The notes below the pieces were generated by a model that was given only the letters and a program-made list of their open reading frames with translations, was not told the DNA's origin and ran no database searches. A stretch of DNA of 64,000 nt from an uncultured Spirochaetota bacterium (GTDB taxonomy: Bacteria; Spirochaetota; Brevinematia; Brevinematales; JAOACQ01): the NCBI GenBank assembly GCA_963768055.1, contig CAVYGN010000001.1:1312001-1376000 (forward strand), given 5' to 3'. The position numbers were made by a program, and so were the translations under genes. Positions 1 to 64,000 of this stretch are shown here, piece by piece. How positions within the stretch are numbered: position 1 is the stretch's first letter; every line of letters begins with the position of its first letter.

Positions 1-1073
1 CCAACATCTTTATTAGGCGCATCGGGAAATTTATTTATTATTCGAACTAATTTTGGGTTTCTCGCAAACTGTTCAGTTAATATATTTTCTTCTGTTATAT
101 GCCCAGGCAATTTCCCTGGGCTTTCAATTTCAATACGATTATCAAATATCCTTATCTGAATATCTGAAATAATATTATAATCCCGATGTAATACAGCGTT
201 CGTTATTATTTCATGTAAAGCTTCTTCAGGATAATTAATTGTTATAAGTCCTACTGGGGTCAATTTTTTTATTTCTTCTATGATCTCTTTACATTTATCA
301 ACTGCTGTATATATTTGTCTAATAGCACAACCTTCAATAGAAATTGGATCAAATACAAGCATATCTCTTTCGGCATCACTTTTAGTTTGATATCTTAATA
401 TTTTAATACCTGACCTTTTAGGTATAATCGCCTGTGGCTCATCAGCAAACAATAAAACACTTGCAACAATTGGTAAATCATTTTTAATTAGTTGCTGTTT
501 TTTTAACCAATCAATTGGGTTTACATTTAAACCGGTCTCAATTATAAATTCAGTTATTGCATATGAATCCGAAATCGAACTAATATCACACTGTATGGTT
601 GAATCTTCAAATGAAAATAAACCTTTTTCATATTCTAATCTTTTCAGGGCTTCGATACCTTCGACAGGTAAATTTTGAGCTGATTTTCTTATATATACTT
701 TTCCATTTGTCGCTTTAATTGTATTAACTGTTTTATGTATTGTTAAATGTAAAATAATTCCATGATTATTATCATTTTTTAAATATTCATAATCATAAAG
801 TCCACCAATATTTGACAATGATTCAAGTGTTTGAGTTATTGAATTTAAACTTTCAATATCTTCAAAACCATTCCATTTCCTTTCTTTTCCTTTATTACCA
901 ATAACTTCTTCGATGCCTATATAAATTTCACCACCATAGCTATTTGCAAGAGCCGATACTGTATTAGTCAATTTACTTGGGACAATCTCAATGCTTTTAA
1001 TGTCAATAAAGTCACTTTCTTCAATTTTCATTAACTTTTCAACATTTTCATCACTGACTTTTATTACTATCAT
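1..1073 (-). CDS. AlbA_2 (Schlafen-like) domain + HATPase_c_4 ATP-binding protein, runs off the window edge
   Basis: Manual translation from ATG at 1073 (GGAGG RBS upstream): MIVIKVSDENVEKLMKIEESDFIDIKS...VSALANSYGGEIYIGIEE (AlbA_2 motif)...EALHEIITNAVLHRDY...IFDNRIEIESPGKLP...RNPKL. Open to base 1, AT-rich, absent from the ORF track. Confidence 0.85.
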   Translation of the reverse strand, partial: MIVIKVSDENVEKLMKIEESDFIDIKSIEIVPSKLTNTVSALANSYGGEIYIGIEEVIGNKGKERKWNGFEDIESLNSITQTLESLSNIGGLYDYEYLKNDNNHGIILHLTIHKTVNTIKATNGKVYIRKSAQNLPVEGIEALKRLEYEKGLFSFEDSTIQCDISSISDSYAITEFIIETGLNVNPIDWLKKQQLIKNDLPIVASVLLFADEPQAIIPKRSGIKILRYQTKSDAERDMLVFDPISIEGCAIRQIYTAVDKCKEIIEEIKKLTPVGLITINYPEEALHEIITNAVLHRDYNIISDIQIRIFDNRIEIESPGKLPGHITEENILTEQFARNPKLVRIINKFPDAPNKDV

Positions 1074-1370
1074 ATTTGCCTCCTTCGTTTTTTAGCCATT
1101 ATTTTTTCTCCCGGGCAAGGTCAAAGATTAATATAATAGTGGAAATTCATTAATCATTTTCAAAAAACAGCTTTGATTTTAATCTATCTCGGCCGAAACC
1201 TCAATTTAATCAAGGATCATCGGCGAATTACCCCATCCATGGAAATCATCCTGCCAATTTACACAGCCAAGGCCCAAGGTGGTAGGATTGAGTCAGAAAA
1301 CTTGGCCTTCTCCCGGAAGATAAAAACGGAATATGAGAAGGCTATCAGCGATGATATTTAAGTACCTCTT

Positions 1371-1922
1371 TTATTTACGCGGATCTTTTTCTCTTCCACG
1401 ACACAATACAACTACTATAAAGCAAATAATAAATACAATAATAAACAGGGGAATAAAATCGTGGCAGTTATTAAAAATTGAAAACTTATCACAAACCGTA
1501 TATAAAAAAAGTACAACCCATAATAGAAAGATAAATAATGACAAGATTAAGTTAATTTTAGCAACATCAAAAGGGAAAATTTCTAATGGACAGAAAATTT
1601 TAATTAACTCTTTGTTAAAAGGGAAATCAGTATATATTTCATAAGCAGATTTAATAGCTTTTATTTTATCTATCCAATATTCATTCCAATATTGGCTACC
1701 TCGATTTACCAAATACCAACTAAAACTAAAAATAATTCCTAAAGACTCAATTAATAACTTCAAATGAATATGATCATTTCCTTTATTTAGAATTAAAAAA
1801 TAACCCGCAAAAATAGCACCAACAAAAGTCCAAAAGTAAGTCGCTCTTTTCCAATATAATTCAACTTCATCTTCTTGAGATTTAAGCAAATATTTAATGT
1901 AATCATCTTCTTTTAAAGACAT
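1371..1922 (-). CDS. Small multi-TM membrane protein, resembles RipA-family octameric membrane proteins
   Basis: 183 aa, about 4 hydrophobic helices, ELYWKRATYFWTFVGAIFAGY and WYLVNRGSQYW motifs, GAGG RBS; family recalled, not searched. Confidence 0.6.
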   Translation of the reverse strand: MSLKEDDYIKYLLKSQEDEVELYWKRATYFWTFVGAIFAGYFLILNKGNDHIHLKLLIESLGIIFSFSWYLVNRGSQYWNEYWIDKIKAIKSAYEIYTDFPFNKELIKIFCPLEIFPFDVAKINLILSLFIFLLWVVLFLYTVCDKFSIFNNCHDFIPLFIIVFIICFIVVVLCRGREKDPRK

Positions 1923-2096
1923 AAATTAAACCTCTCTTATAACAATTAATCTATGCCTCATTATAAATCGTTAATGGTTAGCTGTCAATCGGAAAATCAA
2001 AAAACACAGGTCAATAATGAAAGGTATGGACACCACTACAGACAGCAAAACAGCATTTAAAAAGTCCGAAATATCAGATTAAGGTTCCCTTCATCT

Positions 2097-2339
2097 GTGA
2101 TTAAGGAAAATGGTATATATTTCTGCAGGGAATTTCGGGAACGTACCGGGAAATCCTTGTTTGAATTCATCAATTCAGTTCGTATTGAAAAAGCCTGCCT
2201 TTTACTTAAAAAGACTAACCGGTCTATCATTGACATCGCATTTGAAACGGGCTACCAGAACCTGTCTTTCTTTAACTGCTATTTCAGAAAACTTATGAAA
2301 ATGTCCCCCCGGGAATACAGGGAGTATATTCAGAGTTAG
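2097..2339 (+). pseudogene. AraC-family regulator, C-terminal HTH fragment only
   Basis: YFCREFRERTGKS...RIEKACLLL...IIDIAFETGYQNLSFFNCYFRKLMKMSPREYR; first HTH incomplete, no ligand-binding domain. Confidence 0.7.
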
Positions 2340-2427
2340 ACCCTACCGGACCCTTTGACTATCGTAAGATTGAAGAATTTAACTTTTCATTCTATAATAA
2401 TCAGATTGAATACTATCGGAGAGGATT

Positions 2428-3447
2428 ATGCGAATTTTGACCGGAATGCAGCCCACTGGCTATCTTCATCTAGGCAATTACTTCGGCACATTGAAAAAAA
2501 TGGTAAATCTTCAGAACGACCGGGTAAAAAAATCTGAAACCTATTATTTTATCGCGGATCTGCATTCGATGACATCGAACCAGGGGACATATAAAACAGA
2601 AACCAGGGATTATATATTCAATATGGTCGTCGACTGGCTTACTTCGGGGATCGACCCTGAAAAATCCGTGCTGTTCCTTCAATCGGATATCCCGGAGCAT
2701 GTGGAACTTTACTCCATTCTTTCGACAGTAACGCCTATATCATGGCTCGAAAGAAATCCGACCTATAAGGAAAAGATGGACGAAATCGAGGGCAAGGAAC
2801 TTGATAATCTCGGATTTTTAGGTTATCCGGTGCTTCAAGCCGCGGATATAGCCCTTTACATGGCCGATTCCGTTCCGGTAGGCAAGGACCAGCTGCCTCA
2901 CCTCGAGATAAGCCGGGAGATAATCAGGCGTTTCAATAATATATACGGCGAGGGAACTCTTGTCGAACCCCAGCCGATACTCTCGACCGTATCAAAGCTC
3001 AACGGTCTTGACGGAAGAAAGATGAGCAAATCTTATAATAATGCGATCTTCCTCCGCGATGATGAAGAAACGGTAAAAAGCAAGATCATGTCTATGATTA
3101 CGGATGTCAAAAGGGCTTACAGGAAAGACCCGGGACATCCCGATGAATGCAATCTTTTCCCCTATTACGCGGCATTCGGCTGCGATAAGGATTACATAGA
3201 AAAAATAAGAAAAGACTGCGAATCCGCGGCCCTTGGATGCGTCGACGATAAGAAGAACCTTATCGCTTTGCTCTCAGATTATTTTTCCGATTACAGGAAA
3301 AAAAGAGCCATTATAGCCGGAGACAAGGATTCAATTTACGATATACTTAAGAACGGGGCCGGCAGGGCCCGCGAAACGGCAAGAAAGACAATGGAAAAAG
3401 TAAGAGAGGCTGTAGGCCTTTCTTCCAAAATACGCTACGGGAGTTGA
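2428..3447 (+). CDS. trpS: Tryptophan--tRNA ligase
   Basis: TGMQPTG, HLGN (HIGH), VPVGKDQ, KMSKS motifs; GGAGAGG RBS. Confidence 0.97.
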   Translation: MRILTGMQPTGYLHLGNYFGTLKKMVNLQNDRVKKSETYYFIADLHSMTSNQGTYKTETRDYIFNMVVDWLTSGIDPEKSVLFLQSDIPEHVELYSILSTVTPISWLERNPTYKEKMDEIEGKELDNLGFLGYPVLQAADIALYMADSVPVGKDQLPHLEISREIIRRFNNIYGEGTLVEPQPILSTVSKLNGLDGRKMSKSYNNAIFLRDDEETVKSKIMSMITDVKRAYRKDPGHPDECNLFPYYAAFGCDKDYIEKIRKDCESAALGCVDDKKNLIALLSDYFSDYRKKRAIIAGDKDSIYDILKNGAGRARETARKTMEKVREAVGLSSKIRYGS

Positions 3448-3448
3448 T

Positions 3449-4195
3449 ATGCTCGGCGTAATGAGAAGGGGATGTTCACTAACTCTCCGTAATTTCGAAG
3501 GACCCCTTGACCTTCTTCTTGACCTGATCCAGAGTGAAAAAATGGATGTCACTCAAATATCCCTTTCAAGTATTACAGATCAGTACCTGCTTTATATAAA
3601 GGCTTTGCAGCTGTTCAATATAGATATAGCTTCCGAGTTTTTCCTCATAGCCGCCACTCTTGTATTTATTAAAACAAAAAGGCTCCTTCCGGGATGCAGG
3701 GATGATAATATGGAAGACCTGCTGGATGAAAAGGAGCTTATTGATAAATTAAAGGAATATAAAAAATTCAAATATCTTGCACGCTCGCTCTGGTGGCTTA
3801 AGGAAGAAGGCGATATATACTATTCGCGTGATTTCACTTTAAATTATCCCGCCGGCGCGGCAGCCGTCCGAATAACAGAGAATATAGACAAGGTGACGAT
3901 CGGAGACCTGATAATGGTTTTAATGCGGTATAAAGGAGCGATCATAAGGAAGCCAATTCCAATTAAAAGAAAAGAAATCAGCGTTGAAGAAAAAATGACA
4001 AAGATCCTGAATATGCTCTCCGTTAAAAAAATCGTGAAATTCAGTGAAATCGCCCGTAATGACAATACGAAGATAGACAGGGTCGCTTCGTTTCTCGGGG
4101 GATTGGAGCTCAGTTTCAGGCAAAGAGTGCTTTTAAAACAACTTGCTCTCTTCACGGATATCGAGATTACAAAAAAAGAAACGGAATTGATATAA
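3449..4195 (+). CDS. scpA: Segregation and condensation protein A
   Basis: NFEGPLDLLLDLI, ITDQYL, ASEFFLIAATLVFIK; next to scpB. Confidence 0.93.
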   Translation: MLGVMRRGCSLTLRNFEGPLDLLLDLIQSEKMDVTQISLSSITDQYLLYIKALQLFNIDIASEFFLIAATLVFIKTKRLLPGCRDDNMEDLLDEKELIDKLKEYKKFKYLARSLWWLKEEGDIYYSRDFTLNYPAGAAAVRITENIDKVTIGDLIMVLMRYKGAIIRKPIPIKRKEISVEEKMTKILNMLSVKKIVKFSEIARNDNTKIDRVASFLGGLELSFRQRVLLKQLALFTDIEITKKETELI

Positions 4196-4208
4196 AGAGG
4201 ATCCTGCA

Positions 4209-4856
4209 ATGAATAATTCTTTGTTTATCAATAAAACTTACTCCAGGAGTGAATTGAAGGGCTTGTTCGAGGCTATCTTATTTGTAAGGGGAAAATCCGT
4301 CCCGATTGACGAACTCCAAAAGATTTTCGAATCGGCAAAAGACGATGTACTTTCAATTATCAATGAGTTAAACAACGATTATTCAACAAGGAAAAACGGC
4401 TTTTATATCATACCTGTGGCAGGCGGTTATCAGTTGGTTTCCAACCCTTGCTACCGTGAGGAATTGGAAGAATTATTCGGTAAAAGGAACGAAAATGTCC
4501 TTCCCAAAAGCTGTCTGGAAACTTTGGCCATAATCGCTTACAAACAGCCGATCTCCAAGGATGAAGTCGATAAGATCAGAGGCGTTTCAAGCACGAGGAG
4601 CGTAAATACACTCATAGCCCTGAAACTTATTACTATCACCGGAAGCGCCGATGATATCGTCAAATCGCCTGTTTATTCCACAACCGAAAGATTTCTTGAG
4701 TTTTTCCGGATCAAAAGCCTTGAAGACCTGCCTTCTCCCGAAAGTATAGAATTCAGTAAAATTATAGAAAATTCCGATGCTTTTTTTGACGATGATGAGG
4801 AAGATGATGAAGAGGATAATAAAGAAACGAACCATATACCCTTTGAAGTTAAATAA
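4209..4856 (+). CDS. scpB: SMC-Scp complex subunit ScpB
   Basis: EAILF, VAGGYQL, LETLAIIAYKQPI, IRGVSS, YSTTERFLEFF. Confidence 0.95.
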   Translation: MNNSLFINKTYSRSELKGLFEAILFVRGKSVPIDELQKIFESAKDDVLSIINELNNDYSTRKNGFYIIPVAGGYQLVSNPCYREELEELFGKRNENVLPKSCLETLAIIAYKQPISKDEVDKIRGVSSTRSVNTLIALKLITITGSADDIVKSPVYSTTERFLEFFRIKSLEDLPSPESIEFSKIIENSDAFFDDDEEDDEEDNKETNHIPFEVK

Positions 4857-4876
4857 TTTCAAAGAATGGAGGATTT

Positions 4877-5965
4877 ATGCCGGGTGACATCAACGAAATC
4901 AATTTAAAAGAACTGAGGAAAAAAATCGACCAGATTGACATAAATATAGTCGAGTTTCTCGATGAAAGGGCTAAAATTGTTAAAGAAATCGGTGAATACA
5001 AAAAAGCGAACAATATCCCTATCTACCAGCCTGAGAGGGAAAAAGAGGTCAAAGCCCTTGTAATTTCCAAATCAAAAAAAGAGTTTCCTGTTGCAGCCCT
5101 CCTTCAAATTTTTACCGAGATCGTTTCCGCCGCAAGGGCTCTCGAGAAGCCTATCGTTGTAGCATATTTAGGACCTGAAGGGTCTTTTACAGAACAGGCT
5201 GTCTGGAAACATTTCGGAAGTTCTGTAATCATGAAACCGATAGCCTCAGTTGCCGATATTTTCCGTGAGGTTGAAAACGGGAAAATGGATTATGGCGTCG
5301 TTGCAATTGAAAACTCTCTTGACGGTTCGGTTAAGGAAACGCTGGATGAGTTCATCGATTCTCCTCTCAAAGTGCTGGGCGAAGAGTTCCTTACCATCCA
5401 TCAAAATTTGATGGCCAATGTTAATACGATTTCAGAGATAAAACGTATCTATTCCCATCCCCAATCTTTCGGCCAGTGCAGGACATGGCTTGAAACGAAC
5501 ATGCCGAATGTCGAAAAGATCGAGGTATCGAGCAATTCTAAAGCCGCAAGCATGGTACCATGGGAAAAATTTTCTGCGGCTATAGCGGGAAAGCTGGCTG
5601 CGGAGAAATATTCACTTAATATCCTTACTGAAAATATTGAAGACAATCCCGAAAATTTCACCCGTTTCTGGATAATCGGGAGCAATATACATGAATTTCT
5701 TAATCCCGAAAAAACATCCGTTCTCGTGTCTGTGAAAGACAGCCCAGGTGCGCTGCTTAAGCTGTTATCGCCTTTCCAGATGTTTAATATCAATCTGTCG
5801 AAAATTGAGTCGAGGCCGTCCAAGAGAAGACCCTGGGACTACCTTTTCTTTATCGATCTGGACGGCGGCATAGAGAATCCCGATGTTCAAAAAGCGCTTG
5901 AAAGGGTAAAAGAACAGTCCGTTTTCCTTAAGGTTCTTGGTTCATATTCCAAAGGGATCCTTTAA
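4877..5965 (+). CDS. pheA: Chorismate mutase/prephenate dehydratase (P-protein)
   Basis: LRKKIDQID...R (CM domain), AYLGPEGSFT, SHPQS, NFTRF, ACT domain with INLSKIESRPS. Confidence 0.95.
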   Translation: MPGDINEINLKELRKKIDQIDINIVEFLDERAKIVKEIGEYKKANNIPIYQPEREKEVKALVISKSKKEFPVAALLQIFTEIVSAARALEKPIVVAYLGPEGSFTEQAVWKHFGSSVIMKPIASVADIFREVENGKMDYGVVAIENSLDGSVKETLDEFIDSPLKVLGEEFLTIHQNLMANVNTISEIKRIYSHPQSFGQCRTWLETNMPNVEKIEVSSNSKAASMVPWEKFSAAIAGKLAAEKYSLNILTENIEDNPENFTRFWIIGSNIHEFLNPEKTSVLVSVKDSPGALLKLLSPFQMFNINLSKIESRPSKRRPWDYLFFIDLDGGIENPDVQKALERVKEQSVFLKVLGSYSKGIL

Positions 5966-7590
5966 TGGCTGAAGGAAAAAATATTCCAGGTTACTGGCTG
6001 CTTGTGCTTCATTCTCATCTTCCATTTGTAAGGCATCCGGAATATAATGATTCCCTTGAGGAAAGATGGCTTTATGAAGCTATACTGGAAACCTATATTC
6101 CGCTTTTGGATGTACTTGAAAGACTTTATGATGAAGGGATAGATTTTAAGTTGACAGTTTCCCTAACCCCTCCCCTTTGCGCTATGCTTTCCGACCCTCT
6201 GCTACAGAACAGGGCGTTAAGGTATATTGAGAAAATGCTCGAACTCGCGGAAAAGGAGAAAGTTCGCACAAAGGATTTACCGGAATATAACAGGACCGCT
6301 AATATGTATCTCGAAAGGTTCAAAACAGCGAGGGAAATCTTTGCCGGACGCTACAGCAAAAATATCCTTAACGGTTTTAAAAAATTTCAGGATATCGGCA
6401 ATATCGAGATCATTACATCGAGCGCCACACATGGCTACCTGCCTTTAATGAGCGCCCACCCTGAGGCTGTCAGGGGACAGGTTCTCACGGGGATAAAGGA
6501 TTATGAAAGATATTTCGGTAAAAAACCTTCCGGTATCTGGAACAGCGAATGCGGATATTATCCCGGACTTGAGAATATTCTTAAAGAAGGAGAAATTCGG
6601 TATTTTTTTGTCGACACGCATGGAATGCTATATGCGGATAATTATCCTAAATACGGCGTATTCGCTCCGTTATCAACTAAAAACAACATAGCGTATTTCG
6701 GCAGGGATACCGAAACATCGCATTCAGTATGGAGCGCAAAGGAAGGTTATCCGGGAGACCCGAATTACCGCGAGTTTTACCGGGACATAGGTTTCGATCT
6801 CGATTATGATTATATTAAACCATATATTCATGAAAGCGGGTTGCGAATTTCCACCGGTTTCAAATATCATAAAATAACAGGCGTGACCGTTCCGATGGAA
6901 AACAAACAGCCTTACGATCCTCTTAAAGCTTCCAAAAAAGCAGTTGAGGATGCTATTCATTTCGTATTCAGAAGAGAGGAACAGATCGCAAGCCTGAGAG
7001 TAAAAATGGACAGAGAGCCTGTTATAGTTTCCCTTTACGATTCCGAATTATTCGGACACTGGTGGTATGAAGGCCCGGAATTTATATATAATTGCCTGAA
7101 ACTGATGAACGGCAGCAAAACTATCAGGAGTATAACGGCTTCTGAATATCTTGAAAAATTTCCATCCAGCCAGGTTGCAACCCCGCCGATGTCCAGCTGG
7201 GGTTATAAAGGATACAACGAATTCTGGCTTAATGAGGCCAATGACTGGATTTACTTCCACTTAGACGACATGACGGAAAATATGATAAAATTGGCTGACA
7301 AAGACAAAAATAATATTACGGCCCTGGAGAAGAGAGCCCTTAACCAGGCTGCGAGGGAGCTTTTACTGGCTCAATCGTCAGACTGGGCTTTTATTATGAA
7401 GACCAATACGATGGCTCAATACGCAGCGCGCAGGACAAGAGAACATATATGCCGTTTTAATAAACTTTATTCGATGATAAATTCCGATAATATAGATGAT
7501 GAGTGGCTGGCATGGCTGGAAGAAAGGGATAATATATTTCCACTAATTGATTACAGGGTATACAGGCGGGACCGGGGGCATAATGGTTGA
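5965..7590 (+). CDS. GH57 1,4-alpha-glucan branching enzyme (DUF1957 type)
   Basis: LVLHSHLPFVRHP, EAILETYIPL, ATHGYLPL, ECGY, DSELFGHWWYEGP, RELLLAQSSDW. Confidence 0.92.
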   Translation: MAEGKNIPGYWLLVLHSHLPFVRHPEYNDSLEERWLYEAILETYIPLLDVLERLYDEGIDFKLTVSLTPPLCAMLSDPLLQNRALRYIEKMLELAEKEKVRTKDLPEYNRTANMYLERFKTAREIFAGRYSKNILNGFKKFQDIGNIEIITSSATHGYLPLMSAHPEAVRGQVLTGIKDYERYFGKKPSGIWNSECGYYPGLENILKEGEIRYFFVDTHGMLYADNYPKYGVFAPLSTKNNIAYFGRDTETSHSVWSAKEGYPGDPNYREFYRDIGFDLDYDYIKPYIHESGLRISTGFKYHKITGVTVPMENKQPYDPLKASKKAVEDAIHFVFRREEQIASLRVKMDREPVIVSLYDSELFGHWWYEGPEFIYNCLKLMNGSKTIRSITASEYLEKFPSSQVATPPMSSWGYKGYNEFWLNEANDWIYFHLDDMTENMIKLADKDKNNITALEKRALNQAARELLLAQSSDWAFIMKTNTMAQYAARRTREHICRFNKLYSMINSDNIDDEWLAWLEERDNIFPLIDYRVYRRDRGHNG

Positions 7591-9637
7591 AAAAAATTGG
7601 AAATCATTTGACACCGCCATTCTTTATGTCGAAGATGACGAGGATACAAGAAACGGCGTCGCCGAGTTTCTAAACCTTAAAATCAACAGGGTATACGTTG
7701 CAGCAAATGGACTTGAAGGAATCGAGTGCTACAAAAAATACCATCCGGAAATTATAATCACCGATATAAAAATGCCTGTAATGAACGGCCTTGAAATGAT
7801 AAAACAGATAAAATCGATAAACCCCGAGGTTGCTTTTATAATAATAACGGCTTATAACGAAAGCCAGTTTCTCCTTGACACGATAGAACTAGGTGTCAAT
7901 CATTTCCTGCTAAAGCCTATCAATGAGAAAAAACTCCTGGTCTCTATTGAAAGCTGTATGAAAGTATTTACTCTTGAACAGGAGTTTAACAATATCACCA
8001 AAATGCTTTCTGAATATAAAAAAGCCATAGATTCTTCGAATATAGTTTGTAAATTCAATTCGAAAGGCATCATAACTTATGCGAACAATTCTTTTTACCG
8101 TATATGCTGTTCCGGTCCGGAACAAGTGATAGGGAAACCTTATCTAAGTGTAATCAGCCATGAAACCAGCCTTGAAAAAATAAAGAATATCATTAAGGTT
8201 TCTTCCCGAAATAATATCTGGACCGGGGAAATAAAAGGCAAAACTTTTACAAATAATGTTTACTATCTCAATATGACTGTCATACCTATCAGGAACGCAT
8301 ATTACAAGATCGAAGAATTCATGAGCATCGGCAATGAGATAACTGAATTGATTGAAAAAAGAGAGGAGCTCATAAAGCAGTTATATATTGACAGGCTGAC
8401 GGGTTTTCCTAACAGGAGAAAACTGCTCGAGGATGTCGAAAAAACCAAATACCCCATACTTATTATAATAAACATAGATTCTTTCCAGGAAATCAACGAT
8501 TTCTACGGTAATGATATCGGGGATTTTTTAATACAGGAAATGGGATTAAGGCTTAAGAACGTACTCCCGTCGGATGATTACAGCCTTTATAAGATGCCGG
8601 CAGACGAATACGCGATACTCTTTGACAAGGATATCTGCCGGGATGAGTTTGAACAGATGATCCAGGTCCTTATGAAACTCTTCCGCGAGGAAATAAGTGA
8701 AAAGGATTTTGTTTATCATGGAATTATAGTGCATATTACCATAGCTATAGGCATCGCTATGGGCAGTGAGATAGATCCGGTTAAAAATATTGAAGGAAAA
8801 TGGCATAACCTTGCCCTGAACGCCGATATGGCGCTTAAAAAAGCGAAAAGACTTCAAAAAAACTATATCATCTTCAATGAATCGATGCAGATTTCCAAGG
8901 AATATGAATATAATATAAGCTGGGCAAAAAAACTGAAGGATTCAATAAGAAGCGACAATATAGTCCCCTATTTCCAGCCGATCCTTAACAATCATACTAA
9001 TAAAATTGAAAAATACGAATGCCTGGTAAGAATGATAGACATCGACGGTAAAGTTCATTCCCCGCTCTTATTTCTGGATATGGCTAAAAAATCAAAATTA
9101 TATCACGATATAACAAAAATCATGATAATTAAATCGATAGAAAGGTTCACCGATAAAAATTATGAGTTCTCAATAAATCTTTCCGTCGATGATATACTGG
9201 ATGAAGAAACGAATACTTACATAATAAAGAAGCTTAAAGAGAACGACCGCACCGCCTCGAGATTGGTATTTGAAATACTTGAGTCTGAAGGTATAGAAAA
9301 TTATACGCAGGTCAAATCTTTTATCGATGAAATCAAACAGTATCAATGCAAAATAGCAATTGACGATTTCGGAACAGGTTATTCGAACTTTTCCCACATT
9401 CTACAGCTTAACGTGGATTATATTAAAATAGACGCATCCCTGACCAGATACATTCATCAGGATAAAAACTCTCAGATCATTACCCAGACTATTGTCGATT
9501 TTACAAAAAAATTGAATATTAAAACTATCGCGGAATTCGTCCATTCAAAGGAAGTTTTTGATAAGGTATGTGAAATCGGAGTTGATTATTCTCAGGGATA
9601 TTATTTCGGCGAGCCGAAAAGTACATTATTGCCTTAA
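7583..9637 (+). CDS. REC-PAS-degenerate GGDEF-EAL protein, likely c-di-GMP phosphodiesterase
   Basis: LYVEDD...TDIKMP receiver; GGDEF replaced by PADEY; ECLVR and DDFGTGYSN in EAL; ATG 7583 preferred over 7547. Confidence 0.9.
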   Translation: MVEKNWKSFDTAILYVEDDEDTRNGVAEFLNLKINRVYVAANGLEGIECYKKYHPEIIITDIKMPVMNGLEMIKQIKSINPEVAFIIITAYNESQFLLDTIELGVNHFLLKPINEKKLLVSIESCMKVFTLEQEFNNITKMLSEYKKAIDSSNIVCKFNSKGIITYANNSFYRICCSGPEQVIGKPYLSVISHETSLEKIKNIIKVSSRNNIWTGEIKGKTFTNNVYYLNMTVIPIRNAYYKIEEFMSIGNEITELIEKREELIKQLYIDRLTGFPNRRKLLEDVEKTKYPILIIINIDSFQEINDFYGNDIGDFLIQEMGLRLKNVLPSDDYSLYKMPADEYAILFDKDICRDEFEQMIQVLMKLFREEISEKDFVYHGIIVHITIAIGIAMGSEIDPVKNIEGKWHNLALNADMALKKAKRLQKNYIIFNESMQISKEYEYNISWAKKLKDSIRSDNIVPYFQPILNNHTNKIEKYECLVRMIDIDGKVHSPLLFLDMAKKSKLYHDITKIMIIKSIERFTDKNYEFSINLSVDDILDEETNTYIIKKLKENDRTASRLVFEILESEGIENYTQVKSFIDEIKQYQCKIAIDDFGTGYSNFSHILQLNVDYIKIDASLTRYIHQDKNSQIITQTIVDFTKKLNIKTIAEFVHSKEVFDKVCEIGVDYSQGYYFGEPKSTLLP

Positions 9638-9648
9638 AGGTATAAGCG

Positions 9649-10818
9649 ATGAAAAAAAGCCGGACCGACTCAAATCCCGCGCTGAAAAAAGCGCTGGAGC
9701 TCTTTAAAAAAAAGGGAAACTCGCAGGATTACAAACGCTTAATTGAGATTTTAGACACCTACATCGAACTTCATCCGGAGGACCTGCTTGCTCAAAAACT
9801 GATCTCTTTTTCACTTATAGAAATAAAATCATTCGAGGAGGCTTATCTCTATTTTAAAAGGATCTGTCAGTCGGCGCCTGATGAAACCGATGTCCTTAAT
9901 GCGCTTGCATGGCTGGGATTGATGGAAGGCAGGACCGAAGAATCCATTAACCACTTACTGGACGCTATTTATATTGATAAAGATAATCCCCAGCTTAAGA
10001 AAAACCTTGAAAAGCTCAAGAATATCAAAGACCCGAAGGTTTTTTTCAAAATGTCCAGGCCAAGAGATTTTTTATTTGTCAATCTGCCGAAAGAAAACCT
10101 CCTTGAAACGATTCAAAACAGGATAACGGACATCCTTTCATTCCCCATGATAAGGTCTGCGATTTTAATCGGCGCTGTTATACTTGCCGGGTTTGTTATT
10201 TATTATAATTATCCCGGGATTATCAATATCATAGAGGATTACCGGTTTAAAAAAGGGCTCGGCCAGGGACGCGTCACGCATGTCACAATCCAGGATATCA
10301 ATAAGATCATAGATGAAAGAAAACAATACAATATTAAGCTTTCCGAAGCTGATATAAAGAAAAAATTTCAGCTTGTAAGCGATTATATTGAGCAGAAGAA
10401 AAGAAATCAGGCAATGATGCTTATCAACGAGCTTCTCAACTCTAATGCAAGCGATTATATTAAAGAGAGGGTCCTTGTCCTTAAAGAAGTCATGCCGGAC
10501 ATTGATCTGAACAGAATTGATTACCTTCCTTCAGTTCAGGAGGTAAACAGGATTCCATTCTTATACCAGGATGTATATATCCGCTGGTATGGAACTGTGG
10601 CAAATCTCGAGCATAAAGAAAGAAAAGAGACTGTCTTCGATCTTCTTATTGATTTCGTTGAGAACGCTGTCGTTGCAGGCATTGCCGAGTCTCACTTCGA
10701 TGGATTCCAGAATGTCGCCAGCGGCGAAAAAGTGGCGGTTATCGGTCTTGTAACCGGCATAACACTGGATAACAAGATAATTGTAAAGGGCGTTCAAATT
10801 CAAAGATTGGAAAAATAA
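9649..10818 (+). CDS. TPR-containing membrane protein with possible C-terminal OB-like domain
   Basis: N-terminal TPR-like helices, one central TM segment, beta-rich C-terminus. Confidence 0.6.
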   Translation: MKKSRTDSNPALKKALELFKKKGNSQDYKRLIEILDTYIELHPEDLLAQKLISFSLIEIKSFEEAYLYFKRICQSAPDETDVLNALAWLGLMEGRTEESINHLLDAIYIDKDNPQLKKNLEKLKNIKDPKVFFKMSRPRDFLFVNLPKENLLETIQNRITDILSFPMIRSAILIGAVILAGFVIYYNYPGIINIIEDYRFKKGLGQGRVTHVTIQDINKIIDERKQYNIKLSEADIKKKFQLVSDYIEQKKRNQAMMLINELLNSNASDYIKERVLVLKEVMPDIDLNRIDYLPSVQEVNRIPFLYQDVYIRWYGTVANLEHKERKETVFDLLIDFVENAVVAGIAESHFDGFQNVASGEKVAVIGLVTGITLDNKIIVKGVQIQRLEK

Positions 10819-10825
10819 AACTCAA

Positions 10826-12121
10826 ATGATAAAATTTTTCATTGAAAATTACGGTTGCCAGATGAATTCCTCGGAAAAAGATTCACTGCATTTGAATTTA
10901 TTGGAAAACGGTTTTATCGAGGCCGCCGGCCCTTTTGAAGCCGATGTCGCCATTATCAATACCTGCTGCGTAAGAAAAACAGCGGAAGAACGGATCGAAG
11001 GCAGACTTGGTTATTACAGGGGTTTGAGGGACAAAAAAGGTTCATCCGTCAAAGTGGTCTTTATGGGATGTATGGCTCAGAACAGGGGCAGGGAAATTAT
11101 GGACAGGTTTCCCGACGTAGTCGCCGCTGTCTGGGGTACTTATAATAAAGACAGCGTAATTGAATTTATCAAACAACTTTCCGATAATTTCAACTATCTT
11201 GACCAGAAAACCTACCGCTTCATGGAAGCAGCCCCGGAAACCGGCCATAGGTTTAAAAGCTATGTTCCTATCTCACATGGTTGTAATAATTACTGCAGTT
11301 ACTGTATTGTCCCTCATGTCAGGGGGAAAGAGGTCTGCCGCAAATCCGGGGATATAATCGATAACATACAGGCCCTTATTGATAAAGGGGTTTTAGAAGT
11401 GACCCTCCTTGGCCAAAACGTTAATTCTTACAGGGACGGCAGAATAGATTTTCCCGAGCTCCTTGACAAAATATCGATTAAGACCGGAATACAACGCCTG
11501 TCATTTTTGACTTCTCATCCCAGGGATTTCTCAAAGGCCCTGGCGGATGTAATAAAAACCCATGATAATATATTAAAAACTGTCCACCTGCCCTTGCAAT
11601 CCGGTAATGACCGTATACTCTCACTCATGAACAGGAATTATACTTTTGATCAATATCTTGAAAAAATAGGATGGGTAAAAGAAATACCCGGAGTTTTCAT
11701 AAGCACCGATATAATAACAGGATTCCCTACTGAAACTGACACGGAATTCCTGGACACTCTTAATGCGATGAAGATTATCAGGTTTGATGAAGCCTTTATG
11801 TATTATTATAATCCGAGAAAAGGTACGCCGGCATGCAGTTTAAAACCTATTTTAACCATTGAAATCAAGAAACAAAGGCTTGCAGTTCTCATAAAACTCC
11901 AAAAACAGATCTTAAGCGAAAGGCTGTCACATTATATTGGATTTAAAACAAAGGCATTGATGGAATCGGTCAGCAGAAAGGATCCTAATGAGTTAACAGG
12001 ACGTTCTCAGAACGGCTTGATGGTTTTTTTAAAGGGAAATGAAAGTATGATCGGCAGGATACTTCCTGTAGAAATGGTTAGCCCAAGCGGTATGGGCCTC
12101 AAGGCGAAGATCATAGTGTAA
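10826..12121 (+). CDS. miaB: tRNA-2-methylthio-N6-dimethylallyladenosine synthase
   Basis: NYGCQMN, NTCCVRKTAE, radical SAM CNNYCSYC, LLGQNVNSY, HLPLQSG, C-terminal TRAM region. Confidence 0.92.
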   Translation: MIKFFIENYGCQMNSSEKDSLHLNLLENGFIEAAGPFEADVAIINTCCVRKTAEERIEGRLGYYRGLRDKKGSSVKVVFMGCMAQNRGREIMDRFPDVVAAVWGTYNKDSVIEFIKQLSDNFNYLDQKTYRFMEAAPETGHRFKSYVPISHGCNNYCSYCIVPHVRGKEVCRKSGDIIDNIQALIDKGVLEVTLLGQNVNSYRDGRIDFPELLDKISIKTGIQRLSFLTSHPRDFSKALADVIKTHDNILKTVHLPLQSGNDRILSLMNRNYTFDQYLEKIGWVKEIPGVFISTDIITGFPTETDTEFLDTLNAMKIIRFDEAFMYYYNPRKGTPACSLKPILTIEIKKQRLAVLIKLQKQILSERLSHYIGFKTKALMESVSRKDPNELTGRSQNGLMVFLKGNESMIGRILPVEMVSPSGMGLKAKIIV

Positions 12122-12140
12122 ACTCTTTCAACTCCCTGAT

Positions 12141-12337
12141 GGGCACTTCTAAAAACCGTCTTTCCACCGGACAAGCCGGTACAGGCAAGACGGTAAGGTA
12201 GTGCTTGCGTTTATACGCAAGTATAAATGCACCTGTCCTGGGGACTGGCACCAGGCCAGGCACCAGGGCCCGTTGGGCGATTTTTTAAAATTTAGAATTC
12301 TAATTGTTAATAACAAAGTTGGTTTTTAGAAACGTCC
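12141..12337. mobile_element. MITE-like element, long variant (197 bp)
   Basis: Ends GGGCACTTCTAAAAACC / GGTTTTTAGAAACGTCC form an imperfect inverted repeat; internal hairpins; same end motif as elements at 15203 and 29731. Confidence 0.75.
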
Positions 12338-12439
12338 TAATGATTTTTCAAAACAGGCAAGTTTTTTGACAAAATTACTGTTTCGATTCAAAATACTCAG
12401 TACGTTTTTAAAACGTTTGATTAATATCCGGGAGGAAAT

Positions 12440-12898
12440 ATGTCTAAAGACAATACTATGCATATCGATGAAAGTATGGTCGATACCGTTCTGGCAGAAG
12501 ACATTAATTTTCAGGGAACAATGAAGTTTACAAAATCCCTGATGATCAAGGGTAAATTCGAGGGTCAGATCGATGCTTCAGGCCACCTTATTATAGGCCC
12601 GAACGCGGCTGTCGGGGCTACAATCAAAGCGGGAGTCATTACCAATTACGGCCAGATCAATGGAAATGTCGAAGGCACAGAAAGGGTCGAATTGTACAAT
12701 CACGCAAAGCTTACAGGGGACATTAAGACGCCCGAAATTATTATCGAAAGCGGGTGTAATTTCAACGGCAACTGTGTTATGAGCGACAAAAAGCATGTCC
12801 AGGCGCCTGTCAGCAGCCAGGCTTCTCCACAGACTTCACAGGCTTCACAGGCCCAGAGTTCCTCAACTTCCGGCCAATCGCAAACCCATAGAAGATAA
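12440..12898 (+). CDS. Bactofilin (polymer-forming cytoskeletal protein)
   Basis: DTVLAEDINFQG...GKFEGQI...GNVEGTERVEL...GDIKTPEIIIESGCNFNGNCVM; S/Q-rich tail; GGAGG RBS. Confidence 0.9.
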   Translation: MSKDNTMHIDESMVDTVLAEDINFQGTMKFTKSLMIKGKFEGQIDASGHLIIGPNAAVGATIKAGVITNYGQINGNVEGTERVELYNHAKLTGDIKTPEIIIESGCNFNGNCVMSDKKHVQAPVSSQASPQTSQASQAQSSSTSGQSQTHRR

Positions 12899-12919
12899 CT
12901 GACAATTTAAATTCAGTCC

Positions 12920-12952
12920 CGTCCCTCACATTTATGCGGGGGACGTTTTTTT
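12920..12952 (+). terminator. Rho-independent terminator
   Basis: CGTCCCTCACAT-TT-ATGCGGGGGACG stem followed by T7. Confidence 0.8.
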
Positions 12953-12997
12953 GTACAATCGCATAATGTTTTTTATAAAAAAAGAACTGAGGATACG

Positions 12998-14088
12998 AAC
13001 CACAGATTTCACTGATGGCACAGATTGTTATTTTGGAATTATCAGTGAAATCATTTCCTAATTATTATTCCGCTAAGACATAAATGCTAAGATTCACTGT
13101 CCGGCCAGAGTGGGGGAAATACCCTACCCCGCCCTGCAACATCAAAATTTTAATGAAAAATTATAGCCACTGATACAAAATAAATTATTTTGTGATAATA
13201 TTTCTATAAAGAAAACAGTGGCTTTATAATAAACGAAAGATCAAGCCCACCTCTGCCTGGGAGTTGTATATGAAAAGAATGGAAATTTTATTGTTATTGA
13301 TTGCACTTACAGGGTGTTCGATAAGTCCAGGATCAAATTCTAATACAACTACTTGGTCTTATTCATCGGTTTCAGGAGTAATCTGTCCTGTGGGTTCTTA
13401 TTCAATCACTCCATCTAGTATCGCTACTAACCTTTTGTTAAATCATTTTGGTCCTGAAATAAAATCTAATCATACTCAGACTATTTATTATTTTTTGGGA
13501 GCAACTAATTCACTTATAAATAAAGAAGATATTAGTATTTTGTATGCCTGTGAACAAACTCCTATTATATTTAATAATAAATATCTGGATGTGGTAGATG
13601 AGCATTCATCAGTTGATAATACTTATATAGCCATTATGAACGTGGATGGTACAAATAATATAATAGCAATTATAGGACCATGAAACAGTTTCTAGAATGG
13701 TTCTTTAATTAATTAAGCAATAGAAATATGAATCCGCTATAATTGAGATCGCGTTCACATTTGCTGTGATTATTCCTTTTTTTTCCCAAGAATGCATGAA
13801 CCTAAATTTTTATCTTTAAAGAATTGATAAACAAATAGAAGTGTGCCAAAGATACCCACCATAGTCGCTATTGCATTCTCAATAAGATCATTTGTGTAGA
13901 ATAATATAAAATATGTTATCAAAGAAGATATAATCAGGAAAAATATTATGGGTCATCCGCCTGAATCATACTTAATTTGAAAAAAGTGGACATAGAAGTT
14001 ACCCTAATTATTGTCCTTATCAAAAAACAATATGGATTTCATACTGATTTCACAGATAAATCCGTGCAATCTGTGTTAATCTGTGGTT
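12998..14088. mobile_element. AT-rich cassette A bounded by 9-mer-unit inverted ends
   Basis: Left AACCACAGATTTCACTGATGGCACAGATT, right ATCCGTGCAATCTGTGTTAATCTGTGGTT; perfect 11-bp TIR; both ends homologous to cassette B. Confidence 0.65.
13270..13683 (+). CDS. Hypothetical lipoprotein (cassette A cargo)
   Basis: MKRMEILLLLIALTGC lipobox-like signal; GGAG RBS; AT-rich. Confidence 0.65.
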   Translation: MKRMEILLLLIALTGCSISPGSNSNTTTWSYSSVSGVICPVGSYSITPSSIATNLLLNHFGPEIKSNHTQTIYYFLGATNSLINKEDISILYACEQTPIIFNNKYLDVVDEHSSVDNTYIAIMNVDGTNNIIAIIGP

Positions 14089-14102
14089 TCAGTTTTGCGG
14101 CT

Positions 14103-14915
14103 TCAGTCCTCAAGTTCGAGAGTTTTTAAAAGATTCCTGAAATCATGAGGTATAGGGGCAGTTAAGGTAATATCCCTGCCTGTAAAGGGACACTTATAAA
14201 ATATTTGATACGAATGGAGCATCTGGCGGCTTACAATTTTAAGCAGCGGATCGGATATTTTTTTTAAGCCGAATTCCTTATCGCCGACTATCGGATGGCG
14301 GATTGACGAAAGGTGGATTCTTATCTGATGTTTCCTGCCTGTAACCGGTTCAACCCTGAAATAGGAGAAACCGTTCCTTTTTCCGATTAAAAAAACCCTT
14401 GTCAAAGCGGTTTTTCCATCGACTTCTCTATCAATTACAGTATTTTTGAAAACAGCCTCGTTATGCGAAATCGCAAGATACACCTTCCTTACTGACTTTT
14501 CCTTCCATATTTTTTTAAAGGCCTCAAAATATTGTTGTTTTTTAGCAAAAAGTATAGCTCCGGTAGTGTCCCTGTCAAGACGGTGGATTGCTTTTATTTC
14601 AATGTCATATCTTTTCCGTATTATCGATTCAAGCGATGCATTATTGTTATCAGAAATTATCCCTGAGGGTTTATTAACCGCTATGACAAAATCATCTTCG
14701 AAAATTACTGAAAATTCTGTGTTTATCTTTTTTTCCGGCTCGAATTCGATAATATCGCCGTTTTTTAACATATGGCCGGCCATCCATATCCGCCTGTTGT
14801 TGACAAACACACGGCGGGTATCAATGATCGCCTTTGCTTTTTTTTTTGAAATAATTAATTCTTTTGACAGGTATGATACCAGGTCAGTTTTATCTTTTAC
14901 TGTCCGGCGCTCCAT
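14103..14915 (-). CDS. RluA-family pseudouridine synthase with S4 domain
   Basis: VNKPSG, HRLDRDTTG, TGRKHQIRIH, IVGD, MLHS. Confidence 0.93.
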   Translation of the reverse strand: MERRTVKDKTDLVSYLSKELIISKKKAKAIIDTRRVFVNNRRIWMAGHMLKNGDIIEFEPEKKINTEFSVIFEDDFVIAVNKPSGIISDNNNASLESIIRKRYDIEIKAIHRLDRDTTGAILFAKKQQYFEAFKKIWKEKSVRKVYLAISHNEAVFKNTVIDREVDGKTALTRVFLIGKRNGFSYFRVEPVTGRKHQIRIHLSSIRHPIVGDKEFGLKKISDPLLKIVSRQMLHSYQIFYKCPFTGRDITLTAPIPHDFRNLLKTLELED

Positions 14916-15125
14916 TTATTCTCTTTCTTTATCCCCTTCAAAACTTATGGCCAGGCCGGCAATCACTGTGGCTATACCGATAATGACTACCGAGATTGAA
15001 AAAAAAGCAAAGGTGCTGTCATAATTAGTCGTAATAAAACTTATAAGAAAAAAACCGAAATAAGTAAGCAGTATACCGGTGATAATCATTATCCAGTTCT
15101 GCTTTTTCATTAAACTTCTTTTCAT
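14916..15125 (-). CDS. Small 2-TM membrane protein (DUF3098-like)
   Basis: KKQNWIMIITGILLTYFGFFL...; GGGAG RBS before ATG 15125. Confidence 0.55.
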   Translation of the reverse strand: MKRSLMKKQNWIMIITGILLTYFGFFLISFITTNYDSTFAFFSISVVIIGIATVIAGLAISFEGDKERE

Positions 15126-15202
15126 CTGCCACGCTCCCGCTTCAGGATAATAAAACATAATAAATTATAATTCATATTATAAAAATATTCAAAATTCTTT
15201 AC

Positions 15203-15312
15203 GGGCAGTTCTAATATCTCAAGAATATTACCATTTATAATAATATGTTTCTGTTTAACTTAATATGCATGCCCTATGGGCGCTTCCTATCCGAAGGTTT
15301 TTAGAAGCGCCC
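15203..15312. mobile_element. 110-bp MITE copy
   Basis: Inverted copy of 29731-29840 (103/110 identical by manual alignment); ends GGGCAGTTCTAA / TTAGAAGCGCCC. Confidence 0.85.
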
Positions 15313-15675
15313 TTATCTGAATAAGAGAAGTATCCCGATAACGCAGAATACGACTCCGGCCGCCTTGTAAAGGTTGAAAGTCTCGCCCAGGAACAAAACT
15401 GCAAATACAAACAAAAGAACGATAGCGCCGATACTGATTATTGGAAAAGCGACGTTAAGCTCGATTTTTGAAAGCGCAACCGCATAGGGAACAAAAGACA
15501 TGAGGGACAGGAAAGCCCCTGTCAAAAAGAGGGGATTCGATAATATCTTCATGATCGAAGCCGTCATATTGCCTTTCAGATCGACAGCCCCTGTCTGGTT
15601 CATTCCTATTTTTATCAATAACTGCGATACGACATTCAATGCTATCGACAGCAAAAGTAAAAGTTTATAAGCCAT
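15313..15675 (-). CDS. SMR/EamA-family small membrane transporter
   Basis: 4 TM; SQLLIKIG, ALSKIELNVAFP, FLGETFN motifs. Confidence 0.85.
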   Translation of the reverse strand: MAYKLLLLLSIALNVVSQLLIKIGMNQTGAVDLKGNMTASIMKILSNPLFLTGAFLSLMSFVPYAVALSKIELNVAFPIISIGAIVLLFVFAVLFLGETFNLYKAAGVVFCVIGILLLFR

Positions 15676-15741
15676 ATCATTCTCCCGTTAATTAATAATA
15701 TTTTATCGGCGGTTTTTTTAATGTTACGAGTAATCAGATAT

Positions 15742-15846
15742 GTCATTTCGAGGACCCGGCCGGGGGACGAGAAATCTTCCCTGGGGAGGATTTCTCCCCG
15801 CTAGAGCGGGATAAACCCTCAGGGTAAACCTTTCGGTCGAAATGAC
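15742..15846. repeat. REP-like palindromic element
   Basis: GTCATTTCGA...GAGAAATC / GATTTCTC...TCGAAATGAC nested inverted repeats, followed by TTACYYR heptamer repeats. Confidence 0.75.
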
Positions 15847-15959
15847 GATCTTCTTACTCATTACCCATTACTTGTATTCGTTACTTGTATTCTTGACAGC
15901 AAAATAAAAGCCTTCTATAATCTTACTTTCTTCATAACCGGTTATATTGGAGGCGTTTA

Positions 15960-17543
15960 TTGAGCGGCAAAATTTTTATCTACGATACAACACTCAGGGA
16001 TGGTAAACAGGCCGAAGGGGTCAGTTTTTCAAACGTTGATATGATCGCAATTGCAAAAAAGCTGGATAATTTCGGAGTTGATTACATAGAAGGCGGCTGG
16101 CCGGGCGCAAATCCAAAGGACAGGATTTTTTTTGAAGAGATTAAAAAAGTCGAACTTAAAAAAGCAAAGATCGCCGCCTTCGGCAGAACTCGCCATGCTA
16201 AAAACAAAGTCGGCGAAGACCCTGTTATAAAGGAACTTATTGATTCGGATACGCCGGTTGTTACAATTTTCGGAAAGGCTTCTTCATTACATGTCAGGGA
16301 TGTTTTTCGCATTGAACTCAAGGATAACCTTGAAATGATATACGACACTGTCGCTTATTTAAAAGAGAAGCAAAAAGAGGTCATTTTCGACGCGGAGCAT
16401 TTTTTTGACGGTTATAATGAAAACCCTGAATATGCTGTCGATTCTTTAAGGACCGCAGAAAGGGCCGGTGCGGATATATTGGTTTTATGCGATACAAACG
16501 GAGGAAAAATCCCTTACGAGATTTCAAATATCATAGCGAAACTCAGGAACGAAATTAAAACGCCTCTAGGCATTCATTGCCACAATGACAGCGGATGCGC
16601 GGTGGCAAATAGTATCGAAGCGGTGAGAAACGGCATTATTCATGTTCAGGGTACTATCAACGGAATCGGCGAGAGATGCGGAAATACAGATTTATGCTCG
16701 ATAATGCCGAACCTGATGTTCAAAATGGGCTTTACTTTTAATCATATTACAAAAGAGGGCATAAAAAAATTGATGGAGCTGTCGCATTATATCTATGAAA
16801 TAGCCAATATGGCCCCTGACAATAAGCAGCCTTATACGGGATTAAGCGCTTTCGCGCATAAAGCAGGGGTACATGCCGATGCGGTTGAGAAAAATACGGT
16901 CACTTATGAACATATTTCCCCGGAATTGGTAGGAAACCAGAGAAGGATCCTTATTTCCGAACAGGCTGGAAAATCTAATATCCTGGAAAAAGCCAGGGAA
17001 ATGGGAATAAAAATACAAAAACAATTCGTTCCGTTCCTCGTCGAAAGAATTAAAGACCTTGAAAATATGGGGTACGAATTCGAGGGAGCTGACGCCTCCT
17101 TCGAAATACTTATCAATAAGATTTCAGGCTTATTCAAGAATAAGTTCAATGTTGAATCTTTCAAGTCATTTACTTATATAAGAGAGGGCTCCAACCCGGT
17201 AATAGAGGCAACTGTCAAAATCAAGGTAGGCGAACTGGAGGAATTGACAGTGGCGGAGGGCGACGGACCTATCAATGCCCTTGATTCCGCCCTTAAAAAC
17301 GCTTTATCTGTTTTTTATCCGGTAGTAAAAAATATTAAGCTCCTGGATTATAAGGTGCGTATATTAAATCCCAAAGCGGGTACGGCCGCTATTACCAGGG
17401 TTCTTATTCAGTTCAGGTATAATGGGTATGAATGGGGTACAGTTGGTGTTTCAGGCAATATAATCGAAGCAAGCTGGCAAGCCCTTGTAGACAGCATGAA
17501 TTATATTTTGATGAAAATTGAAAGTGAAGAACGGCAAAGTTGA
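15960..17543 (+). CDS. cimA: Citramalate synthase (LeuA/CimA family)
   Basis: DTTLRDGKQAEG, YIEGGWPGANPKD, FDAEHFFDG, HCHNDSGCAVANS, SAFAHKAGVH, allosteric domain EGDGPINALD; TTG start with GGAGG RBS. Confidence 0.9.
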   Translation: MSGKIFIYDTTLRDGKQAEGVSFSNVDMIAIAKKLDNFGVDYIEGGWPGANPKDRIFFEEIKKVELKKAKIAAFGRTRHAKNKVGEDPVIKELIDSDTPVVTIFGKASSLHVRDVFRIELKDNLEMIYDTVAYLKEKQKEVIFDAEHFFDGYNENPEYAVDSLRTAERAGADILVLCDTNGGKIPYEISNIIAKLRNEIKTPLGIHCHNDSGCAVANSIEAVRNGIIHVQGTINGIGERCGNTDLCSIMPNLMFKMGFTFNHITKEGIKKLMELSHYIYEIANMAPDNKQPYTGLSAFAHKAGVHADAVEKNTVTYEHISPELVGNQRRILISEQAGKSNILEKAREMGIKIQKQFVPFLVERIKDLENMGYEFEGADASFEILINKISGLFKNKFNVESFKSFTYIREGSNPVIEATVKIKVGELEELTVAEGDGPINALDSALKNALSVFYPVVKNIKLLDYKVRILNPKAGTAAITRVLIQFRYNGYEWGTVGVSGNIIEASWQALVDSMNYILMKIESEERQS

Positions 17544-17553
17544 TTCGGCCTTT

Positions 17554-18360
17554 ATGAATAAAAAACCAATAGGTATTTTCGATTCGGGTGTCGGCGGACT
17601 GACAGTTGCCAGGGAAATTATAAAGCTTCTTCCCAATGAGACAATAATATATCTTGGCGATACGGCAAATTTTCCCTATGGGGAAAAGTCTGAGGATATC
17701 GTCAGGCAGTATTCGATCGCCAATACCAGATTCCTTCTTAAATTCGATATAAAGCTGCTGGTGGTGGCATGCAATACGGCATCATCGGTCGCGCTGGATT
17801 GCCTTAAGGAAAATTTTAATATTCCTATTATCGGGGTTATCGAGCCTGCGGCGAGGTGGGCAATTGATGCGACAAGGAACAATAAAATCGGCGTAATTGG
17901 AACGCACAGGACAATAAAAAGCGGTGTGTATGCAAGTACTTTGTCAGGCATTGATAAAACTCTATCTATTTTTTCAAAACCCTGCCCTCTTTTTGCTCCC
18001 CTTATAGAGGAAAATTTCATTAATCACGAAGCGACAAGATTAATTGCCTTTGAATATTTAAAGGAACTTAAAGAGAGCGGCATAGACACCCTGATACTGG
18101 GGTGTACTCACTACCCGCTTATATATCCGATAATTTCAGGCCTCTTGCCTGCCGTTAGATTGATCGATTCTGCTTTAGCGGCAGCCTATTCACTGAAGTC
18201 GGTTCTCGATTCGGGGGACCTTAGAGGGCCCGACGGCAGCACGGCTGAATACATGTTTTATGCTACGGATATAACGGAGAAATTAAATTTTCTTGCTAAA
18301 AGCATACTTGAAAATATTTTACCCGAAAAAGAAAACATTTTTAAAAAGATTGCTTTATAA
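17554..18360 (+). CDS. murI: Glutamate racemase
   Basis: IGIFDSGVGGLTV, PYG, VACNTAS, LILGCTHYP. Confidence 0.96.
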   Translation: MNKKPIGIFDSGVGGLTVAREIIKLLPNETIIYLGDTANFPYGEKSEDIVRQYSIANTRFLLKFDIKLLVVACNTASSVALDCLKENFNIPIIGVIEPAARWAIDATRNNKIGVIGTHRTIKSGVYASTLSGIDKTLSIFSKPCPLFAPLIEENFINHEATRLIAFEYLKELKESGIDTLILGCTHYPLIYPIISGLLPAVRLIDSALAAAYSLKSVLDSGDLRGPDGSTAEYMFYATDITEKLNFLAKSILENILPEKENIFKKIAL

Positions 18361-18407
18361 TTAAAGCATAAAAATATTTTGAAATTGGATATATTAGGAG
18401 AAAATTA

Positions 18408-19451
18408 ATGAAGCATATTTGGATTTTGATATTGATGTTTATCGCCCTTCAGGGAAGGGCGGACGTTGTCAACTCGATTGTAGCCAACGTCGGCCAATAT
18501 TCTATCTCGAAATTGGATATTCAAAAGATGTCCGAATTCCTCCAGATAAGTAAATCTACCAACAATGCTATGATAGAATTGATCATGGCTTATTCGGTTT
18601 TTACATCTATTGAAAATGACGATCAGATTGTATTCAGGGATAATGAAGTCGACAGCATCGTAAAAACTCTAACCAATACTAACAATACTTCGGATTCAAT
18701 GGCTAAGGCGCGCCAGCAGCTTTACCATGATTATCCTGACGAATATAAGCTGGAACTTAAAAAGAACCAGATAATCCGTTCTTTAGCTTACTATAAACCT
18801 GATATTAAAAGCAGTGTTGACGAAACAATTTCCGAAAAGGATATGACAAATTTTTACTTAAAGAACAAAAAGTATTTTATAAATGCTCCGTTATTGGATA
18901 TGTATATCATATCTGTTCCCCAACCTGCCGATGTCACTCTCGACAAACTTGACGAAATTGAACAAGCTCTTGCGGTACTTACCAATGCCCTTAAAAAAAG
19001 CGATGATGTAACTCCGCTTCTTGAAAAATATAAAAATTTATTAAAACCCGAACCATATTCAGGCAGGACAGGTTTTAAACCTATAAACGAGATTTATAAT
19101 GCCGGCTGTCCGGAAGAGCTTATCAATATCGCTTTAATGCAGAGCATTCCTATGCGTTCCGCTCCTCCATTAATTGTTAAGAACGGAACTATAATAGGTT
19201 ATGAAAAGTACCTTTTCAAGAATTCACCGAACAAAATCCATTATTTTATAATAAAATTAATTAACAGAAAATCAGAAACACAATCATCCTTCGAGGATTC
19301 CAGGGCTGCAATTGAAAATATTCTAAAGGAAGACAAACTCAGGACCGCCATTCAAAAATTTATCATTAACAAGATAAACCACGGTGAAATCACGGTCAAT
19401 ATCATCGATAAATCATATGAAGGAGTTTATGATGAATTTTTACGAAGGTAA
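18408..19451 (+). CDS. Exported protein, SurA/PPIase-like chaperone
   Basis: Signal peptide then VVNSIVANVGQYSISKLDI (SurA N-terminal-like); SFEDSRAAIENIL. Confidence 0.5.
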   Translation: MKHIWILILMFIALQGRADVVNSIVANVGQYSISKLDIQKMSEFLQISKSTNNAMIELIMAYSVFTSIENDDQIVFRDNEVDSIVKTLTNTNNTSDSMAKARQQLYHDYPDEYKLELKKNQIIRSLAYYKPDIKSSVDETISEKDMTNFYLKNKKYFINAPLLDMYIISVPQPADVTLDKLDEIEQALAVLTNALKKSDDVTPLLEKYKNLLKPEPYSGRTGFKPINEIYNAGCPEELINIALMQSIPMRSAPPLIVKNGTIIGYEKYLFKNSPNKIHYFIIKLINRKSETQSSFEDSRAAIENILKEDKLRTAIQKFIINKINHGEITVNIIDKSYEGVYDEFLRR

Positions 19452-19896
19452 ATTATCCGGGAAAGGCATCAGCCTAGCTATCGTGTACGGTAAATTCAAT
19501 TCCTTTATCGGCGACAAGCTTCTTGACGGAGCGGAGAACGCGTTCGATCAACTCGGCGGCGATCCTGCAAAGCTGGATATATATAAGGTGCCAGGAAGTT
19601 ATGAAATCGCCGGCCTTTGCAGGAAGTTGATACTGAAAAAAAAATATAACGCGATTATCTGCCTGGGTGTCATAATCAGAGGGCAAACCCCTCATTTCGA
19701 ATATATTGCATCAAACACCGCCAAAGCAATTATGGAACTTTCCCTTGAAGGCCCGATACCTGTCATATATGGTTTGATAACAGCTGACGATATGGATCAG
19801 GCTATTGACAGGGCCGGAACTAAAAGCGGGAATAAGGGTTATGACGCAGTGTTTACTGCTGTTGAAATGGCCAGTATTTATACCCAGATCGAATAA
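19432..19896 (+). CDS. ribH: 6,7-dimethyl-8-ribityllumazine synthase
   Basis: KFNSFI, VPGSYEI, LGVIIRGQTPHFEYI, QAIDRAGTKSGNKG; AGGAG RBS. Confidence 0.95.
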   Translation: MNFYEGKLSGKGISLAIVYGKFNSFIGDKLLDGAENAFDQLGGDPAKLDIYKVPGSYEIAGLCRKLILKKKYNAIICLGVIIRGQTPHFEYIASNTAKAIMELSLEGPIPVIYGLITADDMDQAIDRAGTKSGNKGYDAVFTAVEMASIYTQIE

Positions 19897-19915
19897 ATGA
19901 AAGGACAGTCAATTA

Positions 19916-20407
19916 ATGCCTGCCGGGAAACATGGCTTACGGGAAATGGGGAGGGAACTTGTTTTTCTTTCCCTTTACCAGTTTGATATATATCCTATTT
20001 CTCCTGCCGATTTAACAAGTTTCGAATGGTATGAAATCATGATCGGGGATAAAGACAGCGAGGAAGACCTTCTGTATATTCCTCCAAATAAAAGGAGGGA
20101 AATTTATGATTTCGGAGCCCAGCTCCTCAACGGTACAATATCGAACCTGAAAAAAATTGACGAAATTATAAACAAACATCTCGTTAAATGGAGTTTCAAC
20201 CGCCTTCATGCGGTAGATAAAGCAATTCTTCGGCTTTCCATTTATTCAATAATATACCGGTTCGATATTCCGGCCGAAGTTACAATATCCGAAGCGAACG
20301 AACTGTCGAATAAATACAGCGATGAGAATACATCAAACTATATTAACGGGATCCTTCATAGGGTAAAACAGGAATACAGGAAAAACATTCTTACAAAAAA
20401 TTCCTGA
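19916..20407 (+). CDS. nusB: Transcription antitermination factor NusB
   Basis: RELVFLSLYQ, WSFNRLHAVDKAILRL, EANELS, YINGILH; follows ribH. Confidence 0.92.
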   Translation: MPAGKHGLREMGRELVFLSLYQFDIYPISPADLTSFEWYEIMIGDKDSEEDLLYIPPNKRREIYDFGAQLLNGTISNLKKIDEIINKHLVKWSFNRLHAVDKAILRLSIYSIIYRFDIPAEVTISEANELSNKYSDENTSNYINGILHRVKQEYRKNILTKNS

Positions 20408-20416
20408 AAGCTGTCC

Positions 20417-21016
20417 GTGGGGTACAATTTGAGCAGGAAAAAAAGAGTCTCTAAAAAGAGCGGCAAGCGGCTGCGTTGGCGAGCTTTAGATAAAAATCTA
20501 ATCCATTATTTATCTAAACGAAGGTACCGGTTTTTAACCTCTTTTATGAGGTTAATCAGCCATATAGGGGACGGTTTCGCCTGGTTTTTCCTTTGTATAT
20601 TATTTATGATCATCGGCTTCCTTCAGGAAGGAGAATTCACTACAAGCGGCGAAGTATCCACAGGGATTTCTATTTTGTTCGGTTTATTGATACAGGGAAT
20701 TCTGCAAATGATCGTCAAGAGAATTTTCAACAGGCAAAGGCCTTATGTAAAACATGACGACATATCAAAAGCAATAAAACCTCCGGATAGATTTTCCTTT
20801 CCCTCCGGCCATACAGCGGGGGCATTCACCGTTTCCTTTGTCCTTTATTACTATCACCCGTTCATCTCCATCCCTTTTTTCATTCTTTCAGGCCTGATTG
20901 CTTTTTCAAGGATGTACCTGGGGGTCCATTATCTTTCGGATATTCTCGCCGGTATAGTCCTTGGTTTTATCAGTTCAAGTCTTGGAATATATTTATCTCT
21001 TCTTATCAGCACCTGA
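20417..21016 (+). CDS. PAP2-family phosphatase
   Basis: KRIFNRQRP, SFPSGH, SRMYLGVHYLSD. Confidence 0.92.
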   Translation: MGYNLSRKKRVSKKSGKRLRWRALDKNLIHYLSKRRYRFLTSFMRLISHIGDGFAWFFLCILFMIIGFLQEGEFTTSGEVSTGISILFGLLIQGILQMIVKRIFNRQRPYVKHDDISKAIKPPDRFSFPSGHTAGAFTVSFVLYYYHPFISIPFFILSGLIAFSRMYLGVHYLSDILAGIVLGFISSSLGIYLSLLIST

Positions 21017-21030
21017 ATAGGGGTTCTTAG

Positions 21031-22722
21031 ATGATTGATTATTCAAAACTCGAATCTATTGAGGATAGCCGCCTTATCAGGACAAGGGACAATATGTTTA
21101 CAATGCAGCTTCGCGGCCGTTATATTCACAGTTATTATACCTGCAGAAAGGAGGCCGCCAGGCTTGTCGAAGATATTCTACTTCTAGACAGAAAAAATAC
21201 CCTGGTCATTTTTTTTGGCGCCGGCTTGGGATATCAGGTAGATATCCTTGAAAAAGAGGGGTTTGACAACTTAATCATAATAGAAAGGGAAAAAGAGATC
21301 TATTCTATCTTCAATAAGATATATAAACCCGGTGAAAATTCCTTTGTTATATCTCCTGATGATGACCCATCCAGGCTGGACACCATTTTTACAATGCTTG
21401 AAATAGAAAATTTGAAAAATATTAAAACGGTTATACTCCGCGGGGCTTTTAATAAAGAATTATACCAGCCTTTTGAAGACAGGATTGAGAGATTGATGCG
21501 GGTCAAGCTTGGAGATTTTTCAACAAGACTGAAATTTGAAGAGATATGGCTTATCAATATAATAAAAAATATCAATAATTTAAAGTATTCGGGTTTCATC
21601 AGGCAGTTATTCGGCAGGGCCGGCAATATGCCGGTACTTGTCGTATCGGCGGGCCCCTCGCTTAAATCATCCCTTTGTGAAATTAATAAAATATCAGGCA
21701 GGTGTATTCTGATCGCTGTTGATACCGCTGTTTTACCCCTATTCGAATCCGGTATTATACCGGATTTCATCTATTCTCTTGACTCTCAAGTCCATAATTT
21801 AAATGATTTTTCAATGATAGGTCTTGATTATTTGAAGAGGACCAGGCTTATATACGATATAGTTGTTAATCCTGAACTTCCATATTATTTCAGGAAGCTG
21901 GCCACAGCCGGTCAAATTAATATGTTTGCCGCCAATACGGCCCACCTTGATTTTGATTTTAATGGTAATTCATACCTTATAAAGAACGAATTTGCCAGCT
22001 GGATCGAAACAGCAGGTTCCCTGCGGATCGGGGACATTGAAACCGGGGGATCGGTATCTACTTCGGCTTTTTACTTCGCTTATCAATTGGGCGGCAATCC
22101 CATTATTCTTTCCGGTCAGGACCTAGCCTATTCTTACATGTGCTCCCATTCGGTTTCAACATCTCATTTTTATAAAATCATCATGAACAGCTCACGCCTG
22201 AAGAGCATTCAGAGTATTTTTATCGATATACTTCTTTCACGACGATATGTCAAGGTACTTCCAGGACTTTTTTCCGATTTTGTATTACAGAATTTCAGAG
22301 GCTGGTTCGAGGAATCCGCAAAGAGCGTAATTAAATTCAACCCGGAAATTTCTCTTATCAATTCCAGTGCTTATGGCTCGCCGATTAAAAATTTTCATAA
22401 CATCAGCCTTTCGGAATTATTTAATAAAAAAGATTATCCCGTCCTTGATAAAGAAAAACAATTCGGCGACTTGTTGATAGAACCGAATAAAATTGATAAA
22501 ATTATATCGCGCCTGGTTCCGCTCTATGATTACATGAAATCTCTCAAGGCGGACCCGGACATATTTAAAATAATAAAAGATTCGGAATGGAAATTTATAA
22601 GTAAATTTTTTATGAGAGAAAACATGATTTATGAAAGATACGGTAATTTTGATCTTGATAATACCGAGCGAAAATTGTATAGATTTATAAAAGCGATAGA
22701 GGGCATTAATTATGGTAAATGA
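21031..22722 (+). CDS. Motility accessory factor (Maf)/DUF115 family protein
   Basis: FFGAGLGY, VVSAGPSL, IAVDTA, PDF, GGSVST, NPIILSGQDLAY. Confidence 0.8.
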   Translation: MIDYSKLESIEDSRLIRTRDNMFTMQLRGRYIHSYYTCRKEAARLVEDILLLDRKNTLVIFFGAGLGYQVDILEKEGFDNLIIIEREKEIYSIFNKIYKPGENSFVISPDDDPSRLDTIFTMLEIENLKNIKTVILRGAFNKELYQPFEDRIERLMRVKLGDFSTRLKFEEIWLINIIKNINNLKYSGFIRQLFGRAGNMPVLVVSAGPSLKSSLCEINKISGRCILIAVDTAVLPLFESGIIPDFIYSLDSQVHNLNDFSMIGLDYLKRTRLIYDIVVNPELPYYFRKLATAGQINMFAANTAHLDFDFNGNSYLIKNEFASWIETAGSLRIGDIETGGSVSTSAFYFAYQLGGNPIILSGQDLAYSYMCSHSVSTSHFYKIIMNSSRLKSIQSIFIDILLSRRYVKVLPGLFSDFVLQNFRGWFEESAKSVIKFNPEISLINSSAYGSPIKNFHNISLSELFNKKDYPVLDKEKQFGDLLIEPNKIDKIISRLVPLYDYMKSLKADPDIFKIIKDSEWKFISKFFMRENMIYERYGNFDLDNTERKLYRFIKAIEGINYGK

Positions 22723-23419
22723 AAAGATAATGGATGAAATTGAAGAAAATATCTTTATAATATACGGTGAAAAACCAAGTTCTCATTCATATCTGATCAA
22801 GGGCTTGTATAAAAACGTACTTATCGATACGGGAACAAAAAATAATTTCAGCAGAATTGTGCAATCAGCGGCAAAGGTAGGCCTAAAGGCAAGCGATATT
22901 CATCTCGTGATCTGTACTCATGAGCATTATGATCACATCGGATGCATAAGTTTTTTCTATGAGACGGCCCTTCTTGCTGCTGACAGGTTCGCCGCTACAA
23001 AAATCGAACTTCAGGATGAATATGTGATCCATGCGGCTGTTCATGGCGAGGAAGCAATAAAGACACGTATTAATATATGGCTTGAAAACAGGATGTTGTT
23101 TGATTTCGGTAATTACAAACTCAAAGTGCTTCATACACCGGGGCATACTTCAGGCTGTATTTGTCTTTATGAACCCTTTCATCATTTAATGTTTACGGGC
23201 GATACGGTATTCAACGAGGGGGTGATTTCAAAAATATCGGACTCGGGAAGCTATGGAGATTACATAAATTCTCTTGAAAGGCTTAATACCTACAAGATTA
23301 AAAGGATATTTCCCGGCCATGGCAAAATCTCAAATAATCCCGGAAACTCGCTTCAGGAATCCATCAGGAACGCCAAAAAAAAACTCTCGGATTATACACA
23401 AAGCCTGGAGAATAAATAG
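22712..23419 (+). CDS. MBL-fold metallo-hydrolase
   Basis: LIDTG, THEHYDHIG, HTPGHT, FTGD, PGHG. Confidence 0.92.
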   Translation: MVNEKIMDEIEENIFIIYGEKPSSHSYLIKGLYKNVLIDTGTKNNFSRIVQSAAKVGLKASDIHLVICTHEHYDHIGCISFFYETALLAADRFAATKIELQDEYVIHAAVHGEEAIKTRINIWLENRMLFDFGNYKLKVLHTPGHTSGCICLYEPFHHLMFTGDTVFNEGVISKISDSGSYGDYINSLERLNTYKIKRIFPGHGKISNNPGNSLQESIRNAKKKLSDYTQSLENK

Positions 23420-23489
23420 ATTAGTAAATCATGGGGTCTCCTCCCCAATATTGCATAATTGACTGTTTTATGTTAATATTGAAGTCGGA

Positions 23490-24893
23490 ATGATTTTTAA
23501 ACGATTTAATGATTTTTTAGAGAAGATTACAGGCAATAAAAACGATTTTTCGCTTGAATGCAGACTTTTTCACTTTGTCGTAATATTTGGTATTTTTATA
23601 GCAGTAATTGCAAATATCAATCATATTATTCTGAAAAATCATATTATGTCTGTTATAGTTCCCTCTGTTTTTTCACTTGCCTCCCTCGGAATTTATTATT
23701 TATCACGCTTCAGGAATAAATATGCCCTTTCCTTATGGATATATTTATCGTTACTTTTATTCGTTATGGCACCCTTGCTCTGGTTCTATAACGGAGGATC
23801 CATAGGCGGTTTTCAACATTATATGTTCCTTTTCTTCATAGGAATATGTTCTCTTTTAAAGGGGAAGGCAAGGCTAGTGACACTGGCCATTTTCATTCTG
23901 TTATACGCTTCGCTTATTACGCTGGAATTTTACCATCCGGAATTAATATCAGGATTTAAATTAAGGTTTAACATCTTTTTCGATATAGCTTTCAGCATGG
24001 CATGGAGTATTATAACTGTTGTTATTTTATTTATGGTTTATAGAAATGCTTATGAACAGGAAAAAAATAAGGCCAGTGAATATTCCATCGAACTTGAAAA
24101 AGAAAAAAATGTTTTAAATGTTAAATTTGAAAGGATGAACATGGAGCTTGATATGGCAAGGTCCATTCAAAGGCAGTTCATCGAAGTCAAAAGAAATATC
24201 CCGTACATTGATTTTATTTATTACCCTATGGCGAAACTTGGGGGCGATTTTCTTCATTTTTTCCGCTTCAGGTATTCGGATGAAATCGGAATATTTATCA
24301 GCGATGTCTCAGGACATGGCGTCCCCGGTGCGCTTATAACCGGTATGATATATTCCCATCTGCTGGAAATCGCGCCAAGGATCAAAGATCCCGCCCAGAT
24401 CCTCTCTTCCCTGAACAATGTACTTATCGGCAATACGGGTAATAATTTCATTACGGCTATTTACGGTATTTATTATCCTATAAAAAGGGAGTTCGTTTAT
24501 TCTAATGCCGGCCATAATTCTCCTTATGTAATCGACGGCAAAAGTTGTCATTTGCTGGATGAATCCGGCCGTTCTCTTCCCCTTGCCGTAATGAGCAATT
24601 CCGAACTTGAGGATATCGGGAAATCATATTCGATATCGAGTGTAAAATTTAACAAGGATTCCAAGGTCCTCCTTTATACCGATGGTTTAACCGAAGCGGT
24701 TAATATAAATAAGAAGGATGCCCCGGGTGATTCGCAGAATTATGAAACCATTTACTTTCCGGATTTCCTTGTTCAAATATCGAAGACGACCCCCCAGGAG
24801 TTTTTATACTCTTTGATGGAAAACCTTAAAATATTCCGCGGCGGGGTTGAATTTGACGACGATATTTGCGCCGTATGCATGGACATAAGGTGA
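23490..24893 (+). CDS. Membrane sensor + SpoIIE/PP2C phosphatase (paralogue 1)
   Basis: Multi-TM N-terminus; MARSIQ, LGGDF, SDVSGHG, NAGH, YTDGL, DDIC. Confidence 0.9.
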   Translation: MIFKRFNDFLEKITGNKNDFSLECRLFHFVVIFGIFIAVIANINHIILKNHIMSVIVPSVFSLASLGIYYLSRFRNKYALSLWIYLSLLLFVMAPLLWFYNGGSIGGFQHYMFLFFIGICSLLKGKARLVTLAIFILLYASLITLEFYHPELISGFKLRFNIFFDIAFSMAWSIITVVILFMVYRNAYEQEKNKASEYSIELEKEKNVLNVKFERMNMELDMARSIQRQFIEVKRNIPYIDFIYYPMAKLGGDFLHFFRFRYSDEIGIFISDVSGHGVPGALITGMIYSHLLEIAPRIKDPAQILSSLNNVLIGNTGNNFITAIYGIYYPIKREFVYSNAGHNSPYVIDGKSCHLLDESGRSLPLAVMSNSELEDIGKSYSISSVKFNKDSKVLLYTDGLTEAVNINKKDAPGDSQNYETIYFPDFLVQISKTTPQEFLYSLMENLKIFRGGVEFDDDICAVCMDIR

Positions 24894-24901
24894 AAAAGAA
24901 A

Positions 24902-26305
24902 ATGTTTCGGAATATCATATTAAAATTATTCCAGGCAATTGCCGGAACTAAAGAGCGCTTTACTCTCGAACAAAGGCTGTTCCACGCTGTAATAGCCGCG
25001 GGGGTAATTTTAATACTGATTACAAATATAATCAATATCATAGTGGGCAATAATATCCTGACTACTATAATCCCTACGGCTTTCTCCATTGCGTCTGCCT
25101 TCTGTTATTATATCTCGCGTTTCAGGAATGAATATAAAATCTCCGTATTGCTGTTCCTGATATTGCTGCTTTTTATTATGACCCCCTTGCTCTGGTTCTC
25201 TCGCGGAGGTTCCGCAGGCGGTTTTCAATTTTTCATATTATTATTCAGCCTTGTCCTAAGTGCGATTACAAGGGGAAAAGCCGGAATTTATACTCTCATT
25301 CTTTATATCATAACAACGATAGTCATGCTTATGGTGGAATATTATCACCCCGAATTCGTAATTGGCTATGATTCTAGGTCGGACAGGTATTTCGATGTAG
25401 CCTCCGGCATGACTATATCCATGATTATGAGTGTGATATTGTTTATTGTCTATGTGAATGCTTACGACAGGGAAAAAAAGATGGCAGGGAAATACTCCGC
25501 CGAATTGGAAAAAGAAAGGAATTCCCTGAACGATAAATTTGAAACGATGAACCTGGAACTGAATATGGCAAGGTCCATTCAAAGGCAGTTCATAGGTATG
25601 AAGAAAAATATTCCTTATATCGATTATATTTATCATCCCATGGCCAAGCTCGGAGGTGATTTTCTTCATTTATTTACCTTCGGGAACACTGATGAAATCG
25701 GGATCTTCATCAGCGACGTTTCCGGGCATGGGGTGCCGGGCGCCCTTATAACCGGCATGATCTATTCCCATCTTCTTGAAATAACCCCCCGGACCAGGAA
25801 TCCGGCACAGGTACTTAAGTCGTTAAACGGCGTCCTGTTCGGAAATACCGGCGGCAATTTTATAACTGCTATCTATGGAATATATATCCCGTCAAAGCGG
25901 GAATTTGTATATTCGAATGCGGGGCATAACACTCCTTATATAGTAAAGGACAGAAGTTGCTTTTTCATGGAAGATAAGGGACGTTCTCTTCCTCTCGCTG
26001 TCCTCTCCAATTCCGACCTGGAAGACATGAAAAAGCCTTACCGTTTATCCAGCACAAAGCTTGACAGCGGAACTAAAATTCTGCTTTATACAGACGGCCT
26101 GACCGATACGGTTAATATCCATAGTACGGACTATAATTCGGGGCAGGAGGATTTTGAAAACACTTACCTTCCGGAAATTATCTCCGAACTGATACCGATG
26201 ACTCCCCAGGAATTCTTATATGCTCTGATGGAAAGGCTCAAGCTCTTCAGGGGAGGGGAGGAATTCGATGATGATATTTGTATGGTGTGTGTCGATATCA
26301 GGTGA
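24902..26305 (+). CDS. Membrane sensor + SpoIIE/PP2C phosphatase (paralogue 2)
   Basis: Same architecture and motifs as 23490-24893; GTG 24890 is an alternative start. Confidence 0.9.
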   Translation: MFRNIILKLFQAIAGTKERFTLEQRLFHAVIAAGVILILITNIINIIVGNNILTTIIPTAFSIASAFCYYISRFRNEYKISVLLFLILLLFIMTPLLWFSRGGSAGGFQFFILLFSLVLSAITRGKAGIYTLILYIITTIVMLMVEYYHPEFVIGYDSRSDRYFDVASGMTISMIMSVILFIVYVNAYDREKKMAGKYSAELEKERNSLNDKFETMNLELNMARSIQRQFIGMKKNIPYIDYIYHPMAKLGGDFLHLFTFGNTDEIGIFISDVSGHGVPGALITGMIYSHLLEITPRTRNPAQVLKSLNGVLFGNTGGNFITAIYGIYIPSKREFVYSNAGHNTPYIVKDRSCFFMEDKGRSLPLAVLSNSDLEDMKKPYRLSSTKLDSGTKILLYTDGLTDTVNIHSTDYNSGQEDFENTYLPEIISELIPMTPQEFLYALMERLKLFRGGEEFDDDICMVCVDIR

Positions 26306-26466
26306 TTTGCCTGGAAAGGATTGATGTATATTACATTATCAATTATATCAAGGTGTAAGATTATTCATAGTTATAATTTGATACTACATTCTAACCGTTT
26401 TATAATAATCAGACCTTATCTGATATTAAGGAAAAATTCCCTGTTATGATGGAATAGGCAAATAAT

Positions 26467-27888
26467 ATGTTCAGTGATCTGGTCAAAATTCAGGACGATC
26501 TTCTTATAGCATTTTCATCTATCATCGTCTTAATACTTGCAGGAATAATAATAATGACTCTTCGTAATCTTTTCCTGCACCAGTCCATCGAAAGATCGTT
26601 AATGTCAAAGTTGAAGGCTAAGAAGTATAATGAAGTGATTGACCTTGCAAGAGAGTTCATGAACAATAAAAAATCACGGGGGAAAAGGACGGGCCTGTTC
26701 GTTTTATATTATCTCGCCCAGGCTTACGAATCCATCGATTCCCTTAATAACGCGTTAAAATACTTTACCGAAGCTTCGCTTCAGGCGCCTAATTATAAAA
26801 AATTGTATTCATCCATCCTCCTCCATATGGCGAAACTTTCCTCCAGGCTTGGAAAGCATAAGGACTCTCTTGCTAATTATATGATGTTACTGGAGAAAGA
26901 CCCTGAAAATGTCGAAGCGATGTATGAAGTCGCCCTGGTCTATTACAGGAATAAAAGCCTTAAAAAAGCCAGGGAATGTCTTGAAAATGTACTGAAAAGG
27001 AGAAGCGGCATCATTGAGGCTAGAATTTTATACGGTAAAATATTATTCGATACCGGTATTTACCAGTCTGCCCTCAAACAGTTCAATCTTCTGGAGAAGT
27101 ATGATCCGGCCAACTATGAAATAATTTATTACAAGGCAAAATGTTTCGAGAATATGAAAAAATATACTGAGGCTATAAAGGCCTATCAATTCATTCTCGG
27201 ACATGAATGGAAGGGAGCTGTTTTGGACAGGGATACAAAGCCTCTTATTGAGGTAAGGGAACAATCCCAGATTTCAGTGATCAATCTTTACATAAAGATA
27301 AAAGATTATCATTCGGGAATTTATTATGTATCGGAATACCTTTCGCTTCCTTCATCCGAAGAAACAAAAACAGAGCTTATTTACCTTTACGCCAATCTGT
27401 TATGGAACACAGGCGAGGAATACCAGGCGTTGAAAAATTTCGAAAGGATATACATGATGAACGCCGGCTATAAGGATGTTGAAATCATGTACGAGCGTTA
27501 TAAAAAAATACTTCCTCATTCCTACCTGAAATCGTATTTCACCTCAAATGAAGGGGGTGAAGGCAAGGATTTCGATTCAGTATGCAAAAAGATCCTTTCA
27601 AGGCACATTTTCAAGCTGATGTACAGGCATATCGATTATTATATCTACGAGAAGGGGGTATTTTACGTTGTTTTTTACAGGCACATCGAACCTATCCCTT
27701 TCAGTAAGCTTACGGATATCGAAATAATGCTGAACAGTTTTCAGACAAAGCCGCAGAATATTGAAATTTATTCACTTTCCGGTATTATGGATGACGCTGT
27801 AACGCATTACCTGCTGAAAAATTCCCGATTGATCGAGGGTGAGGAGTTTATCGGCACTATAAAAAAAGTGACCCAGCAGGCAAAATAA
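26467..27888 (+). CDS. Membrane-anchored TPR protein
   Basis: N-terminal TM helix then multiple TPR-like repeats. Confidence 0.75.
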   Translation: MFSDLVKIQDDLLIAFSSIIVLILAGIIIMTLRNLFLHQSIERSLMSKLKAKKYNEVIDLAREFMNNKKSRGKRTGLFVLYYLAQAYESIDSLNNALKYFTEASLQAPNYKKLYSSILLHMAKLSSRLGKHKDSLANYMMLLEKDPENVEAMYEVALVYYRNKSLKKARECLENVLKRRSGIIEARILYGKILFDTGIYQSALKQFNLLEKYDPANYEIIYYKAKCFENMKKYTEAIKAYQFILGHEWKGAVLDRDTKPLIEVREQSQISVINLYIKIKDYHSGIYYVSEYLSLPSSEETKTELIYLYANLLWNTGEEYQALKNFERIYMMNAGYKDVEIMYERYKKILPHSYLKSYFTSNEGGEGKDFDSVCKKILSRHIFKLMYRHIDYYIYEKGVFYVVFYRHIEPIPFSKLTDIEIMLNSFQTKPQNIEIYSLSGIMDDAVTHYLLKNSRLIEGEEFIGTIKKVTQQAK

Positions 27889-27924
27889 TACGTCCATACA
27901 AAGCTTCAAACCGAATCGGATTGG

Positions 27925-28675
27925 AACCACAGATTCCACTGATGGCACAGATTAAAATTTTGGATGTTTCTGTGTAATCATAATCTAATTATTAATATCG
28001 AGTGTGAATTTTCACAAATATACAGTCACGGAGTTTTATTTATATATCAATCTTAATTAAGGGCCAGATAATGACTATCTCATCCGAATCTTAACAGCAA
28101 TTGGTCTTGGGAGTATTTTAGGAGCTTATTTTCAAAACAGATTCCAATATAAGAAAGAATTAAAAAAGAAGAATATGAATGGAAACACACAAGATATGGT
28201 GCTATAGTAATTCAAATGCTAACAATTCTACAGTTTGATAAACATGGAACAAGATTTACAAGAAAGCATCGCCAAGATTTGAATACTATTGAAGATTTTG
28301 TTGATGAACTTAAAACAGAACTTTTACACGGGATTATATTTGCGAATGACCAAGTAATAACCACTATATCTGAGTTTATTAAGAAAAAAGACTACAACTC
28401 TTATATAAAGGCCGTTATTGCTAAACGAAAAGATTTATGGGGTAAAAAAACAAAAATTACAGAAGAAATATTAAAAGATATAATCTGAATTATTTTGCTT
28501 TATCAAGTACATAGTTCCGCAATTTTATTAATGAATAATTTCTTCGAAACTCTCTGTGAATTTATTTCATTTTGTAAAAAATTCTTAGTGTTCTTTGTTA
28601 TGAGGACATAATTTCAGTTGTAATTTTATATGGATTTCACAGAAAACATCCGTGAAATCTGTGAAATCTGTGGTT
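27925..28675. mobile_element. AT-rich cassette B bounded by 9-mer-unit inverted ends
   Basis: Left AACCACAGATTCCACTGATGGCACAGATT, right ATCCGTGAAATCTGTGAAATCTGTGGTT; perfect 11-bp TIR. Confidence 0.65.
28071..28488 (+). pseudogene. Frameshifted single-TM hypothetical protein (cassette B cargo)
   Basis: Reconstructs as (M)DYLIRILTAIGLGSILGAYFQNRFQYKKELK/EEYEWKHTRYGAIVIQMLTIL...RKDLWGKK with shifts near the ATG and at the A6 run 28162-28167. Confidence 0.6.
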
Positions 28676-28795
28676 ACATTTATTTTTCAGATCCAAAATT
28701 CAATTGGGTTTCTATAATAAAAAGGATAGGCATTAAATTGAAATCCGATAATTTTTATAGTATACTTATTTTGAATAAACATTTCGGGGCTATAA

Positions 28796-29422
28796 ATGCG
28801 GCACCTGATTTTAATAATCCTTGGAGTAATGCTATTTGCCTGTTGCACACCGGCAAAAAAACCGGAAACAACAGTAACATATCAAAAACGCCTGCTGGTC
28901 GCTGTCGGCGATATACAGAATCAGACGGACGATACAAATTACGATTCCATCCTGGATCCTCTTACCGGGAGTTTTATAGATGCGCTGCAAAAAACCGGAT
29001 GTTTCCGGCTTGTCGAACGCCAGCGGCTAAAAAGCGTTTTGGAAGAATTGAAACTCGGAATGGCCGGATTGACCGATCCCTCGCAAAGCAAGGAGATTGG
29101 AAAACTCCTGGGAGTCGATGCGATCCTGTTAATAGATCTTACATCCGTCGTTTATGAAAATGACAAAAAAAGCGTAGGCAGCTTCATCGAACGCGGCAGC
29201 GAAACATTCAAGGTAATTTCGGATGCACGTCTTGTGGCAGTAGATACAGGAGAGATTTACGCTTCATCAAGCCATTCAGTCACATTGGAGAACTCATATG
29301 AAAAGGTCGGGAGTATTATGAACGGCCAGATGGCGGATAAGAAAGCCATGGTACAGGAAGCGATGCAGAAATCGGTTGAATTCCTGGCCCATGATATAAG
29401 CAGCCAGGTCCCTAGAAATTGA
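28796..29422 (+). CDS. CsgG/HfaB-family lipoprotein
   Basis: Lipoprotein signal LFACC; FRLVERQRLKSVLEEL, IGKLLGVDAIL, ARLVAVDTGEI. Confidence 0.85.
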   Translation: MRHLILIILGVMLFACCTPAKKPETTVTYQKRLLVAVGDIQNQTDDTNYDSILDPLTGSFIDALQKTGCFRLVERQRLKSVLEELKLGMAGLTDPSQSKEIGKLLGVDAILLIDLTSVVYENDKKSVGSFIERGSETFKVISDARLVAVDTGEIYASSSHSVTLENSYEKVGSIMNGQMADKKAMVQEAMQKSVEFLAHDISSQVPRN

Positions 29423-29730
29423 TACGTCAACTATTCGGAATTACAAGTATCGCTTAGCAGAATACCGAATTCATCCCCTCCGATACGCGAAATAATATCA
29501 TTTTCACGTACACTTTAATATCGCTTTTATCATTAGAGCACCTTCGATCCTACAATCAGCATAAAATGAGACAAAATAATAGTCAATAATAAAAAAACGG
29601 GAATTTAATTTATTAAAAAAATAAAAATTTGTAAAATGTTTGATTATTTATTAAATTAATTAAGGGTTTCAAGTACCCTGCAGGCGCAAACATATCTGCA
29701 GGCTACAATTTAGAATGCCGATAATATAAA

Positions 29731-29840
29731 GGGCGCTTCTAAAAACCTTCGGATAGGAAGCGCCCATAGGGCATGCATATAGAGTTAAGCAGAAGCATGT
29801 TATAACAAATGGTAATATTCTTGAGATATTAGAACTGCCC
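29731..29840. mobile_element. 110-bp MITE copy
   Basis: Inverted copy of 15203-15312; contains hairpin GGGCGCTTC...cTTCGg...GAAGCGCCC; ends 27 bp before the ATG at 29868. Confidence 0.85.
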
Positions 29841-29867
29841 TAAAGAATTTTATTATGGAATATAAAG

Positions 29868-31898
29868 ATGAGCTTCGGCAATATTGTAAGTCCGGTTAAT
29901 ACCGGTCAAAGTTTAACGGAATTTTTCGAAGAAATACCGTTTCCGGTACTGAGGATCTCCAGGGATGGCGTCATTTTAAAGGCTAACAAGGGCAGCTGGA
30001 TCATATTATCATACTGGCAGAGGGATGAAGGGCAGGCTGTTCCTCCGGAATTTATGGAAATTCTGAATAAATCCATCCAAATTGAATCCAACAATGAAAT
30101 AGAATTACAGATCGGATTTAAAATATTCTTACTTGCAATTGTATCCGTATCAAATAGCGGTTATATCGATCTTTTCGGTTTTGATATAACGCAAAGAAAA
30201 CAGATCGAAAAAAAACTTCAGCTTAACGCTCAGGTTTTTGAATCCGCGACTGAAGCGATCATGATTACCGATACCGACCAGCGAATCCTGGATGTAAACA
30301 ACGCATTCTGTAATATTACCGGCTATGAACGCGAAGAGATCCTGGGTGAAAATGCAAGAATTCTTCAGTCGGGAAAGCATAGTCCTGAATTTTATCAGGA
30401 ATTATGGAATTCGGTCAATGAGAAGGGAAGCTGGCAGGGAGAGATATGGGACCGTAAGAAAAACGGGGATATTTATCCGAAATTGCTTACGATCAGTTCA
30501 GTGGTCAATGAAGAAGGCAAGGTCATAAGATATGTCGGATTGTTTTCGGATATCAGCGTTATGAAGGAATCGGAAGAAAAACTCTATCATATGGCTAACT
30601 TTGACGTTCTTACCGGTCTCGTTAACCGGAGATATTTCCAGGATCAGCTTGAAAAAAATCTGCAGCATGCAAGAAGATTGAAAGATCTGCTGGCCTTGAT
30701 GTTTATAGACCTGGATGGTTTTAAACTTCTCAATGATAATTTCGGGCATCAAGCCGGAGATCAGACCCTACGCATCGTTTCCGAAAGGCTAGTGGGAAGT
30801 GTAAGGGACACGGATATTGTAGCCAGAATGGGGGGAGACGAATTTACTATAATACTTCCCTTTATCAAAAGCTCTCAAAATATTGTGACGATTGCCGAAA
30901 AAATCCTTAAACATATCATTCAGCCTTTAAAACTTAAAAACGCCGAACTTTTTATTAGCGCAAGTATCGGGATCGCGATTTTTCCCAACGATGCAAAAAG
31001 CGCCGAAGAATTGGTCCAGAATGCCGATGCCGCCCTATACAGGGCAAAGCAGATAGGAAAAAACCTTTACCAGTTTTTTTCTCCCGAAATGAATAAATAT
31101 GTAAAAAACAGGTTGTCAATCCAGACAAAGCTGCGTCATGCCCTGGAGAAAAATCAATTCAGAATATATTATCAGCCTCAATACGATATTAAGAATAATT
31201 GCATTATAGGGATGGAATCCCTTTTACGGTGGAAAACGGGAAGCAACAATTTCATTGATCCCGATTATTTTATCCCAATTGCCGAAGAAACAGGCCTGAT
31301 TAACGAAATCGGGGAGTTTGTCCTTCGTCATGCCTGTGAGCAGGGGAAAAAATGGCTGGATGAAGGACTTTTGCATATTCCAATATCCGTCAATATATCG
31401 GTTATCCAATTACGCCGTCCCGAATTTATAAAAAAAATAAAATCGATCATTAAAGAATCCGGTTTCCCTCCTGACAAACTTGAATTCGAGCTTACCGAAA
31501 CGATCCTCATTGAAAATGTCGGAGATATTCAGAATAAGCTGGGAGAGCTTAAATTATTGGGATGCTCGATAGTAATCGACGACTTTGGGACAAAATATTC
31601 ATCATTCTCTTATTTAAAGATCCTTCCGATAGATAAATTGAAGATCGATAGATCTTTTATTCAGGATATTACGGAGAACGCTAAAAGCGCGGATATTGTA
31701 AAGGCAATTATCGCCATGGGCCGAAACCTGAAATTGACGGTTATTACGGAAGGAGTTGAAACTCAGGAACAGATCGATTTTTTAAGGGAGAACGGATGTT
31801 TTTATATACAGGGTTTTTATTTCAGCAATCCTGTTCCTGCTCCGCAGATCCGCAATCTATTGCTTTGTGAAAAACGAACCGCCAAGGGAGGGTCTTAG
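29868..31898 (+). CDS. PAS-PAS-GGDEF-EAL diguanylate cyclase/phosphodiesterase
   Basis: PAS (ITGYEREEILG...WQGEIWDRKKNG), RDTD I-site, intact GGDEF, ESLLRW, DDFGTKYSS. Confidence 0.93.
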   Translation: MSFGNIVSPVNTGQSLTEFFEEIPFPVLRISRDGVILKANKGSWIILSYWQRDEGQAVPPEFMEILNKSIQIESNNEIELQIGFKIFLLAIVSVSNSGYIDLFGFDITQRKQIEKKLQLNAQVFESATEAIMITDTDQRILDVNNAFCNITGYEREEILGENARILQSGKHSPEFYQELWNSVNEKGSWQGEIWDRKKNGDIYPKLLTISSVVNEEGKVIRYVGLFSDISVMKESEEKLYHMANFDVLTGLVNRRYFQDQLEKNLQHARRLKDLLALMFIDLDGFKLLNDNFGHQAGDQTLRIVSERLVGSVRDTDIVARMGGDEFTIILPFIKSSQNIVTIAEKILKHIIQPLKLKNAELFISASIGIAIFPNDAKSAEELVQNADAALYRAKQIGKNLYQFFSPEMNKYVKNRLSIQTKLRHALEKNQFRIYYQPQYDIKNNCIIGMESLLRWKTGSNNFIDPDYFIPIAEETGLINEIGEFVLRHACEQGKKWLDEGLLHIPISVNISVIQLRRPEFIKKIKSIIKESGFPPDKLEFELTETILIENVGDIQNKLGELKLLGCSIVIDDFGTKYSSFSYLKILPIDKLKIDRSFIQDITENAKSADIVKAIIAMGRNLKLTVITEGVETQEQIDFLRENGCFYIQGFYFSNPVPAPQIRNLLLCEKRTAKGGS

Positions 31899-31900
31899 CG

Positions 31901-32386
31901 ATGAAAACCGAATTTAACCAGATTATCAACCCTGACTGGAATGAAATCGATCGCCTTTATAATGCGGCCAACGATTTTTTCTTTTCCTATTTTAATGCCG
32001 AATACACCGAAATGTTTACAATGATCACCTGCGAACTTGCTGAAAACAGCATAAAATACGGGGATTTTAAAAATAATATCAATAAAATTGAAATCAACGT
32101 CAAGATCATAGATAAAAGAATCTATATTTTAGTGAAGAACCCTGTAGGGGAATTTGCAAAGCCTTATCTCACGGAGCTTGATAAAACGATACAATGGGTG
32201 CGGGGTTTCCAGGACCCTTATGAGGCGTACATAGAAAGATTGAAGGAAATCTCAATGGAACCGTTCGATAACAATAAAAGCGGCCTCGGGTTAGTAAGAA
32301 TTTCTTATGAAGGGCGCGCGACATTAGACTTCTTCATTAATGAAGAAAAAATATTGAACGTCTCCGCCGTTTCATTAATTAAGTAA
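31901..32386 (+). CDS. HATPase-fold Ser/Thr kinase, SiaB/anti-sigma-like
   Basis: N-box CELAENSIKYG and G-box SGLGLVRI in a 161-aa stand-alone protein. Confidence 0.75.
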   Translation: MKTEFNQIINPDWNEIDRLYNAANDFFFSYFNAEYTEMFTMITCELAENSIKYGDFKNNINKIEINVKIIDKRIYILVKNPVGEFAKPYLTELDKTIQWVRGFQDPYEAYIERLKEISMEPFDNNKSGLGLVRISYEGRATLDFFINEEKILNVSAVSLIK

Positions 32387-32405
32387 TTGATTTTGGGGGA
32401 ATTAT

Positions 32406-32780
32406 ATGAGTTCGACAAACGAAACATTCACCAATGCCCAGCTACAGCTCGAAAGGTCTGAAGAAGGGAATTCCATTATCCTGCGCCTGCTCGGTAAGAG
32501 CATTTTACGCAATCCCAATGAATTTATAATGCCTGTCCTGCTGGAAACCGTCACGAAGGCGGCGGAGCAAAAAAAACGATTAATTATCGATTTCAGCGAC
32601 CTGGTTTATATGAACTCTTCCACCCTTTCCCCCTTTATAAAAATCCTGGAGAAAATCAGGATAGGCGATGGAGAGATCACATTGCTGTATAAAAAGGCAT
32701 TGAAATGGCAGGATATATCGTTCTCGGCTCTGGTAATTTTTCAAACTAATGATAAAAGAATAGAGATCAAGGGGGTTTAA
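32406..32780 (+). CDS. STAS/SiaC-like phospho-acceptor protein
   Basis: LRLLGKSILRNPNEFIMPVL...IIDFSDLVYMNSST, matching the STAS/SiaC phosphosite loop. Confidence 0.7.
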   Translation: MSSTNETFTNAQLQLERSEEGNSIILRLLGKSILRNPNEFIMPVLLETVTKAAEQKKRLIIDFSDLVYMNSSTLSPFIKILEKIRIGDGEITLLYKKALKWQDISFSALVIFQTNDKRIEIKGV

Positions 32781-32781
32781 A

Positions 32782-34176
32782 GTGGAAAATATTCCTAAAA
32801 TATTTTCCGGTTTCCTTACTACAAAATCTGAAAAAGTTGAGATAGAAGCCCGATATGCGACTAAATATTCGGTTTTAATAGTTCTTAAGGAAAATATTAA
32901 TATTGAAGAAATCGTTAATCTTGAACTGCAGGTTGAAAACAATCTTGTGCCGATAGGGCCATGCAGGATAATAATGGCAACAGAAAACAAGGGAAAAGTA
33001 TTCCATATTCTGCCTTCAACAAATATCCACAATTTTGAGAAACTTTTCTACCGCTCGAAGATAGAGAACCTTGAAGCGGATTCCTTGAGCCTGCCTCTAA
33101 TGATAGATTATAAAAATAAAATCAAGACCGAGTTTAAAGAATATGTTACAAATCTCACTTACGACCTCAGTATTTATACTTATTTACTGGGCCGGATGGA
33201 TATAGCTTCCAGAGACGAACCGGCCGAAGTAAAAAATTATATTCAGCAGGTCCTCATAAACGGAATGGGGGCTAACCTAAGGGTCTATCTTGAAAATTCA
33301 TTGTGGTCCCTTGAACAGATTGTTAAAAATTTCAGCGATGAAGAACATGAGCACCATGGTTTTTATTTCCGAAGGCAGCTCTGGTTCATGCTCCTCCAGG
33401 CCCCTATAATGGCAAGATCGAACCTTAAACCTCGAGGTTATAACGGGGATTCCGAGATGATGAGAATGATCTATCAAAACGATTACCTGGGTAACACGAC
33501 ATTCGGAAAAATACTTCATAAATTCTCTATGGATCAGCCCGCCGCCCAGTCGGTCCGCAACAGAAGGACTGAAATAGTAAAAAAGTATTATTCCGTCAGG
33601 CAAAACATTAAGGTCAATCCGGATGAAAAAATACGCATATTAACAGTCGCATGCGGTCCGGCGGTTGAAATAAGGGACATTTTAAAGTCAAAGGAAGATT
33701 GCGAGAGCCTGCATTTTTCCCTGCTCGACCAGGATGAAAAGGCCTTATCCGAAGCCGTTTCTTTAATCAATGTGGTTGAAAGGTCTTTTTTAACGAAAGT
33801 GTCCCTGGATATAATAAAAGAATCGGTCAGAATTATGCTCATTAATCCGGATTTTATAAACAGGTGGGGCAGTTTTCATTTTATCTATTCTATGGGCTTG
33901 TTCGATTATTTAACCGCCCCTGTTGCTTCCGCCGTCTTAAAAAAGTTATACGAATTGCTGACCCCTGGAGGCGAGATGGTGATAGGAAACCTGAATCCTT
34001 CAAACCCCAGCCGGCGTTTTATGGAATACTGGCATGACTGGAAAATTATATACCGGACTGAGGATGAGTTTTTAGAACTGGCGAATGAGATTCAAGGCGG
34101 GGAATGCAATATCGAATTTGATGAAACAAAAATACAAATGCTCTTATGCATCAAAAAAGGGAAATCAAATGAGTAA
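32782..34176 (+). CDS. Class I SAM methyltransferase, PhcB-like (3-hydroxy fatty acid methyl ester synthase family)
   Basis: KPRGYNGDSEMM, AAQSVRNR, ILTVACGPAVEI, LLDQDEKAL, YSMGLFDYL, LTPGGEMVIGN, W-x-IIYR. Confidence 0.75.
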   Translation: MENIPKIFSGFLTTKSEKVEIEARYATKYSVLIVLKENINIEEIVNLELQVENNLVPIGPCRIIMATENKGKVFHILPSTNIHNFEKLFYRSKIENLEADSLSLPLMIDYKNKIKTEFKEYVTNLTYDLSIYTYLLGRMDIASRDEPAEVKNYIQQVLINGMGANLRVYLENSLWSLEQIVKNFSDEEHEHHGFYFRRQLWFMLLQAPIMARSNLKPRGYNGDSEMMRMIYQNDYLGNTTFGKILHKFSMDQPAAQSVRNRRTEIVKKYYSVRQNIKVNPDEKIRILTVACGPAVEIRDILKSKEDCESLHFSLLDQDEKALSEAVSLINVVERSFLTKVSLDIIKESVRIMLINPDFINRWGSFHFIYSMGLFDYLTAPVASAVLKKLYELLTPGGEMVIGNLNPSNPSRRFMEYWHDWKIIYRTEDEFLELANEIQGGECNIEFDETKIQMLLCIKKGKSNE

Positions 34177-35629
34177 TGGTAAAATCAAATTGAATTTACG
34201 GCGTTTTTTCTCCGACAGCCGCATCGAGCAACTGTCTTTAGAGGCGATTGAATCGGGCGATTTTCATTCCTACCAGACGGTCATAATGCATGACTGGCTC
34301 CAGACGCTTACAGCCCTGGCGGTCGTTCTTGTCCCCGCTTTCTTTCTGCTTGACGTCTTCATGATGCCTGAGAGCAGCTTCCTGCCTTTATTTGCCTTAT
34401 ACAGGGGCATTTCGGCTTTACTGGTAATAATCCAGGTGATTATAATTCGCAATACAAGGCCCGGACGCCTTTCATACTTTCATGGTTATTTTATTACCCT
34501 TCAGATAGGATTTATAATCAGCTTAATGACAAATAATCTGGGGGGATTCGACTCAAGCTATTATGCCGGCTTGAATCTAGTCATTATAGGGGTAAATTTA
34601 TTGATGCCCTGGAAAGCCTACCATACCGGAATAAATTCCCTGATAATATTATTGATGTATATTTCAATAAATCTCCTGTCGCCCCACGTTTTTTCTACCC
34701 ATTACCTAATCAATAATCTATCCTTCCTTGTTTCGACTTCTATTTTAGCGATCAGCATCAATTTTGTCCGTTATATTCTCATTAAGAAAGAATTCAACCT
34801 CCTCGTCGAATTAAAAAAGGCTAAAGACGCTCTATGGAGCGAGATCGAACTCGCGAAAAGAATTCAAATGGCGCTGCTTCCTCAGCTTAAACAGCTTACA
34901 GGTTTTCATGTAGCCGATATCATGATCCCGGCAAAAGATGTGGGCGGCGATTATTACGATATTATAGAAACCGAACGCGGCCAGAGATGGGTGGCGATCG
35001 GAGACGTTGCGGGACATGGCGTGGATTCGGGTCTTATAATGATGATGGCCCAGACGACGATAATGACACTGATCAAAGGGAACCGGGCCATGAAAATAAC
35101 GGATATACTTAACGAAACCAATAATGTTTTAAGAGAGGATATCTCCAGGCTCGGTTCGAATCATTATATGACCCTTATGCTGTTGAACCTTGAAGACAAT
35201 AAAATAACTGTTGCGGGCCATCATCAGGATCTTTTATTATATCATGCCAGAGAAAATAAAATCGAGGTGATCGAAACCAATGGAACATGGCTTGGAATTA
35301 CCGATAATATAAGCGGCTATATGGAAATAAAAACTTTCAATATAAAAGAAGGCGATACTATACTTTTATTCACGGACGGGGCTACGGAAAGAATAAATGA
35401 AAACGGTGAAATGTACGGCCAGGAAAGGCTTATGGAAACATTCTGCAAATACGCCCCCCTGCCGGTTGAAAAAACGCTTGAACTCCTTCTTTCAGATATT
35501 CAGTCGTTTCAGATAGACCAGGAAGACGATATTACCCTTATTATATTAAAAAAGGAAACTTCCGGGGATGACAAAGCCAACCGGATGAGCATAAAAAAGA
35601 AACGGCCGGCTCGAAAAAGTCATAAATAA
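34169..35629 (+). CDS. Multi-TM sensor + SpoIIE/PP2C phosphatase
   Basis: TM region with GGFDSSYYAGLNLV; VGGDYYD, GDVAGHG, FTDG, DDITL; overlaps the methyltransferase stop. Confidence 0.88.
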   Translation: MSNGKIKLNLRRFFSDSRIEQLSLEAIESGDFHSYQTVIMHDWLQTLTALAVVLVPAFFLLDVFMMPESSFLPLFALYRGISALLVIIQVIIIRNTRPGRLSYFHGYFITLQIGFIISLMTNNLGGFDSSYYAGLNLVIIGVNLLMPWKAYHTGINSLIILLMYISINLLSPHVFSTHYLINNLSFLVSTSILAISINFVRYILIKKEFNLLVELKKAKDALWSEIELAKRIQMALLPQLKQLTGFHVADIMIPAKDVGGDYYDIIETERGQRWVAIGDVAGHGVDSGLIMMMAQTTIMTLIKGNRAMKITDILNETNNVLREDISRLGSNHYMTLMLLNLEDNKITVAGHHQDLLLYHARENKIEVIETNGTWLGITDNISGYMEIKTFNIKEGDTILLFTDGATERINENGEMYGQERLMETFCKYAPLPVEKTLELLLSDIQSFQIDQEDDITLIILKKETSGDDKANRMSIKKKRPARKSHK

Positions 35630-35691
35630 ATGGAGGTGTCACGCATGACCAGTACTACTTGCGATCCTTTCGACCAGACAAAAGAGGTTTT

Positions 35692-36099
35692 ATGAATATC
35701 TTTGAAGCGATAAGGGATGAAAGCATAGAAAAGGTAAAAGAAGCGATAGAAAACGGAGCTGACATCAACGAAAAAGATCCCGACGGCATGTCGGTATTAA
35801 TGAAAATAATCGATTCAAATAATTTCGATAACCGCATTGAAGCCGTAAAACTGCTGATAGACAAGGGTGTTTTAATTAATGAAAAGAATCCGCTTGGGTG
35901 GACTGCCCTGGCTTTCGCTTCGAAAAACAATCTGCTGGAGATCGCCGAGCTGCTGATCATTAGCGGAGCCGATGTGAAAGCAAACGGTATTTATAACGGG
36001 GACGAGGGAAGCATTACCGGCAATATAGCGTTTCTCTGCGCCATTTATAACAGGAACGATGAAATGAAAAAACTGCTTAGCGATCATGGAGCAAAATAA
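35692..36099 (+). CDS. Ankyrin repeat protein
   Basis: GADINEKD, GWTALAFA, LLIISGADV, LLSDHGA; GAGG RBS. Confidence 0.88.
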   Translation: MNIFEAIRDESIEKVKEAIENGADINEKDPDGMSVLMKIIDSNNFDNRIEAVKLLIDKGVLINEKNPLGWTALAFASKNNLLEIAELLIISGADVKANGIYNGDEGSITGNIAFLCAIYNRNDEMKKLLSDHGAK

Positions 36100-36322
36100 A
36101 ATTCTTACAATCCCTATTCCATCGGTGAAATAATCAGATTGACACAAAAAAAAGAGCTTGTTCTTGCAGAAAATAATTTAATTAACTATAATATTACCGT
36201 TATTTATAGCAAATACGCTTTAGCATCATGATTTGACGAAAAATATTTCAATCGGACAAAAATTAAATAAATAGTAATTAATAAATGATTTTGTTGAAGG
36301 GGGTTGTATATAAAAAAGGGGG

Positions 36323-37585
36323 ATGTTTCCTATGTCGTTAAAGCAGATCATACCGTTCCTTATCCTAGGGCTTTTCTTCAGTTGCGGCCCCAGTAAAAGC
36401 GATACTGTTTTAAACAGTCTGACCAACAAGGACAAAGCCACGATATTGAACAAAAAAGGCGTATCGATGTACAAAACTATGGTGGATAACGGCGACCTGA
36501 AAAGCGCGCCGGACGTGAAAAACATTTTCCAGCAGGCGCTGGAATTTGATCCGAAGAACAGCGACTCGCTTTCGTATATTGCAAAAGTAGATAAGTTTGT
36601 CAGCAGTTTCATCGACAAATATATCAACGCCGCTAAAGCAAATATGAACAAGAAGAAAAGAACGGATGCCGACGATTACGCTCTTTGCACCACTCTTCAA
36701 AAAGCAGGGACAATAGATCCGAACAACAAGGATTTAATCGTCTTAAAGGATAGTTCAAAAGATATCCGTGAAAAATTCGCGAAAAAAATGCAGTCTTCCG
36801 GAGACGCCGCCCTTACCGCCTCGAAAACTTCAAAAAACAAGGATGCCCAGGAAAAGCAGGTGTTCAAGGCTATTCAGTTTTATAATATGGGCCTGGCCGC
36901 CTCCACCGGGCAGGATTCGTCTCTTAATTCCAAAAAGTCCGAAGCCGTGGGCATTATTTCAACCAAAATCGATTCCATGTTAAGCGATGCAAGAGCTCTG
37001 GTAAACTCTAAAAAATACAAGGACGCGGATGCGCTCGCCAGGAAAATCGTTCCCTACAATCTTGCCGCCGACCATAAATATGACGACCAGATAAAAAAAC
37101 TTCAATACGATATCAATTTTGCTTGGGCAGGCCAGCTTTTCGATTCCGGAAAGCTGGATGCCGCTTCCGATAAAATAGATGCGGCTGTACGCTACAACAA
37201 AACGGACGAGGCTGTCGCCCTCCAGGCCAAGATTCAGGAAAAAAAGGATAAAGCGGATATCGCCGCCTCCTTCCCCGCATGGGTGGAAAATATCGACGAA
37301 CTCATATCCCGGATGGATTTTTATACCGCTACGCAGAAAATCAATTATATAGAGGCCAGGTTAAAGGACGAGCCGAGAAAGGCGCAGCTTGAGGCAAGGA
37401 AAAAAAGGATGCTTGGCCAGGTTGAAACTCTTTATAAAACGGCAGTCGATAATTTCGTTAATGAGAATTATGACGATGCCGTTAGCCAGTTCCAAGGCGT
37501 TCTGGCGGTCTCGCCGGGTTATAAGGATTCCGACAATTACCTGCAGGAAGCCAAATCCAAGGAAAAGATCCTGAAATCTTATTAA
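36323..37585 (+). CDS. TPR-like helical lipoprotein
   Basis: Lipobox LFFSC; helical repeats; C-terminal PGYKDSDNYL. Confidence 0.7.
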   Translation: MFPMSLKQIIPFLILGLFFSCGPSKSDTVLNSLTNKDKATILNKKGVSMYKTMVDNGDLKSAPDVKNIFQQALEFDPKNSDSLSYIAKVDKFVSSFIDKYINAAKANMNKKKRTDADDYALCTTLQKAGTIDPNNKDLIVLKDSSKDIREKFAKKMQSSGDAALTASKTSKNKDAQEKQVFKAIQFYNMGLAASTGQDSSLNSKKSEAVGIISTKIDSMLSDARALVNSKKYKDADALARKIVPYNLAADHKYDDQIKKLQYDINFAWAGQLFDSGKLDAASDKIDAAVRYNKTDEAVALQAKIQEKKDKADIAASFPAWVENIDELISRMDFYTATQKINYIEARLKDEPRKAQLEARKKRMLGQVETLYKTAVDNFVNENYDDAVSQFQGVLAVSPGYKDSDNYLQEAKSKEKILKSY

Positions 37586-37597
37586 AGGAAGATATAT

Positions 37598-39757
37598 ATG
37601 TCTGAAAAACAACAAATCTGGTTATTCCTTATATTAGATATAACTGTTTATACCATTTTAATAATCTGGCTGTTTCTGCCTCTTATTTTCCCGGCTTCAC
37701 CAATAAAACTTCAACTGATGAAACTTACATCTAACCCCATCATGTTTAAGGAAGCGACAGGACTTTCAGGTTTGGCCTTTTATTACGCGTCGTTTCTCAT
37801 TTATCTTATTCCTTTAGCGTTAATATATAAAATATTCTCGATCTTTTTAAAGGAAAAATATCAGGTCTTTTTCAATCCTTTCAATTATTTCTCGTTTCTG
37901 ATCAATTTTATCCTTTCGGGGCTGGTCCTTGCTTACATTGTCATTTTTATTATGAACAACGCGGGCAGTCTCCAATATTTGAAAACATTCGATATTTTTA
38001 CGGATATTATCATTGCCGTATTGATTGCTTTCAGCATTCTTCAGCCCTTCCACACGATCGATAAATTCAGGGGGTTATCGGCTTCTTACCGCAAATACCT
38101 GGAATTGACGCTTGCATACTCCGATAAGAAAGACAGCAGAGAGCTTCCCAAACAAATGAACGGAGTCGGAATTCTGCCTAAACTCTTCGTATCTTTTATC
38201 GTAGCAATCGCAATGATCATTATTTTCTTAAGCGTTATCCTTTTAGCCGGTTTCAAGAACACCATCCAGGAATCCGTAATAGCGACCGGTTCGATGCTTG
38301 CGGACCAGAGCGTAAGTTATATCAAGGATAATCTCAGCAAGGAAAAATTGTTCTTTATCAATTCCTACCTTAAAAAGGAGGCGATAAAAAACAAGGATTC
38401 GGCGCTGGCCTTCGATTCCCTGTCCTGGTATAACGAGGATCCTAAACTGGGCAAGTACAATATTAAGCTTTCCACCGATGACAGGCTCGTCGGAAAAGAG
38501 ATATCCCCGGAATATGAGTCGATTGAAGATCCTACGCCGAGTTATGATAAAATCAGCCAGACTTTCAACATCGTTGCGCCGATAAAAGTGAGCACCAAAA
38601 AAATCGGGTTTTCCGTCGTGCAATACAAGGAATCTGAAATATATAAAACATATTATAAAACCCAGCTGAGTGTCGCATTTTTTGCACTAATGATTATTTA
38701 TCTCGCGGTGATAATGGTCTATTTTATCGGAAGCAACATCGTCCTGCCGATAATACTTCTGCAGTACGGGGTAAAAAGGATAGGATCGACTCTTTCCGCT
38801 ATGATTAGAGGTACGGAAAAGGTCCAGGTTGCGGCCCTTCAATATGATAACCAGGTAAAAACCAAAGACGAGATACAGGCATTATCCTATGAGGTCAACA
38901 GCATGGTAACGGTCATAAAAGGAATCATTCCGTATATTTCAGCCTCGACGCTCCAGCATTCGGACAGGGGAGAAATAACATCCGTGATCAAGCATCTCAC
39001 TTTCCTTTTTACAGATATCCGAGGTTTCACGAGCATGAGCGAAGGCAAATCCCCTGATGAAGTCGTCCAGATCCTTAATCATTATCTCGACCTGCAGACA
39101 CAGATCATACTTGACAACTTCGGCGACATAGATAAATTTGTCGGCGATGAGGTGATGGCGGTTTTCGACGGGGAAGAAAAGGAAAAAAATGCCGCAAAGG
39201 CATGCCTGGCTATCATCCTGGCTATGCAGGAGGAAAAGGAAAAAAGGGAGGCGGAAAAACTGCCCGTTGTAGATATCGGCATCGGCATCAATTCGGGCGA
39301 AGCGGTCTTCGGAAGCATGGGGGCTCGCGAAAGAATGGACTTTACCTGCATCGGCGACAATGTCAATCTGGCGGCCAGGCTCGAAGGGGCTAACAAAGCC
39401 TATAAATCCAAGTGCCTTGTAACGGAAAGCGTTTATATAAAGATAAAAGACGATTTTCTGTGCCGCGAGATCGATTTTATGACCGTCAAAGGCAAGAAGG
39501 AGCCTGTAAGGATTTTTGAAATTCTCCATGAAACAGGCGCTCACGATAAAAAATACGGGGAATTAATAGAACATTTTGAAAAGGGGCTGCGGCTCTATCG
39601 CGAGGCTAAATGGGACGAGGCTCTTTCGGTCTTCAAGAACCTGATTACTAAATACCAGGACGGCCCGAGCACCGTATTTTCTGACCGCTGCCTTATTTTC
39701 AAGAAAAACCCGCCGCCTGCGGATTGGGACGGGGTCTTCAGCCTGGAAACAAAATAA
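37598..39757 (+). CDS. Membrane class III adenylate cyclase with periplasmic and HAMP-like domains
   Basis: FTDIRGFT, DKFVGDEVM, DFTCIGDNVNLAARLE, VKGK; K/D specificity residues suggest ATP. Confidence 0.9.
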   Translation: MSEKQQIWLFLILDITVYTILIIWLFLPLIFPASPIKLQLMKLTSNPIMFKEATGLSGLAFYYASFLIYLIPLALIYKIFSIFLKEKYQVFFNPFNYFSFLINFILSGLVLAYIVIFIMNNAGSLQYLKTFDIFTDIIIAVLIAFSILQPFHTIDKFRGLSASYRKYLELTLAYSDKKDSRELPKQMNGVGILPKLFVSFIVAIAMIIIFLSVILLAGFKNTIQESVIATGSMLADQSVSYIKDNLSKEKLFFINSYLKKEAIKNKDSALAFDSLSWYNEDPKLGKYNIKLSTDDRLVGKEISPEYESIEDPTPSYDKISQTFNIVAPIKVSTKKIGFSVVQYKESEIYKTYYKTQLSVAFFALMIIYLAVIMVYFIGSNIVLPIILLQYGVKRIGSTLSAMIRGTEKVQVAALQYDNQVKTKDEIQALSYEVNSMVTVIKGIIPYISASTLQHSDRGEITSVIKHLTFLFTDIRGFTSMSEGKSPDEVVQILNHYLDLQTQIILDNFGDIDKFVGDEVMAVFDGEEKEKNAAKACLAIILAMQEEKEKREAEKLPVVDIGIGINSGEAVFGSMGARERMDFTCIGDNVNLAARLEGANKAYKSKCLVTESVYIKIKDDFLCREIDFMTVKGKKEPVRIFEILHETGAHDKKYGELIEHFEKGLRLYREAKWDEALSVFKNLITKYQDGPSTVFSDRCLIFKKNPPPADWDGVFSLETK

Positions 39758-39765
39758 GATTCAAT

Positions 39766-39876
39766 TTAATCCGCCTCGACTTTGACGACCCCCTCTTTTT
39801 TCAGGGCTTCTTCGATCGTGTTTTCACAGTGATGGCATGTCATTCCCTCGATTTTAAAAATCTTACGGATATTCAT
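39766..39876 (-). pseudogene. Truncated CopZ/HMA metal chaperone
   Basis: MNIRKIFKIEGMTCHHCENTIEEALKKEGVVKVEAD* (36 aa, GMTCxxC motif), AAGGAG RBS. Confidence 0.8.
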
Positions 39877-39879
39877 TAA

Positions 39880-40050
39880 TTAACTCCTTTTTTCATAATT
39901 TTTACCGAGTTTAATTCTCTTAGGCGAGAGAGAATTGGTTACAACCCTCAAAAACAAAACTTCCGTTCTGGTTAAGAGTGGCTCCAATAACTGCGGAACC
40001 TGTCTTTTCTCGACAGGTATGCTTTCACCAGTCACCACGATTTCATCGAA
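39880..40050 (-). pseudogene. Relic of a CopA-like P1B-type ATPase
   Basis: Fragments FDEIVVTGESIPVEK / GSAVIGATLNQNGS joined to the C-terminal-like VVTNSL, in shifting frames. Confidence 0.7.
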
Positions 40051-40102
40051 AGATTTGACCAGCCGAGCCGATCAAGTTTAATATTATAAGAGGATAATTA
40101 AG

Positions 40103-41311
40103 ATGAATAACGTTAAACGGCTTATATTGCTTATTTCAATAATGGCCGGAGTATCTGTTACGGTTACAGTTTTAACCGTATTCATTCTTTATAACGCATC
40201 TTTGAACGAAGATAAAAAAAGCTTGTGGGAACTTGCCGTCAGCCAGGCTTATCTGATAGAATCCATGTTGTTTTTTCTTATTGTTCCGGGAGCTTTTCTC
40301 TTCATGAAAATCACGAACCCTATGATAAGAAAAATTAATGATACAAATATAATGCTTGAAGATGAGATTGAAAAGCGAAAAGGCACACAGGAAGAGCTTG
40401 ATAAAACCCTTTCCGAATTAAGGCGTTCGAATAAGGACCTTGAACAGTTCGCCTACATCGCTTCGCATGACCTCCAGGAACCGATGAGAATGGTCTCAAG
40501 CTATACGAAACTGCTATCGGACAGGTACAGGGGAAAACTCGATAACGACACAAAGCAATTTATGGATTTTGCAATAGACGGCGCAAACAGGATGCAGGAA
40601 CTCATGAGCGGCCTCCTGACATATTCAAGGGTTGAAACAAGGAATCGCGTTCTTGTCAAAATCGACTGCAATAATATCATGGATCAGGTAAAAAAGAACC
40701 TCGCCATTATGATAGAAGAATCGAACGCTGAAATCTCCTCCGGGGACCTTCCGGAAATCTACTATGACGGCGTACAGCTTTTGCAGCTTTTGCAGAACCT
40801 TATATGCAACGCGATAAAATACCATAGCAGCGAACCTCCGAAAGTATATGTATCGGCAATTGAAGGAAATAATGAATGGACATTCTCAGTGAGGGACAAC
40901 GGGATAGGAATAGACCCCCGGCATTTCGAAAAAATATTCATAATTTTCCAGAGGCTTCACAGGCAGGATGAATACCAGGGAACAGGGATCGGCCTTTCAA
41001 TATGCAAAAAGATTGCTGAACGCTTCGGCGGGCGCATCTGGGTTGAATCTGAGCCCGGTAAAGGTTCGATATTCTATTTTACTATTCCAAAAGTAAACGC
41101 TGCTGAAATCATTCCTCCGCCTCCGGATGTTTTAAAAATGCTATATGATATGTCGAAAAGATGCGATATCACGGGCATCAGAAAATATATAGAAAAGAAT
41201 GAATCCGCCAACCCTGAATTTCTGCCCTTTTTCTCAATTCTGAAACCTCTTGCAAAAAATATCGATTTTAAACAAATTCAGGAATTGATCTCAAGATATT
41301 TTCAACGATGA
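40103..41311 (+). CDS. Sensor histidine kinase (2 TM, HisKA, HATPase, extra C-terminal helical domain)
   Basis: FAYIASHDLQEPMR, QNLICNAIKY, DNGIGI, FQRLH, GTGIGL. Confidence 0.9.
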   Translation: MNNVKRLILLISIMAGVSVTVTVLTVFILYNASLNEDKKSLWELAVSQAYLIESMLFFLIVPGAFLFMKITNPMIRKINDTNIMLEDEIEKRKGTQEELDKTLSELRRSNKDLEQFAYIASHDLQEPMRMVSSYTKLLSDRYRGKLDNDTKQFMDFAIDGANRMQELMSGLLTYSRVETRNRVLVKIDCNNIMDQVKKNLAIMIEESNAEISSGDLPEIYYDGVQLLQLLQNLICNAIKYHSSEPPKVYVSAIEGNNEWTFSVRDNGIGIDPRHFEKIFIIFQRLHRQDEYQGTGIGLSICKKIAERFGGRIWVESEPGKGSIFYFTIPKVNAAEIIPPPPDVLKMLYDMSKRCDITGIRKYIEKNESANPEFLPFFSILKPLAKNIDFKQIQELISRYFQR

Positions 41312-41312
41312 A

Positions 41313-41345
41313 GCCGCCCATAAAATCCATTTTCACTATGGCGGC
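41313..41345. terminator. Hairpin between convergent genes
   Basis: GCCGCCCATA...TATGGCGGC imperfect inverted repeat. Confidence 0.45.
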
Positions 41346-41364
41346 GGTTATTTCTCCGCTCACA

Positions 41365-42360
41365 TCAGTGTATAAGATTTTTAATTAAAACATAGAAAAC
41401 GGCGGATAATCCGGCTGAACATGGCATCGTTAATATCCAGGCCCATCCGATTTTCCCGGCAACCTGCCACCTCACAGCCGTAAAACGGTGAAGGGTGCCG
41501 ATACCCATTATCGACCCCGTAATTGTCTGCGTGGTGCTGACCGGGATCCCGAGAAGCGTCGAGGTAAAAAGGGATATAGCGGCGCCCACTTCTGCGCAAA
41601 AGCCGTCGACGGGGCGGAGCTTCACGACTTTCTGCCCCATTGTTTTAACGATCCTCCATCCTCCGAATAATGTGCCCAGGCTTATGGAAAGGTTGCAGAC
41701 AATGACTATCCACAATGGAATGTAGAATTTTCCGCCCAGCATGCCGGCGCTGAAAAGAAGCCCGGCAATTATTCCCATTGTTTTTTGCGCGTCATTGCCT
41801 CCATGCCCGATACTGTAAAGTGCCGCTGAAAACAGCTGTCCTCTGCGGAAAAAATTATCGACCTTCAGAGGATTCGTTTTTCTGAAAATCCAATAAACCA
41901 CTATACCTATTACTATTCCCATTACCATACCGAAAACAGGAGAGATGAATATGAATATTACTGTTTTTATTATTCCCCCCCATATAAGCGGGTGAAACGA
42001 ACCTGTTTTTATAACCGCCGAGCCGATCAAACTTCCAATCAGCGCATGAGAAGAACTTGACGGTATCCCCATATACCATGTTATGAGGTTCCAGATGATC
42101 GCTCCAAGAAGAGTGGCGAAGACAAGATTAGAGTCGACGATCGAAATGTCGATAATACCCTTGCCTATAGTGCCTGCTACGCTTACCCCGAAAAAAAGAA
42201 AAGCTATAAAATTAAAAACAGCCGCCCAGATGACGGCATACTTCGGGGATAAGACCCTTGTCGAAACAATTGTGGCTACCGAATTGGCGGAATCATGAAA
42301 CCCGTTAATGAAATCAAAGACAAGGGCCAGGCACACAAGAAACAAAACATAGAATTCCAT
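41365..42360 (-). CDS. Inorganic phosphate transporter, PiT family
   Basis: NGFHDSANSVAT, PSSSSHALIG, HGGNDAQK, GIPVSTT. Confidence 0.95.
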   Translation of the reverse strand: MEFYVLFLVCLALVFDFINGFHDSANSVATIVSTRVLSPKYAVIWAAVFNFIAFLFFGVSVAGTIGKGIIDISIVDSNLVFATLLGAIIWNLITWYMGIPSSSSHALIGSLIGSAVIKTGSFHPLIWGGIIKTVIFIFISPVFGMVMGIVIGIVVYWIFRKTNPLKVDNFFRRGQLFSAALYSIGHGGNDAQKTMGIIAGLLFSAGMLGGKFYIPLWIVIVCNLSISLGTLFGGWRIVKTMGQKVVKLRPVDGFCAEVGAAISLFTSTLLGIPVSTTQTITGSIMGIGTLHRFTAVRWQVAGKIGWAWILTMPCSAGLSAVFYVLIKNLIH

Positions 42361-42362
42361 TA

Positions 42363-42989
42363 CTATCCCTGCTTAACAAGTATAGTCTCGATAACATTCG
42401 CCACGTCTTCGCATATGTCGAGGACAGTTTCCATTCCTTCGAATATCTCTTTCGATTTAATAAAAAATATCGGTTCCGGATTGCTATCCAGCAGTTTGCC
42501 GACAAGAGCGTCTTTCAACTGGTCTCCAAGATTTTCAAGCTTGTTGACCTCGATGCAGCTATCCATAATCGGCCTCACATTTTTCGGCTTTCTCAGGCAG
42601 TTCAACCCCTTTTCTATTGCCGTTATCGCCTGTTCGATATATTCGGCAAAAAGCATGAGGCTCGGGTCGATTTCATTAATCTTGTAAAGATTTATCCTTT
42701 TTGATATGGAATATATCATATCGACAATATTATCAAGTTCCTGAGCAAGCTGGTGTATGTCTTCCCTGTCAAAAGGCGTTATAAAGGTACGGTTAAGAAG
42801 CTCTATGATATCATGGGTATTCACATCGCATTCGTGCTCAAAATCATGCATTTTGAGCACGCTGACGTCGTTAAAATTACTGTTCCCGATCTGCTCTTTG
42901 AAATAAATCGATGCGTTGTAAATTGCTTTTGCCTGCTTATCGAAAAGGTCGAAAAACTTTTCTTCCTTAGGAAAGAACCCGAAAGCCAT
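42363..42989 (-). CDS. DUF47 (PhoU-like) Pit accessory protein
   Basis: FPKEEKFFDLF, EHECD, TFITPFDREDI, DICEDVAN; directly upstream of pit. Confidence 0.92.
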   Translation of the reverse strand: MAFGFFPKEEKFFDLFDKQAKAIYNASIYFKEQIGNSNFNDVSVLKMHDFEHECDVNTHDIIELLNRTFITPFDREDIHQLAQELDNIVDMIYSISKRINLYKINEIDPSLMLFAEYIEQAITAIEKGLNCLRKPKNVRPIMDSCIEVNKLENLGDQLKDALVGKLLDSNPEPIFFIKSKEIFEGMETVLDICEDVANVIETILVKQG

Positions 42990-43243
42990 AATATTCCCTC
43001 ACAGGATAAATTTCATTAAGACCTAATATATTAAAAAGGCCCCGCTAAATCTTCAACAATCCGATCGAAAGACTTTGATGAAGTTTCATTTTTTCACCCT
43101 CCGGGTGAACCTTAGTTATTTAACGGATTCAGGTATTGCTTTATTCTACATAATTTTACACATGTTGACATTTATAAAAAAATAAAATAATATATATTGA
43201 TTTCCGGGTATTGAGGGTTTTATCCTTTATAAGGAGAAATAGT

Positions 43244-44692
43244 ATGGTCGGAAAAATTACTCTGGGTGTTTTACTTGGCGCTTTAGTCTTATGTTATGCC
43301 GGTTGTGCCGGGAGCGGGGCAGGCAAACCTGAAAATTCAAAGAAGAACCTGAACCTTGCTTTGAATAAAAAAGCCGTAGCCTCCTCCTTCGAATCGGCGA
43401 ACCAGTACAGCGACAACAAAGACCTTGTCGCCGCTAATGCCGTGGATGGAGACCCTACAACCCGCTGGGGTTCGGATTGGAGACGTGATCATGATCCGAA
43501 CGTCGCCTGGATATACGTCGACCTCGGCGCCAGCATGCCCTTCCGGGAAGTTAAAATCAAATGGGAACCTTCAAAAGCCCTTGATTATAATATTGAAACT
43601 TCGGACGACGCCAAAGCCTGGACTGTCGTTAAAGCAGTGACCGGCAATGTTTCCGCGGATAACGATATAATCCTGGATAAGCCAGTTACAGCCCGTTATG
43701 TTAAGATAAATTGCATAAAGCGTTCAACGCAGTACGGGTATTCGATATATGAAATCGGGATTTACCTTGAAAAAAATAGCGGGGAAGCTTTCGGACAGGT
43801 TCAAATTTCTCAAAGTCAAGTAAAATATAAGAACGGGAAATTTTTAGGCAATGTCCTCGATATGGGTTCTACACCGCTTAAATTCGGCGCTTACTGGAAC
43901 CAGGTAACCCCGGAAAATAAGGGGAAATGGGGCGAGGTCGAAGCCAGCCCGAATAATTACCTCTGGGACTATGTTGACAACGCTTATAATTATGCAAAAT
44001 CGAGCGGCATTCTTTTCAAGATGCATAATCTTATCTGGGGGCAGCAGCAGCCTGCATGGATCTATTCACTTTCAGCCACCAATCAAACTCTTGCGATAAT
44101 AGCCTGGATCTCGAATGTCGGCGCGAGATATTCCAATATGGATTTCATCGATGTCGTTAACGAACCCATCAATACGCCTCCCGCATATGACAGTGCTATG
44201 GGCGGAAGCGGTTCGACAGGCTGGGACTGGGTCGTCTTTGCTTACAGGCAGGCAAGGAAGTATTGCAAGGGAAAACTGCTTATCAATGAGTACAACGTTG
44301 AAAACAACATCTCCGCATGCGCCAGATATACAAACATAATAACGATCCTTAAATCAAGTAATTTGATTGATGGAATAGGAATTGAGTGCCATAACTTCAG
44401 CCTCGGCGGCGATTTAACAAGCACATTATCCAATTGTCTGGGCATGATGGCGGCTACCGGCCTGCCTATCTATGTTTCGGAGATGGACCTGAGCGGCGCT
44501 ACAGACGATTTCCAGCTGTCGCTATACAAGACATATTTCCCAATTTTGTGGAATTACAAGGACATAAAGGGCATTACCCTGTGGGGATATGTTCAGGGCA
44601 AGATGTGGGAAAAAGACGAGTGGCTTATGTCTCCCGAAGGATCGGAACGCCCCGCTCTTACCTGGATTACGAATTACGCAATGACCGAATAG
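43244..44692 (+). CDS. Lipoprotein: CBM32 (F5/8 discoidin) + GH10 endo-1,4-beta-xylanase
   Basis: Lipobox YAGC; NLALNKK...AVDGDPTTRW...WIYVDLG; TPENKGKW, HNLIWG, DVVNEP, IYVSEMD; AAGGAG RBS before ATG 43244. Confidence 0.9.
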   Translation: MVGKITLGVLLGALVLCYAGCAGSGAGKPENSKKNLNLALNKKAVASSFESANQYSDNKDLVAANAVDGDPTTRWGSDWRRDHDPNVAWIYVDLGASMPFREVKIKWEPSKALDYNIETSDDAKAWTVVKAVTGNVSADNDIILDKPVTARYVKINCIKRSTQYGYSIYEIGIYLEKNSGEAFGQVQISQSQVKYKNGKFLGNVLDMGSTPLKFGAYWNQVTPENKGKWGEVEASPNNYLWDYVDNAYNYAKSSGILFKMHNLIWGQQQPAWIYSLSATNQTLAIIAWISNVGARYSNMDFIDVVNEPINTPPAYDSAMGGSGSTGWDWVVFAYRQARKYCKGKLLINEYNVENNISACARYTNIITILKSSNLIDGIGIECHNFSLGGDLTSTLSNCLGMMAATGLPIYVSEMDLSGATDDFQLSLYKTYFPILWNYKDIKGITLWGYVQGKMWEKDEWLMSPEGSERPALTWITNYAMTE

Positions 44693-44702
44693 TATCTTTT
44701 AA

Positions 44703-44730
44703 AAGTATTTGGGGCTAGCTGGAGTCGAAC
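44703..44730. repeat. att-like direct repeat of the tRNA-Arg 3' end
   Basis: AAGTATTTGGGGCTAGCTGGAGTCGAAC identical (28/28) to 57790-57817. Confidence 0.92.
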
Positions 44731-44756
44731 AAATTTACGCCAGGAAACCTGTTAGG

Positions 44757-45668
44757 CTATCCCTTTAGCGCCCCTTCAATTACTTTCGTTATGATCAGTC
44801 TGGATGTCAGAATAAAGACTATCAAAAGCGGCAGTACGGCAATTACCGTCGCCACCATCGAGTCTCCCTCGAATGTGTTCATGGTCTTCAGTGTCGTCAG
44901 CGCGACTGGCATGGTATAAGTTTTTCCAGAGGAAAATATAACAAGCGGCGCCAGGTAACTGTTCCAGCTTCCCAGGAAGGTGATGATCCCGAATGAACCG
45001 ATCACCGGGGCGATCAGCGGGAATACTATCTGCCAGTATATCGAAAACTCGTTTCCGCCGTCGACCCTGGCGGCGTCGACCAGGTCGATCGGTATGGACG
45101 CCTGGATGAACTGCCGCATCATGAATATCCCGAACGCGTTAGCTATGCCGGGTACATATATCGCTTTCGCGGTGTTTATCCACCCGAACGCCCTCATCAT
45201 TAAGTAGTAAGGGACAAGGCCTAAAAGGGGTGGTATCATAAGTGAAAAAAGCATAAAACCGAACATCGCATTCTTGCCCTTGAAATTATACATTGCAAAC
45301 CCGTATCCCCCGAGGGAGCAGAAAAATATCGAAAGGAGCGTGACCATGGAAGCTATATACACGCTGTTCCACATGTTTCTCCAGTAAGGGGTTTTAGAAA
45401 GAAGAATATGGTAATTGGCCAGGAATTGATCAACAAAGTTATGGCCTATTGTCATAGGGGGCGGATATACGAATATTTTGTCCCTCGAAAGCCCCGATAC
45501 GACAATCATATACCAGAAGGGGAAGAAGGTAATTAACGCCCAGATGATAAGCGGAAGGTACAATATGAAATATTTAAGGATTACCGTGACAGGATTCGGT
45601 TTAACCTTCAGGCTGAATCCCTTATCCTTCGCTAAAACCCTTGCCTCTATAGTATTTTTATCAGCCAT
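44757..45668 (-). CDS. Carbohydrate ABC transporter permease (MalG-like)
   Basis: EAA loop DLVDAARVDGG, FLGSWNSYL. Confidence 0.93.
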   Translation of the reverse strand: MADKNTIEARVLAKDKGFSLKVKPNPVTVILKYFILYLPLIIWALITFFPFWYMIVVSGLSRDKIFVYPPPMTIGHNFVDQFLANYHILLSKTPYWRNMWNSVYIASMVTLLSIFFCSLGGYGFAMYNFKGKNAMFGFMLFSLMIPPLLGLVPYYLMMRAFGWINTAKAIYVPGIANAFGIFMMRQFIQASIPIDLVDAARVDGGNEFSIYWQIVFPLIAPVIGSFGIITFLGSWNSYLAPLVIFSSGKTYTMPVALTTLKTMNTFEGDSMVATVIAVLPLLIVFILTSRLIITKVIEGALKG

Positions 45669-45686
45669 AATTAATTAACTCCTTTG

Positions 45687-46718
45687 TTATTTTTCAGTTA
45701 AAAATCTATTGTTGATCACCGAAAGGATTGCCATCAATGCGAACATGATGTATGACAGGGCTGCGCCTGAGCCGAAGCTCCTGTACATGAAGGCCTGTTG
45801 GTAAAGATATACTGCCATAGTGACTCCCTGGTTATAAAAAACAGCGGTCGCTTGAGGATTGGCGCCTCCAAGCAGGGCCATAGGCACGTCGAAAAGCTGA
45901 ACCTGGCCGATTATGGTAAGCGTTGTTGCAAAAAAGATTATAGGCCTTAAAAGAGGAAGAGTGATCCTGAAAAATACCTGCCACCAGCTTGCTCCGTCAA
46001 TCCTGGCTGCTTCGTAAAGATTATCCGGTATCGCCTGAAGGCCTGCAAGGTAGATGATGGAATTCCATCCGGTCCATTGCCAGATGGAAACCAGGGAGAC
46101 GCTTAACCAGGTGAAGGATTTCAGCCAGAATACCGGGTGCTCGATGGGAAAGAGATTATGGGGACCGACAATCTTGATATCGTCAAGAAACTGTAAGAAC
46201 CCGTTCAATATTCCTGTCCTTTCGCTGTAGAATACGCTGAAGATAACACTTACCGCGATAGCCGATGTTATGTAAGGCATGAAAAGGACGCCCCTGAAGA
46301 AATCCTTGAATTTAACAAATCCCTGGTTCAAAATAAAAGCGAAGAACAGGGCGATTGCATGCTGGGGAAGCGCTGTAAAAATGGCTATGCCGAAGGTGTT
46401 GACGAAGGATGTCCAGAAAAGGCTGTCTTTCGGAGCCATGTAGATCAGGTGAAAATTCTTGGCCTGGTCGTACCAGAATACATGAAATTCGTCGAAGCCG
46501 ACCAGGTTTATATAATTTGTCAATCCTACAAAGGTCATAGGCTGGTTGCCGACGCCGTTCCACCGGGATATGCTTAATATAAATGAATATATAACCGGAA
46601 ATGTCGAGAAGATCAGGAATGATATAAAAAAAGGAGCAATAAAGACGTAAGGTGTCGCTTTTCTGGAGAATGCGCTCCAGCCGCCGCTTCTAAGAACAGC
46701 CTGGTTTTTCTGTGCCAT
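45687..46718 (-). CDS. Carbohydrate ABC transporter permease (MalF-like)
   Basis: WQWTG, LAGLQAIPDNLYEAARIDGA, ITLPLLRP. Confidence 0.93.
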   Translation of the reverse strand: MAQKNQAVLRSGGWSAFSRKATPYVFIAPFFISFLIFSTFPVIYSFILSISRWNGVGNQPMTFVGLTNYINLVGFDEFHVFWYDQAKNFHLIYMAPKDSLFWTSFVNTFGIAIFTALPQHAIALFFAFILNQGFVKFKDFFRGVLFMPYITSAIAVSVIFSVFYSERTGILNGFLQFLDDIKIVGPHNLFPIEHPVFWLKSFTWLSVSLVSIWQWTGWNSIIYLAGLQAIPDNLYEAARIDGASWWQVFFRITLPLLRPIIFFATTLTIIGQVQLFDVPMALLGGANPQATAVFYNQGVTMAVYLYQQAFMYRSFGSGAALSYIMFALMAILSVINNRFLTEK

Positions 46719-46746
46719 TTTAATGTCCTCCGAGTAAATATTAAAG

Positions 46747-46777
46747 GAGGTTTGCGGGTTTTAAGCCCGCAAACCTC
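46747..46777 (-). promoter_or_regulatory. Intergenic stem-loop after the binding-protein gene (mRNA stabiliser or partial terminator)
   Basis: GAGGTTTGCGGG...CCCGCAAACCTC perfect 12-bp stem. Confidence 0.7.
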
Positions 46778-46801
46778 AGGTGAATATTATTCAAACCAAA
46801 A

Positions 46802-48106
46802 TTACTGGCTCATCTTTGTAGTGAGATCTTTCTGCGCTGTTGCAAGAGCGGTATTAAGATCTTTCTTGCCGTCAAGGTAATCATACACAGCCGAAGCTAT
46901 TACACCGGCAGCTATGCTGTCCTTGGGATTGACGTATACTTCGGGAATGGCCTTTGCAACTTCGATCCAGATCAATTTGGCTTTCTGTCCGCCCAGGAAG
47001 CTTACGCCGGTTGACATCGAAGGGTCGGTCCATGAAGGTTTATAAGAAGGAAAATCATGAGCCTTGTCGAAAGCTGCGAGCTGCGATTTTACCTGGGTTG
47101 CAGCAAATTTGATAAATTCCCAGGCTGCGGATTTGTTGACGTCGGGTATCTGCGAGGGTATTGTAAGGAAGGTTCCGCCGTCGGACATCATCATGGGTTT
47201 CTCGCCTTTTGCCAAAGCAGGCAGCAGTCCTATCCTGTAATTGCCCTTCTGGTCAGGGGCCCACTGCTCTTCAAGATAAGACGTAGTCCATGCTCCTCCG
47301 GGTATGAAAGCGGCTGTCCCTGAAGCCCACATTGCGAACCATTCGTTGGACCAGTCGTTTAGTTTCGCGTCAAGGCCGGCGTCTCTGAATTTTTTGGCCC
47401 ACATAAATGCGTTCCTGATCCTGGGAGTGTCAAGGGCCGGCTGGCCGGATTTATCGAAATATCTCTGTTTATCGGAGAAGAAGATCATTTTGAATATTAG
47501 ATATGCATGAGAAACGAGCCAGTGATCGACTTTACCGTCTTTTTGAGAATCAAATGTAAGTTTTTTACCCGCGTTTAAAAGATCATCCATTGTCTTGATG
47601 CTTTTTTCATAATTGATCTTTTTCAGGTCCCATGTCGGTTTATAAAGAAACGCTGTTGCAGGCCCGATATCGACCGGGAAGGCGAACAGTTCCGTAGGGC
47701 TGGTGGAACCCTGCGCCCAGCTGTAACCAGGTTCATCCTTTTTAAATTCGCCGGCATTATAGGGGGCTTTTAGAAGGTTATCAAAACCTCCGCCCGCGCC
47801 CAGTTCCGATACATAAACGTAATCGATAGCTGCGACGTCCGGGGCTCCCTGGCCTGCAGCTATTACAGTAATAAGGTTGTTATGATGGTCATTATACCCA
47901 AGTTTCTTGATCTCGACGGAGATATTGGGGTATTTAGCCTGGAAATCCGGTAAAAATGCCGAAAAAGCGACATCGAGCTGGGGGAAAACGGCTACTACTA
48001 TGCTGACTTTCTCGTTGTTATACGGTTTTGGCGCCGTATAAGAAACACTAATGGAAGAAAGTATAGCAGCCAGAGTAAACACTGCTAAAAGACTGAATTT
48101 TATCAT
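46802..48106 (-). CDS. Sugar ABC transporter substrate-binding protein
   Basis: Signal peptide, FQAKYPNI, GAPDVA, GGTFLTIP, AAWEFIKF; GGAGAGG RBS before ATG 48106. Confidence 0.92.
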   Translation of the reverse strand: MIKFSLLAVFTLAAILSSISVSYTAPKPYNNEKVSIVVAVFPQLDVAFSAFLPDFQAKYPNISVEIKKLGYNDHHNNLITVIAAGQGAPDVAAIDYVYVSELGAGGGFDNLLKAPYNAGEFKKDEPGYSWAQGSTSPTELFAFPVDIGPATAFLYKPTWDLKKINYEKSIKTMDDLLNAGKKLTFDSQKDGKVDHWLVSHAYLIFKMIFFSDKQRYFDKSGQPALDTPRIRNAFMWAKKFRDAGLDAKLNDWSNEWFAMWASGTAAFIPGGAWTTSYLEEQWAPDQKGNYRIGLLPALAKGEKPMMMSDGGTFLTIPSQIPDVNKSAAWEFIKFAATQVKSQLAAFDKAHDFPSYKPSWTDPSMSTGVSFLGGQKAKLIWIEVAKAIPEVYVNPKDSIAAGVIASAVYDYLDGKKDLNTALATAQKDLTTKMSQ

Positions 48107-48323
48107 ATTACCTCTCCTCATATAAATTTTCAAACTTTATTCAAACACTGCATTATGCGGTAAAAACCGGTTTAAGTTTAAACCCTATTATAATGATCCT
48201 CCTGTCATATTATCCAAATTTTCCTTTTTAGCCCGTCGGCCATTGCCAATCTATTCTGTTCGATCTCAAAGCCAAAAATACTGAATAAACAGTTCTCTAA
48301 CTTGACCAATTATCTTTATTACT

Positions 48324-48974
48324 TTACTGCGCTTTCAATACGACGACATTGTCTATGGTAACCGATTTTGTGGAAAGACCAACGTTGAAATCCAACCGGG
48401 CTTTGTCATCCGTATAAGTGGGCATGGTAAATGTAAAGGAATAGGTTTTCATTTCTTTTGTCAGATTGAAAATCTGATCGCCTGAATACGCCATCCAGGG
48501 GGGGCCCACAAGGCCGATCCTGCAAACAATAGTCCTGGGCTCTTCAGCGCTGGCGTCAAAACTAACCGTGTATGTTTTCCCTTTTTCTATCAGTAGCGGC
48601 AGCTGTGATAACTGAACTCCATAAGTCTGATTTCCGGGCGAAAATATCTTGACCTTGCAGCCTTCATTAACAATGTCGGCTTCACCATTGCCGTTCGCAC
48701 CGACAAGTACATGCCAATAGCCGATGTTCGAGAGATCCTCGATCAGACTCATTGAAACCCTGTCGTAGTTGGGAAATTTCTTGATTTCACTCAAATCAAA
48801 AGTCCCGTTTTTAATGAGATTACCCTTAATCTCACTACTCGCAACCACTTTTTTCGCAGGTTTATCCGACTTTACAGCACCGTCTTTCATGGTTGATCCG
48901 GTACACGCGGCGTATAAACTGATCGCCAGGATAACTGATACCATCAAACCTAAGTTCTTGAATGTCTTCATCAT
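48324..48974 (-). CDS. CBM4/9 carbohydrate-binding lipoprotein
   Basis: Lipobox YAAC; NLIKNGTF, VQLSQ, GKTYTVSFDASA, ARLDFNVG, IDNV. Confidence 0.85.
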   Translation of the reverse strand: MMKTFKNLGLMVSVILAISLYAACTGSTMKDGAVKSDKPAKKVVASSEIKGNLIKNGTFDLSEIKKFPNYDRVSMSLIEDLSNIGYWHVLVGANGNGEADIVNEGCKVKIFSPGNQTYGVQLSQLPLLIEKGKTYTVSFDASAEEPRTIVCRIGLVGPPWMAYSGDQIFNLTKEMKTYSFTFTMPTYTDDKARLDFNVGLSTKSVTIDNVVVLKAQ

Positions 48975-49225
48975 ATCCTCCTAAATATAAATTTGTATTT
49001 CAATAATATAGCTTTATTCGGAATTTTTCCCCCTACTCCGACAAAGATCTTGAGTCATCTTATCTTACCGAGGATAATAACAAATAACTCTTGCAATACC
49101 GCAAACACATCAAAATCCATTGTAAGCCGTGATTTCGACTTTCACCCATAGGTGCCCCTACATATTCTTTTACTTATAATGAATTATACCATCTGGGAAA
49201 TACGGGATAAATGTTGTACAATCAA

Positions 49226-49244
49226 GCCCGGCATAACGCCGGGC
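49226..49244 (-). terminator. Probable terminator hairpin
   Basis: GCCCGGC-ATAAC-GCCGGGC downstream of the GH12 gene. Confidence 0.5.
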
Positions 49245-49280
49245 ATTATTTCAATTTTTATAGGAGGCTGTTATTTACGA

Positions 49281-50714
49281 TTATTTTTTCACCACTTTGA
49301 CAGAATAATTAGAGATTATAGTTTCTCCGGAGCCGATAGCTACCTCTGTCCCGAGTTCAACAGTACAGACATAATCCTTCGGGTCAATAATCTTCTTATC
49401 AAAGAGGTATTTGAAGTAGGGGGTAAAGTCGAATCCGGACGATTTGTTTATCTTTGTCCTGGGCAGAAAAGCGGCATAAATCCAGTAATGGTCTGAACCC
49501 CCGGCGGTCGGGTAAAGATAAAAATCAAAAGTTGTACCGTTGGCGTTTATTGAACCCACAGGGGACATACCCCAGGGAATGTTGTTTGTACTGTCCAGCC
49601 ATACCATGATCTCGCAGGTAATATCTTTGGATGTGAATTTTGAAGGGGAACTGGTGTTGGAGATAACCCAGAGATCGTATGCTATGTCATAACTCAAGTA
49701 GTTAGAAACAGGCGCCTCTGTCTGGGAAATATCAAATGTCGAAATTATTTTTTTATCTCCTGCCCTGAAAGGGAATTCCTTCGGGTGGTCTGCCGAAGGC
49801 GCCCATGGGCTGTCGCCGACAGATATCTCGGGGTATGTCAGTGTAGTGGTAGTATTGACATTATTCCAATACCATGCCCAGCCGAAGAAGTATGCTCCGT
49901 TTGTTCCTTCATAGATATACTGGTAGTGCGGATCGGGAGCAACGCTTATATTCCATCCATTATTCTGGACAGTGTACCGGCCAGAGACCTTAAAAGACGC
50001 GTTATTGACATACGAGAAATTTGTGACACCTGTGGGAAGTACGGGGGGGGCAAGTGTAATGTTTGATGCAGAAGCGGATGAAGCCGAGGTGTCCGCAACA
50101 AGCGCTTCGGGCTTTGGGCCTACGCTTTCCATTACAGATGGCCTGGTAATATAAACTGTTGTTTTATCTTTACCTACGCTGATCTCAAAACGGGCGTTCG
50201 GATCGGTACCGGCAGCTATGAAAGTGTAGGAATATGTCTTCCAATCCGTTGTTATGTCGATGTGTTTTTCGGATGAGTAAGCGGTCCAGGGAGCTCCAAC
50301 TTTGCTGATTTTTGAGACTATAGATCTGGGTGCATCAGCCTTCAAGTCAAAAGAAACCGTATACTTTTTACCCAGTTTCATATTGATGGGAATCTGAAGG
50401 AGTTGAATTGCATAGACTTCTTTTCCGGGGTTTGATATTTCTATTTTAACAATGCCATTATCCACAGAGCATTCCGCTGCTCCGCCAGCTCCACCGCCTC
50501 CTACCATCAACTGCCAGTAACCATTCTTTGCAACATCATTAATAAGTTCCTGGGTTGGGCTGTCGTAATGACTGTACTTTTTAATAGTTTTCATCTGGAA
50601 ATTACAATTCTTGAGTAACTCTAATCCCAGATTTTCACTTTTTGTCTCACAAGAAGAAAATAAAGTCATACCTGCGAGAATCATTAAAACAACCAGAAAA
50701 TTAACCATTTTCAT
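49281..50714 (-). CDS. Lipoprotein: CBM4/9 + GH12 endoglucanase
   Basis: Lipobox FSSC; CBM4 paralogous to 48324-48974; GH12 motifs NNGWN, YPEI, AYDLW, CEIMVWL, ELGTEV; GGAGG RBS before ATG 50714. Confidence 0.85.
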   Translation of the reverse strand: MKMVNFLVVLMILAGMTLFSSCETKSENLGLELLKNCNFQMKTIKKYSHYDSPTQELINDVAKNGYWQLMVGGGGAGGAAECSVDNGIVKIEISNPGKEVYAIQLLQIPINMKLGKKYTVSFDLKADAPRSIVSKISKVGAPWTAYSSEKHIDITTDWKTYSYTFIAAGTDPNARFEISVGKDKTTVYITRPSVMESVGPKPEALVADTSASSASASNITLAPPVLPTGVTNFSYVNNASFKVSGRYTVQNNGWNISVAPDPHYQYIYEGTNGAYFFGWAWYWNNVNTTTTLTYPEISVGDSPWAPSADHPKEFPFRAGDKKIISTFDISQTEAPVSNYLSYDIAYDLWVISNTSSPSKFTSKDITCEIMVWLDSTNNIPWGMSPVGSINANGTTFDFYLYPTAGGSDHYWIYAAFLPRTKINKSSGFDFTPYFKYLFDKKIIDPKDYVCTVELGTEVAIGSGETIISNYSVKVVKK

Positions 50715-50798
50715 AATTTCATCCTCCATAATAATTTTCCTTATGAAAAGGAACTGTTTTATTATAAGACTAAAGAGGATACAATTGAAGAGCCATGA

Positions 50799-50828
50799 GT
50801 ATGGATTTTAGACAATCCCCAGGTATGG
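50799..50828 (-). promoter_or_regulatory. Operator-like motif copy 1 (upstream of GH12 gene)
   Basis: GTATGGATTTTAGACAATCCCCAGGTATGG; minus-strand TATAAT at 50761-50766. Confidence 0.6.
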
Positions 50829-50833
50829 TATGT

Positions 50834-53320
50834 TTATTTCTGTCTGCCGGAAAAATTGCCGAGTAAAGAAAAGACGAAAGACTGGTATCCCAGGCTCTCG
50901 AGTTGGTAATTTTCCAGGAATTGGATCATTCCCACCTTATTGTTCGCGCCGATTTTGCTATAAATAAGACTCATGTGGCCTTTAACGGTGCTTTCAGTAA
51001 TGAAGAGCTGTTCTGCTATTTCTTTGATTTTTTTTCCCTGTAGGGTGAGCAGCATTACTTCTTCCTCACGCCTGGTGATATGATACTTTTGATAAAATTC
51101 AGGGTCGGGATAAATGGCTGATATCATCAGGGGTTTTACATCTATAGCATTCCAGCGAAAACCTTCAAATTCTCCGGATTCATTGTTTATAGGCGCTATA
51201 TGGATGAGCATGGTAGTGGCCACAGCGTTTTTAACCCTGATACGGAATTCGCCGCGGGCAGCTTTACCTGTCTCTTTTACAGAATCAAGGGCCGTTTTCA
51301 TACGGGCCCTGTCTTCTTCCACAATAAAGTCTAATGAATTATGGGTTTCTAATGAATCCTTCAATATCAATGTATCATAACCGGACTGGTTTAAAAAACA
51401 CACATTATTGGCCGGATCAGTTTCCAGTATGATCGTAGGCAGGAAAAGGGCCATATCCCGGAAACGGGACTCGCTTGCCCTTAAGGCGTCTATAGCCGTT
51501 TTCATCTTCTCCTCAGCCTCTCGGCGTTTCTGGAAAAGCTGGGATGTGTACATGGCTATGCTGAACTGTTCACGCAAGGTATCGAATAATATTTCATCCA
51601 GTCCGTTGATCTCCATAGCGATATAGCCGTACTGGATTTCCCTTATAAATAAAGCCATGAAAACAAGCTGGTACCTCTTGTCTTTTTCTATCAATCCTTC
51701 GGGAAGAATTTCATTTACCTGGAAAACCAGGCCGCCTGAGGGCAAAACTTTCCTGCCGTTTTCATCATAGGCTAACTTGATAATACCATCCACAGGAAGT
51801 CGAATATCATTTTCTGAAGCCGTGAAAGGTTCCCTGTATTCCACGATAAACACACGGACCAGGCCGAACCTCGGCAGGTTTTCTGCCAGGGAATCAATCC
51901 ATTTTCCGGGATTCGGTTCCGAATGAATTGATAGGATGATATTCCTGAGTTCAAAGAGGTAATCCAAAATAGTCCGCAGGCGAATTTCCTCTCTCCTGAT
52001 ACCCCATTGCGCGCTTATTCCCTGGGCATTCTGAAAAATATCCTCGGCGAATGACCGCAATTTCGGATCTGTGATCAATCCCAAGATATTAATTCGAAGA
52101 ATGGACAGGATTTTCTGCCATGATTGTATCGAATTCGGCCATTGGGCCGGACGGATCAGGATTTCATTTAAAATAAATAAAAATATGGCTGGTGTTTTCC
52201 TGGACTTAAAATCCAGAAAAAGTGAATCAATCAGCGAATTGATGCTGGATATAATTGTATTATAATAAGCGGATGGAGGTTTGACTTCCTGCAGTATTTC
52301 GGCAGTTATACTTTCACGGATTGCCTTTATATTATTTTCAAACCGGATAACTTCTTGTTTGCGGTTTCGGCTTTTCTCAAGGATCCCGTCCTGGCTGTTC
52401 GATTGAAACGGGATTCCGGCGGCCTGAAAAGGCAGATGAAAACAGCCACAGGATTCCCGGATAACGAATCCGGGTTTGATTATTGTCCTTTTAGGCGGGA
52501 CGATTCCATTTAAAATGTTTTCAAGTATTTCGCAAGCCTTGTATGCCTGTTCCTCAATCGGCTGATGTATTGTTGTTAGAGGAGGGTTCATCATCCGGGC
52601 GTCGCTTATATCATCAAATCCTGTAAGGGCAATGTCCTTGGGAATATTGATATCCAGTTCAGAGAAGCTGCGGTTTACAGCATAGGCCATATCATCGTTG
52701 GCGCAAACCAGCGCCTCAAAAGGGATTTTGTTTTTTAAAATATTCCTTGCCACTTCTTCGCCGGACCTGTAGCTGAAATCCCCCTGGTATATCAGTTCCG
52801 GCGGGACAGGAAGATCATGTCTTTCCATGGCCTTTAGATAGCCCTTATAGCGTTCTTCAGCCTCATAATTGGATTTGTTGCCTTTCAGGAAGGCTATCCA
52901 CTTATAGCCATGCGTGTCGATCAAATGGCTTACCAGCTCTTCCATAGCGGATCTGTTTTCGGAGAAAACTCCCGGAATACCCGGTATTTCTTTTGCAATT
53001 GAAACCAGCGGCAAAGGCTCAAACATGCTGCAAATGGCTTTCAATTCATCTGTCTGTATATAATTGCCGATTATCCCTGAAGCGATGATTAGACCGTCCA
53101 ATTTTCCCGAATCAGCTAGGCGGTAGACCGTGTTATACTGCTCGTCCGAGGGGACCGGCGAATTGTAAGAACGGCCGGAAAACACGAGGAGGTTGATATC
53201 ATGGCTGTTTGAATATTCTTTAAAGCCTTCAAGGAGAAGAATCTGATACCTGCCCTCAATCTGGTTGATTAAAACGCCAAAAGTTTTTCTTTTATTTTGG
53301 AAATTGCCAGGCTTTAACAT
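50834..53320 (-). CDS. Regulator: LacI-type sugar-binding domain + PAS + C-terminal LuxR HTH
   Basis: LVSHLIDTHGYKWIAF, ERYKGY, CANDDMA, TGFDD, PLTTIHQP; ESRFR-PAS; ITRREEEV...IAEQLFITESTVKGHMSLIYSK. Confidence 0.88.
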   Translation of the reverse strand: MLKPGNFQNKRKTFGVLINQIEGRYQILLLEGFKEYSNSHDINLLVFSGRSYNSPVPSDEQYNTVYRLADSGKLDGLIIASGIIGNYIQTDELKAICSMFEPLPLVSIAKEIPGIPGVFSENRSAMEELVSHLIDTHGYKWIAFLKGNKSNYEAEERYKGYLKAMERHDLPVPPELIYQGDFSYRSGEEVARNILKNKIPFEALVCANDDMAYAVNRSFSELDINIPKDIALTGFDDISDARMMNPPLTTIHQPIEEQAYKACEILENILNGIVPPKRTIIKPGFVIRESCGCFHLPFQAAGIPFQSNSQDGILEKSRNRKQEVIRFENNIKAIRESITAEILQEVKPPSAYYNTIISSINSLIDSLFLDFKSRKTPAIFLFILNEILIRPAQWPNSIQSWQKILSILRINILGLITDPKLRSFAEDIFQNAQGISAQWGIRREEIRLRTILDYLFELRNIILSIHSEPNPGKWIDSLAENLPRFGLVRVFIVEYREPFTASENDIRLPVDGIIKLAYDENGRKVLPSGGLVFQVNEILPEGLIEKDKRYQLVFMALFIREIQYGYIAMEINGLDEILFDTLREQFSIAMYTSQLFQKRREAEEKMKTAIDALRASESRFRDMALFLPTIILETDPANNVCFLNQSGYDTLILKDSLETHNSLDFIVEEDRARMKTALDSVKETGKAARGEFRIRVKNAVATTMLIHIAPINNESGEFEGFRWNAIDVKPLMISAIYPDPEFYQKYHITRREEEVMLLTLQGKKIKEIAEQLFITESTVKGHMSLIYSKIGANNKVGMIQFLENYQLESLGYQSFVFSLLGNFSGRQK

Positions 53321-53419
53321 AAGAAAGCGGACCCTTAACCCGGATTATACATTCTGAAAACATTTATAAACTATTATAATCATTTATTTTTATTTGAGCA
53401 ACTTATTCCAGTACTTTGG

Positions 53420-53450
53420 GTATGGGTAAAAAGACAAACCCCAGGTATCG
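53420..53450 (-). promoter_or_regulatory. Operator-like motif copy 2 (upstream of regulator)
   Basis: GTATGGGTAAAAAGACAAACCCCAGGTATCG. Confidence 0.6.
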
Positions 53451-53545
53451 GATTCCAATATTCCTTGAATAATCAAAGCCTGTTCATCATTCTCTTTCGT
53501 TATATAAGGTATAAAAGTTAATTCGGGTTCGTCGCTAAGGAGATT

Positions 53546-54475
53546 TTATCCTTTGATCCCTCCGGAGAGACCTTCGATGAAATATCTCTGGAAGATCAGG
53601 AAAATAAGAATCGGTATGAGAGAAAACAGGAACCCTGTTGCCATGATAAGGTCAGGAACCTTATCGATACTGTTTGCATTCAGGGCGGCAACTGCTATAG
53701 GTATGGTGTAAAGGCTGTTATTGTCAAGCATAATTATAGGAATTATAAAATCATTCCATACCCCCCTGAACTGGAAGATAGAAAGAGCCGCCAGAGCCGG
53801 GGTTGATAACGGAAGGATTATATTCCACCATATCTTGAGATTGCTGGCGCCGTCAATCTTGGCCGATTCAATCAGGGAATATGGAAGCTTAATATAGAAC
53901 TGCCTCATGAGAAATACCCCTACGGCTGATACTCCGCCTGGCAAGATCAGGCCAAGCATATTGTTTCTAAGATGCAAAGTTAGCATGAGCTTATAATACG
54001 GCGAAAGCATTGTAACCGTCGGAAGCATAAAACTAAGAAGTATGAAGTAAAAAAAGAAATCTTTATACGGGAACTTCAGGAAAGCAAATGAGTACGCACA
54101 AAGAGAGCACAGGAGGAGAGTCAATACTGTCGTACCTATGGCGATTATGATGGAATTCATGAAAGATAAACCCAGGTTAATCCCATGCGGCGCAGTAAAT
54201 ACATTAATAAAATTCTGCAGGCTATAACTTCCGAAGTGGGGCCAACCCCTGGTGAATTCCATGAAGCGCGGCGGTATATTGAACATCTCGATTTTGGGAC
54301 GTAAGGAACAGTCTGCAAGCCAGACAATAGGATATAAAAAAAGCAGAGAGAAAAGGAACAAAACGGCCAATCCTATAATATTCCCGGTACTTAACCTTAT
54401 GTGTTTCTTATTCGAGTTTACTATCGCTCTTTCAAGTGAAAATTCCGGAGTATTTTTCATATTATTATTATCCAT
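53546..54475 (-). CDS. Carbohydrate ABC transporter permease (MalG-like)
   Basis: SLIESAKIDGAS, VWNDF, FQRYFIEGL. Confidence 0.93.
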   Translation of the reverse strand: MDNNNMKNTPEFSLERAIVNSNKKHIRLSTGNIIGLAVLFLFSLLFLYPIVWLADCSLRPKIEMFNIPPRFMEFTRGWPHFGSYSLQNFINVFTAPHGINLGLSFMNSIIIAIGTTVLTLLLCSLCAYSFAFLKFPYKDFFFYFILLSFMLPTVTMLSPYYKLMLTLHLRNNMLGLILPGGVSAVGVFLMRQFYIKLPYSLIESAKIDGASNLKIWWNIILPLSTPALAALSIFQFRGVWNDFIIPIIMLDNNSLYTIPIAVAALNANSIDKVPDLIMATGFLFSLIPILIFLIFQRYFIEGLSGGIKG

Positions 54476-54478
54476 AAA

Positions 54479-55471
54479 TTATTCCTCCTCGCGGCTTGAA
54501 CCAAGCCCGAGAAGTCTTACCTGTATAAGGTTTATAACAACTATAAAAGCAAAAACAAACCAGCCTGCTGCGGATGCCATACCAATCCTTGCCGGGGTAG
54601 TGTCAAAAGCCAAAAAGTAAATATAAGGCATGAAAGCCCTTGCCGAATTAGCAGGCCCGAATATACCGACACCGGCAGGAAATATAACATATATTATATC
54701 AAAAACCAGGAGGCCCCCGACCATTTGTGTCATCAGCACAAAAGCAAGAGCCGGCCTCATCAGGGGTAAAGTTATATTAAGAAGGACCTGAGACGGTCTG
54801 GCTCCATCAATCCTCGCGGCCTCGTAAAGATTTGGATCGATGGTCTGCAGCTGGGAGAGGAAATAGACCATGTGATAACCGGTCCATTGCCAGAAAGATA
54901 CGATAATCAGTATCGGGATAACGAGGTTCTTCTCCTGTCCCCAGGATATAGGTATTAAAAGGTGTGTATCGGGGTTGACCTTTAATATTCCAAGAAGGCC
55001 AAGAAAATAGTTAATAATACCCTGATCGGGATTAAAAAATTGGCCTAATATCCATGCCGCTATTACTGAACTTATTATGCATGGTATAAAAAAGGCCGTC
55101 CTTATTGCAGACTGTAGCTTTTTATATGGTATACTATTGAGAATAAAAGCCAGAACGAATGCAACCGGGATCTGTGTAACAAGGCAACCTAATTCGAATT
55201 TGAAAGTGATAATTGCCGAATTAAATAAATCGCCACCTGAAATCAGGTCTTTCCAGATTTGCACATAATTTCCAAAACCAATAAATTTCGGAGTATTGAT
55301 GGCGCTTGCATCAGTCAGTGAGAGGTAAAATCCCGAGATAAACACATACAGCTGGAAGACAATAACACCGATCATGAACGGGGCAATAAAGATAAAGCCG
55401 TCAAGACCTTCGCGGAAATCCTTTTTCAGAAAGATATTATCTTTTCCTTTACCGGTCAAGGCATTTTCCAT
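54479..55471 (-). CDS. Carbohydrate ABC transporter permease (MalF-like)
   Basis: FIGFGNY, WQWTGY, LYEAARIDGA; AGGAG RBS before ATG 55471. Confidence 0.93.
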   Translation of the reverse strand: MENALTGKGKDNIFLKKDFREGLDGFIFIAPFMIGVIVFQLYVFISGFYLSLTDASAINTPKFIGFGNYVQIWKDLISGGDLFNSAIITFKFELGCLVTQIPVAFVLAFILNSIPYKKLQSAIRTAFFIPCIISSVIAAWILGQFFNPDQGIINYFLGLLGILKVNPDTHLLIPISWGQEKNLVIPILIIVSFWQWTGYHMVYFLSQLQTIDPNLYEAARIDGARPSQVLLNITLPLMRPALAFVLMTQMVGGLLVFDIIYVIFPAGVGIFGPANSARAFMPYIYFLAFDTTPARIGMASAAGWFVFAFIVVINLIQVRLLGLGSSREEE

Positions 55472-55527
55472 TAAAAAGCTCCTAATACACAAATTTATAG
55501 CCTAATTAAAGATAAATTAGTGTTTAT

Positions 55528-56874
55528 TTACAATACCCTGTTTGACCTTATAACAGCAGAATAATATTTCCCGCTTAATTTGACGGTCCTTGCCAGGTTA
55601 GAGTAATTAACCCTGACAATGCCGAACCGCTTGGTAAAGCCCCAGGCCCATTCAAAATTATCCATAAGGCTCCATACAAAATATCCTTTAAGATTTATGC
55701 CGTCCCGGATTGCCCTTGAACACATTTCAAGGTGTGCTCTGAGATACTCAACCCTGTCGATATCAAGAACTTCGCCGTTATCTGTCTCAACATCATCACA
55801 TGCCATCCCGTTTTCAGATATGTACATGGGAATTTCAGGGAAATATTCCTTTGAATGCTTCAATATATAATACAGAGATTTGGGAGAAACTTCCCAGCCC
55901 AAATCCGACCTCGGATAGCTTTTTGGCATGGGAATTATTTCATATCCGGCTTCGTTATTGCCGGCTCGTACAGGATCGCCGCAATAGACATTGTAGCTTA
56001 TAAAATCGAGCTTCTGGCCGATCAATTTCATTTCTTCATCTGTATGATCCGCCATATTTTCCCCTTCGAAATCTGAAAATATTTTATCGTATTTCCCGGT
56101 CATAAGGGGAAATAGTATCTGCTTGTTCCTGTCCCGGAACGCCTTCGATGCTGCCTCAATATTCTCCCCGGATTCATAAACAGGCCATGCATGGAAGGGA
56201 ATATCGATAAGCCCGATTGATATTTTGTTTTTATTTGAAGCCCTGATTGCACTCACTGCCAAACCATGGCCCAGCAGGGCGTTATGTATAGTCTGGTTCA
56301 AGATTTTCCTGGGCTCGATTTTACCAGGTGCATGCCTATCGTAGGCATGTGCAAGCACTGTAAAGCAGGGGATCTCGTTCATTGTCGCCCATAATTTTAT
56401 CCTGTCGGATAGTTTTTCAGTAATAAGGGCCGAATAATCAGCAAAAATTTTTGAAACATCCTTGTTTCTCCACCCGCCGTATTTATCCTCGAGGGCTTGG
56501 GGCATATCCCAATGATAGAGGGTAGCAAGCGGTTCAATCCCGGCTTTCAGAAGTTCATCTGTAAGTCTGCTGTAAAAATCAATACCTTTTAAATTCAAAG
56601 AGCCTTCGCCTTCAGGAAAGATCCTGGGCCATGCAATAGAAAACCTGTATGAATTTAAGCCGATATCCTTCATCAGGGATACATCTTCCCTGTAAAGGTG
56701 GTAATGGTCGCAAGCCCTGTCACCGGTATCGTTGTTCAATGTCTTGCCGGGTCTCCTGGCGAAAGTGTCCCATACCGACATACCCCTTCCGTCTTTATTA
56801 TAAGCGCCTTCGATCTGGTAGGCAGAAGTTGCAGCCCCCCACAAAAAATCCCCGGGGAAAGTGAAAGAGCTCAT
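55528..56874 (-). CDS. GH1 beta-glucosidase
   Basis: FLWGAATSAYQIEGA, DHYH, YRFSIAWPRI, TLYHWD, TMNE, ISENG, WSLMDNFEW. Confidence 0.95.
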   Translation of the reverse strand: MSSFTFPGDFLWGAATSAYQIEGAYNKDGRGMSVWDTFARRPGKTLNNDTGDRACDHYHLYREDVSLMKDIGLNSYRFSIAWPRIFPEGEGSLNLKGIDFYSRLTDELLKAGIEPLATLYHWDMPQALEDKYGGWRNKDVSKIFADYSALITEKLSDRIKLWATMNEIPCFTVLAHAYDRHAPGKIEPRKILNQTIHNALLGHGLAVSAIRASNKNKISIGLIDIPFHAWPVYESGENIEAASKAFRDRNKQILFPLMTGKYDKIFSDFEGENMADHTDEEMKLIGQKLDFISYNVYCGDPVRAGNNEAGYEIIPMPKSYPRSDLGWEVSPKSLYYILKHSKEYFPEIPMYISENGMACDDVETDNGEVLDIDRVEYLRAHLEMCSRAIRDGINLKGYFVWSLMDNFEWAWGFTKRFGIVRVNYSNLARTVKLSGKYYSAVIRSNRVL

Positions 56875-56882
56875 AATATCTC

Positions 56883-56957
56883 CTAGATGTACCGGCAGTG
56901 CGGATCAGGTGCAACACTAATATTCCATCCATTGTTCATCCTTTTCATGTTGACCAT
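56883..56957 (-). pseudogene. 24-aa relic of a deleted GH12 paralogue
   Basis: MVNMKRMNNGWNISVAPDPHCRYI* matches NNGWNISVAPDPHYQYI of the GH12 gene (DNA about 49912-49965). Confidence 0.8.
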
Positions 56958-57043
56958 CCTAAATATATATGATTAATATGATTATTTTTGATCAGAACAG
57001 GTTTTATTATAAAACAGGTGAAGATCCGTTTAAAGAACCGGGA

Positions 57044-57073
57044 GGATGGATTTCAGACAAACCTTAGGTATGG
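57044..57073 (-). promoter_or_regulatory. Operator-like motif copy 3 (upstream of relic/GH1 operon)
   Basis: GGATGGATTTCAGACAAACCTTAGGTATGG. Confidence 0.6.
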
Positions 57074-57614
57074 ATTTTGATAGAAGCCGCCGATAAAATT
57101 ATTTCTGCTTTCCTGAAAAATTATTGAGCAGAGAAAAGGCCACCTTTCCCAAAAAGCATGTATTTAGAATCATCCCTTTTGAGAATGAAATTATTCAAAA
57201 TGAATTTATATATAGGGGTGGCATAAAGGAGCCTCTACACATCTGCGTAAGTGTTTCTGTCCTCATCAGTCAAACTCTCGTCCTCCCAGTTCCTGGAAAG
57301 CCAGTTGTCAAACTCGGCATCATTGTATAATGTCAGATTCATGCCGGTACCTCCTCTTTTTTCTGTTCTCTCAGGTAATTTAGGATTTTGAATGCTTCGG
57401 GTAATGTAAGCTGCATAAAATGCCCTTTTCCCTCATGCATTACAAGATCATTGACATAGCCCACATTATTGCCGCAGAGGTCAAGCACCTGGCTGTAAAG
57501 TTGTTTTAAGGCCTTTGCGTCAGCTTCATACTGAATTTCCTGTTTGGTTTTTGCTGCTCTTGTGGATTTGGGTTTTTCTTCAACTGGAATGCGCTTTCAT
57601 CATCACTTTCAGCG

Positions 57615-57740
57615 GTCTATCCATCCAGCATATCTTCAGCCGGTTTACTGCTTTTTGTCCGGAGAGAGAATTTGATAGTTTCATTACCAATATTTGAAAC
57701 GAGCATAATAAAACACTGATTTTGATTTCACTAATCCCAT
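57615..57740 (-). pseudogene. N-terminal relic of a phage-type integrase
   Basis: MGLVKSKSVFYYARFK / NETIKFSLRTKSSKPAEDML resembles an integrase arm-binding N-terminus; starts about 50 bp from the tRNA 3' end; disrupted. Confidence 0.5.
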
Positions 57741-57796
57741 ACTTGCTATAACATACCGGTTCTGCAATTAGCTTATTTGCTTATGTGGTAAGTATT

Positions 57797-57870
<74 letters not shown>

Positions 57871-57945
57871 GATACCTGCCCGGTCCGATATTTTAATTTG
57901 GCTTCCATGTAAAGTCAAATTCGTTCCACCCGGGATATTCTCCGC

Positions 57946-58884
57946 CTAGCTTATATAAACGGTTTCTTCAATAAACCATTTATAAACCCTGACCATTCCC
58001 CAGGGCAGATAAAATCCGAGGGTTATAATCGTGAGCAAAACCTGCCCCCAGATCAGGAGAAAACCGCTTCCGGCTTTCCCCTTGAATTCAAAATGCCCTT
58101 TTGTTTGGCCGTTTCCCTGTATTTGAGTTAGTGAAGCGAAATAACTGTAAATCCTGACAAATGCGGCAGGCCAGTAAATGAAAACGGTTATTAAAGTCAG
58201 GAGGGCCTGCCCGAGCATGAAACCGACGGAGGGCCAGAATTCCGTATTCCACCTTGTGTTCAGGCCGTTCCAGGAGGTGTTGTCGAACATCCACTGGTAA
58301 ATCTTATACATAAACGGTATGAAAAGGATCTGTGAAAGGACCTGGTTAAAAACCCTGTAATTAACGGCCGTTGAATATTCCCTGAAAAACGCGCTTAAAG
58401 CGGCAATTATTACTACAGGAATATAAAAAGCCCAGAGCATGGTTACGAAGAGTTTGCCGCCATTGCCGTTAAATTCCGGCCTCTTTCCATCGTATTCGAT
58501 ATTTGTTAAAATATAATTCATGATCCTCCTGATATACCATGGCATATAAATCGTAAGCGTTATAATTGTCAAAAAAATACCGAGAAGGTTCATTCCGATA
58601 AAGGAGGGGATGTTCCCATGAAAGGAGAACTGTTTATTATCAAAAGCGATATTATTGATAAACTTGCGGTAAAAAGGTATCACCCAGCCAATTATAGCCA
58701 GTATAACAATAACGAATACCCCCGCTGCAGGGATGATGACCGAAACGCCGGGTGTATTGCCCTCAACTGTGTTTACACCGATATAAGCCGCGAGGCAGAT
58801 CATGGCGGCAATTATGACGTAAACAAAGAGAAAAAGCAGGAACCAGCCCTTCCCGGTCAGAGAGAATTTGAAAGTTTTCTGCAT
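57946..58884 (-). CDS. YjgN/DUF898 family inner membrane protein
   Basis: Repeated FxFxG motif and LLTIITLGFYLPW. Confidence 0.85.
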   Translation of the reverse strand: MQKTFKFSLTGKGWFLLFLFVYVIIAAMICLAAYIGVNTVEGNTPGVSVIIPAAGVFVIVILAIIGWVIPFYRKFINNIAFDNKQFSFHGNIPSFIGMNLLGIFLTIITLTIYMPWYIRRIMNYILTNIEYDGKRPEFNGNGGKLFVTMLWAFYIPVVIIAALSAFFREYSTAVNYRVFNQVLSQILFIPFMYKIYQWMFDNTSWNGLNTRWNTEFWPSVGFMLGQALLTLITVFIYWPAAFVRIYSYFASLTQIQGNGQTKGHFEFKGKAGSGFLLIWGQVLLTIITLGFYLPWGMVRVYKWFIEETVYIS

Positions 58885-59024
58885 ATCGCACCTCCTTTGT
58901 TTGAAACATTATATTATCACAAAATTGCGGATTGGTAAAATTATTTATTCCCAAAATAGGCGGCCGGCCCCGATTTGTCTTTTTCATCCATTTATATTAT
59001 AATTTGTGATGAACCTGGGGGAGA

Positions 59025-59957
59025 ATGATGAAGTTAAACACATGGCTCAATAACGAATTGCCTGCTGTAGCCAATAAGCTCGAGAAATTGAGCATTCAAA
59101 ATGTAACGAACGAAAACACCATCGGGTTCGCGGGCAAGGAATCGGTATATAGAATTATCAGGGAACTTAGAGGGGCGCTGTTTCCCGGGGCGTACGACGA
59201 ACAGCTTTTCGATAAGACCAGGCTGAATATACTGGTCGGGAACCTCCTTAGAGAGGCTGCGATCGATCTTTCGTATATTATAGAAAAGACTTTCGTTTAC
59301 TACTGCGAGAAGGGGCTCTGTGACGATTGCGACTGCAAGGAAAAGGCCGGAGAGATTACCATAGAGCTTCTTGATAATCTTCCGGCCATAAGGAACGACC
59401 TCCAGAAAGACATAATCGCGGCCTATAACGGAGACCCTGCCGCAAAGCTGGAAGAGGAGATTATTTTAAGCTACCCTTCCATAGAAGCCTTAAGTATATA
59501 TCGCATCGCGCATTTTCTGTGCGTAAAAGACGTGCCGGTCATTCCCAGAATAATGTCGGAGTACGCACACCAGAAAACAGGGATCGATATTCATCCGGGT
59601 GCAAAGATCGGTTCCTCCTTTTTTGTAGATCATGGAACAGGCACCGTGATCGGCGAAACCTGCACAATCGGGAATAATGTCAAGCTTTACCAGGGTGTAA
59701 CCCTCGGCGCAAAAAGTTTTCCCCTTGATGAAAACGGGCATCCTGTAAAGAACCTCAAGAGGCATCCGGATATTGAAGACAACGTGGTAATCTACTCCGG
59801 GGCGACAATACTCGGCGGAGATACGAGGATCGGGCATGACTCTGTCATCGGCGGCAATGTCTGGCTGACACACTCGGTCCCGCCCTATACTACCGTTTAT
59901 AACGCCCAGCCGACCCCGCTTATCAAGCAGAAGAAACACTTTAAAGTGTCGGCTTAA
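59025..59957 (+). CDS. cysE: Serine O-acetyltransferase
   Basis: GDPAA, YRIAH, TGIDIHPGAKIG, DHGTGTVIGET, LYQGVTLG, KRHP. Confidence 0.93.
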   Translation: MMKLNTWLNNELPAVANKLEKLSIQNVTNENTIGFAGKESVYRIIRELRGALFPGAYDEQLFDKTRLNILVGNLLREAAIDLSYIIEKTFVYYCEKGLCDDCDCKEKAGEITIELLDNLPAIRNDLQKDIIAAYNGDPAAKLEEEIILSYPSIEALSIYRIAHFLCVKDVPVIPRIMSEYAHQKTGIDIHPGAKIGSSFFVDHGTGTVIGETCTIGNNVKLYQGVTLGAKSFPLDENGHPVKNLKRHPDIEDNVVIYSGATILGGDTRIGHDSVIGGNVWLTHSVPPYTTVYNAQPTPLIKQKKHFKVSA

Positions 59958-59984
59958 TATCGCTTCAAAGGAAACAACCGGTCA

Positions 59985-60038
59985 AAATCACAGATTCCAC
60001 AGAAAACACTGATTAGTTTTTTTAAAATCAGTGAAATC
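59985..60038 (+). repeat. Third left end of the 9-mer cassette family
   Basis: AAATCACAGATTCCACAGAAAACACTGATT-N12-ATCAGTGAAATC aligns with left ends at 12997 and 27924; marks the start of an AT-rich region. Confidence 0.7.
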
Positions 60039-60093
60039 TTGTTATAATTTTATTTTATTATTTATACCTATGCAGTTGATTCATGTAAATTTA

Positions 60094-60411
60094 TTAATTT
60101 AATACTTGTTCTATTAAATGTTCCTTTAGTATTTTAAAAAATTCATTATATTTAACTTGCCAATCTTCATCTGAAATTATTTTTCTATTTCCAAAATCAT
60201 CATATTCCTCATGCTCTGTAATCCAATAATCAACTATTTTCTCAATTTCAGGATTATTTAATTTCCCTTCTTTTTTTAAATTTTTTATTTGATCCATATT
60301 TAGAAATATTCCTAAATCATTGATTACACCCCATACTTCGTATTTCATTTCTTTGGAGTTAGTTTCAATTTTAATTACAACAATTAAAGTTATAATTGCA
60401 TGTTATTTCAT
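60094..60411 (-). pseudogene. Hypothetical exported protein with an early nonsense codon
   Basis: In-frame ATG AAA TAA CAT GCA ATT ATA ACT TTA ATT GTT GTA upstream of the 84-aa ORF 60094-60348. Confidence 0.45.
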
Positions 60412-60538
60412 TGTTTTGAATAACTCATTAAATGATAACAAATTATAAACTTAAGGTTCTGAATAGTAACATATCAGTAACATATTTATTAAAATAATGG
60501 GAAAAATGTAAGAATTTTAGTTTTCTGATTCGATAATA

Positions 60539-60796
60539 TTATTGTTTTTCTTCAAGCCGTTTTTCAAAGTCGTCAAAAAAAGTATGCAGTGAAATATTCA
60601 AAGCCTGGCAGATGTTTTTTAATTCAATGAAATCAATTCTTCTAATAAAAGTTTCATATTTACTTACATAAGGCTGATCTGCTTTTAAAAGTCTTGCAAA
60701 ATCACCTTGTGTAATTCCTTTTGATTCTCTATAATCTTTAAGCAGATTAATAAAGATTCTATACTCATTATTGTAAATTGATTTTTGGTACTTCAT
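60539..60796 (-). CDS. XRE-family HTH regulator
   Basis: KSIYNNEY...RESKGITQGDFARLLKADQPYVSKYE...RRIDFIEL. Confidence 0.9.
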   Translation of the reverse strand: MKYQKSIYNNEYRIFINLLKDYRESKGITQGDFARLLKADQPYVSKYETFIRRIDFIELKNICQALNISLHTFFDDFEKRLEEKQ

Positions 60797-60908
60797 AAAA
60801 ATCCTGTAATTAATAAATGAATCGATAATTATATAAAAACTTTACTAAAATACGATATTCGTATAATATTATTTAAATTTATATTTTTATTGATTAGGGG
60901 GGCACTTT

Positions 60909-61501
60909 ATGAAAAAAGTAATGCTTTCAATCCTTTTTATCGCCTGTGTTCTTTTGGGTATTTTCGGCTTACTACTTTTCATTATTGGTATTACTCAGGG
61001 GGGCAATATTGCATCAATTTTAGTGGTATTTTTGCTTACAATCGGTTTCGTAATAGGGGCCATCTTTTCTTTCCGGGCCAGTGCTTTCTTTAAACCGAAA
61101 ACAGAAATAAAAGCACAAAGTGTTTCTGAAAATCAAGCAGATTCTTTGGAAAAACTTGAGGCTCAAAAAAAAGCTCAGGCAGAAGAAAAAGAAAAACTTG
61201 AAGCTGAAAAGGCGGCAAAAAAACAAGCCAGTAAAGAAAAATGGGCAACTATGAGGTCTACTTTTATAGAAATAATGATTTTGTATATGGCTTAAGACAT
61301 GCAGAAATGATTTGTCCTCATTGTCAAACTAAGGGTCAAGTTTTTACAAAGTCAGTAAAACGGAAAAAGGGTGTTAGCGGTGGAAAAGCTGTGGGGGCAA
61401 TCTTAACAGGTGGGTTATCTATATTAGCAACTGGATTATCTCGTAAGGAAGGATTAACTCAAGCTCATTGCAAGAATTGTCAAGCGACTTGGGATTTTTA
61501 A
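60909..61501 (+). pseudogene. Membrane protein with C-terminal zinc ribbon, apparently split by a 1-bp frameshift
   Basis: Overlapping ORFs 60909-61295 and 61241-61501; one extra A near 61270 gives ...STFIENNDFVYGLRHAEMICPHC...HCKNC. Confidence 0.55.
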
Positions 61502-61529
61502 ATATTAAAAGAAAGCCTTAATTAAGGCG

Positions 61530-62087
61530 GTGATTATGCAAAAATTATTTTTTCCTTTACTGATAATTATATCTTTTATTTTTAATTCATTCCTTAATGC
61601 TGTAGAATTGCCAAATGATCTAAAGGTTTCCCATACTGTAGATTCAACCGGGACAATTGAAATAGCCTTTTCCCCAAAGGGCGGTATTACTCAAATGATA
61701 GTAAAGGAATTAGAATCCGCGACAAATAGCATTGAAGTCCAGGCTTATACATTTACCAGCGCCCCTATTGCTAAAGCACTTATTGACGCTCAAAAACGCG
61801 GTGTTAATGTCCGCGTCATTTTGGATAAATCACAGGAAAGAGAAAAGTTTTCCCCGGTTACTCTGCTAACTAATGCCGGAATAAAGGTTCATATAGACAG
61901 GGATTTTTCAATAGCACATAGCAAGATTATGATTATCGATGATTTGAACTTTATAACAGGATCGTTTAACTTTTCAAAAGCCGCCGAATATTCTAATGCT
62001 GAAAATTGCCTGATTATCCGGGGAAATAAAAAGCTTGTTGATCTTTATAAAATAAATTGGAATTGGCGCTGGAATAATACGCGATAG
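61530..62087 (+). CDS. Phospholipase D family nuclease (Nuc-like), exported
   Basis: Signal peptide, FSPKGG, AYTFTS, single HKD motif HSKIMIID, TGSFNFS, NAEN. Confidence 0.9.
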   Translation: MIMQKLFFPLLIIISFIFNSFLNAVELPNDLKVSHTVDSTGTIEIAFSPKGGITQMIVKELESATNSIEVQAYTFTSAPIAKALIDAQKRGVNVRVILDKSQEREKFSPVTLLTNAGIKVHIDRDFSIAHSKIMIIDDLNFITGSFNFSKAAEYSNAENCLIIRGNKKLVDLYKINWNWRWNNTR

Positions 62088-62139
62088 CGAAATTAATTTA
62101 AGAGAGAAAATAAACCTTATCTTAAAACGGAGGTAAATT

Positions 62140-62643
62140 ATGAAAGCAAGTTTTGTTGTTATGCTTTTTAGAATTTTGTTTGCAATTGGCTTTATGGCTC
62201 TTTCTGTTAGTTGTGGATCATCTGGTAATATTACACAAGCAAAAACAAAATGGGAACGGGAAGGATTGAAAGGAAAAGTTAAAGAATATACTATTGTTTC
62301 TTATAATGTTGAACAAAAGTATGGAGAAGATGTTAAAAAGTTATCTGATAAATGGGTATCTAAATACGATGACAATGGAAATCTCCTTGAACAGTTAACG
62401 TATGATGAAAATGGGACTTTATCAGATAAATCTATATATCAATATAAGTATGACGTAAACAGTAATCAGATTGAACAAGACATGTATAATGCTACCAGGG
62501 TATTAATAGAGAAAGTAAATTATGATACCAAAGGAAATGCCATTAAAGAAATTTTTAATGATGGTAGCGGCTCTACATCTACTTATGATGATAATGGAAA
62601 TAAGATTGCAGAAGTTAGTTATGATACCAATGGAAATGCCCCG
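62140..62643 (+). pseudogene. Lipoprotein with YD-like repeats, truncated by IS3 insertion
   Basis: Lipobox SVSC, LKGKVK, repeated YDxNGN; frame runs into the IS end and stops at 62667. Confidence 0.7.
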
Positions 62644-62685
62644 TGTGTTAGGATAGTTGTCGCCTAAAATATTAGGAGACAAAAA

Positions 62686-63168
62686 ATGAATAGTCAAATT
62701 CGTTCAGAGGAATTCAGGAAATCTATCGTTCAAAAGATGTGTATGCCAGGAGGAAAAACAGTATCTGAACTGAGCCAGGAAATAGGAGTATGTGAACAAA
62801 CCCTTTACAACTGGAGGAAAATGATCCAGAATAATGTATCCAGAGGATTCCAGGATAGAAGCCCGAGAGGCTGGAAATTATCTGATAAATATCAGGCGGT
62901 AGTAGACGCAGCAAGCCAATCGGGAGAAGAGTTAGGACAGTGGTCGAGAAAAAATGGTCTCCAGTCGACTCATATCGAACTCTGGAAACAGGAGTGTTTA
63001 TCAGTGATATCTAATAACTCATACAGAGAAGAAAACAAGGGTTTGAAAGCAAAAATCATAGAGTTAGAAAAAGAAATTAACCGTAAGGATAAAACTATAG
63101 CCGAGGTTACTTCTCTGCTGGTGCTTAAAAAAAAACTGAACAAGCTGTTCGGGATCGAGGAAGATTAA
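62686..63168 (+). CDS. IS3 transposase OrfA
   Basis: HTH VSELSQEIGVCEQTLYNWR; coiled coil ending LLVLKKKL over the A9 run at 63127-63135. Confidence 0.9.
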   Translation: MNSQIRSEEFRKSIVQKMCMPGGKTVSELSQEIGVCEQTLYNWRKMIQNNVSRGFQDRSPRGWKLSDKYQAVVDAASQSGEELGQWSRKNGLQSTHIELWKQECLSVISNNSYREENKGLKAKIIELEKEINRKDKTIAEVTSLLVLKKKLNKLFGIEED

Positions 63169-64000
63169 CTCCATTGGATATACGCATAGATATCTGTGCC
63201 TTGATTAATGAGGCTGTTACGACAGGGGCCAGCAGGGATAAGGCTTGTGAAGAATCTGGCTATGATATAAGGACCATACAGCGCTGGAATAAAAATCTTG
63301 AGGGAGACAGAAGAAAATTGAGAAATGTAATGCCTTCAAATGCCCTGTCGGCCGAAGAAAGGGAGGAGATCATCTCCTGCTGTTGCAGCGAGAGATTTAG
63401 AGATATGACGCCGAATGAAATAGTGCCCATGCTGGCAGAGGAAGGTCGGTATATAGCATCAGAATCATCTTTTTACCGCGTTTTAAAGGACAATGATTTG
63501 CTGCACCATAGATACGAAACGAAGCCGAAAACGGCAAGGAAAACGCCAAGAGAACTGGAAGCGACGGGTCCTAATCAGGTATGGAGTTGGGATATTACAT
63601 ATATATCCAGTCATATAAAAGGTAAGTATTTCTACCTCTATATGATCGAAGATGTCTGGAGCCGTAAGATAGTCGGCTGGAAAATGCACGAGGAGGAAAG
63701 CTCTGATCATGCCGCAAGAATGGTGGCAGAGATCGGAGAAACCATTGATTTGAAAGGCTTGTATTTACATTCTGATAATGGTTCTCCTATGAAAGGGGCT
63801 ACGATGTTAGCGACCTTGCAGAGGTTACAGGTTATGCCGTCGTTTTCAAGGCCGAGTGTAAGTAACGATAACCCTTACTCAGAATCATTGTTTAAAACAT
63901 TGAAATATAATGTGAAATACCCAGGCAATTTCGAGACAATGGAATCGGTAGAAATATGGATGCAAAATTTTGTAGACTGGTATAATAATAAACATCTTCA
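63127..64000 (+). CDS. IS3 transposase OrfB (DDE), reached by -1 frameshift, partial
   Basis: Manual translation: RGRLTP...GPNQVWSWDITY...DVWSRKIVGW...LHSDNGSPMKG...SRPSVSNDNPYSESLFKTLKY...WYNNKH. Confidence 0.9.

What the first reader, a model, noticed from the sequence alone, without database searches (positions are those of the whole stretch)
12997..14088. Cassette A of an enzyme-less cargo element with 9-bp-unit inverted ends
Seen: a ~1.09-kb AT-rich segment between a terminator and the convergent rluA stop. It begins AACCACAGATT and ends AATCTGTGGTT. Each end is built from degenerate 9-10-bp units (CACAGATTT, CACTGATGG, CACAGATT) and is itself a hairpin. The 71-bp left end matches that of cassette B at 59/71 positions, and the right ends also match each other, so the ends are polarised. 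The cargo (a lipoprotein plus decayed DNA) is unrelated to that of B. No transposase or target duplication is visible. Inferred: a non-autonomous gene-capture or cassette-exchange system mobilised in trans. From memory, similar repeats flank GxxExxY-family genes in other bacteria; this needs verifying.
Basis: partly seen in the sequence, partly recalled or inferred. Interest (0 to 1): 0.8.

Follow-up and report, generated by a model that had tools for sequence, protein, structure and literature searches.

The report
Cargo cassette with GxxExxY-element ends
A 1.1-kb AT-rich insert between two housekeeping genes carries a small lipoprotein gene between the same mirror-image repeat ends that elsewhere in this genome, and in many other phyla, frame a tiny nuclease gene (GxxExxY), so it looks like a passenger-carrying, non-autonomous copy of a widespread selfish DNA element that I could not find described in print.

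Summary
Cassette A (window 12998-14088, probably from about 12983) is bounded by polarised inverted ends. Each end has three direct 9-bp CAC(A/T)GAT units plus one inverted unit. The genome holds 47 such ends. Sixteen convergent pairs enclose varied cargo, and in 15 of the 16 it is AT-poorer than the flanks. The site is empty in three species of the genus and two metagenome relatives.

Two enzyme leads failed. An IS21 copy inside one cassette is a secondary insertion, and a tyrosine integrase beside one end has relatives elsewhere without such ends.

All five GxxExxY (PD-(D/E)XK) genes here are framed by inverted unit arrays, three of them by CACAGAT-type units. So are 25 of 31 GxxExxY loci across phyla, against 1 of 400 random controls. 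Close relatives of the cognate nuclease occur only in the two genomes, of 31, that carry these ends.

Best reading: a cargo-substituted, non-autonomous derivative of a GxxExxY element, moved in trans. The enzyme is unproven. Four-helix-bundle genes are framed in the same way, and protein and end similarity correlate only weakly.

This scan had already noted the family on other DNA, in at least 40 genomes. I found no printed description.

The parts
12983..13075 (+). Left (L-type) end of cassette A. It has an outer extension (about 12983-12997), terminal AACC, three direct 9-bp units (13001-13027), a 13-nt spacer, an inverted unit ATCAGTGAAATC (13041-13052) and an AT-rich TAATTAT stretch.
   Evidence: (I12, I18)
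13270..13683 (+). Cargo ORF of 137 aa from ATG 13270, with a lipoprotein signal (LTGC) and GGGAG six nt upstream. It is an AT-rich (GC 0.30) truncated paralogue, 57% identical, of the N-terminal domain of a 371-codon open frame encoding a lipoprotein at G000 C1 96963-98078 (GC 0.40).
   Evidence: (no Pfam family above cut-off)
13684..14031 (.). Non-coding AT-rich filler. Its only ORF is 50 aa on the minus strand (13770-13922). The profile search found no remnant of a GxxExxY gene.
14032..14093 (-). Right (R-type) end of cassette A. Read on the minus strand: terminal AACC, units at 14088-14058, a short spacer and an inverted unit (plus strand GATTTCACAGAT, 14046-14057). It ends 14 nt before the synthase stop codon at 14103-14105.
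   Evidence: (I5, I18)
12918..12952 (+). Hairpin followed by a T-run after the bactofilin gene, the left border of the insertion site. I read it as a terminator by eye. The terminator scan of 12850-14250 did not list it.
   Evidence: (sequence read directly)
27925..28675 (+). Cassette B, with the same L-type and R-type ends. Its cargo ORF (28216-28488, 90 aa) is cut short here. With the two insertions seen in a contig of run X2, the frame is 143 aa.
   Evidence: site lacks the cassette in G001
59986..60045 (+). Third L-type end in the window. It is followed by a small VWGxINDL-family gene and then an island with a tyrosine integrase. The nearest R-type end lies outside the window at G000 C1 1383529.

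Best explanation
Cassette A is a non-autonomous, cargo-substituted member of a family of small elements. The full-length form of the family is a single GxxExxY (minimal PD-(D/E)XK nuclease) gene framed by inverted arrays of 8-10-bp units.

Shown: the ends belong to a family of 47 ends in this genome, and the same end type frames intact GxxExxY genes here. The cassette is an insertion relative to related genomes.

Inferred: the cassette arose when the nuclease gene of such an element was replaced by foreign DNA, and it can move only if a factor made elsewhere acts on its ends. The 9-bp units would be the binding sites and the conserved RCC(A/G)C terminus the cutting site. The left end may carry the promoter that drives the cargo.

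The most likely trans-acting factor is the nuclease of the two intact cognate elements (G000 C1 1510159-1510659 and C2 302887-303405). It would cut at the ends and leave host repair or ligation to finish.

My odds: member of this family about 0.9; an insertion rather than ancestral DNA about 0.85; GxxExxY as the mobilising enzyme about 0.35-0.4.
For: Census in this genome:
- 47 ends at E<1e-3 and 18 convergent pairs. Sixteen of these enclose 168-11,544 bp, and 15 of the 16 have lower GC than their flanks.
- Cargo is unrelated between cassettes: a lipoprotein, Septu-like PtuA/PtuB (PADLOC PtuA E 8e-68), a methyltransferase-like ORF, three VWGxINDL proteins and GxxExxY.

Link to GxxExxY:
- All 5 GxxExxY genes of the genome are framed by inverted unit arrays. 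Three have CAC(A/G)GAT units, one CACAGAGG and one CGCAAAGG.
- 25 of 31 GxxExxY loci from 24 genomes score 31 or more for inverted flanks, against 1 of 400 random sites.
- In G004 several gene-less minis keep recognisable start and end pieces of the GxxExxY gene (read by eye), as MITEs do of their parent.
- Proteins at least 70% identical to the cognate nuclease occur only in G000 and G004, the two of 31 relatives that have many such ends: 41 and 61 pattern matches, a single match in one other genome and none in the other 28.
- In two distant genomes (records titled NC10 and Asticcacaulis), GxxExxY genes 47-50% identical are again framed by CACAGAT-type arrays.
- The catalytic residues E41, D71, E81 and K83 are invariant in 26 sequences. 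The model (pLDDT 92.9) has a nuclease fold.

Insertion:
- The site is 70-175 bp and repeat-free in G001, G002, G003 and in metagenome loci L199 and L200.
- A contig of run X6 joins 12952 to 14102.
- All 16 cassettes are intergenic, and 29 of 32 flanks lie within 62 nt of a neighbouring ORF.
Against: - No movement was seen: no circle, no precise empty site in a near-identical strain and no target duplication.
- Copies within one genome are 70-83% alike, with no near-identical set at separate sites.
- Protein identity and end similarity correlate only weakly overall: Spearman 0.17, with 18 of 2000 permutations as high. One GxxExxY only 38% identical shares CACAGAT units, while pairs at 62% identity have different units.
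- Three of five distant genomes with CACAGATT minis showed no cognate GxxExxY. These are MAGs, so this is weak.
- Four-helix-bundle genes (TIGR02436), which are not nucleases, are framed by arrays in 10 of 17 loci. Framing therefore does not identify the enzyme.
- VWGxINDL genes are as frequent a cargo here as GxxExxY, 3 against 3.
- PD-(D/E)XK enzymes are known as hydrolases, not strand-transfer enzymes (general knowledge).
- Cassettes A and B hold no detectable GxxExxY remnant.
- The sigma-70 scan of cassette A is at chance, 7 found against 6.9 expected.
Confidence: 0.5

Rival explanations
1. Same element family, but GxxExxY is only its commonest passenger. On this reading the arrays are served by an unidentified enzyme or a general host function that recognises the hairpin or array structure. 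GxxExxY, four-helix-bundle, VWGxINDL, Septu and lipoprotein genes would all be cargo.
For: - Four-helix-bundle genes are framed in the same manner in 10 of 17 loci.
- The protein-to-end correlation is weak.
- Three of five distant genomes with CACAGATT minis lack a cognate GxxExxY.
- None of the 53 viral-contig loci (42 with an extended-profile hit) and only 2 of the 80 genome loci (62 with one) has a GxxExxY ORF within 1.5 kb.
- Cargo other than GxxExxY makes up most of the cassettes in this genome.
Against: - No candidate enzyme emerged. There is no Y1 HUH transposase in the genome. The IS21 copy is a secondary insertion. Relatives of the integrase lack such ends.
- Different unit sequences coexist in one genome, each around its own GxxExxY paralogue. 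That fits element-encoded rather than host-wide recognition.
- Gene-less minis in G004 are deletion derivatives of GxxExxY elements specifically.
Confidence: 0.3
2. The cassette is not mobile DNA today. On this reading the ends work as an expression and insulation module, as in 23S rRNA intervening sequences. The left end supplies a promoter, and the paired ends form an RNA stem that RNase III or a terminator-like hairpin uses to separate the cassette transcript from its neighbours. Cassettes would then spread by horizontal transfer and ordinary recombination.
For: - Cassettes sit tightly between genes, often right after stop codons: 22 of 32 flanks face a 3' end.
- The TATAAT-like motif is conserved just inside L-type ends in G000 and G004.
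- Each end tends to form a hairpin.
- Arms are conserved while loops vary.
- rRNA intervening sequences with an S23p ORF are bounded by inverted repeats cut by RNase III (PMC4990558, passages read).
Against: - Dozens of gene-less copies (61 pattern matches in G004) have nothing to express.
- The same 19-nt terminus recurs in paired form in many phyla, in 28 of 80 fetched loci.
- Presence is patchy within one genus.
- Ends only about 80% alike over 60 bp are poor substrates for homologous exchange (general knowledge).
- No Rfam family matches.
Confidence: 0.12
3. The cassettes are mobile insertion cassettes of a conventional resident element: either the IS21-family element found inside one of them, or the tyrosine-integrase island beside the third end.
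For: One pair of ends encloses IstA/IstB genes. One R-type end lies 367 bp from an integrase gene.
Against: - The IS21 element has ten copies (nine besides this one), 99.8-100% identical to it, and its own, different ends (TGTGTCGAGG...; GGGGAATC units). It occupies only 109745-112333 of that cassette.
- Integrase relatives at 57-74% identity in G004 and G002 have no such ends within 1.5 kb, or within the 2.1-kb contig that holds the G002 copy, and G002 has no such ends at all.
Confidence: 0.02

Closest known systems
REPIN / RAYT systems (REP doublets and REP-associated tyrosine transposases; PMC3116915 and PMC3337134, seen as search listing and abstract starts only)
   Same: A small gene is flanked by inverted copies of its own short repeat. 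Many gene-less hairpin doublets are dispersed in intergenic DNA, and different repeat families each go with their own gene copy.
   Different: The gene here is a PD-(D/E)XK nuclease, not a Y1 HUH enzyme, and none of the latter is in this genome. The ends are tandem 9-bp unit arrays, not single GTAG-headed palindromes. As I recall, REPINs are not reported to carry passenger genes, whereas these carry up to 2.2 kb of cargo.
MITEs and mobile insertion cassettes (MICs, e.g. MIC231 mobilised by IS231A; PMC3913671 and others, seen as search listing only; details recalled)
   Same: Terminal inverted repeats enclose passenger genes or nothing, there is no transposase inside, and movement is presumed to be in trans. 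Gene-less copies derive from the gene-bearing form by internal deletion.
   Different: There is no parent IS with a DDE transposase and no target-site duplication. Each copy has different cargo rather than one amplified cassette.
ORF-bearing intervening sequences of 23S rRNA (Leptospira, Coxiella; PMC4990558, passages read)
   Same: They are small, AT-rich, sporadically distributed elements with terminal inverted repeats and one small ORF of unknown function. Four-helix-bundle genes of that ORF family are framed by unit arrays in this phylum too.
   Different: Cassette A lies between protein genes, not in rRNA. Its ends are unit arrays and its cargo is unrelated to S23p.
pdif (XerC/D-site) modules of Acinetobacter plasmids and integron gene cassettes (recalled, not looked up)
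   Same: They are enzyme-less cargo units bounded by recombination sites and moved by an enzyme encoded elsewhere.
   Different: Nothing read here looks like a dif-like 11-6-11 site or an attC site (neither was searched for). The cassettes are scattered singly, not in arrays next to an integrase.
Rpn / YhgA-like PD-(D/E)XK 'putative transposases' (recalled; PDDEXK_2 is listed as 'putative transposase' in PMC3424549, passage read)
   Same: They are PD-(D/E)XK nucleases suspected of promoting DNA rearrangement.
   Different: They are a different family, about 300 aa long, with no framing arrays known to me. The same table lists PF13366 (the GxxExxY family) as 'Unknown'.

Membership tests
GxxExxY-framed inverted-array elements (not named in print; recognised in this scan) | Both ends are inverted arrays of 2-4 tandem 8-10-bp units starting RCC(A/G)C | tested here: met
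   for cassette A; the same design appears in 25 of 31 GxxExxY loci
GxxExxY-framed inverted-array elements (not named in print; recognised in this scan) | A GxxExxY (TIGR04256 / PF13366) gene lies between the ends | tested here: not met
   Cassette A carries a lipoprotein ORF and no GxxExxY remnant. It is therefore filed as a derivative, not a full member.
GxxExxY-framed inverted-array elements (not named in print; recognised in this scan) | The same end sequence frames an intact GxxExxY gene in the same genome | tested here: met
   G000 C1 1510159-1510659 and C2 302887-303405
MITE / mobile insertion cassette of an IS | Terminal inverted repeats shared with a resident IS that encodes a transposase | tested here: not met
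   The IS21 copy has different ends and is nested. No other transposase was found inside any pair except IS3 copies within the integrase island.
MITE / mobile insertion cassette of an IS | Target-site duplication | tested here: not met
   Flanks of 15 pairs show an extension of the inverted repeat, not direct repeats
REPIN / RAYT or IS200/IS605 | A Y1 HUH transposase (PF01797) in the genome | tested here: not met
   0 matches in G000 (94.75% complete); the control rang in 6 of 14 known genomes
Integrative element of a tyrosine recombinase | The integrase co-occurs with the ends in relatives | tested here: not met
   three homologues in G004 and G002 without such ends within 1.5 kb (2.1-kb contig for G002)
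Integron gene cassette | An attC site, and cassettes arrayed next to intI | tested here: not met
   Cassettes are scattered singly. The only nearby integrase scores 76.7 bits against the 265-bit cut-off of the integron-integrase model. I did not search for attC with a model.
23S rRNA intervening sequence | Inserted in an rRNA helix and excised from the RNA by RNase III | tested here: not met
   The location is between a bactofilin gene and a synthase gene. RNA processing is not testable with these tools.
Any described RNA family (Rfam 15) | A match to a covariance model | tested here: not met
   only a tRNA in the window, and nothing near threshold in 12900-14200

The most novel reading that the evidence does not exclude
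GxxExxY proteins are the enzymes of a new, very widespread class of mobile element that moves with nothing but a 125-residue PD-(D/E)XK nuclease. The nuclease would recognise tandem 9-bp units at inverted ends. In some lineages, such as this one, the ends would have become a general gene-cassette shuttle that carries defence systems (Septu), lipoproteins and small membrane proteins into the gaps behind stop codons. If so, a large protein family of unknown function, and perhaps the long-unexplained ORF-bearing rRNA intervening sequences, would get a mechanism.
Probability: 0.3. Interest if true: 0.9.

Novelty: new variant of a known kind. Interest (0 to 1): 0.7.

Why it matters
- GxxExxY (PF13366 / TIGR04256) is a large protein family. 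Its function is listed as unknown in the one survey that names it (PMC3424549, passage read).
- This genome shows that the repeat ends framing these nuclease genes also frame unrelated passenger genes, including a Septu-type anti-phage system.
- The same 19-nt terminus recurs as paired hairpin elements in genome records titled as at least eight bacterial phyla or candidate divisions, and in viral contigs.
- If the nuclease moves these units, it would be a mobile-element enzyme outside the DDE, HUH, serine and tyrosine classes, and a route by which small accessory genes are placed between housekeeping genes.
- If it does not, an unknown factor serving these ends remains to be found.
- Either outcome can be tested with one protein and a 60-bp DNA end.

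Tried and rejected
- **IS21 as parent:** rejected.
- **Tyrosine integrase of the 11.5-kb region as the enzyme:** rejected.
- **Y1 HUH transposase:** none in the genome.
- **Four-helix-bundle gene in this genome:** none.
- **Rfam:** no family.
- **PDB by sequence:** no hit. The fold search gave only generic PD-(D/E)XK neighbours: Cas4 SSO0001 (E 7.6e-4), 3ijm, lambda exonuclease and Hjc. These do not single out a mechanism.
- **Target duplication:** none.
- **GxxExxY remnants in cassettes A and B:** none, best E 0.21.
- **Sigma-70 promoter scan of cassette A:** at chance.
- **Sequencing runs:** no RNA holder was listed. Only Logan contigs of peat and freshwater-sediment metagenomes hold parts of the stretch.
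- **Laid contigs:** bins 13168-13751 had no cover in X1, X2 and X6. This counts for nothing on its own. The only bridging record is one X6 contig at depth 2.5.
- **Metagenome relatives of the upstream gene:** the closest are only 84-88% identical in protein, so no near-identical empty site was obtained.
- **Recent burst:** minis within one genome or contig are 70-83% alike. The one 98% pair shares its flanks and lies within 600 bp, so it is a local duplication.
- **Count of the 19-nt pattern in genome contigs:** By my arithmetic about 70 are expected by chance for 17 fixed bases in 1.2e12 positions, so only the paired and extended matches count as evidence.
- **Literature searches that found no description of these elements:** 'GxxExxY' (3 papers); 'PDDEXK_3 / PF13366' (2 papers); 'TIGR02436 / 23S rRNA-intervening sequence protein / TIGR04256 / 23S_rRNA_IVP' (8 papers). 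The library lacks most subscription journals, and I opened no supplementary files.

Full report
**1. The observation**

Cassette A is as described. AACCACAGATT (12998-13008) and AATCTGTGGTT (14078-14088) are exact complements. The left end has three direct 9-bp units (13001-13027) and, after a spacer, an inverted unit (13041-13052). The right end has the same plan with a short spacer.

A second cassette (B, 27925-28675) and a third left end (59986) lie in the window. The left ends of A and B agree at 58 of 71 positions. Three of five ends fold into hairpins better than shuffles do. The flanking genes are a bactofilin and an RluA-type pseudouridine synthase.

**2. Genome-wide census**

A profile built from the five ends finds 47 ends at E<1e-3 in the 3.69-Mb genome.
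- They form 18 convergent pairs, and 11 ends are unpaired.
- One pair is a 57-bp back-to-back mini. One is an artefact of a left end's own palindrome.
- The other 16 pairs enclose 168-11,544 bp. In 15 of them GC is 0.23-0.40 against 0.40-0.47 for the flanks.
- The exception holds an IS21 copy.
- Left-type and right-type ends are distinct throughout.
- The unit period is 9 bp in 60 of 73 spacings.
- Alignment of copies shows that conservation continues about 5-15 nt outside AACC, so the element probably starts near 12983.
- There is no target duplication.
- All 16 cassettes are intergenic. Of 32 flanks, 29 lie within 62 nt of the next ORF and 22 face a gene's 3' end.

**3. Cargo**

The cargo differs from cassette to cassette:
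- the lipoprotein of A
- a frameshifted ORF in B
- a Septu-like PtuA/PtuB pair
- a methyltransferase-like ORF
- three small VWGxINDL proteins without a Pfam family
- small membrane proteins
- two copies of a GxxExxY protein (TIGR04256, PF13366)

A's lipoprotein is an AT-rich (GC 0.30), truncated relative, 57% identical, of the N-terminal domain of a lipoprotein gene with host-like GC at C1 96963-98078 (a 371-codon open frame). That gene also has a homologue in G001, which lacks the repeats. The cargo therefore has relatives that are not in cassettes.

**4. Two enzyme leads that failed**

- One pair of ends encloses IstA/IstB. That IS21-family element has ten copies (nine besides this one), 99.8-100% identical to it, and its own, different ends. 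It fills only 109745-112333 of the pair, so it jumped into a cassette.
- The third end in the window pairs, 11.5 kb away, with an end that lies 367 bp from a tyrosine integrase. Integrase homologues in G004 (74% and 57%) and G002 (68%) have no such ends within 1.5 kb (for G002, within its 2.1-kb contig), and G002 has no such ends at all.
- No Y1 HUH transposase is present.

**5. The GxxExxY link**

All five GxxExxY genes of the genome sit between inverted arrays of short units. Three have CAC(A/G)GAT units, one CACAGAGG and one CGCAAAGG.

In a sample of the phylum, 31 of 121 genomes have the family. I scored inverted flanks at 31 loci:
- 17 of the 29 loci from other genomes given. The 12 left out were at contig edges, broken, or weak matches.
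- 5 from G000 and 2 from G004.
- 7 from five distant genomes.

Of these, 25 scored 31 or more, against 1 of 400 random sites in G000.

In G004, several gene-less minis (read by eye) retain pieces of the start and end of the GxxExxY gene, so they are deletion derivatives.

Among 31 relatives, the 19-nt end pattern is abundant only in G000 (41 matches) and G004 (61), against one match in one other genome, none in the remaining 28, and none for the reversed control in any genome. GxxExxY proteins at least 70% identical to the cognate one occur only in those same two genomes. The two genomes are congeners, so this is at most one independent event.

In two distant genomes (records titled NC10 and Asticcacaulis), GxxExxY genes 47-50% identical are again framed by CACAGAT-type arrays. 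In three other genomes with such minis, no cognate gene was found.

**6. Spread**

The 19-nt terminus occurs in genome records titled as Chloroflexota, Planctomycetota, Verrucomicrobiota, NC10, Bacteroidota, Ignavibacteriota, Spirochaetes, Alpha- and Gammaproteobacteria.
- 62 of 80 fetched loci match the extended profile, and 28 hold a convergent pair.
- In viral contigs, 42 of 53 loci match the extended profile.
- The raw count is not far above my chance estimate. The paired copies are the evidence.
- Arms are conserved while loops differ. Copies in one genome are 70-83% alike.

**7. Insertion status**

- The bactofilin-synthase spacer is 70-175 bp and repeat-free in G001, G002, G003 and two metagenome relatives.
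- G004 has a different mini of about 200 bp at the same spacer, a decayed GxxExxY element in the opposite orientation.
- One contig of run X6 (depth 2.5) joins 12952 to 14102 through 34 nt that contain GGAACCACAGA. This is either a deletion remnant or a target-like sequence, and I cannot tell which.
- Cassette B is missing from the matching spacer of G001.

**8. The protein**

In 26 sequences, G26, G28, E31, Y34, E41, Y59, D71, E81, K83 and Q95 are invariant. The AlphaFold model is confident (pLDDT 92.9). Its neighbours are Cas4 SSO0001, a restriction-endonuclease-like protein (3ijm), lambda exonuclease and Hjc. It is therefore very probably an active minimal PD-(D/E)XK nuclease, but the fold does not say what it cuts.

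**9. Results that weaken the nuclease-as-enzyme reading**

- Four-helix-bundle genes (TIGR02436, the family of the rRNA intervening-sequence ORF) are also framed by inverted unit arrays with quite different units. This holds in 10 of 17 loci scored; 2 partial loci were left out.
- Protein identity and end similarity correlate weakly: Spearman 0.17, with 18 of 2000 permutations as high. All 7 pairs at 70% protein identity or more have end similarity of 0.5 or more.
- No movement was observed.

**10. Literature and earlier notes**

- PF13366 is listed with function 'Unknown' (PMC3424549, passage read).
- Searches for GxxExxY, PDDEXK_3/PF13366 and TIGR04256/TIGR02436 gave 3, 2 and 8 papers. None is on these repeats (passages read).
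- The Coxiella paper describes ORF-bearing intervening sequences as selfish elements with terminal inverted repeats and unknown mobility (PMC4990558, passages read).
- This scan's own notes record the same gene-plus-array design in at least 40 other genomes, including the same 9-bp unit and one copy with foreign cargo. I repeated the core checks myself.
I did not check that.

**11. Verdict**

Cassette A is real. It is an insertion, and it belongs to the family of GxxExxY-framing repeat elements as a cargo-substituted, non-autonomous copy. How the family moves, and whether the nuclease is the motor, remains inferred.

Noticed in passing
G000 C1 109745-112333 (outside the window); another copy at C1 1308989-1311484, just before the window start: An IS21-family element (IstA 513 aa, IstB 248 aa; 2,494-2,591 bp) in ten copies (nine besides the one at 109745-112333), 99.8-100% identical to it. 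One copy is nested inside a repeat-ended cassette, with a probable 5-bp duplication (ATTCA).
   Followed up: yes
window 59986-64000 and on to G000 C1 1383529: An 11.5-kb AT-rich region between an L-type and an R-type end. It holds a VWGxINDL gene, a PLD-like nuclease ORF, a lipoprotein, two near-identical IS3-type copies (orfA 160 aa differing at one residue, orfB 342 aa identical), an excisionase-like HTH ORF and a tyrosine integrase. It looks like an integrative island that landed in or beside a cassette.
   Followed up: partly
window 28060-28488 (cassette B): The cargo ORF is 90 aa here. With the 13-nt and 1-nt insertions seen in a contig of metagenome run X2, the frame is 143 aa, so the copy in this genome is probably a pseudogene.
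   Followed up: partly
G000 C1 1098735-1100929: A 2.2-kb cassette with the same ends carries a Septu-like anti-phage pair (PtuA-like ATPase 452 aa, PtuB-like HNH 258 aa).
   Followed up: partly
loci L298-L316 (other genomes of the phylum): Four-helix-bundle genes (TIGR02436, the family of the rRNA intervening-sequence ORF) are framed by inverted arrays of short tandem units (e.g. AGTTACA, AAAGTC, TAAAGG) in 10 of 17 loci.
   Followed up: partly
G000 C2 83573-83887, C2 149729-150088, C1 1372094-1372348 (the last is window 60094-60348): A family of small proteins (VWGxINDL...DYWxTEHE, 84-119 aa, no Pfam, NCBIfam or PADLOC match where scanned) is cassette cargo three times, twice reading against the left end.
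   Followed up: no
window 12952/14102, contig of run X6: In a 90-95% similar strain, the whole spacer between the T-run and the synthase stop is 34 nt and contains GGAACCACAGA, the first 11 nt of the left end. This is either a deletion remnant or a target-like site.
   Followed up: partly
locus L104 (Candidatus Promineofilum record): A CACAGATT-ended mini has a second mini with CGCAGATT/GGCAGATT units nested in its loop. In that genome a GxxExxY gene 50% identical to the cognate protein is framed by the CGCAGATT type.
   Followed up: partly
G000 C2 301858-305250: Three array-bearing sites lie within 3.5 kb: a lone CGCAGAGG/CACGGAGA array, a CACAGATT-type GxxExxY element and a CACAGAGG-type GxxExxY element.
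   Followed up: no
window 1-2000: A low-GC stretch (0.25-0.34) at the window start. No repeat end of this family was detected there.
   Followed up: no

Follow-up and report, generated by a model that had tools for sequence, protein, structure and literature searches.

What does a methyltransferase related to an autoinducer synthase do when its gene is packed together with those of a partner-switching kinase and a membrane phosphatase, and which protein does such a switch control? This question was raised by five same-strand open reading frames (ORFs) at positions 29868–35629 of the window, i.e. the whole 64-kb stretch of DNA analysed here. Their coordinates confirmed the co-oriented arrangement with gaps of 2, 19, 1 and −8 bases given in a sequence-only reading of this DNA, and all motifs quoted in that reading were found. 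The forward strand encodes a PAS-like/PAS/GGDEF/EAL protein (29868–31898, 676 amino acids; assigned by ORF, Pfam and motifs), a stand-alone kinase of the anti-sigma/SiaB type with Bergerat fold (31901–32386, 161 amino acids), a putative STAS/SiaC-like phosphoprotein (32406–32780, 124 amino acids), a PhcB-family class I SAM methyltransferase (32782–34176, 464 amino acids, GTG start) and a membrane sensor-phosphatase (34169–35629, 486 amino acids, or 514 from an alternative in-frame ATG at 34085). Pfam recognized PAS, GGDEF, EAL, SiaC/STAS and SpoIIE domains, with weak class I methyltransferase matches and no match for the kinase, which was assigned from its predicted model fold. Two PAS domains had been read in the first protein; the second (residues 121–230) scored along with GGDEF and EAL, but the first did not. 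The gene downstream of the sensor-phosphatase encodes an ankyrin-repeat protein. Promoter and terminator scans were no better than chance (25 versus 20.4 and 7 versus 7.2, respectively), and Rfam gave no match in 28000–37000 of the window.

The conserved unit was found to consist of four genes, kinase, STAS, methyltransferase and membrane PP2C phosphatase, which stood together in 15 of 17 GTDB loci; conservation as a unit held for these four but not for GGDEF-EAL. The linkage of the four is far beyond chance, and the fifth gene is linked in one subclade only. Among 401 genomes, searched with kinase and sensor profiles built from cassette members, the kinase and synthase subfamilies paired 1:1 in 33 of 33 places, and methyltransferase and sensor, present in 53 genomes each, occurred together in 43 (7 would be expected if they were independent, but related genomes are not independent). 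The methyltransferase was accompanied by the sensor in 62 of 80 metagenome loci, and two loci (L131 and L139) had no sensor within more than 5 kb of downstream DNA. The synthase-sensor pair spans spirochaetes and contigs of 31–74% GC, and clade proteins were named from Leptospira borgpetersenii, L. weilii, L. mayottensis, L. alexanderi, L. alstonii, L. yasudae and L. johnsonii. Methyltransferase relatives without any kinase were still paired with the sensor, and more distant homologues adjoin unrelated genes or end a polyketide synthase. The same sensor domain was also found on histidine kinases, CheA-like kinases with CheX/CheY, class III cyclases, GGDEF, HD and MCP proteins. Ten of the 53 sensor-bearing genomes had no methyltransferase match, and the two examined (L155 and L156) carry the sensor domain on chemoreceptors. 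As a separate observation, L093 showed a kinase(1–117)-methyltransferase(110–464) fusion, one residue off P0006; this single case, possibly a deletion or misassembly, was given no weight.

Comparison of the methyltransferase with the PhcB clade by hhalign gave a probability of 100 (E = 3.1e-44, 432 columns, 22% identity). The protein is 31% identical over 248 amino acids to P0418, a Cupriavidus necator protein that bears the name PhcB, and many of its close homologues, searched for with residues 190–464, carry the PhcB product name in JGI. In a quick tree of 109 rows with the outgroup not resolved, PhcB rows formed their own branch (10 rows, SH-aLRT 100) and the window's enzyme fell in a separate 50-row branch (99). 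The idea of a PhcB-like synthase therefore stood at the level of the family, whereas the enzyme groups outside the Burkholderiales PhcB clade, a placement that the sequence-only reading had named as evidence against itself. By sequence comparison the enzyme is a PhcB-family member in its own clade, and since it shares only 22–31% identity with PhcB, its product may differ. Proteins of Cupriavidus, Paraburkholderia, Janthinobacterium and Ralstonia pickettii served in the PhcB and PhcS comparisons in place of those of R. solanacearum. The model of the enzyme (pLDDT 95.6) comprises a six-strand N-terminal beta domain, a helical domain and a catalytic domain, the last bearing the motif KPRGYNGD (33427–33450). 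No PDB relative was found by sequence, and fold searches covering residues 208–462 returned general class I methyltransferases only (best 3ocj, Z 20.0, rmsd 5.7, 252 aligned), which have no bearing on the substrate. The N-terminal domains of the enzyme and PhcB do not align by themselves; in more distant relatives a PilZ domain occupies this place, and profile comparison of the window's N-terminus with PilZ gave 0.3%.

The sensor-phosphatase consists of a PhcS-type, MASE8-like membrane domain (about 34247–34834), a coiled-coil linker and a SpoIIE/PP2C domain (about 34979–35551). The membrane domain, which is almost entirely intramembrane, matched the PhcS-type sensor domain by hhalign at 97.6% (E = 3.2e-12, 174 columns) and in a separate comparison at 97.2%, where the PhcS side was represented by Paraburkholderia, Massilia, Janthinobacterium and Ralstonia pickettii proteins; an unrelated PP2C membrane domain from the same window scored 0.4% in a two-sequence control. 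Both sides share the motifs LDY-x-x-P, FA-x-x-R and G-x-x-S-x-(Y/F)-Y-A-G-L. The proposal of a PhcS sensor domain placed on a phosphatase instead of a histidine kinase was thus borne out by the domain match and the SpoIIE/PP2C fusion, and the two membrane domains are homologous by profile comparison. Pfam MASE8 (PF20968) matched neither the window's sensor nor nine orthologues, and PhcS-type controls likewise missed or fell under the cut-off in this Pfam copy, while the first ESM Atlas match of the sensor (0.94) was to a cluster with 11% MASE8. Under the circuit proposed below, the orphan MASE8-like domain gains a candidate ligand class.

The motifs of a partner switch were intact. The kinase has an intact N-box (E45-E48-N49-K52-G54) and S127-G-L-G box, the phosphatase retains GGD, DVAGHG, TDG and DD, and the STAS protein carries Y68-M-N70-S71-S72-T73 (32607–32624), of which S71, S72 and T73 are invariant in 20 of 20 members and S71 occupies the position of SiaC T68. 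The module is complete by motifs, from which kinase and phosphatase activity is inferred. The further assignment of this switch to SiaABCD did not hold: kinase and STAS resemble the Sia proteins by fold or motif, yet they are not SiaB/SiaC orthologues. The kinase model resembled SiaB (6kko, Z 15.2, rmsd 3.2, 147 aligned) and UsfX (Z 15.1, rmsd 2.1, 120 aligned) equally, with ties to the anti-sigma factors SpoIIAB and RsbW as well. SiaABCD membership was rejected as all four NCBIfam Sia models were far under cut-off or without match: the SiaB model found no match in the window's kinase at E 0.1 and matched one of 20 members (E = 0.003), the STAS protein scored 13.9 against a cut-off of 150 (NF038265), the sensor-phosphatase 75 bits against 700 (NF038263, matching residues 214–460 alone) and the GGDEF-EAL protein 137 against 290 (NF038266). 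In Pfam SiaC, the STAS protein passed narrowly (24.8 bits, cut-off 24.5), with Ser in place of T68, and two orthologues fell under the cut-off. The slr1658/slr1659 superfamily regulators (NF047703 and NF047705) were the best family for kinase and STAS in 20 of 20 members each, although at 42.6 and 26.7 bits against a cut-off of 100.

A clue to the target of the switch came from loci in which STAS was lost, at least twice in a 76-row tree. Among six STAS-less kinases, E48 was kept in none, N49 in two and S127 in one, whereas the other 70 kept them in 70 of 70. D94, Q98, G102, P106, Y136, D143 and S155 were nevertheless kept in six of six. As exceptions, an intact N-box persists in L103, which lacks STAS, and in L117, whose only STAS is divergent and lies 4 kb away (L117 was counted among the 70). 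Judging by these residues, the kinase decayed catalytically where STAS was lost yet retained one surface, which includes a helical hairpin of residues 94–108 (32180–32224; D94, Q98, W99, R101, G102, Q104 and P106). The idea that the kinase binds the synthase preceded the complex model.

A complex model of kinase and methyltransferase scored 0.63, against 0.01 for the best of three controls. In calibration, 116 of 157 solved pairs and two of 215 mismatched pairs passed the score mark, as did seven of 44 blind neighbours; this calibration holds only roughly for the row-matched custom alignments from which the complex was folded. Model runs agreed in at least 77% of contacts, with a partner pLDDT of at least 74. 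In the model, kinase residues 94–108 and 141–148 face methyltransferase residues 186–194, 216–221, 348–356, 376–385 and 415–423, with R350-D94 and V381-D143 (methyltransferase-kinase) among the closest pairs; the kinase surface spans the active-site cleft, at which loop 102–106 is placed. The model therefore predicts that the kinase grips the synthase, and the synthase is a likely target of the partner switch that went unnoticed in the sequence-only reading. Since the modelled interface excludes the N-box and G-box, STAS and methyltransferase need not compete for the kinase, which counts against the proposed coupling. All 90 of the kinase-linked sequences that cover the site have R350, whereas the residue is His in five of five PhcB proteins. 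However, R350 is also present in L133, L139, L147 and L070, where no kinase adjoins the methyltransferase, and the L132 enzyme carries the complete set of cassette-type interface residues with no kinase inside 6 kb; in part, these residues therefore mark the clade.

Taken together, we propose, with a probability of roughly 0.5, a Phc-type autoinducer circuit whose synthase is under feedback from its partner switch; feedback sign, signal chemistry and outputs are all putative. The product of the methyltransferase would be a small, hydrophobic methyl ester whose acid, as PhcB homology suggests, is probably a hydroxy or another fatty acid. The PhcS-type membrane domain, by virtue of its homology, would sense the ester and set the activity of the fused PP2C, which with the kinase would set phosphorylation of STAS S71, as their motifs imply. 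The effector of the switch would be the synthase, with the kinase hairpin predicted to dock across its active-site cleft, a contact backed by the gene-loss patterns, and STAS phosphorylation would decide whether or how the kinase docks. Cell-wide outputs may arise via other proteins with the same sensor domain, perhaps also via the lineage-specific first gene. Loci that have lost STAS and PP2C still keep catalytically dead kinases, which makes it somewhat likelier that the bound kinase activates the synthase, or is needed as its subunit, than that it purely inhibits. Signal synthesis in Ralstonia is affected by PhcQ, which suggests that an operon partner regulates PhcB activity (PMC6989110). 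A wider claim, that this is a widespread undescribed autoinducer system with post-translational positive feedback via PhcS-type sensor-phosphatase, STAS and an anti-sigma-type kinase with the synthase as client, whose signal is spread by kinases, cyclases and chemoreceptors bearing the sensor domain, including to synthase-less species, is made tentatively.

The sequence-only reading had instead taken c-di-GMP as the purpose of the switch, unphosphorylated STAS binding the GGDEF-EAL protein as SiaC binds SiaD. The GGDEF-EAL gene is indeed translationally coupled here (gap 2), its GGDEF, RxxD I-site and EAL catalytic motifs are intact, the STAS protein has the SiaC YxN(T/S)S motif, and PilZ genes flank some cassette loci. 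In the 76-row tree, where many loci show little upstream DNA, GGDEF-EAL lay upstream of the kinase in nine of the 14 rows that make up the window's clade, and none of the remaining rows had a scoring copy. Across 29 genome loci, the upstream gene was GGDEF-EAL in three and a class III cyclase, another cyclic-nucleotide enzyme in the same slot, in ten (10 of 10 Leptospira loci); neither was seen in the remaining 16, at which only about 360–640 bases are visible, and the close relatives L003, L004 and L024 have no GGDEF-EAL gene. Moreover, SiaC binds a long stalk (PMC8457831), and no such stalk is apparent between the PAS and GGDEF domains of the window's protein; the Sia models also fail their cut-offs. 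Relay to c-di-GMP as a general output was rejected on the 3-of-29 count and the missing stalk, and we regard c-di-GMP as the purpose of the switch as unlikely. The GGDEF-EAL gene is an accessory, an add-on in one subclade; as no second sensor copy was found in the source genome, its protein remains a plausible local output there.

Other readings keep parts of the proposed circuit. The product could be a membrane-resident methylated lipid or metabolite sensed in the cell's own membrane for homeostasis or as a timer, with the same kinase-synthase feedback and no exported signal; the intramembrane sensor, the clade distinct from PhcB and the varied neighbourhoods of distant homologues would suit it, but synthase-less genomes with chemoreceptor sensors fit a signal from other cells and PhcB products are extracellular signals (PMC7694676), making this improbable. 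The docking could also be a false positive, as do occur among complex models, with the kinase sequestering a sigma factor or some regulator whose gene lies elsewhere, as its fold ties to UsfX, SpoIIAB and RsbW and the use of such proteins by Leptospira (LvrC; PMC13269768) would allow. We consider this quite unlikely given the strict 1:1 kinase-methyltransferase linkage, the persistence of the kinase beside the methyltransferase after STAS loss, the coincidence of the conserved surface with the predicted interface, and the lack of a sigma factor gene among the neighbours scanned (50 selected proteins). Lastly, PhcB chemistry is carboxyl methylation, and with loop 102–106 modelled at the cleft the enzyme could be a protein carboxyl methyltransferase that marks the kinase hairpin for adaptation. 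This is very unlikely: the acidic loop residue D105 is Asn, Ala or Ser in many orthologues, kinase-less relatives still pair with the sensor, and the enzyme is homologous to a small-molecule synthase.

The proposed circuit suggests that spirochaetes, several Leptospira species among them, may communicate chemically by way of a feedback loop not described before. No description of the cassette was found in a literature search that reached few of the subscription papers on PhcB biochemistry. Fatty acid methyl ester signalling has been characterized, in the literature found, only in Ralstonia and close relatives, and the cassette indicates that spirochaetes have these two components as well, connected to a wide range of outputs. 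In Leptospira, neither luxI nor luxS is present, and which genes serve quorum sensing there is still to be settled (PMC13515436); if true, the circuit would be a candidate native cell-density system for part of the genus, and the clade proteins in named species make the question directly testable. An anti-sigma-type kinase gating a biosynthetic enzyme would likewise be a new partner-switching output and a new route to autoinduction.

Among known systems, the Phc system of Ralstonia and Cupriavidus (PhcB synthase, PhcS sensor kinase, PhcR and PhcQ) shares a homologous synthase that matches in length and motifs, a homologous membrane sensor domain encoded directly downstream of it, and hints of synthase control by an operon partner (PhcQ; PMC6989110). 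The cassette differs in that the sensor sits on a PP2C phosphatase instead of HisKA-HATPase, a Ser kinase and STAS replace PhcR and PhcQ, and the synthase belongs to a separate clade with an N-terminal domain not alignable alone. SiaABCD of Pseudomonas aeruginosa likewise has a membrane PP2C, a small Bergerat kinase, a STAS-like protein with YxN(T/S)S and, as in the source genome, an adjacent c-di-GMP enzyme; however, the cassette has a different sensor domain and a signal synthase within the operon, its cyclase is neither conserved nor equipped with the SiaD stalk, and its predicted effector is a partner of the kinase, not of the STAS protein. The slr1658/slr1659 regulators are the closest sequence family for kinase and STAS, though under cut-off, and none of the papers listed for them shows a link to a PhcB-like enzyme. 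With SpoIIE/SpoIIAA/SpoIIAB and RsbU/RsbV/RsbW, the cassette shares folds and the three-part logic of phosphatase, STAS and kinase, whereas the client predicted for its kinase, held via an inserted helical hairpin, is a biosynthetic enzyme instead of a sigma factor.

Re-reading of the window agreed with the five ORFs, the gaps of 2, 19, 1 and −8 bp and every motif quoted in the sequence-only reading. Domain scans found PAS, GGDEF and EAL domains in the first protein (29868–31898), weak slr1658-superfamily matches without any Pfam family in the 161-aa kinase (31901–32386), SiaC/STAS in the 124-aa STAS protein (32406–32780), weak class I methyltransferase matches in the 464-aa methyltransferase (MT, 32782–34176) and SpoIIE in the 486-aa membrane protein (34169–35629), and the catalytic motifs of GGDEF (with RxxD), EAL and PP2C were intact. 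The kinase, STAS, MT and membrane domain each occur once in the source genome by tblastn, and PP2C-domain matches number about 15. Two tandem membrane PP2C genes at 23490–26305, 46% identical to each other, carry another membrane domain without a PhcS-type match. Immediately 5′ of the first gene lies a dispersed, REP- or MITE-like repeat of ~120 bases forming a GC-rich hairpin (29729–29851); it has 41 matches in the genome in all, of which 22 besides the repeat itself are at least 75 bases long, one at ~15191–15314.

The conserved unit consists of four genes, kinase, STAS, MT and sensor-PP2C. Among 17 GTDB loci drawn from a pattern search with 46 stretches, this order was kept in 15, and all taxon-named loci were of Spirochaetota, two titles giving no taxon; the proposed co-conservation of five genes thus holds for these four, but not for GGDEF-EAL as a general member. 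The two exceptions, L006 and L008, have no STAS gene and carry the same membrane domain on an Hpt-HATPase kinase, followed by CheX. In profile searches of 401 genomes of the phylum, to which proteins named Leptospira also belong, 53 had an MT match, and a strong class comprised 33 places in 30 genomes (E of 4.5e-95 or better; next full-domain matches, 1e-38), including at least 8 of the 19 genomes of genus g23. All four genes were present at all 29 non-self strong-MT loci retrieved, a contig end cutting the PP2C in one. The kinase profile matched 109 of the 401 genomes, and its strong class was also 33 places (E of 5.4e-58 or better; next, 2.3e-30), all of which adjoin the 33 strong MT places by coordinates. 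Although made from cassette kinases, this profile could still detect solo copies, and no solo strong-class copy was found among the 401 genomes. One genome, G140, has an MT fragment at a contig end without a strong kinase; two others (G353 and G208; L052, L058/L059) have the complete cassette twice, ~13–14 kb apart, and G107 has two copies on separate contigs. In metagenomes, the best 80 of 565 loci, which include possible duplicates and span 31–74% GC, contained the sensor domain in 62, the kinase in 47 and all four genes in 30, where 16 of the 18 sensor-less loci hold less than 2 kb downstream.

The gene preceding the kinase is variable. In the ~360–640 bases visible 5′ of the kinase at 29 genome loci, an EAL tail was found in 3, a class III cyclase tail in 10 and neither in 16; GGDEF-EAL was the first gene in 4 of the 17 GTDB loci. 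In an MT tree of 76 rows, GGDEF-EAL adjoined the cassette in one 14-row clade only (9 rows, the window among them), and a REC-PAS-cyclase gene only in the clade of family f15 (10 rows), whose proteins are named Leptospira. With GGDEF-EAL restricted in this way, c-di-GMP is a lineage-specific attachment to the cassette, and a role as general output of the switch is not supported.

The synthase had been described as PhcB-like. Many close MT homologues bear the PhcB product name in JGI, and a profile-profile alignment of 42 cassette MTs with 59 PhcB-clade proteins gave a probability of 100 (E = 3.1e-44, 22% identity across 432 columns); taken by themselves, the first 105 residues did not align between these profiles. 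The homology is therefore retained, but not membership of the PhcB branch: on a quick 109-row tree of the catalytic region, built from every second of 150 representatives and chosen loci, PhcB rows were separate from the 50-row branch holding the window MT. Fold searches with the MT model (pLDDT 95.6) returned class I methyltransferase and nothing more specific. In the available text of PMC7694676, PMC6989110 and PMC2842291, the PhcB product is 3-OH MAME or 3-OH PAME, sensed by PhcS, and by homology the cassette MT would make a methyl-ester signal. PhcB and PhcS sequences were reached by way of a conjugative plasmid of Paraburkholderia graminis, which carries a phcB-phcS-like operon with genes for an MT, a histidine kinase and two receivers (L018:5437–9812); a search from there retrieved Cupriavidus proteins in a cluster with PhcB-named entries.

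Several other homologues were encountered. Genomes of f15 encode a second MT type of 487 aa (L054:370–3667, with a PilZ match, L064:8955–12240 and L065:6627–9921), which has a sensor-PP2C partner in reverse order and no adjacent kinase or STAS. The terminal domain of a KS-ACP polyketide synthase on an Enterobacter plasmid (L071:6604–9741) shares 31% identity with the catalytic region of the MT and is perhaps a methylating release domain. Short homologues on many Rhizobium plasmids made up 124 of 142 plasmid matches; in the single case examined (L070:1457–4756), the gene and a neighbouring GGDEF-EAL gene are divergently oriented, and the N-terminus of the GGDEF-EAL product gave no sensor-profile match. 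Two proteins of L. borgpetersenii serovar Hardjo-bovis (P0395 and P0398) have 382 and 374 aa, compared with 460–467 aa in the rest of their cluster.

The resemblance of the membrane part of 34169–35629 to the PhcS sensor was confirmed, as two profile comparisons with PhcS-type kinases gave 97.2% and 97.6% over ~175 columns versus 0.4% for a control membrane domain from the window. The motifs LDY-x-x-P, FA-x-x-R and S-x-(Y/F)-Y-A-G-L are common to both. Pfam MASE8 matched 88 of 91 PhcS-named kinases in a precomputed table; the available text of one relevant paper mentions it by name only (10.1101/2021.11.05.467447). The sensor profile matched 53 of the 401 genomes, 43 of which were also MT-positive and 10 sensor only, and the 10 MT-positive genomes without sensor had distant MTs only. 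Other fusion partners of the domain are histidine kinases, CheA-like kinases, class III cyclases, GGDEF and HD domains, and MCPs. CheA-like Hpt-HATPase kinases bearing it, with CheX and a CheY-like receiver adjoining (L006:9367–11993, L008:9361–12353, L001:11238–14156, L053:7369–10257, L016:2628–5521), form a recurring motility-type output beside the cassette, and it occurs on HAMP-MCP chemoreceptors (L155:2818–4386, L156:2334–3926, L159:2131–3726). In genus g26, where one sensor protein was domain-scanned, a strong sensor match was found in 7 of 8 genomes and an MT match in none, which suggests chemotaxis to a signal produced by others.

The likely client of the kinase is the synthase. By tblastn, 13 loci keep the kinase beside the MT without STAS; several are short, one (L093) is a fusion, and the absence is certain only where the two genes abut. 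The genomes of L006 and L008, whose completeness was not given, have generic STAS proteins only (E about 1e-5), and the MT tree requires at least two STAS losses. In six STAS-less rows of the kinase alignment, E48 was kept in 0, N49 in 2, K52 in 2 and S127 in 1, versus 70 of 70 in other rows; D94, Q98, G102, P106, Y136, D143 and S155 were retained in all six, and W99 and Q104 in 2 and 4. Exceptions to this decay pattern are L103 and L117, which have intact N-boxes. Kinase–MT binding was predicted before complex modelling, and the model supports this prediction, with a score of 0.63 (best of 3 controls, 0.01). In calibration, the mark was attained for 116 of 157 solved complexes and for 2 of 215 mismatched pairs; these figures are approximate for the custom alignments used here. 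Contact agreement was at least 77% and partner pLDDT at least 74. The modelled kinase face (87–116 and 139–159) is the surface retained in STAS-less kinases, and the MT face (94–110, 186–194, 216–221 (KPRGY), 317, 348–356, 376–385 and 415–423) surrounds the catalytic cleft as judged from motifs. PDB searches found no comparable complex, so that the score is unlikely to echo a deposited structure. MT R350, which pairs with kinase D94, was kept in 75/75 and 15/15 kinase-linked sequences, compared with H in 5/5 PhcB; of 20 loci with 2.5 kb flanks and no kinase, 5 have R. In L132, where no kinase lies close by, the entire interface is kept.

Sequence or comparison establishes the order of the genes, their homologies, the intactness of the motifs, the co-occurrence and the decay pattern. 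In the mechanism that we favour, with a probability of about 0.5 as a whole, the membrane domain would sense the methyl-ester signal and control PP2C, STAS would be phosphorylated, and its state would be passed on to the MT through the predicted kinase contact. We lean to the bound kinase activating the MT or being a needed subunit, because a dead kinase kept without the switch fits such a role better than a permanent inhibitor. The loop would be positive or not according to whether the ligand inhibits or stimulates PP2C. In anti-sigma kinases, STAS binding takes place close to the ATP site; as the ATP-binding boxes lie outside the modelled interface, the effect of STAS may be allosteric or may pass via the dimer of the kinase. 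Activity-level control of the PhcB family has a precedent in outline, since, in the available text of the Ralstonia papers, phcB expression is unchanged in phcA or phcK mutants (PMC7694676) and PhcQ affects signal synthesis (PMC6989110).

No description of the cassette was found in the parts of the literature searched, with subscription papers and supplements outside its scope. For Leptospira, the available text of the one paper bearing the signal's name cites the signal only for PhcR (PMC13269768), and that of another states that the genus lacks luxI and luxS, with its genes for signalling still unresolved (PMC13515436).

The switch had been called SiaABCD-like. The partner-switch motifs and a SiaB-like fold stand: STAS S71 lies within Y-x-N-S-S, the counterpart of Y65, N67, T68 and S69 of SiaC (available text of PMC8457831), and the kinase model (pLDDT 86.9) matched SiaB (Z 15.2, rmsd 3.2, 147 aligned) in a tie with UsfX (Z 15.1, rmsd 2.1, 120 aligned), followed by SpoIIAB (13.6), which Foldseek ranked top, with histidine kinases far behind (8.3). 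Membership of SiaABCD does not: the kinase and STAS had slr1658 and slr1659 superfamilies as best family in 20 of 20 each, with scores below cut-off, and SiaB matched just 1 of 20 kinases. Judged from these sequences, the kinase/STAS/PP2C set would work like a partner switch distinct from SiaABCD, and the cassette is real, conserved and built from Phc and partner-switch parts in a new arrangement.
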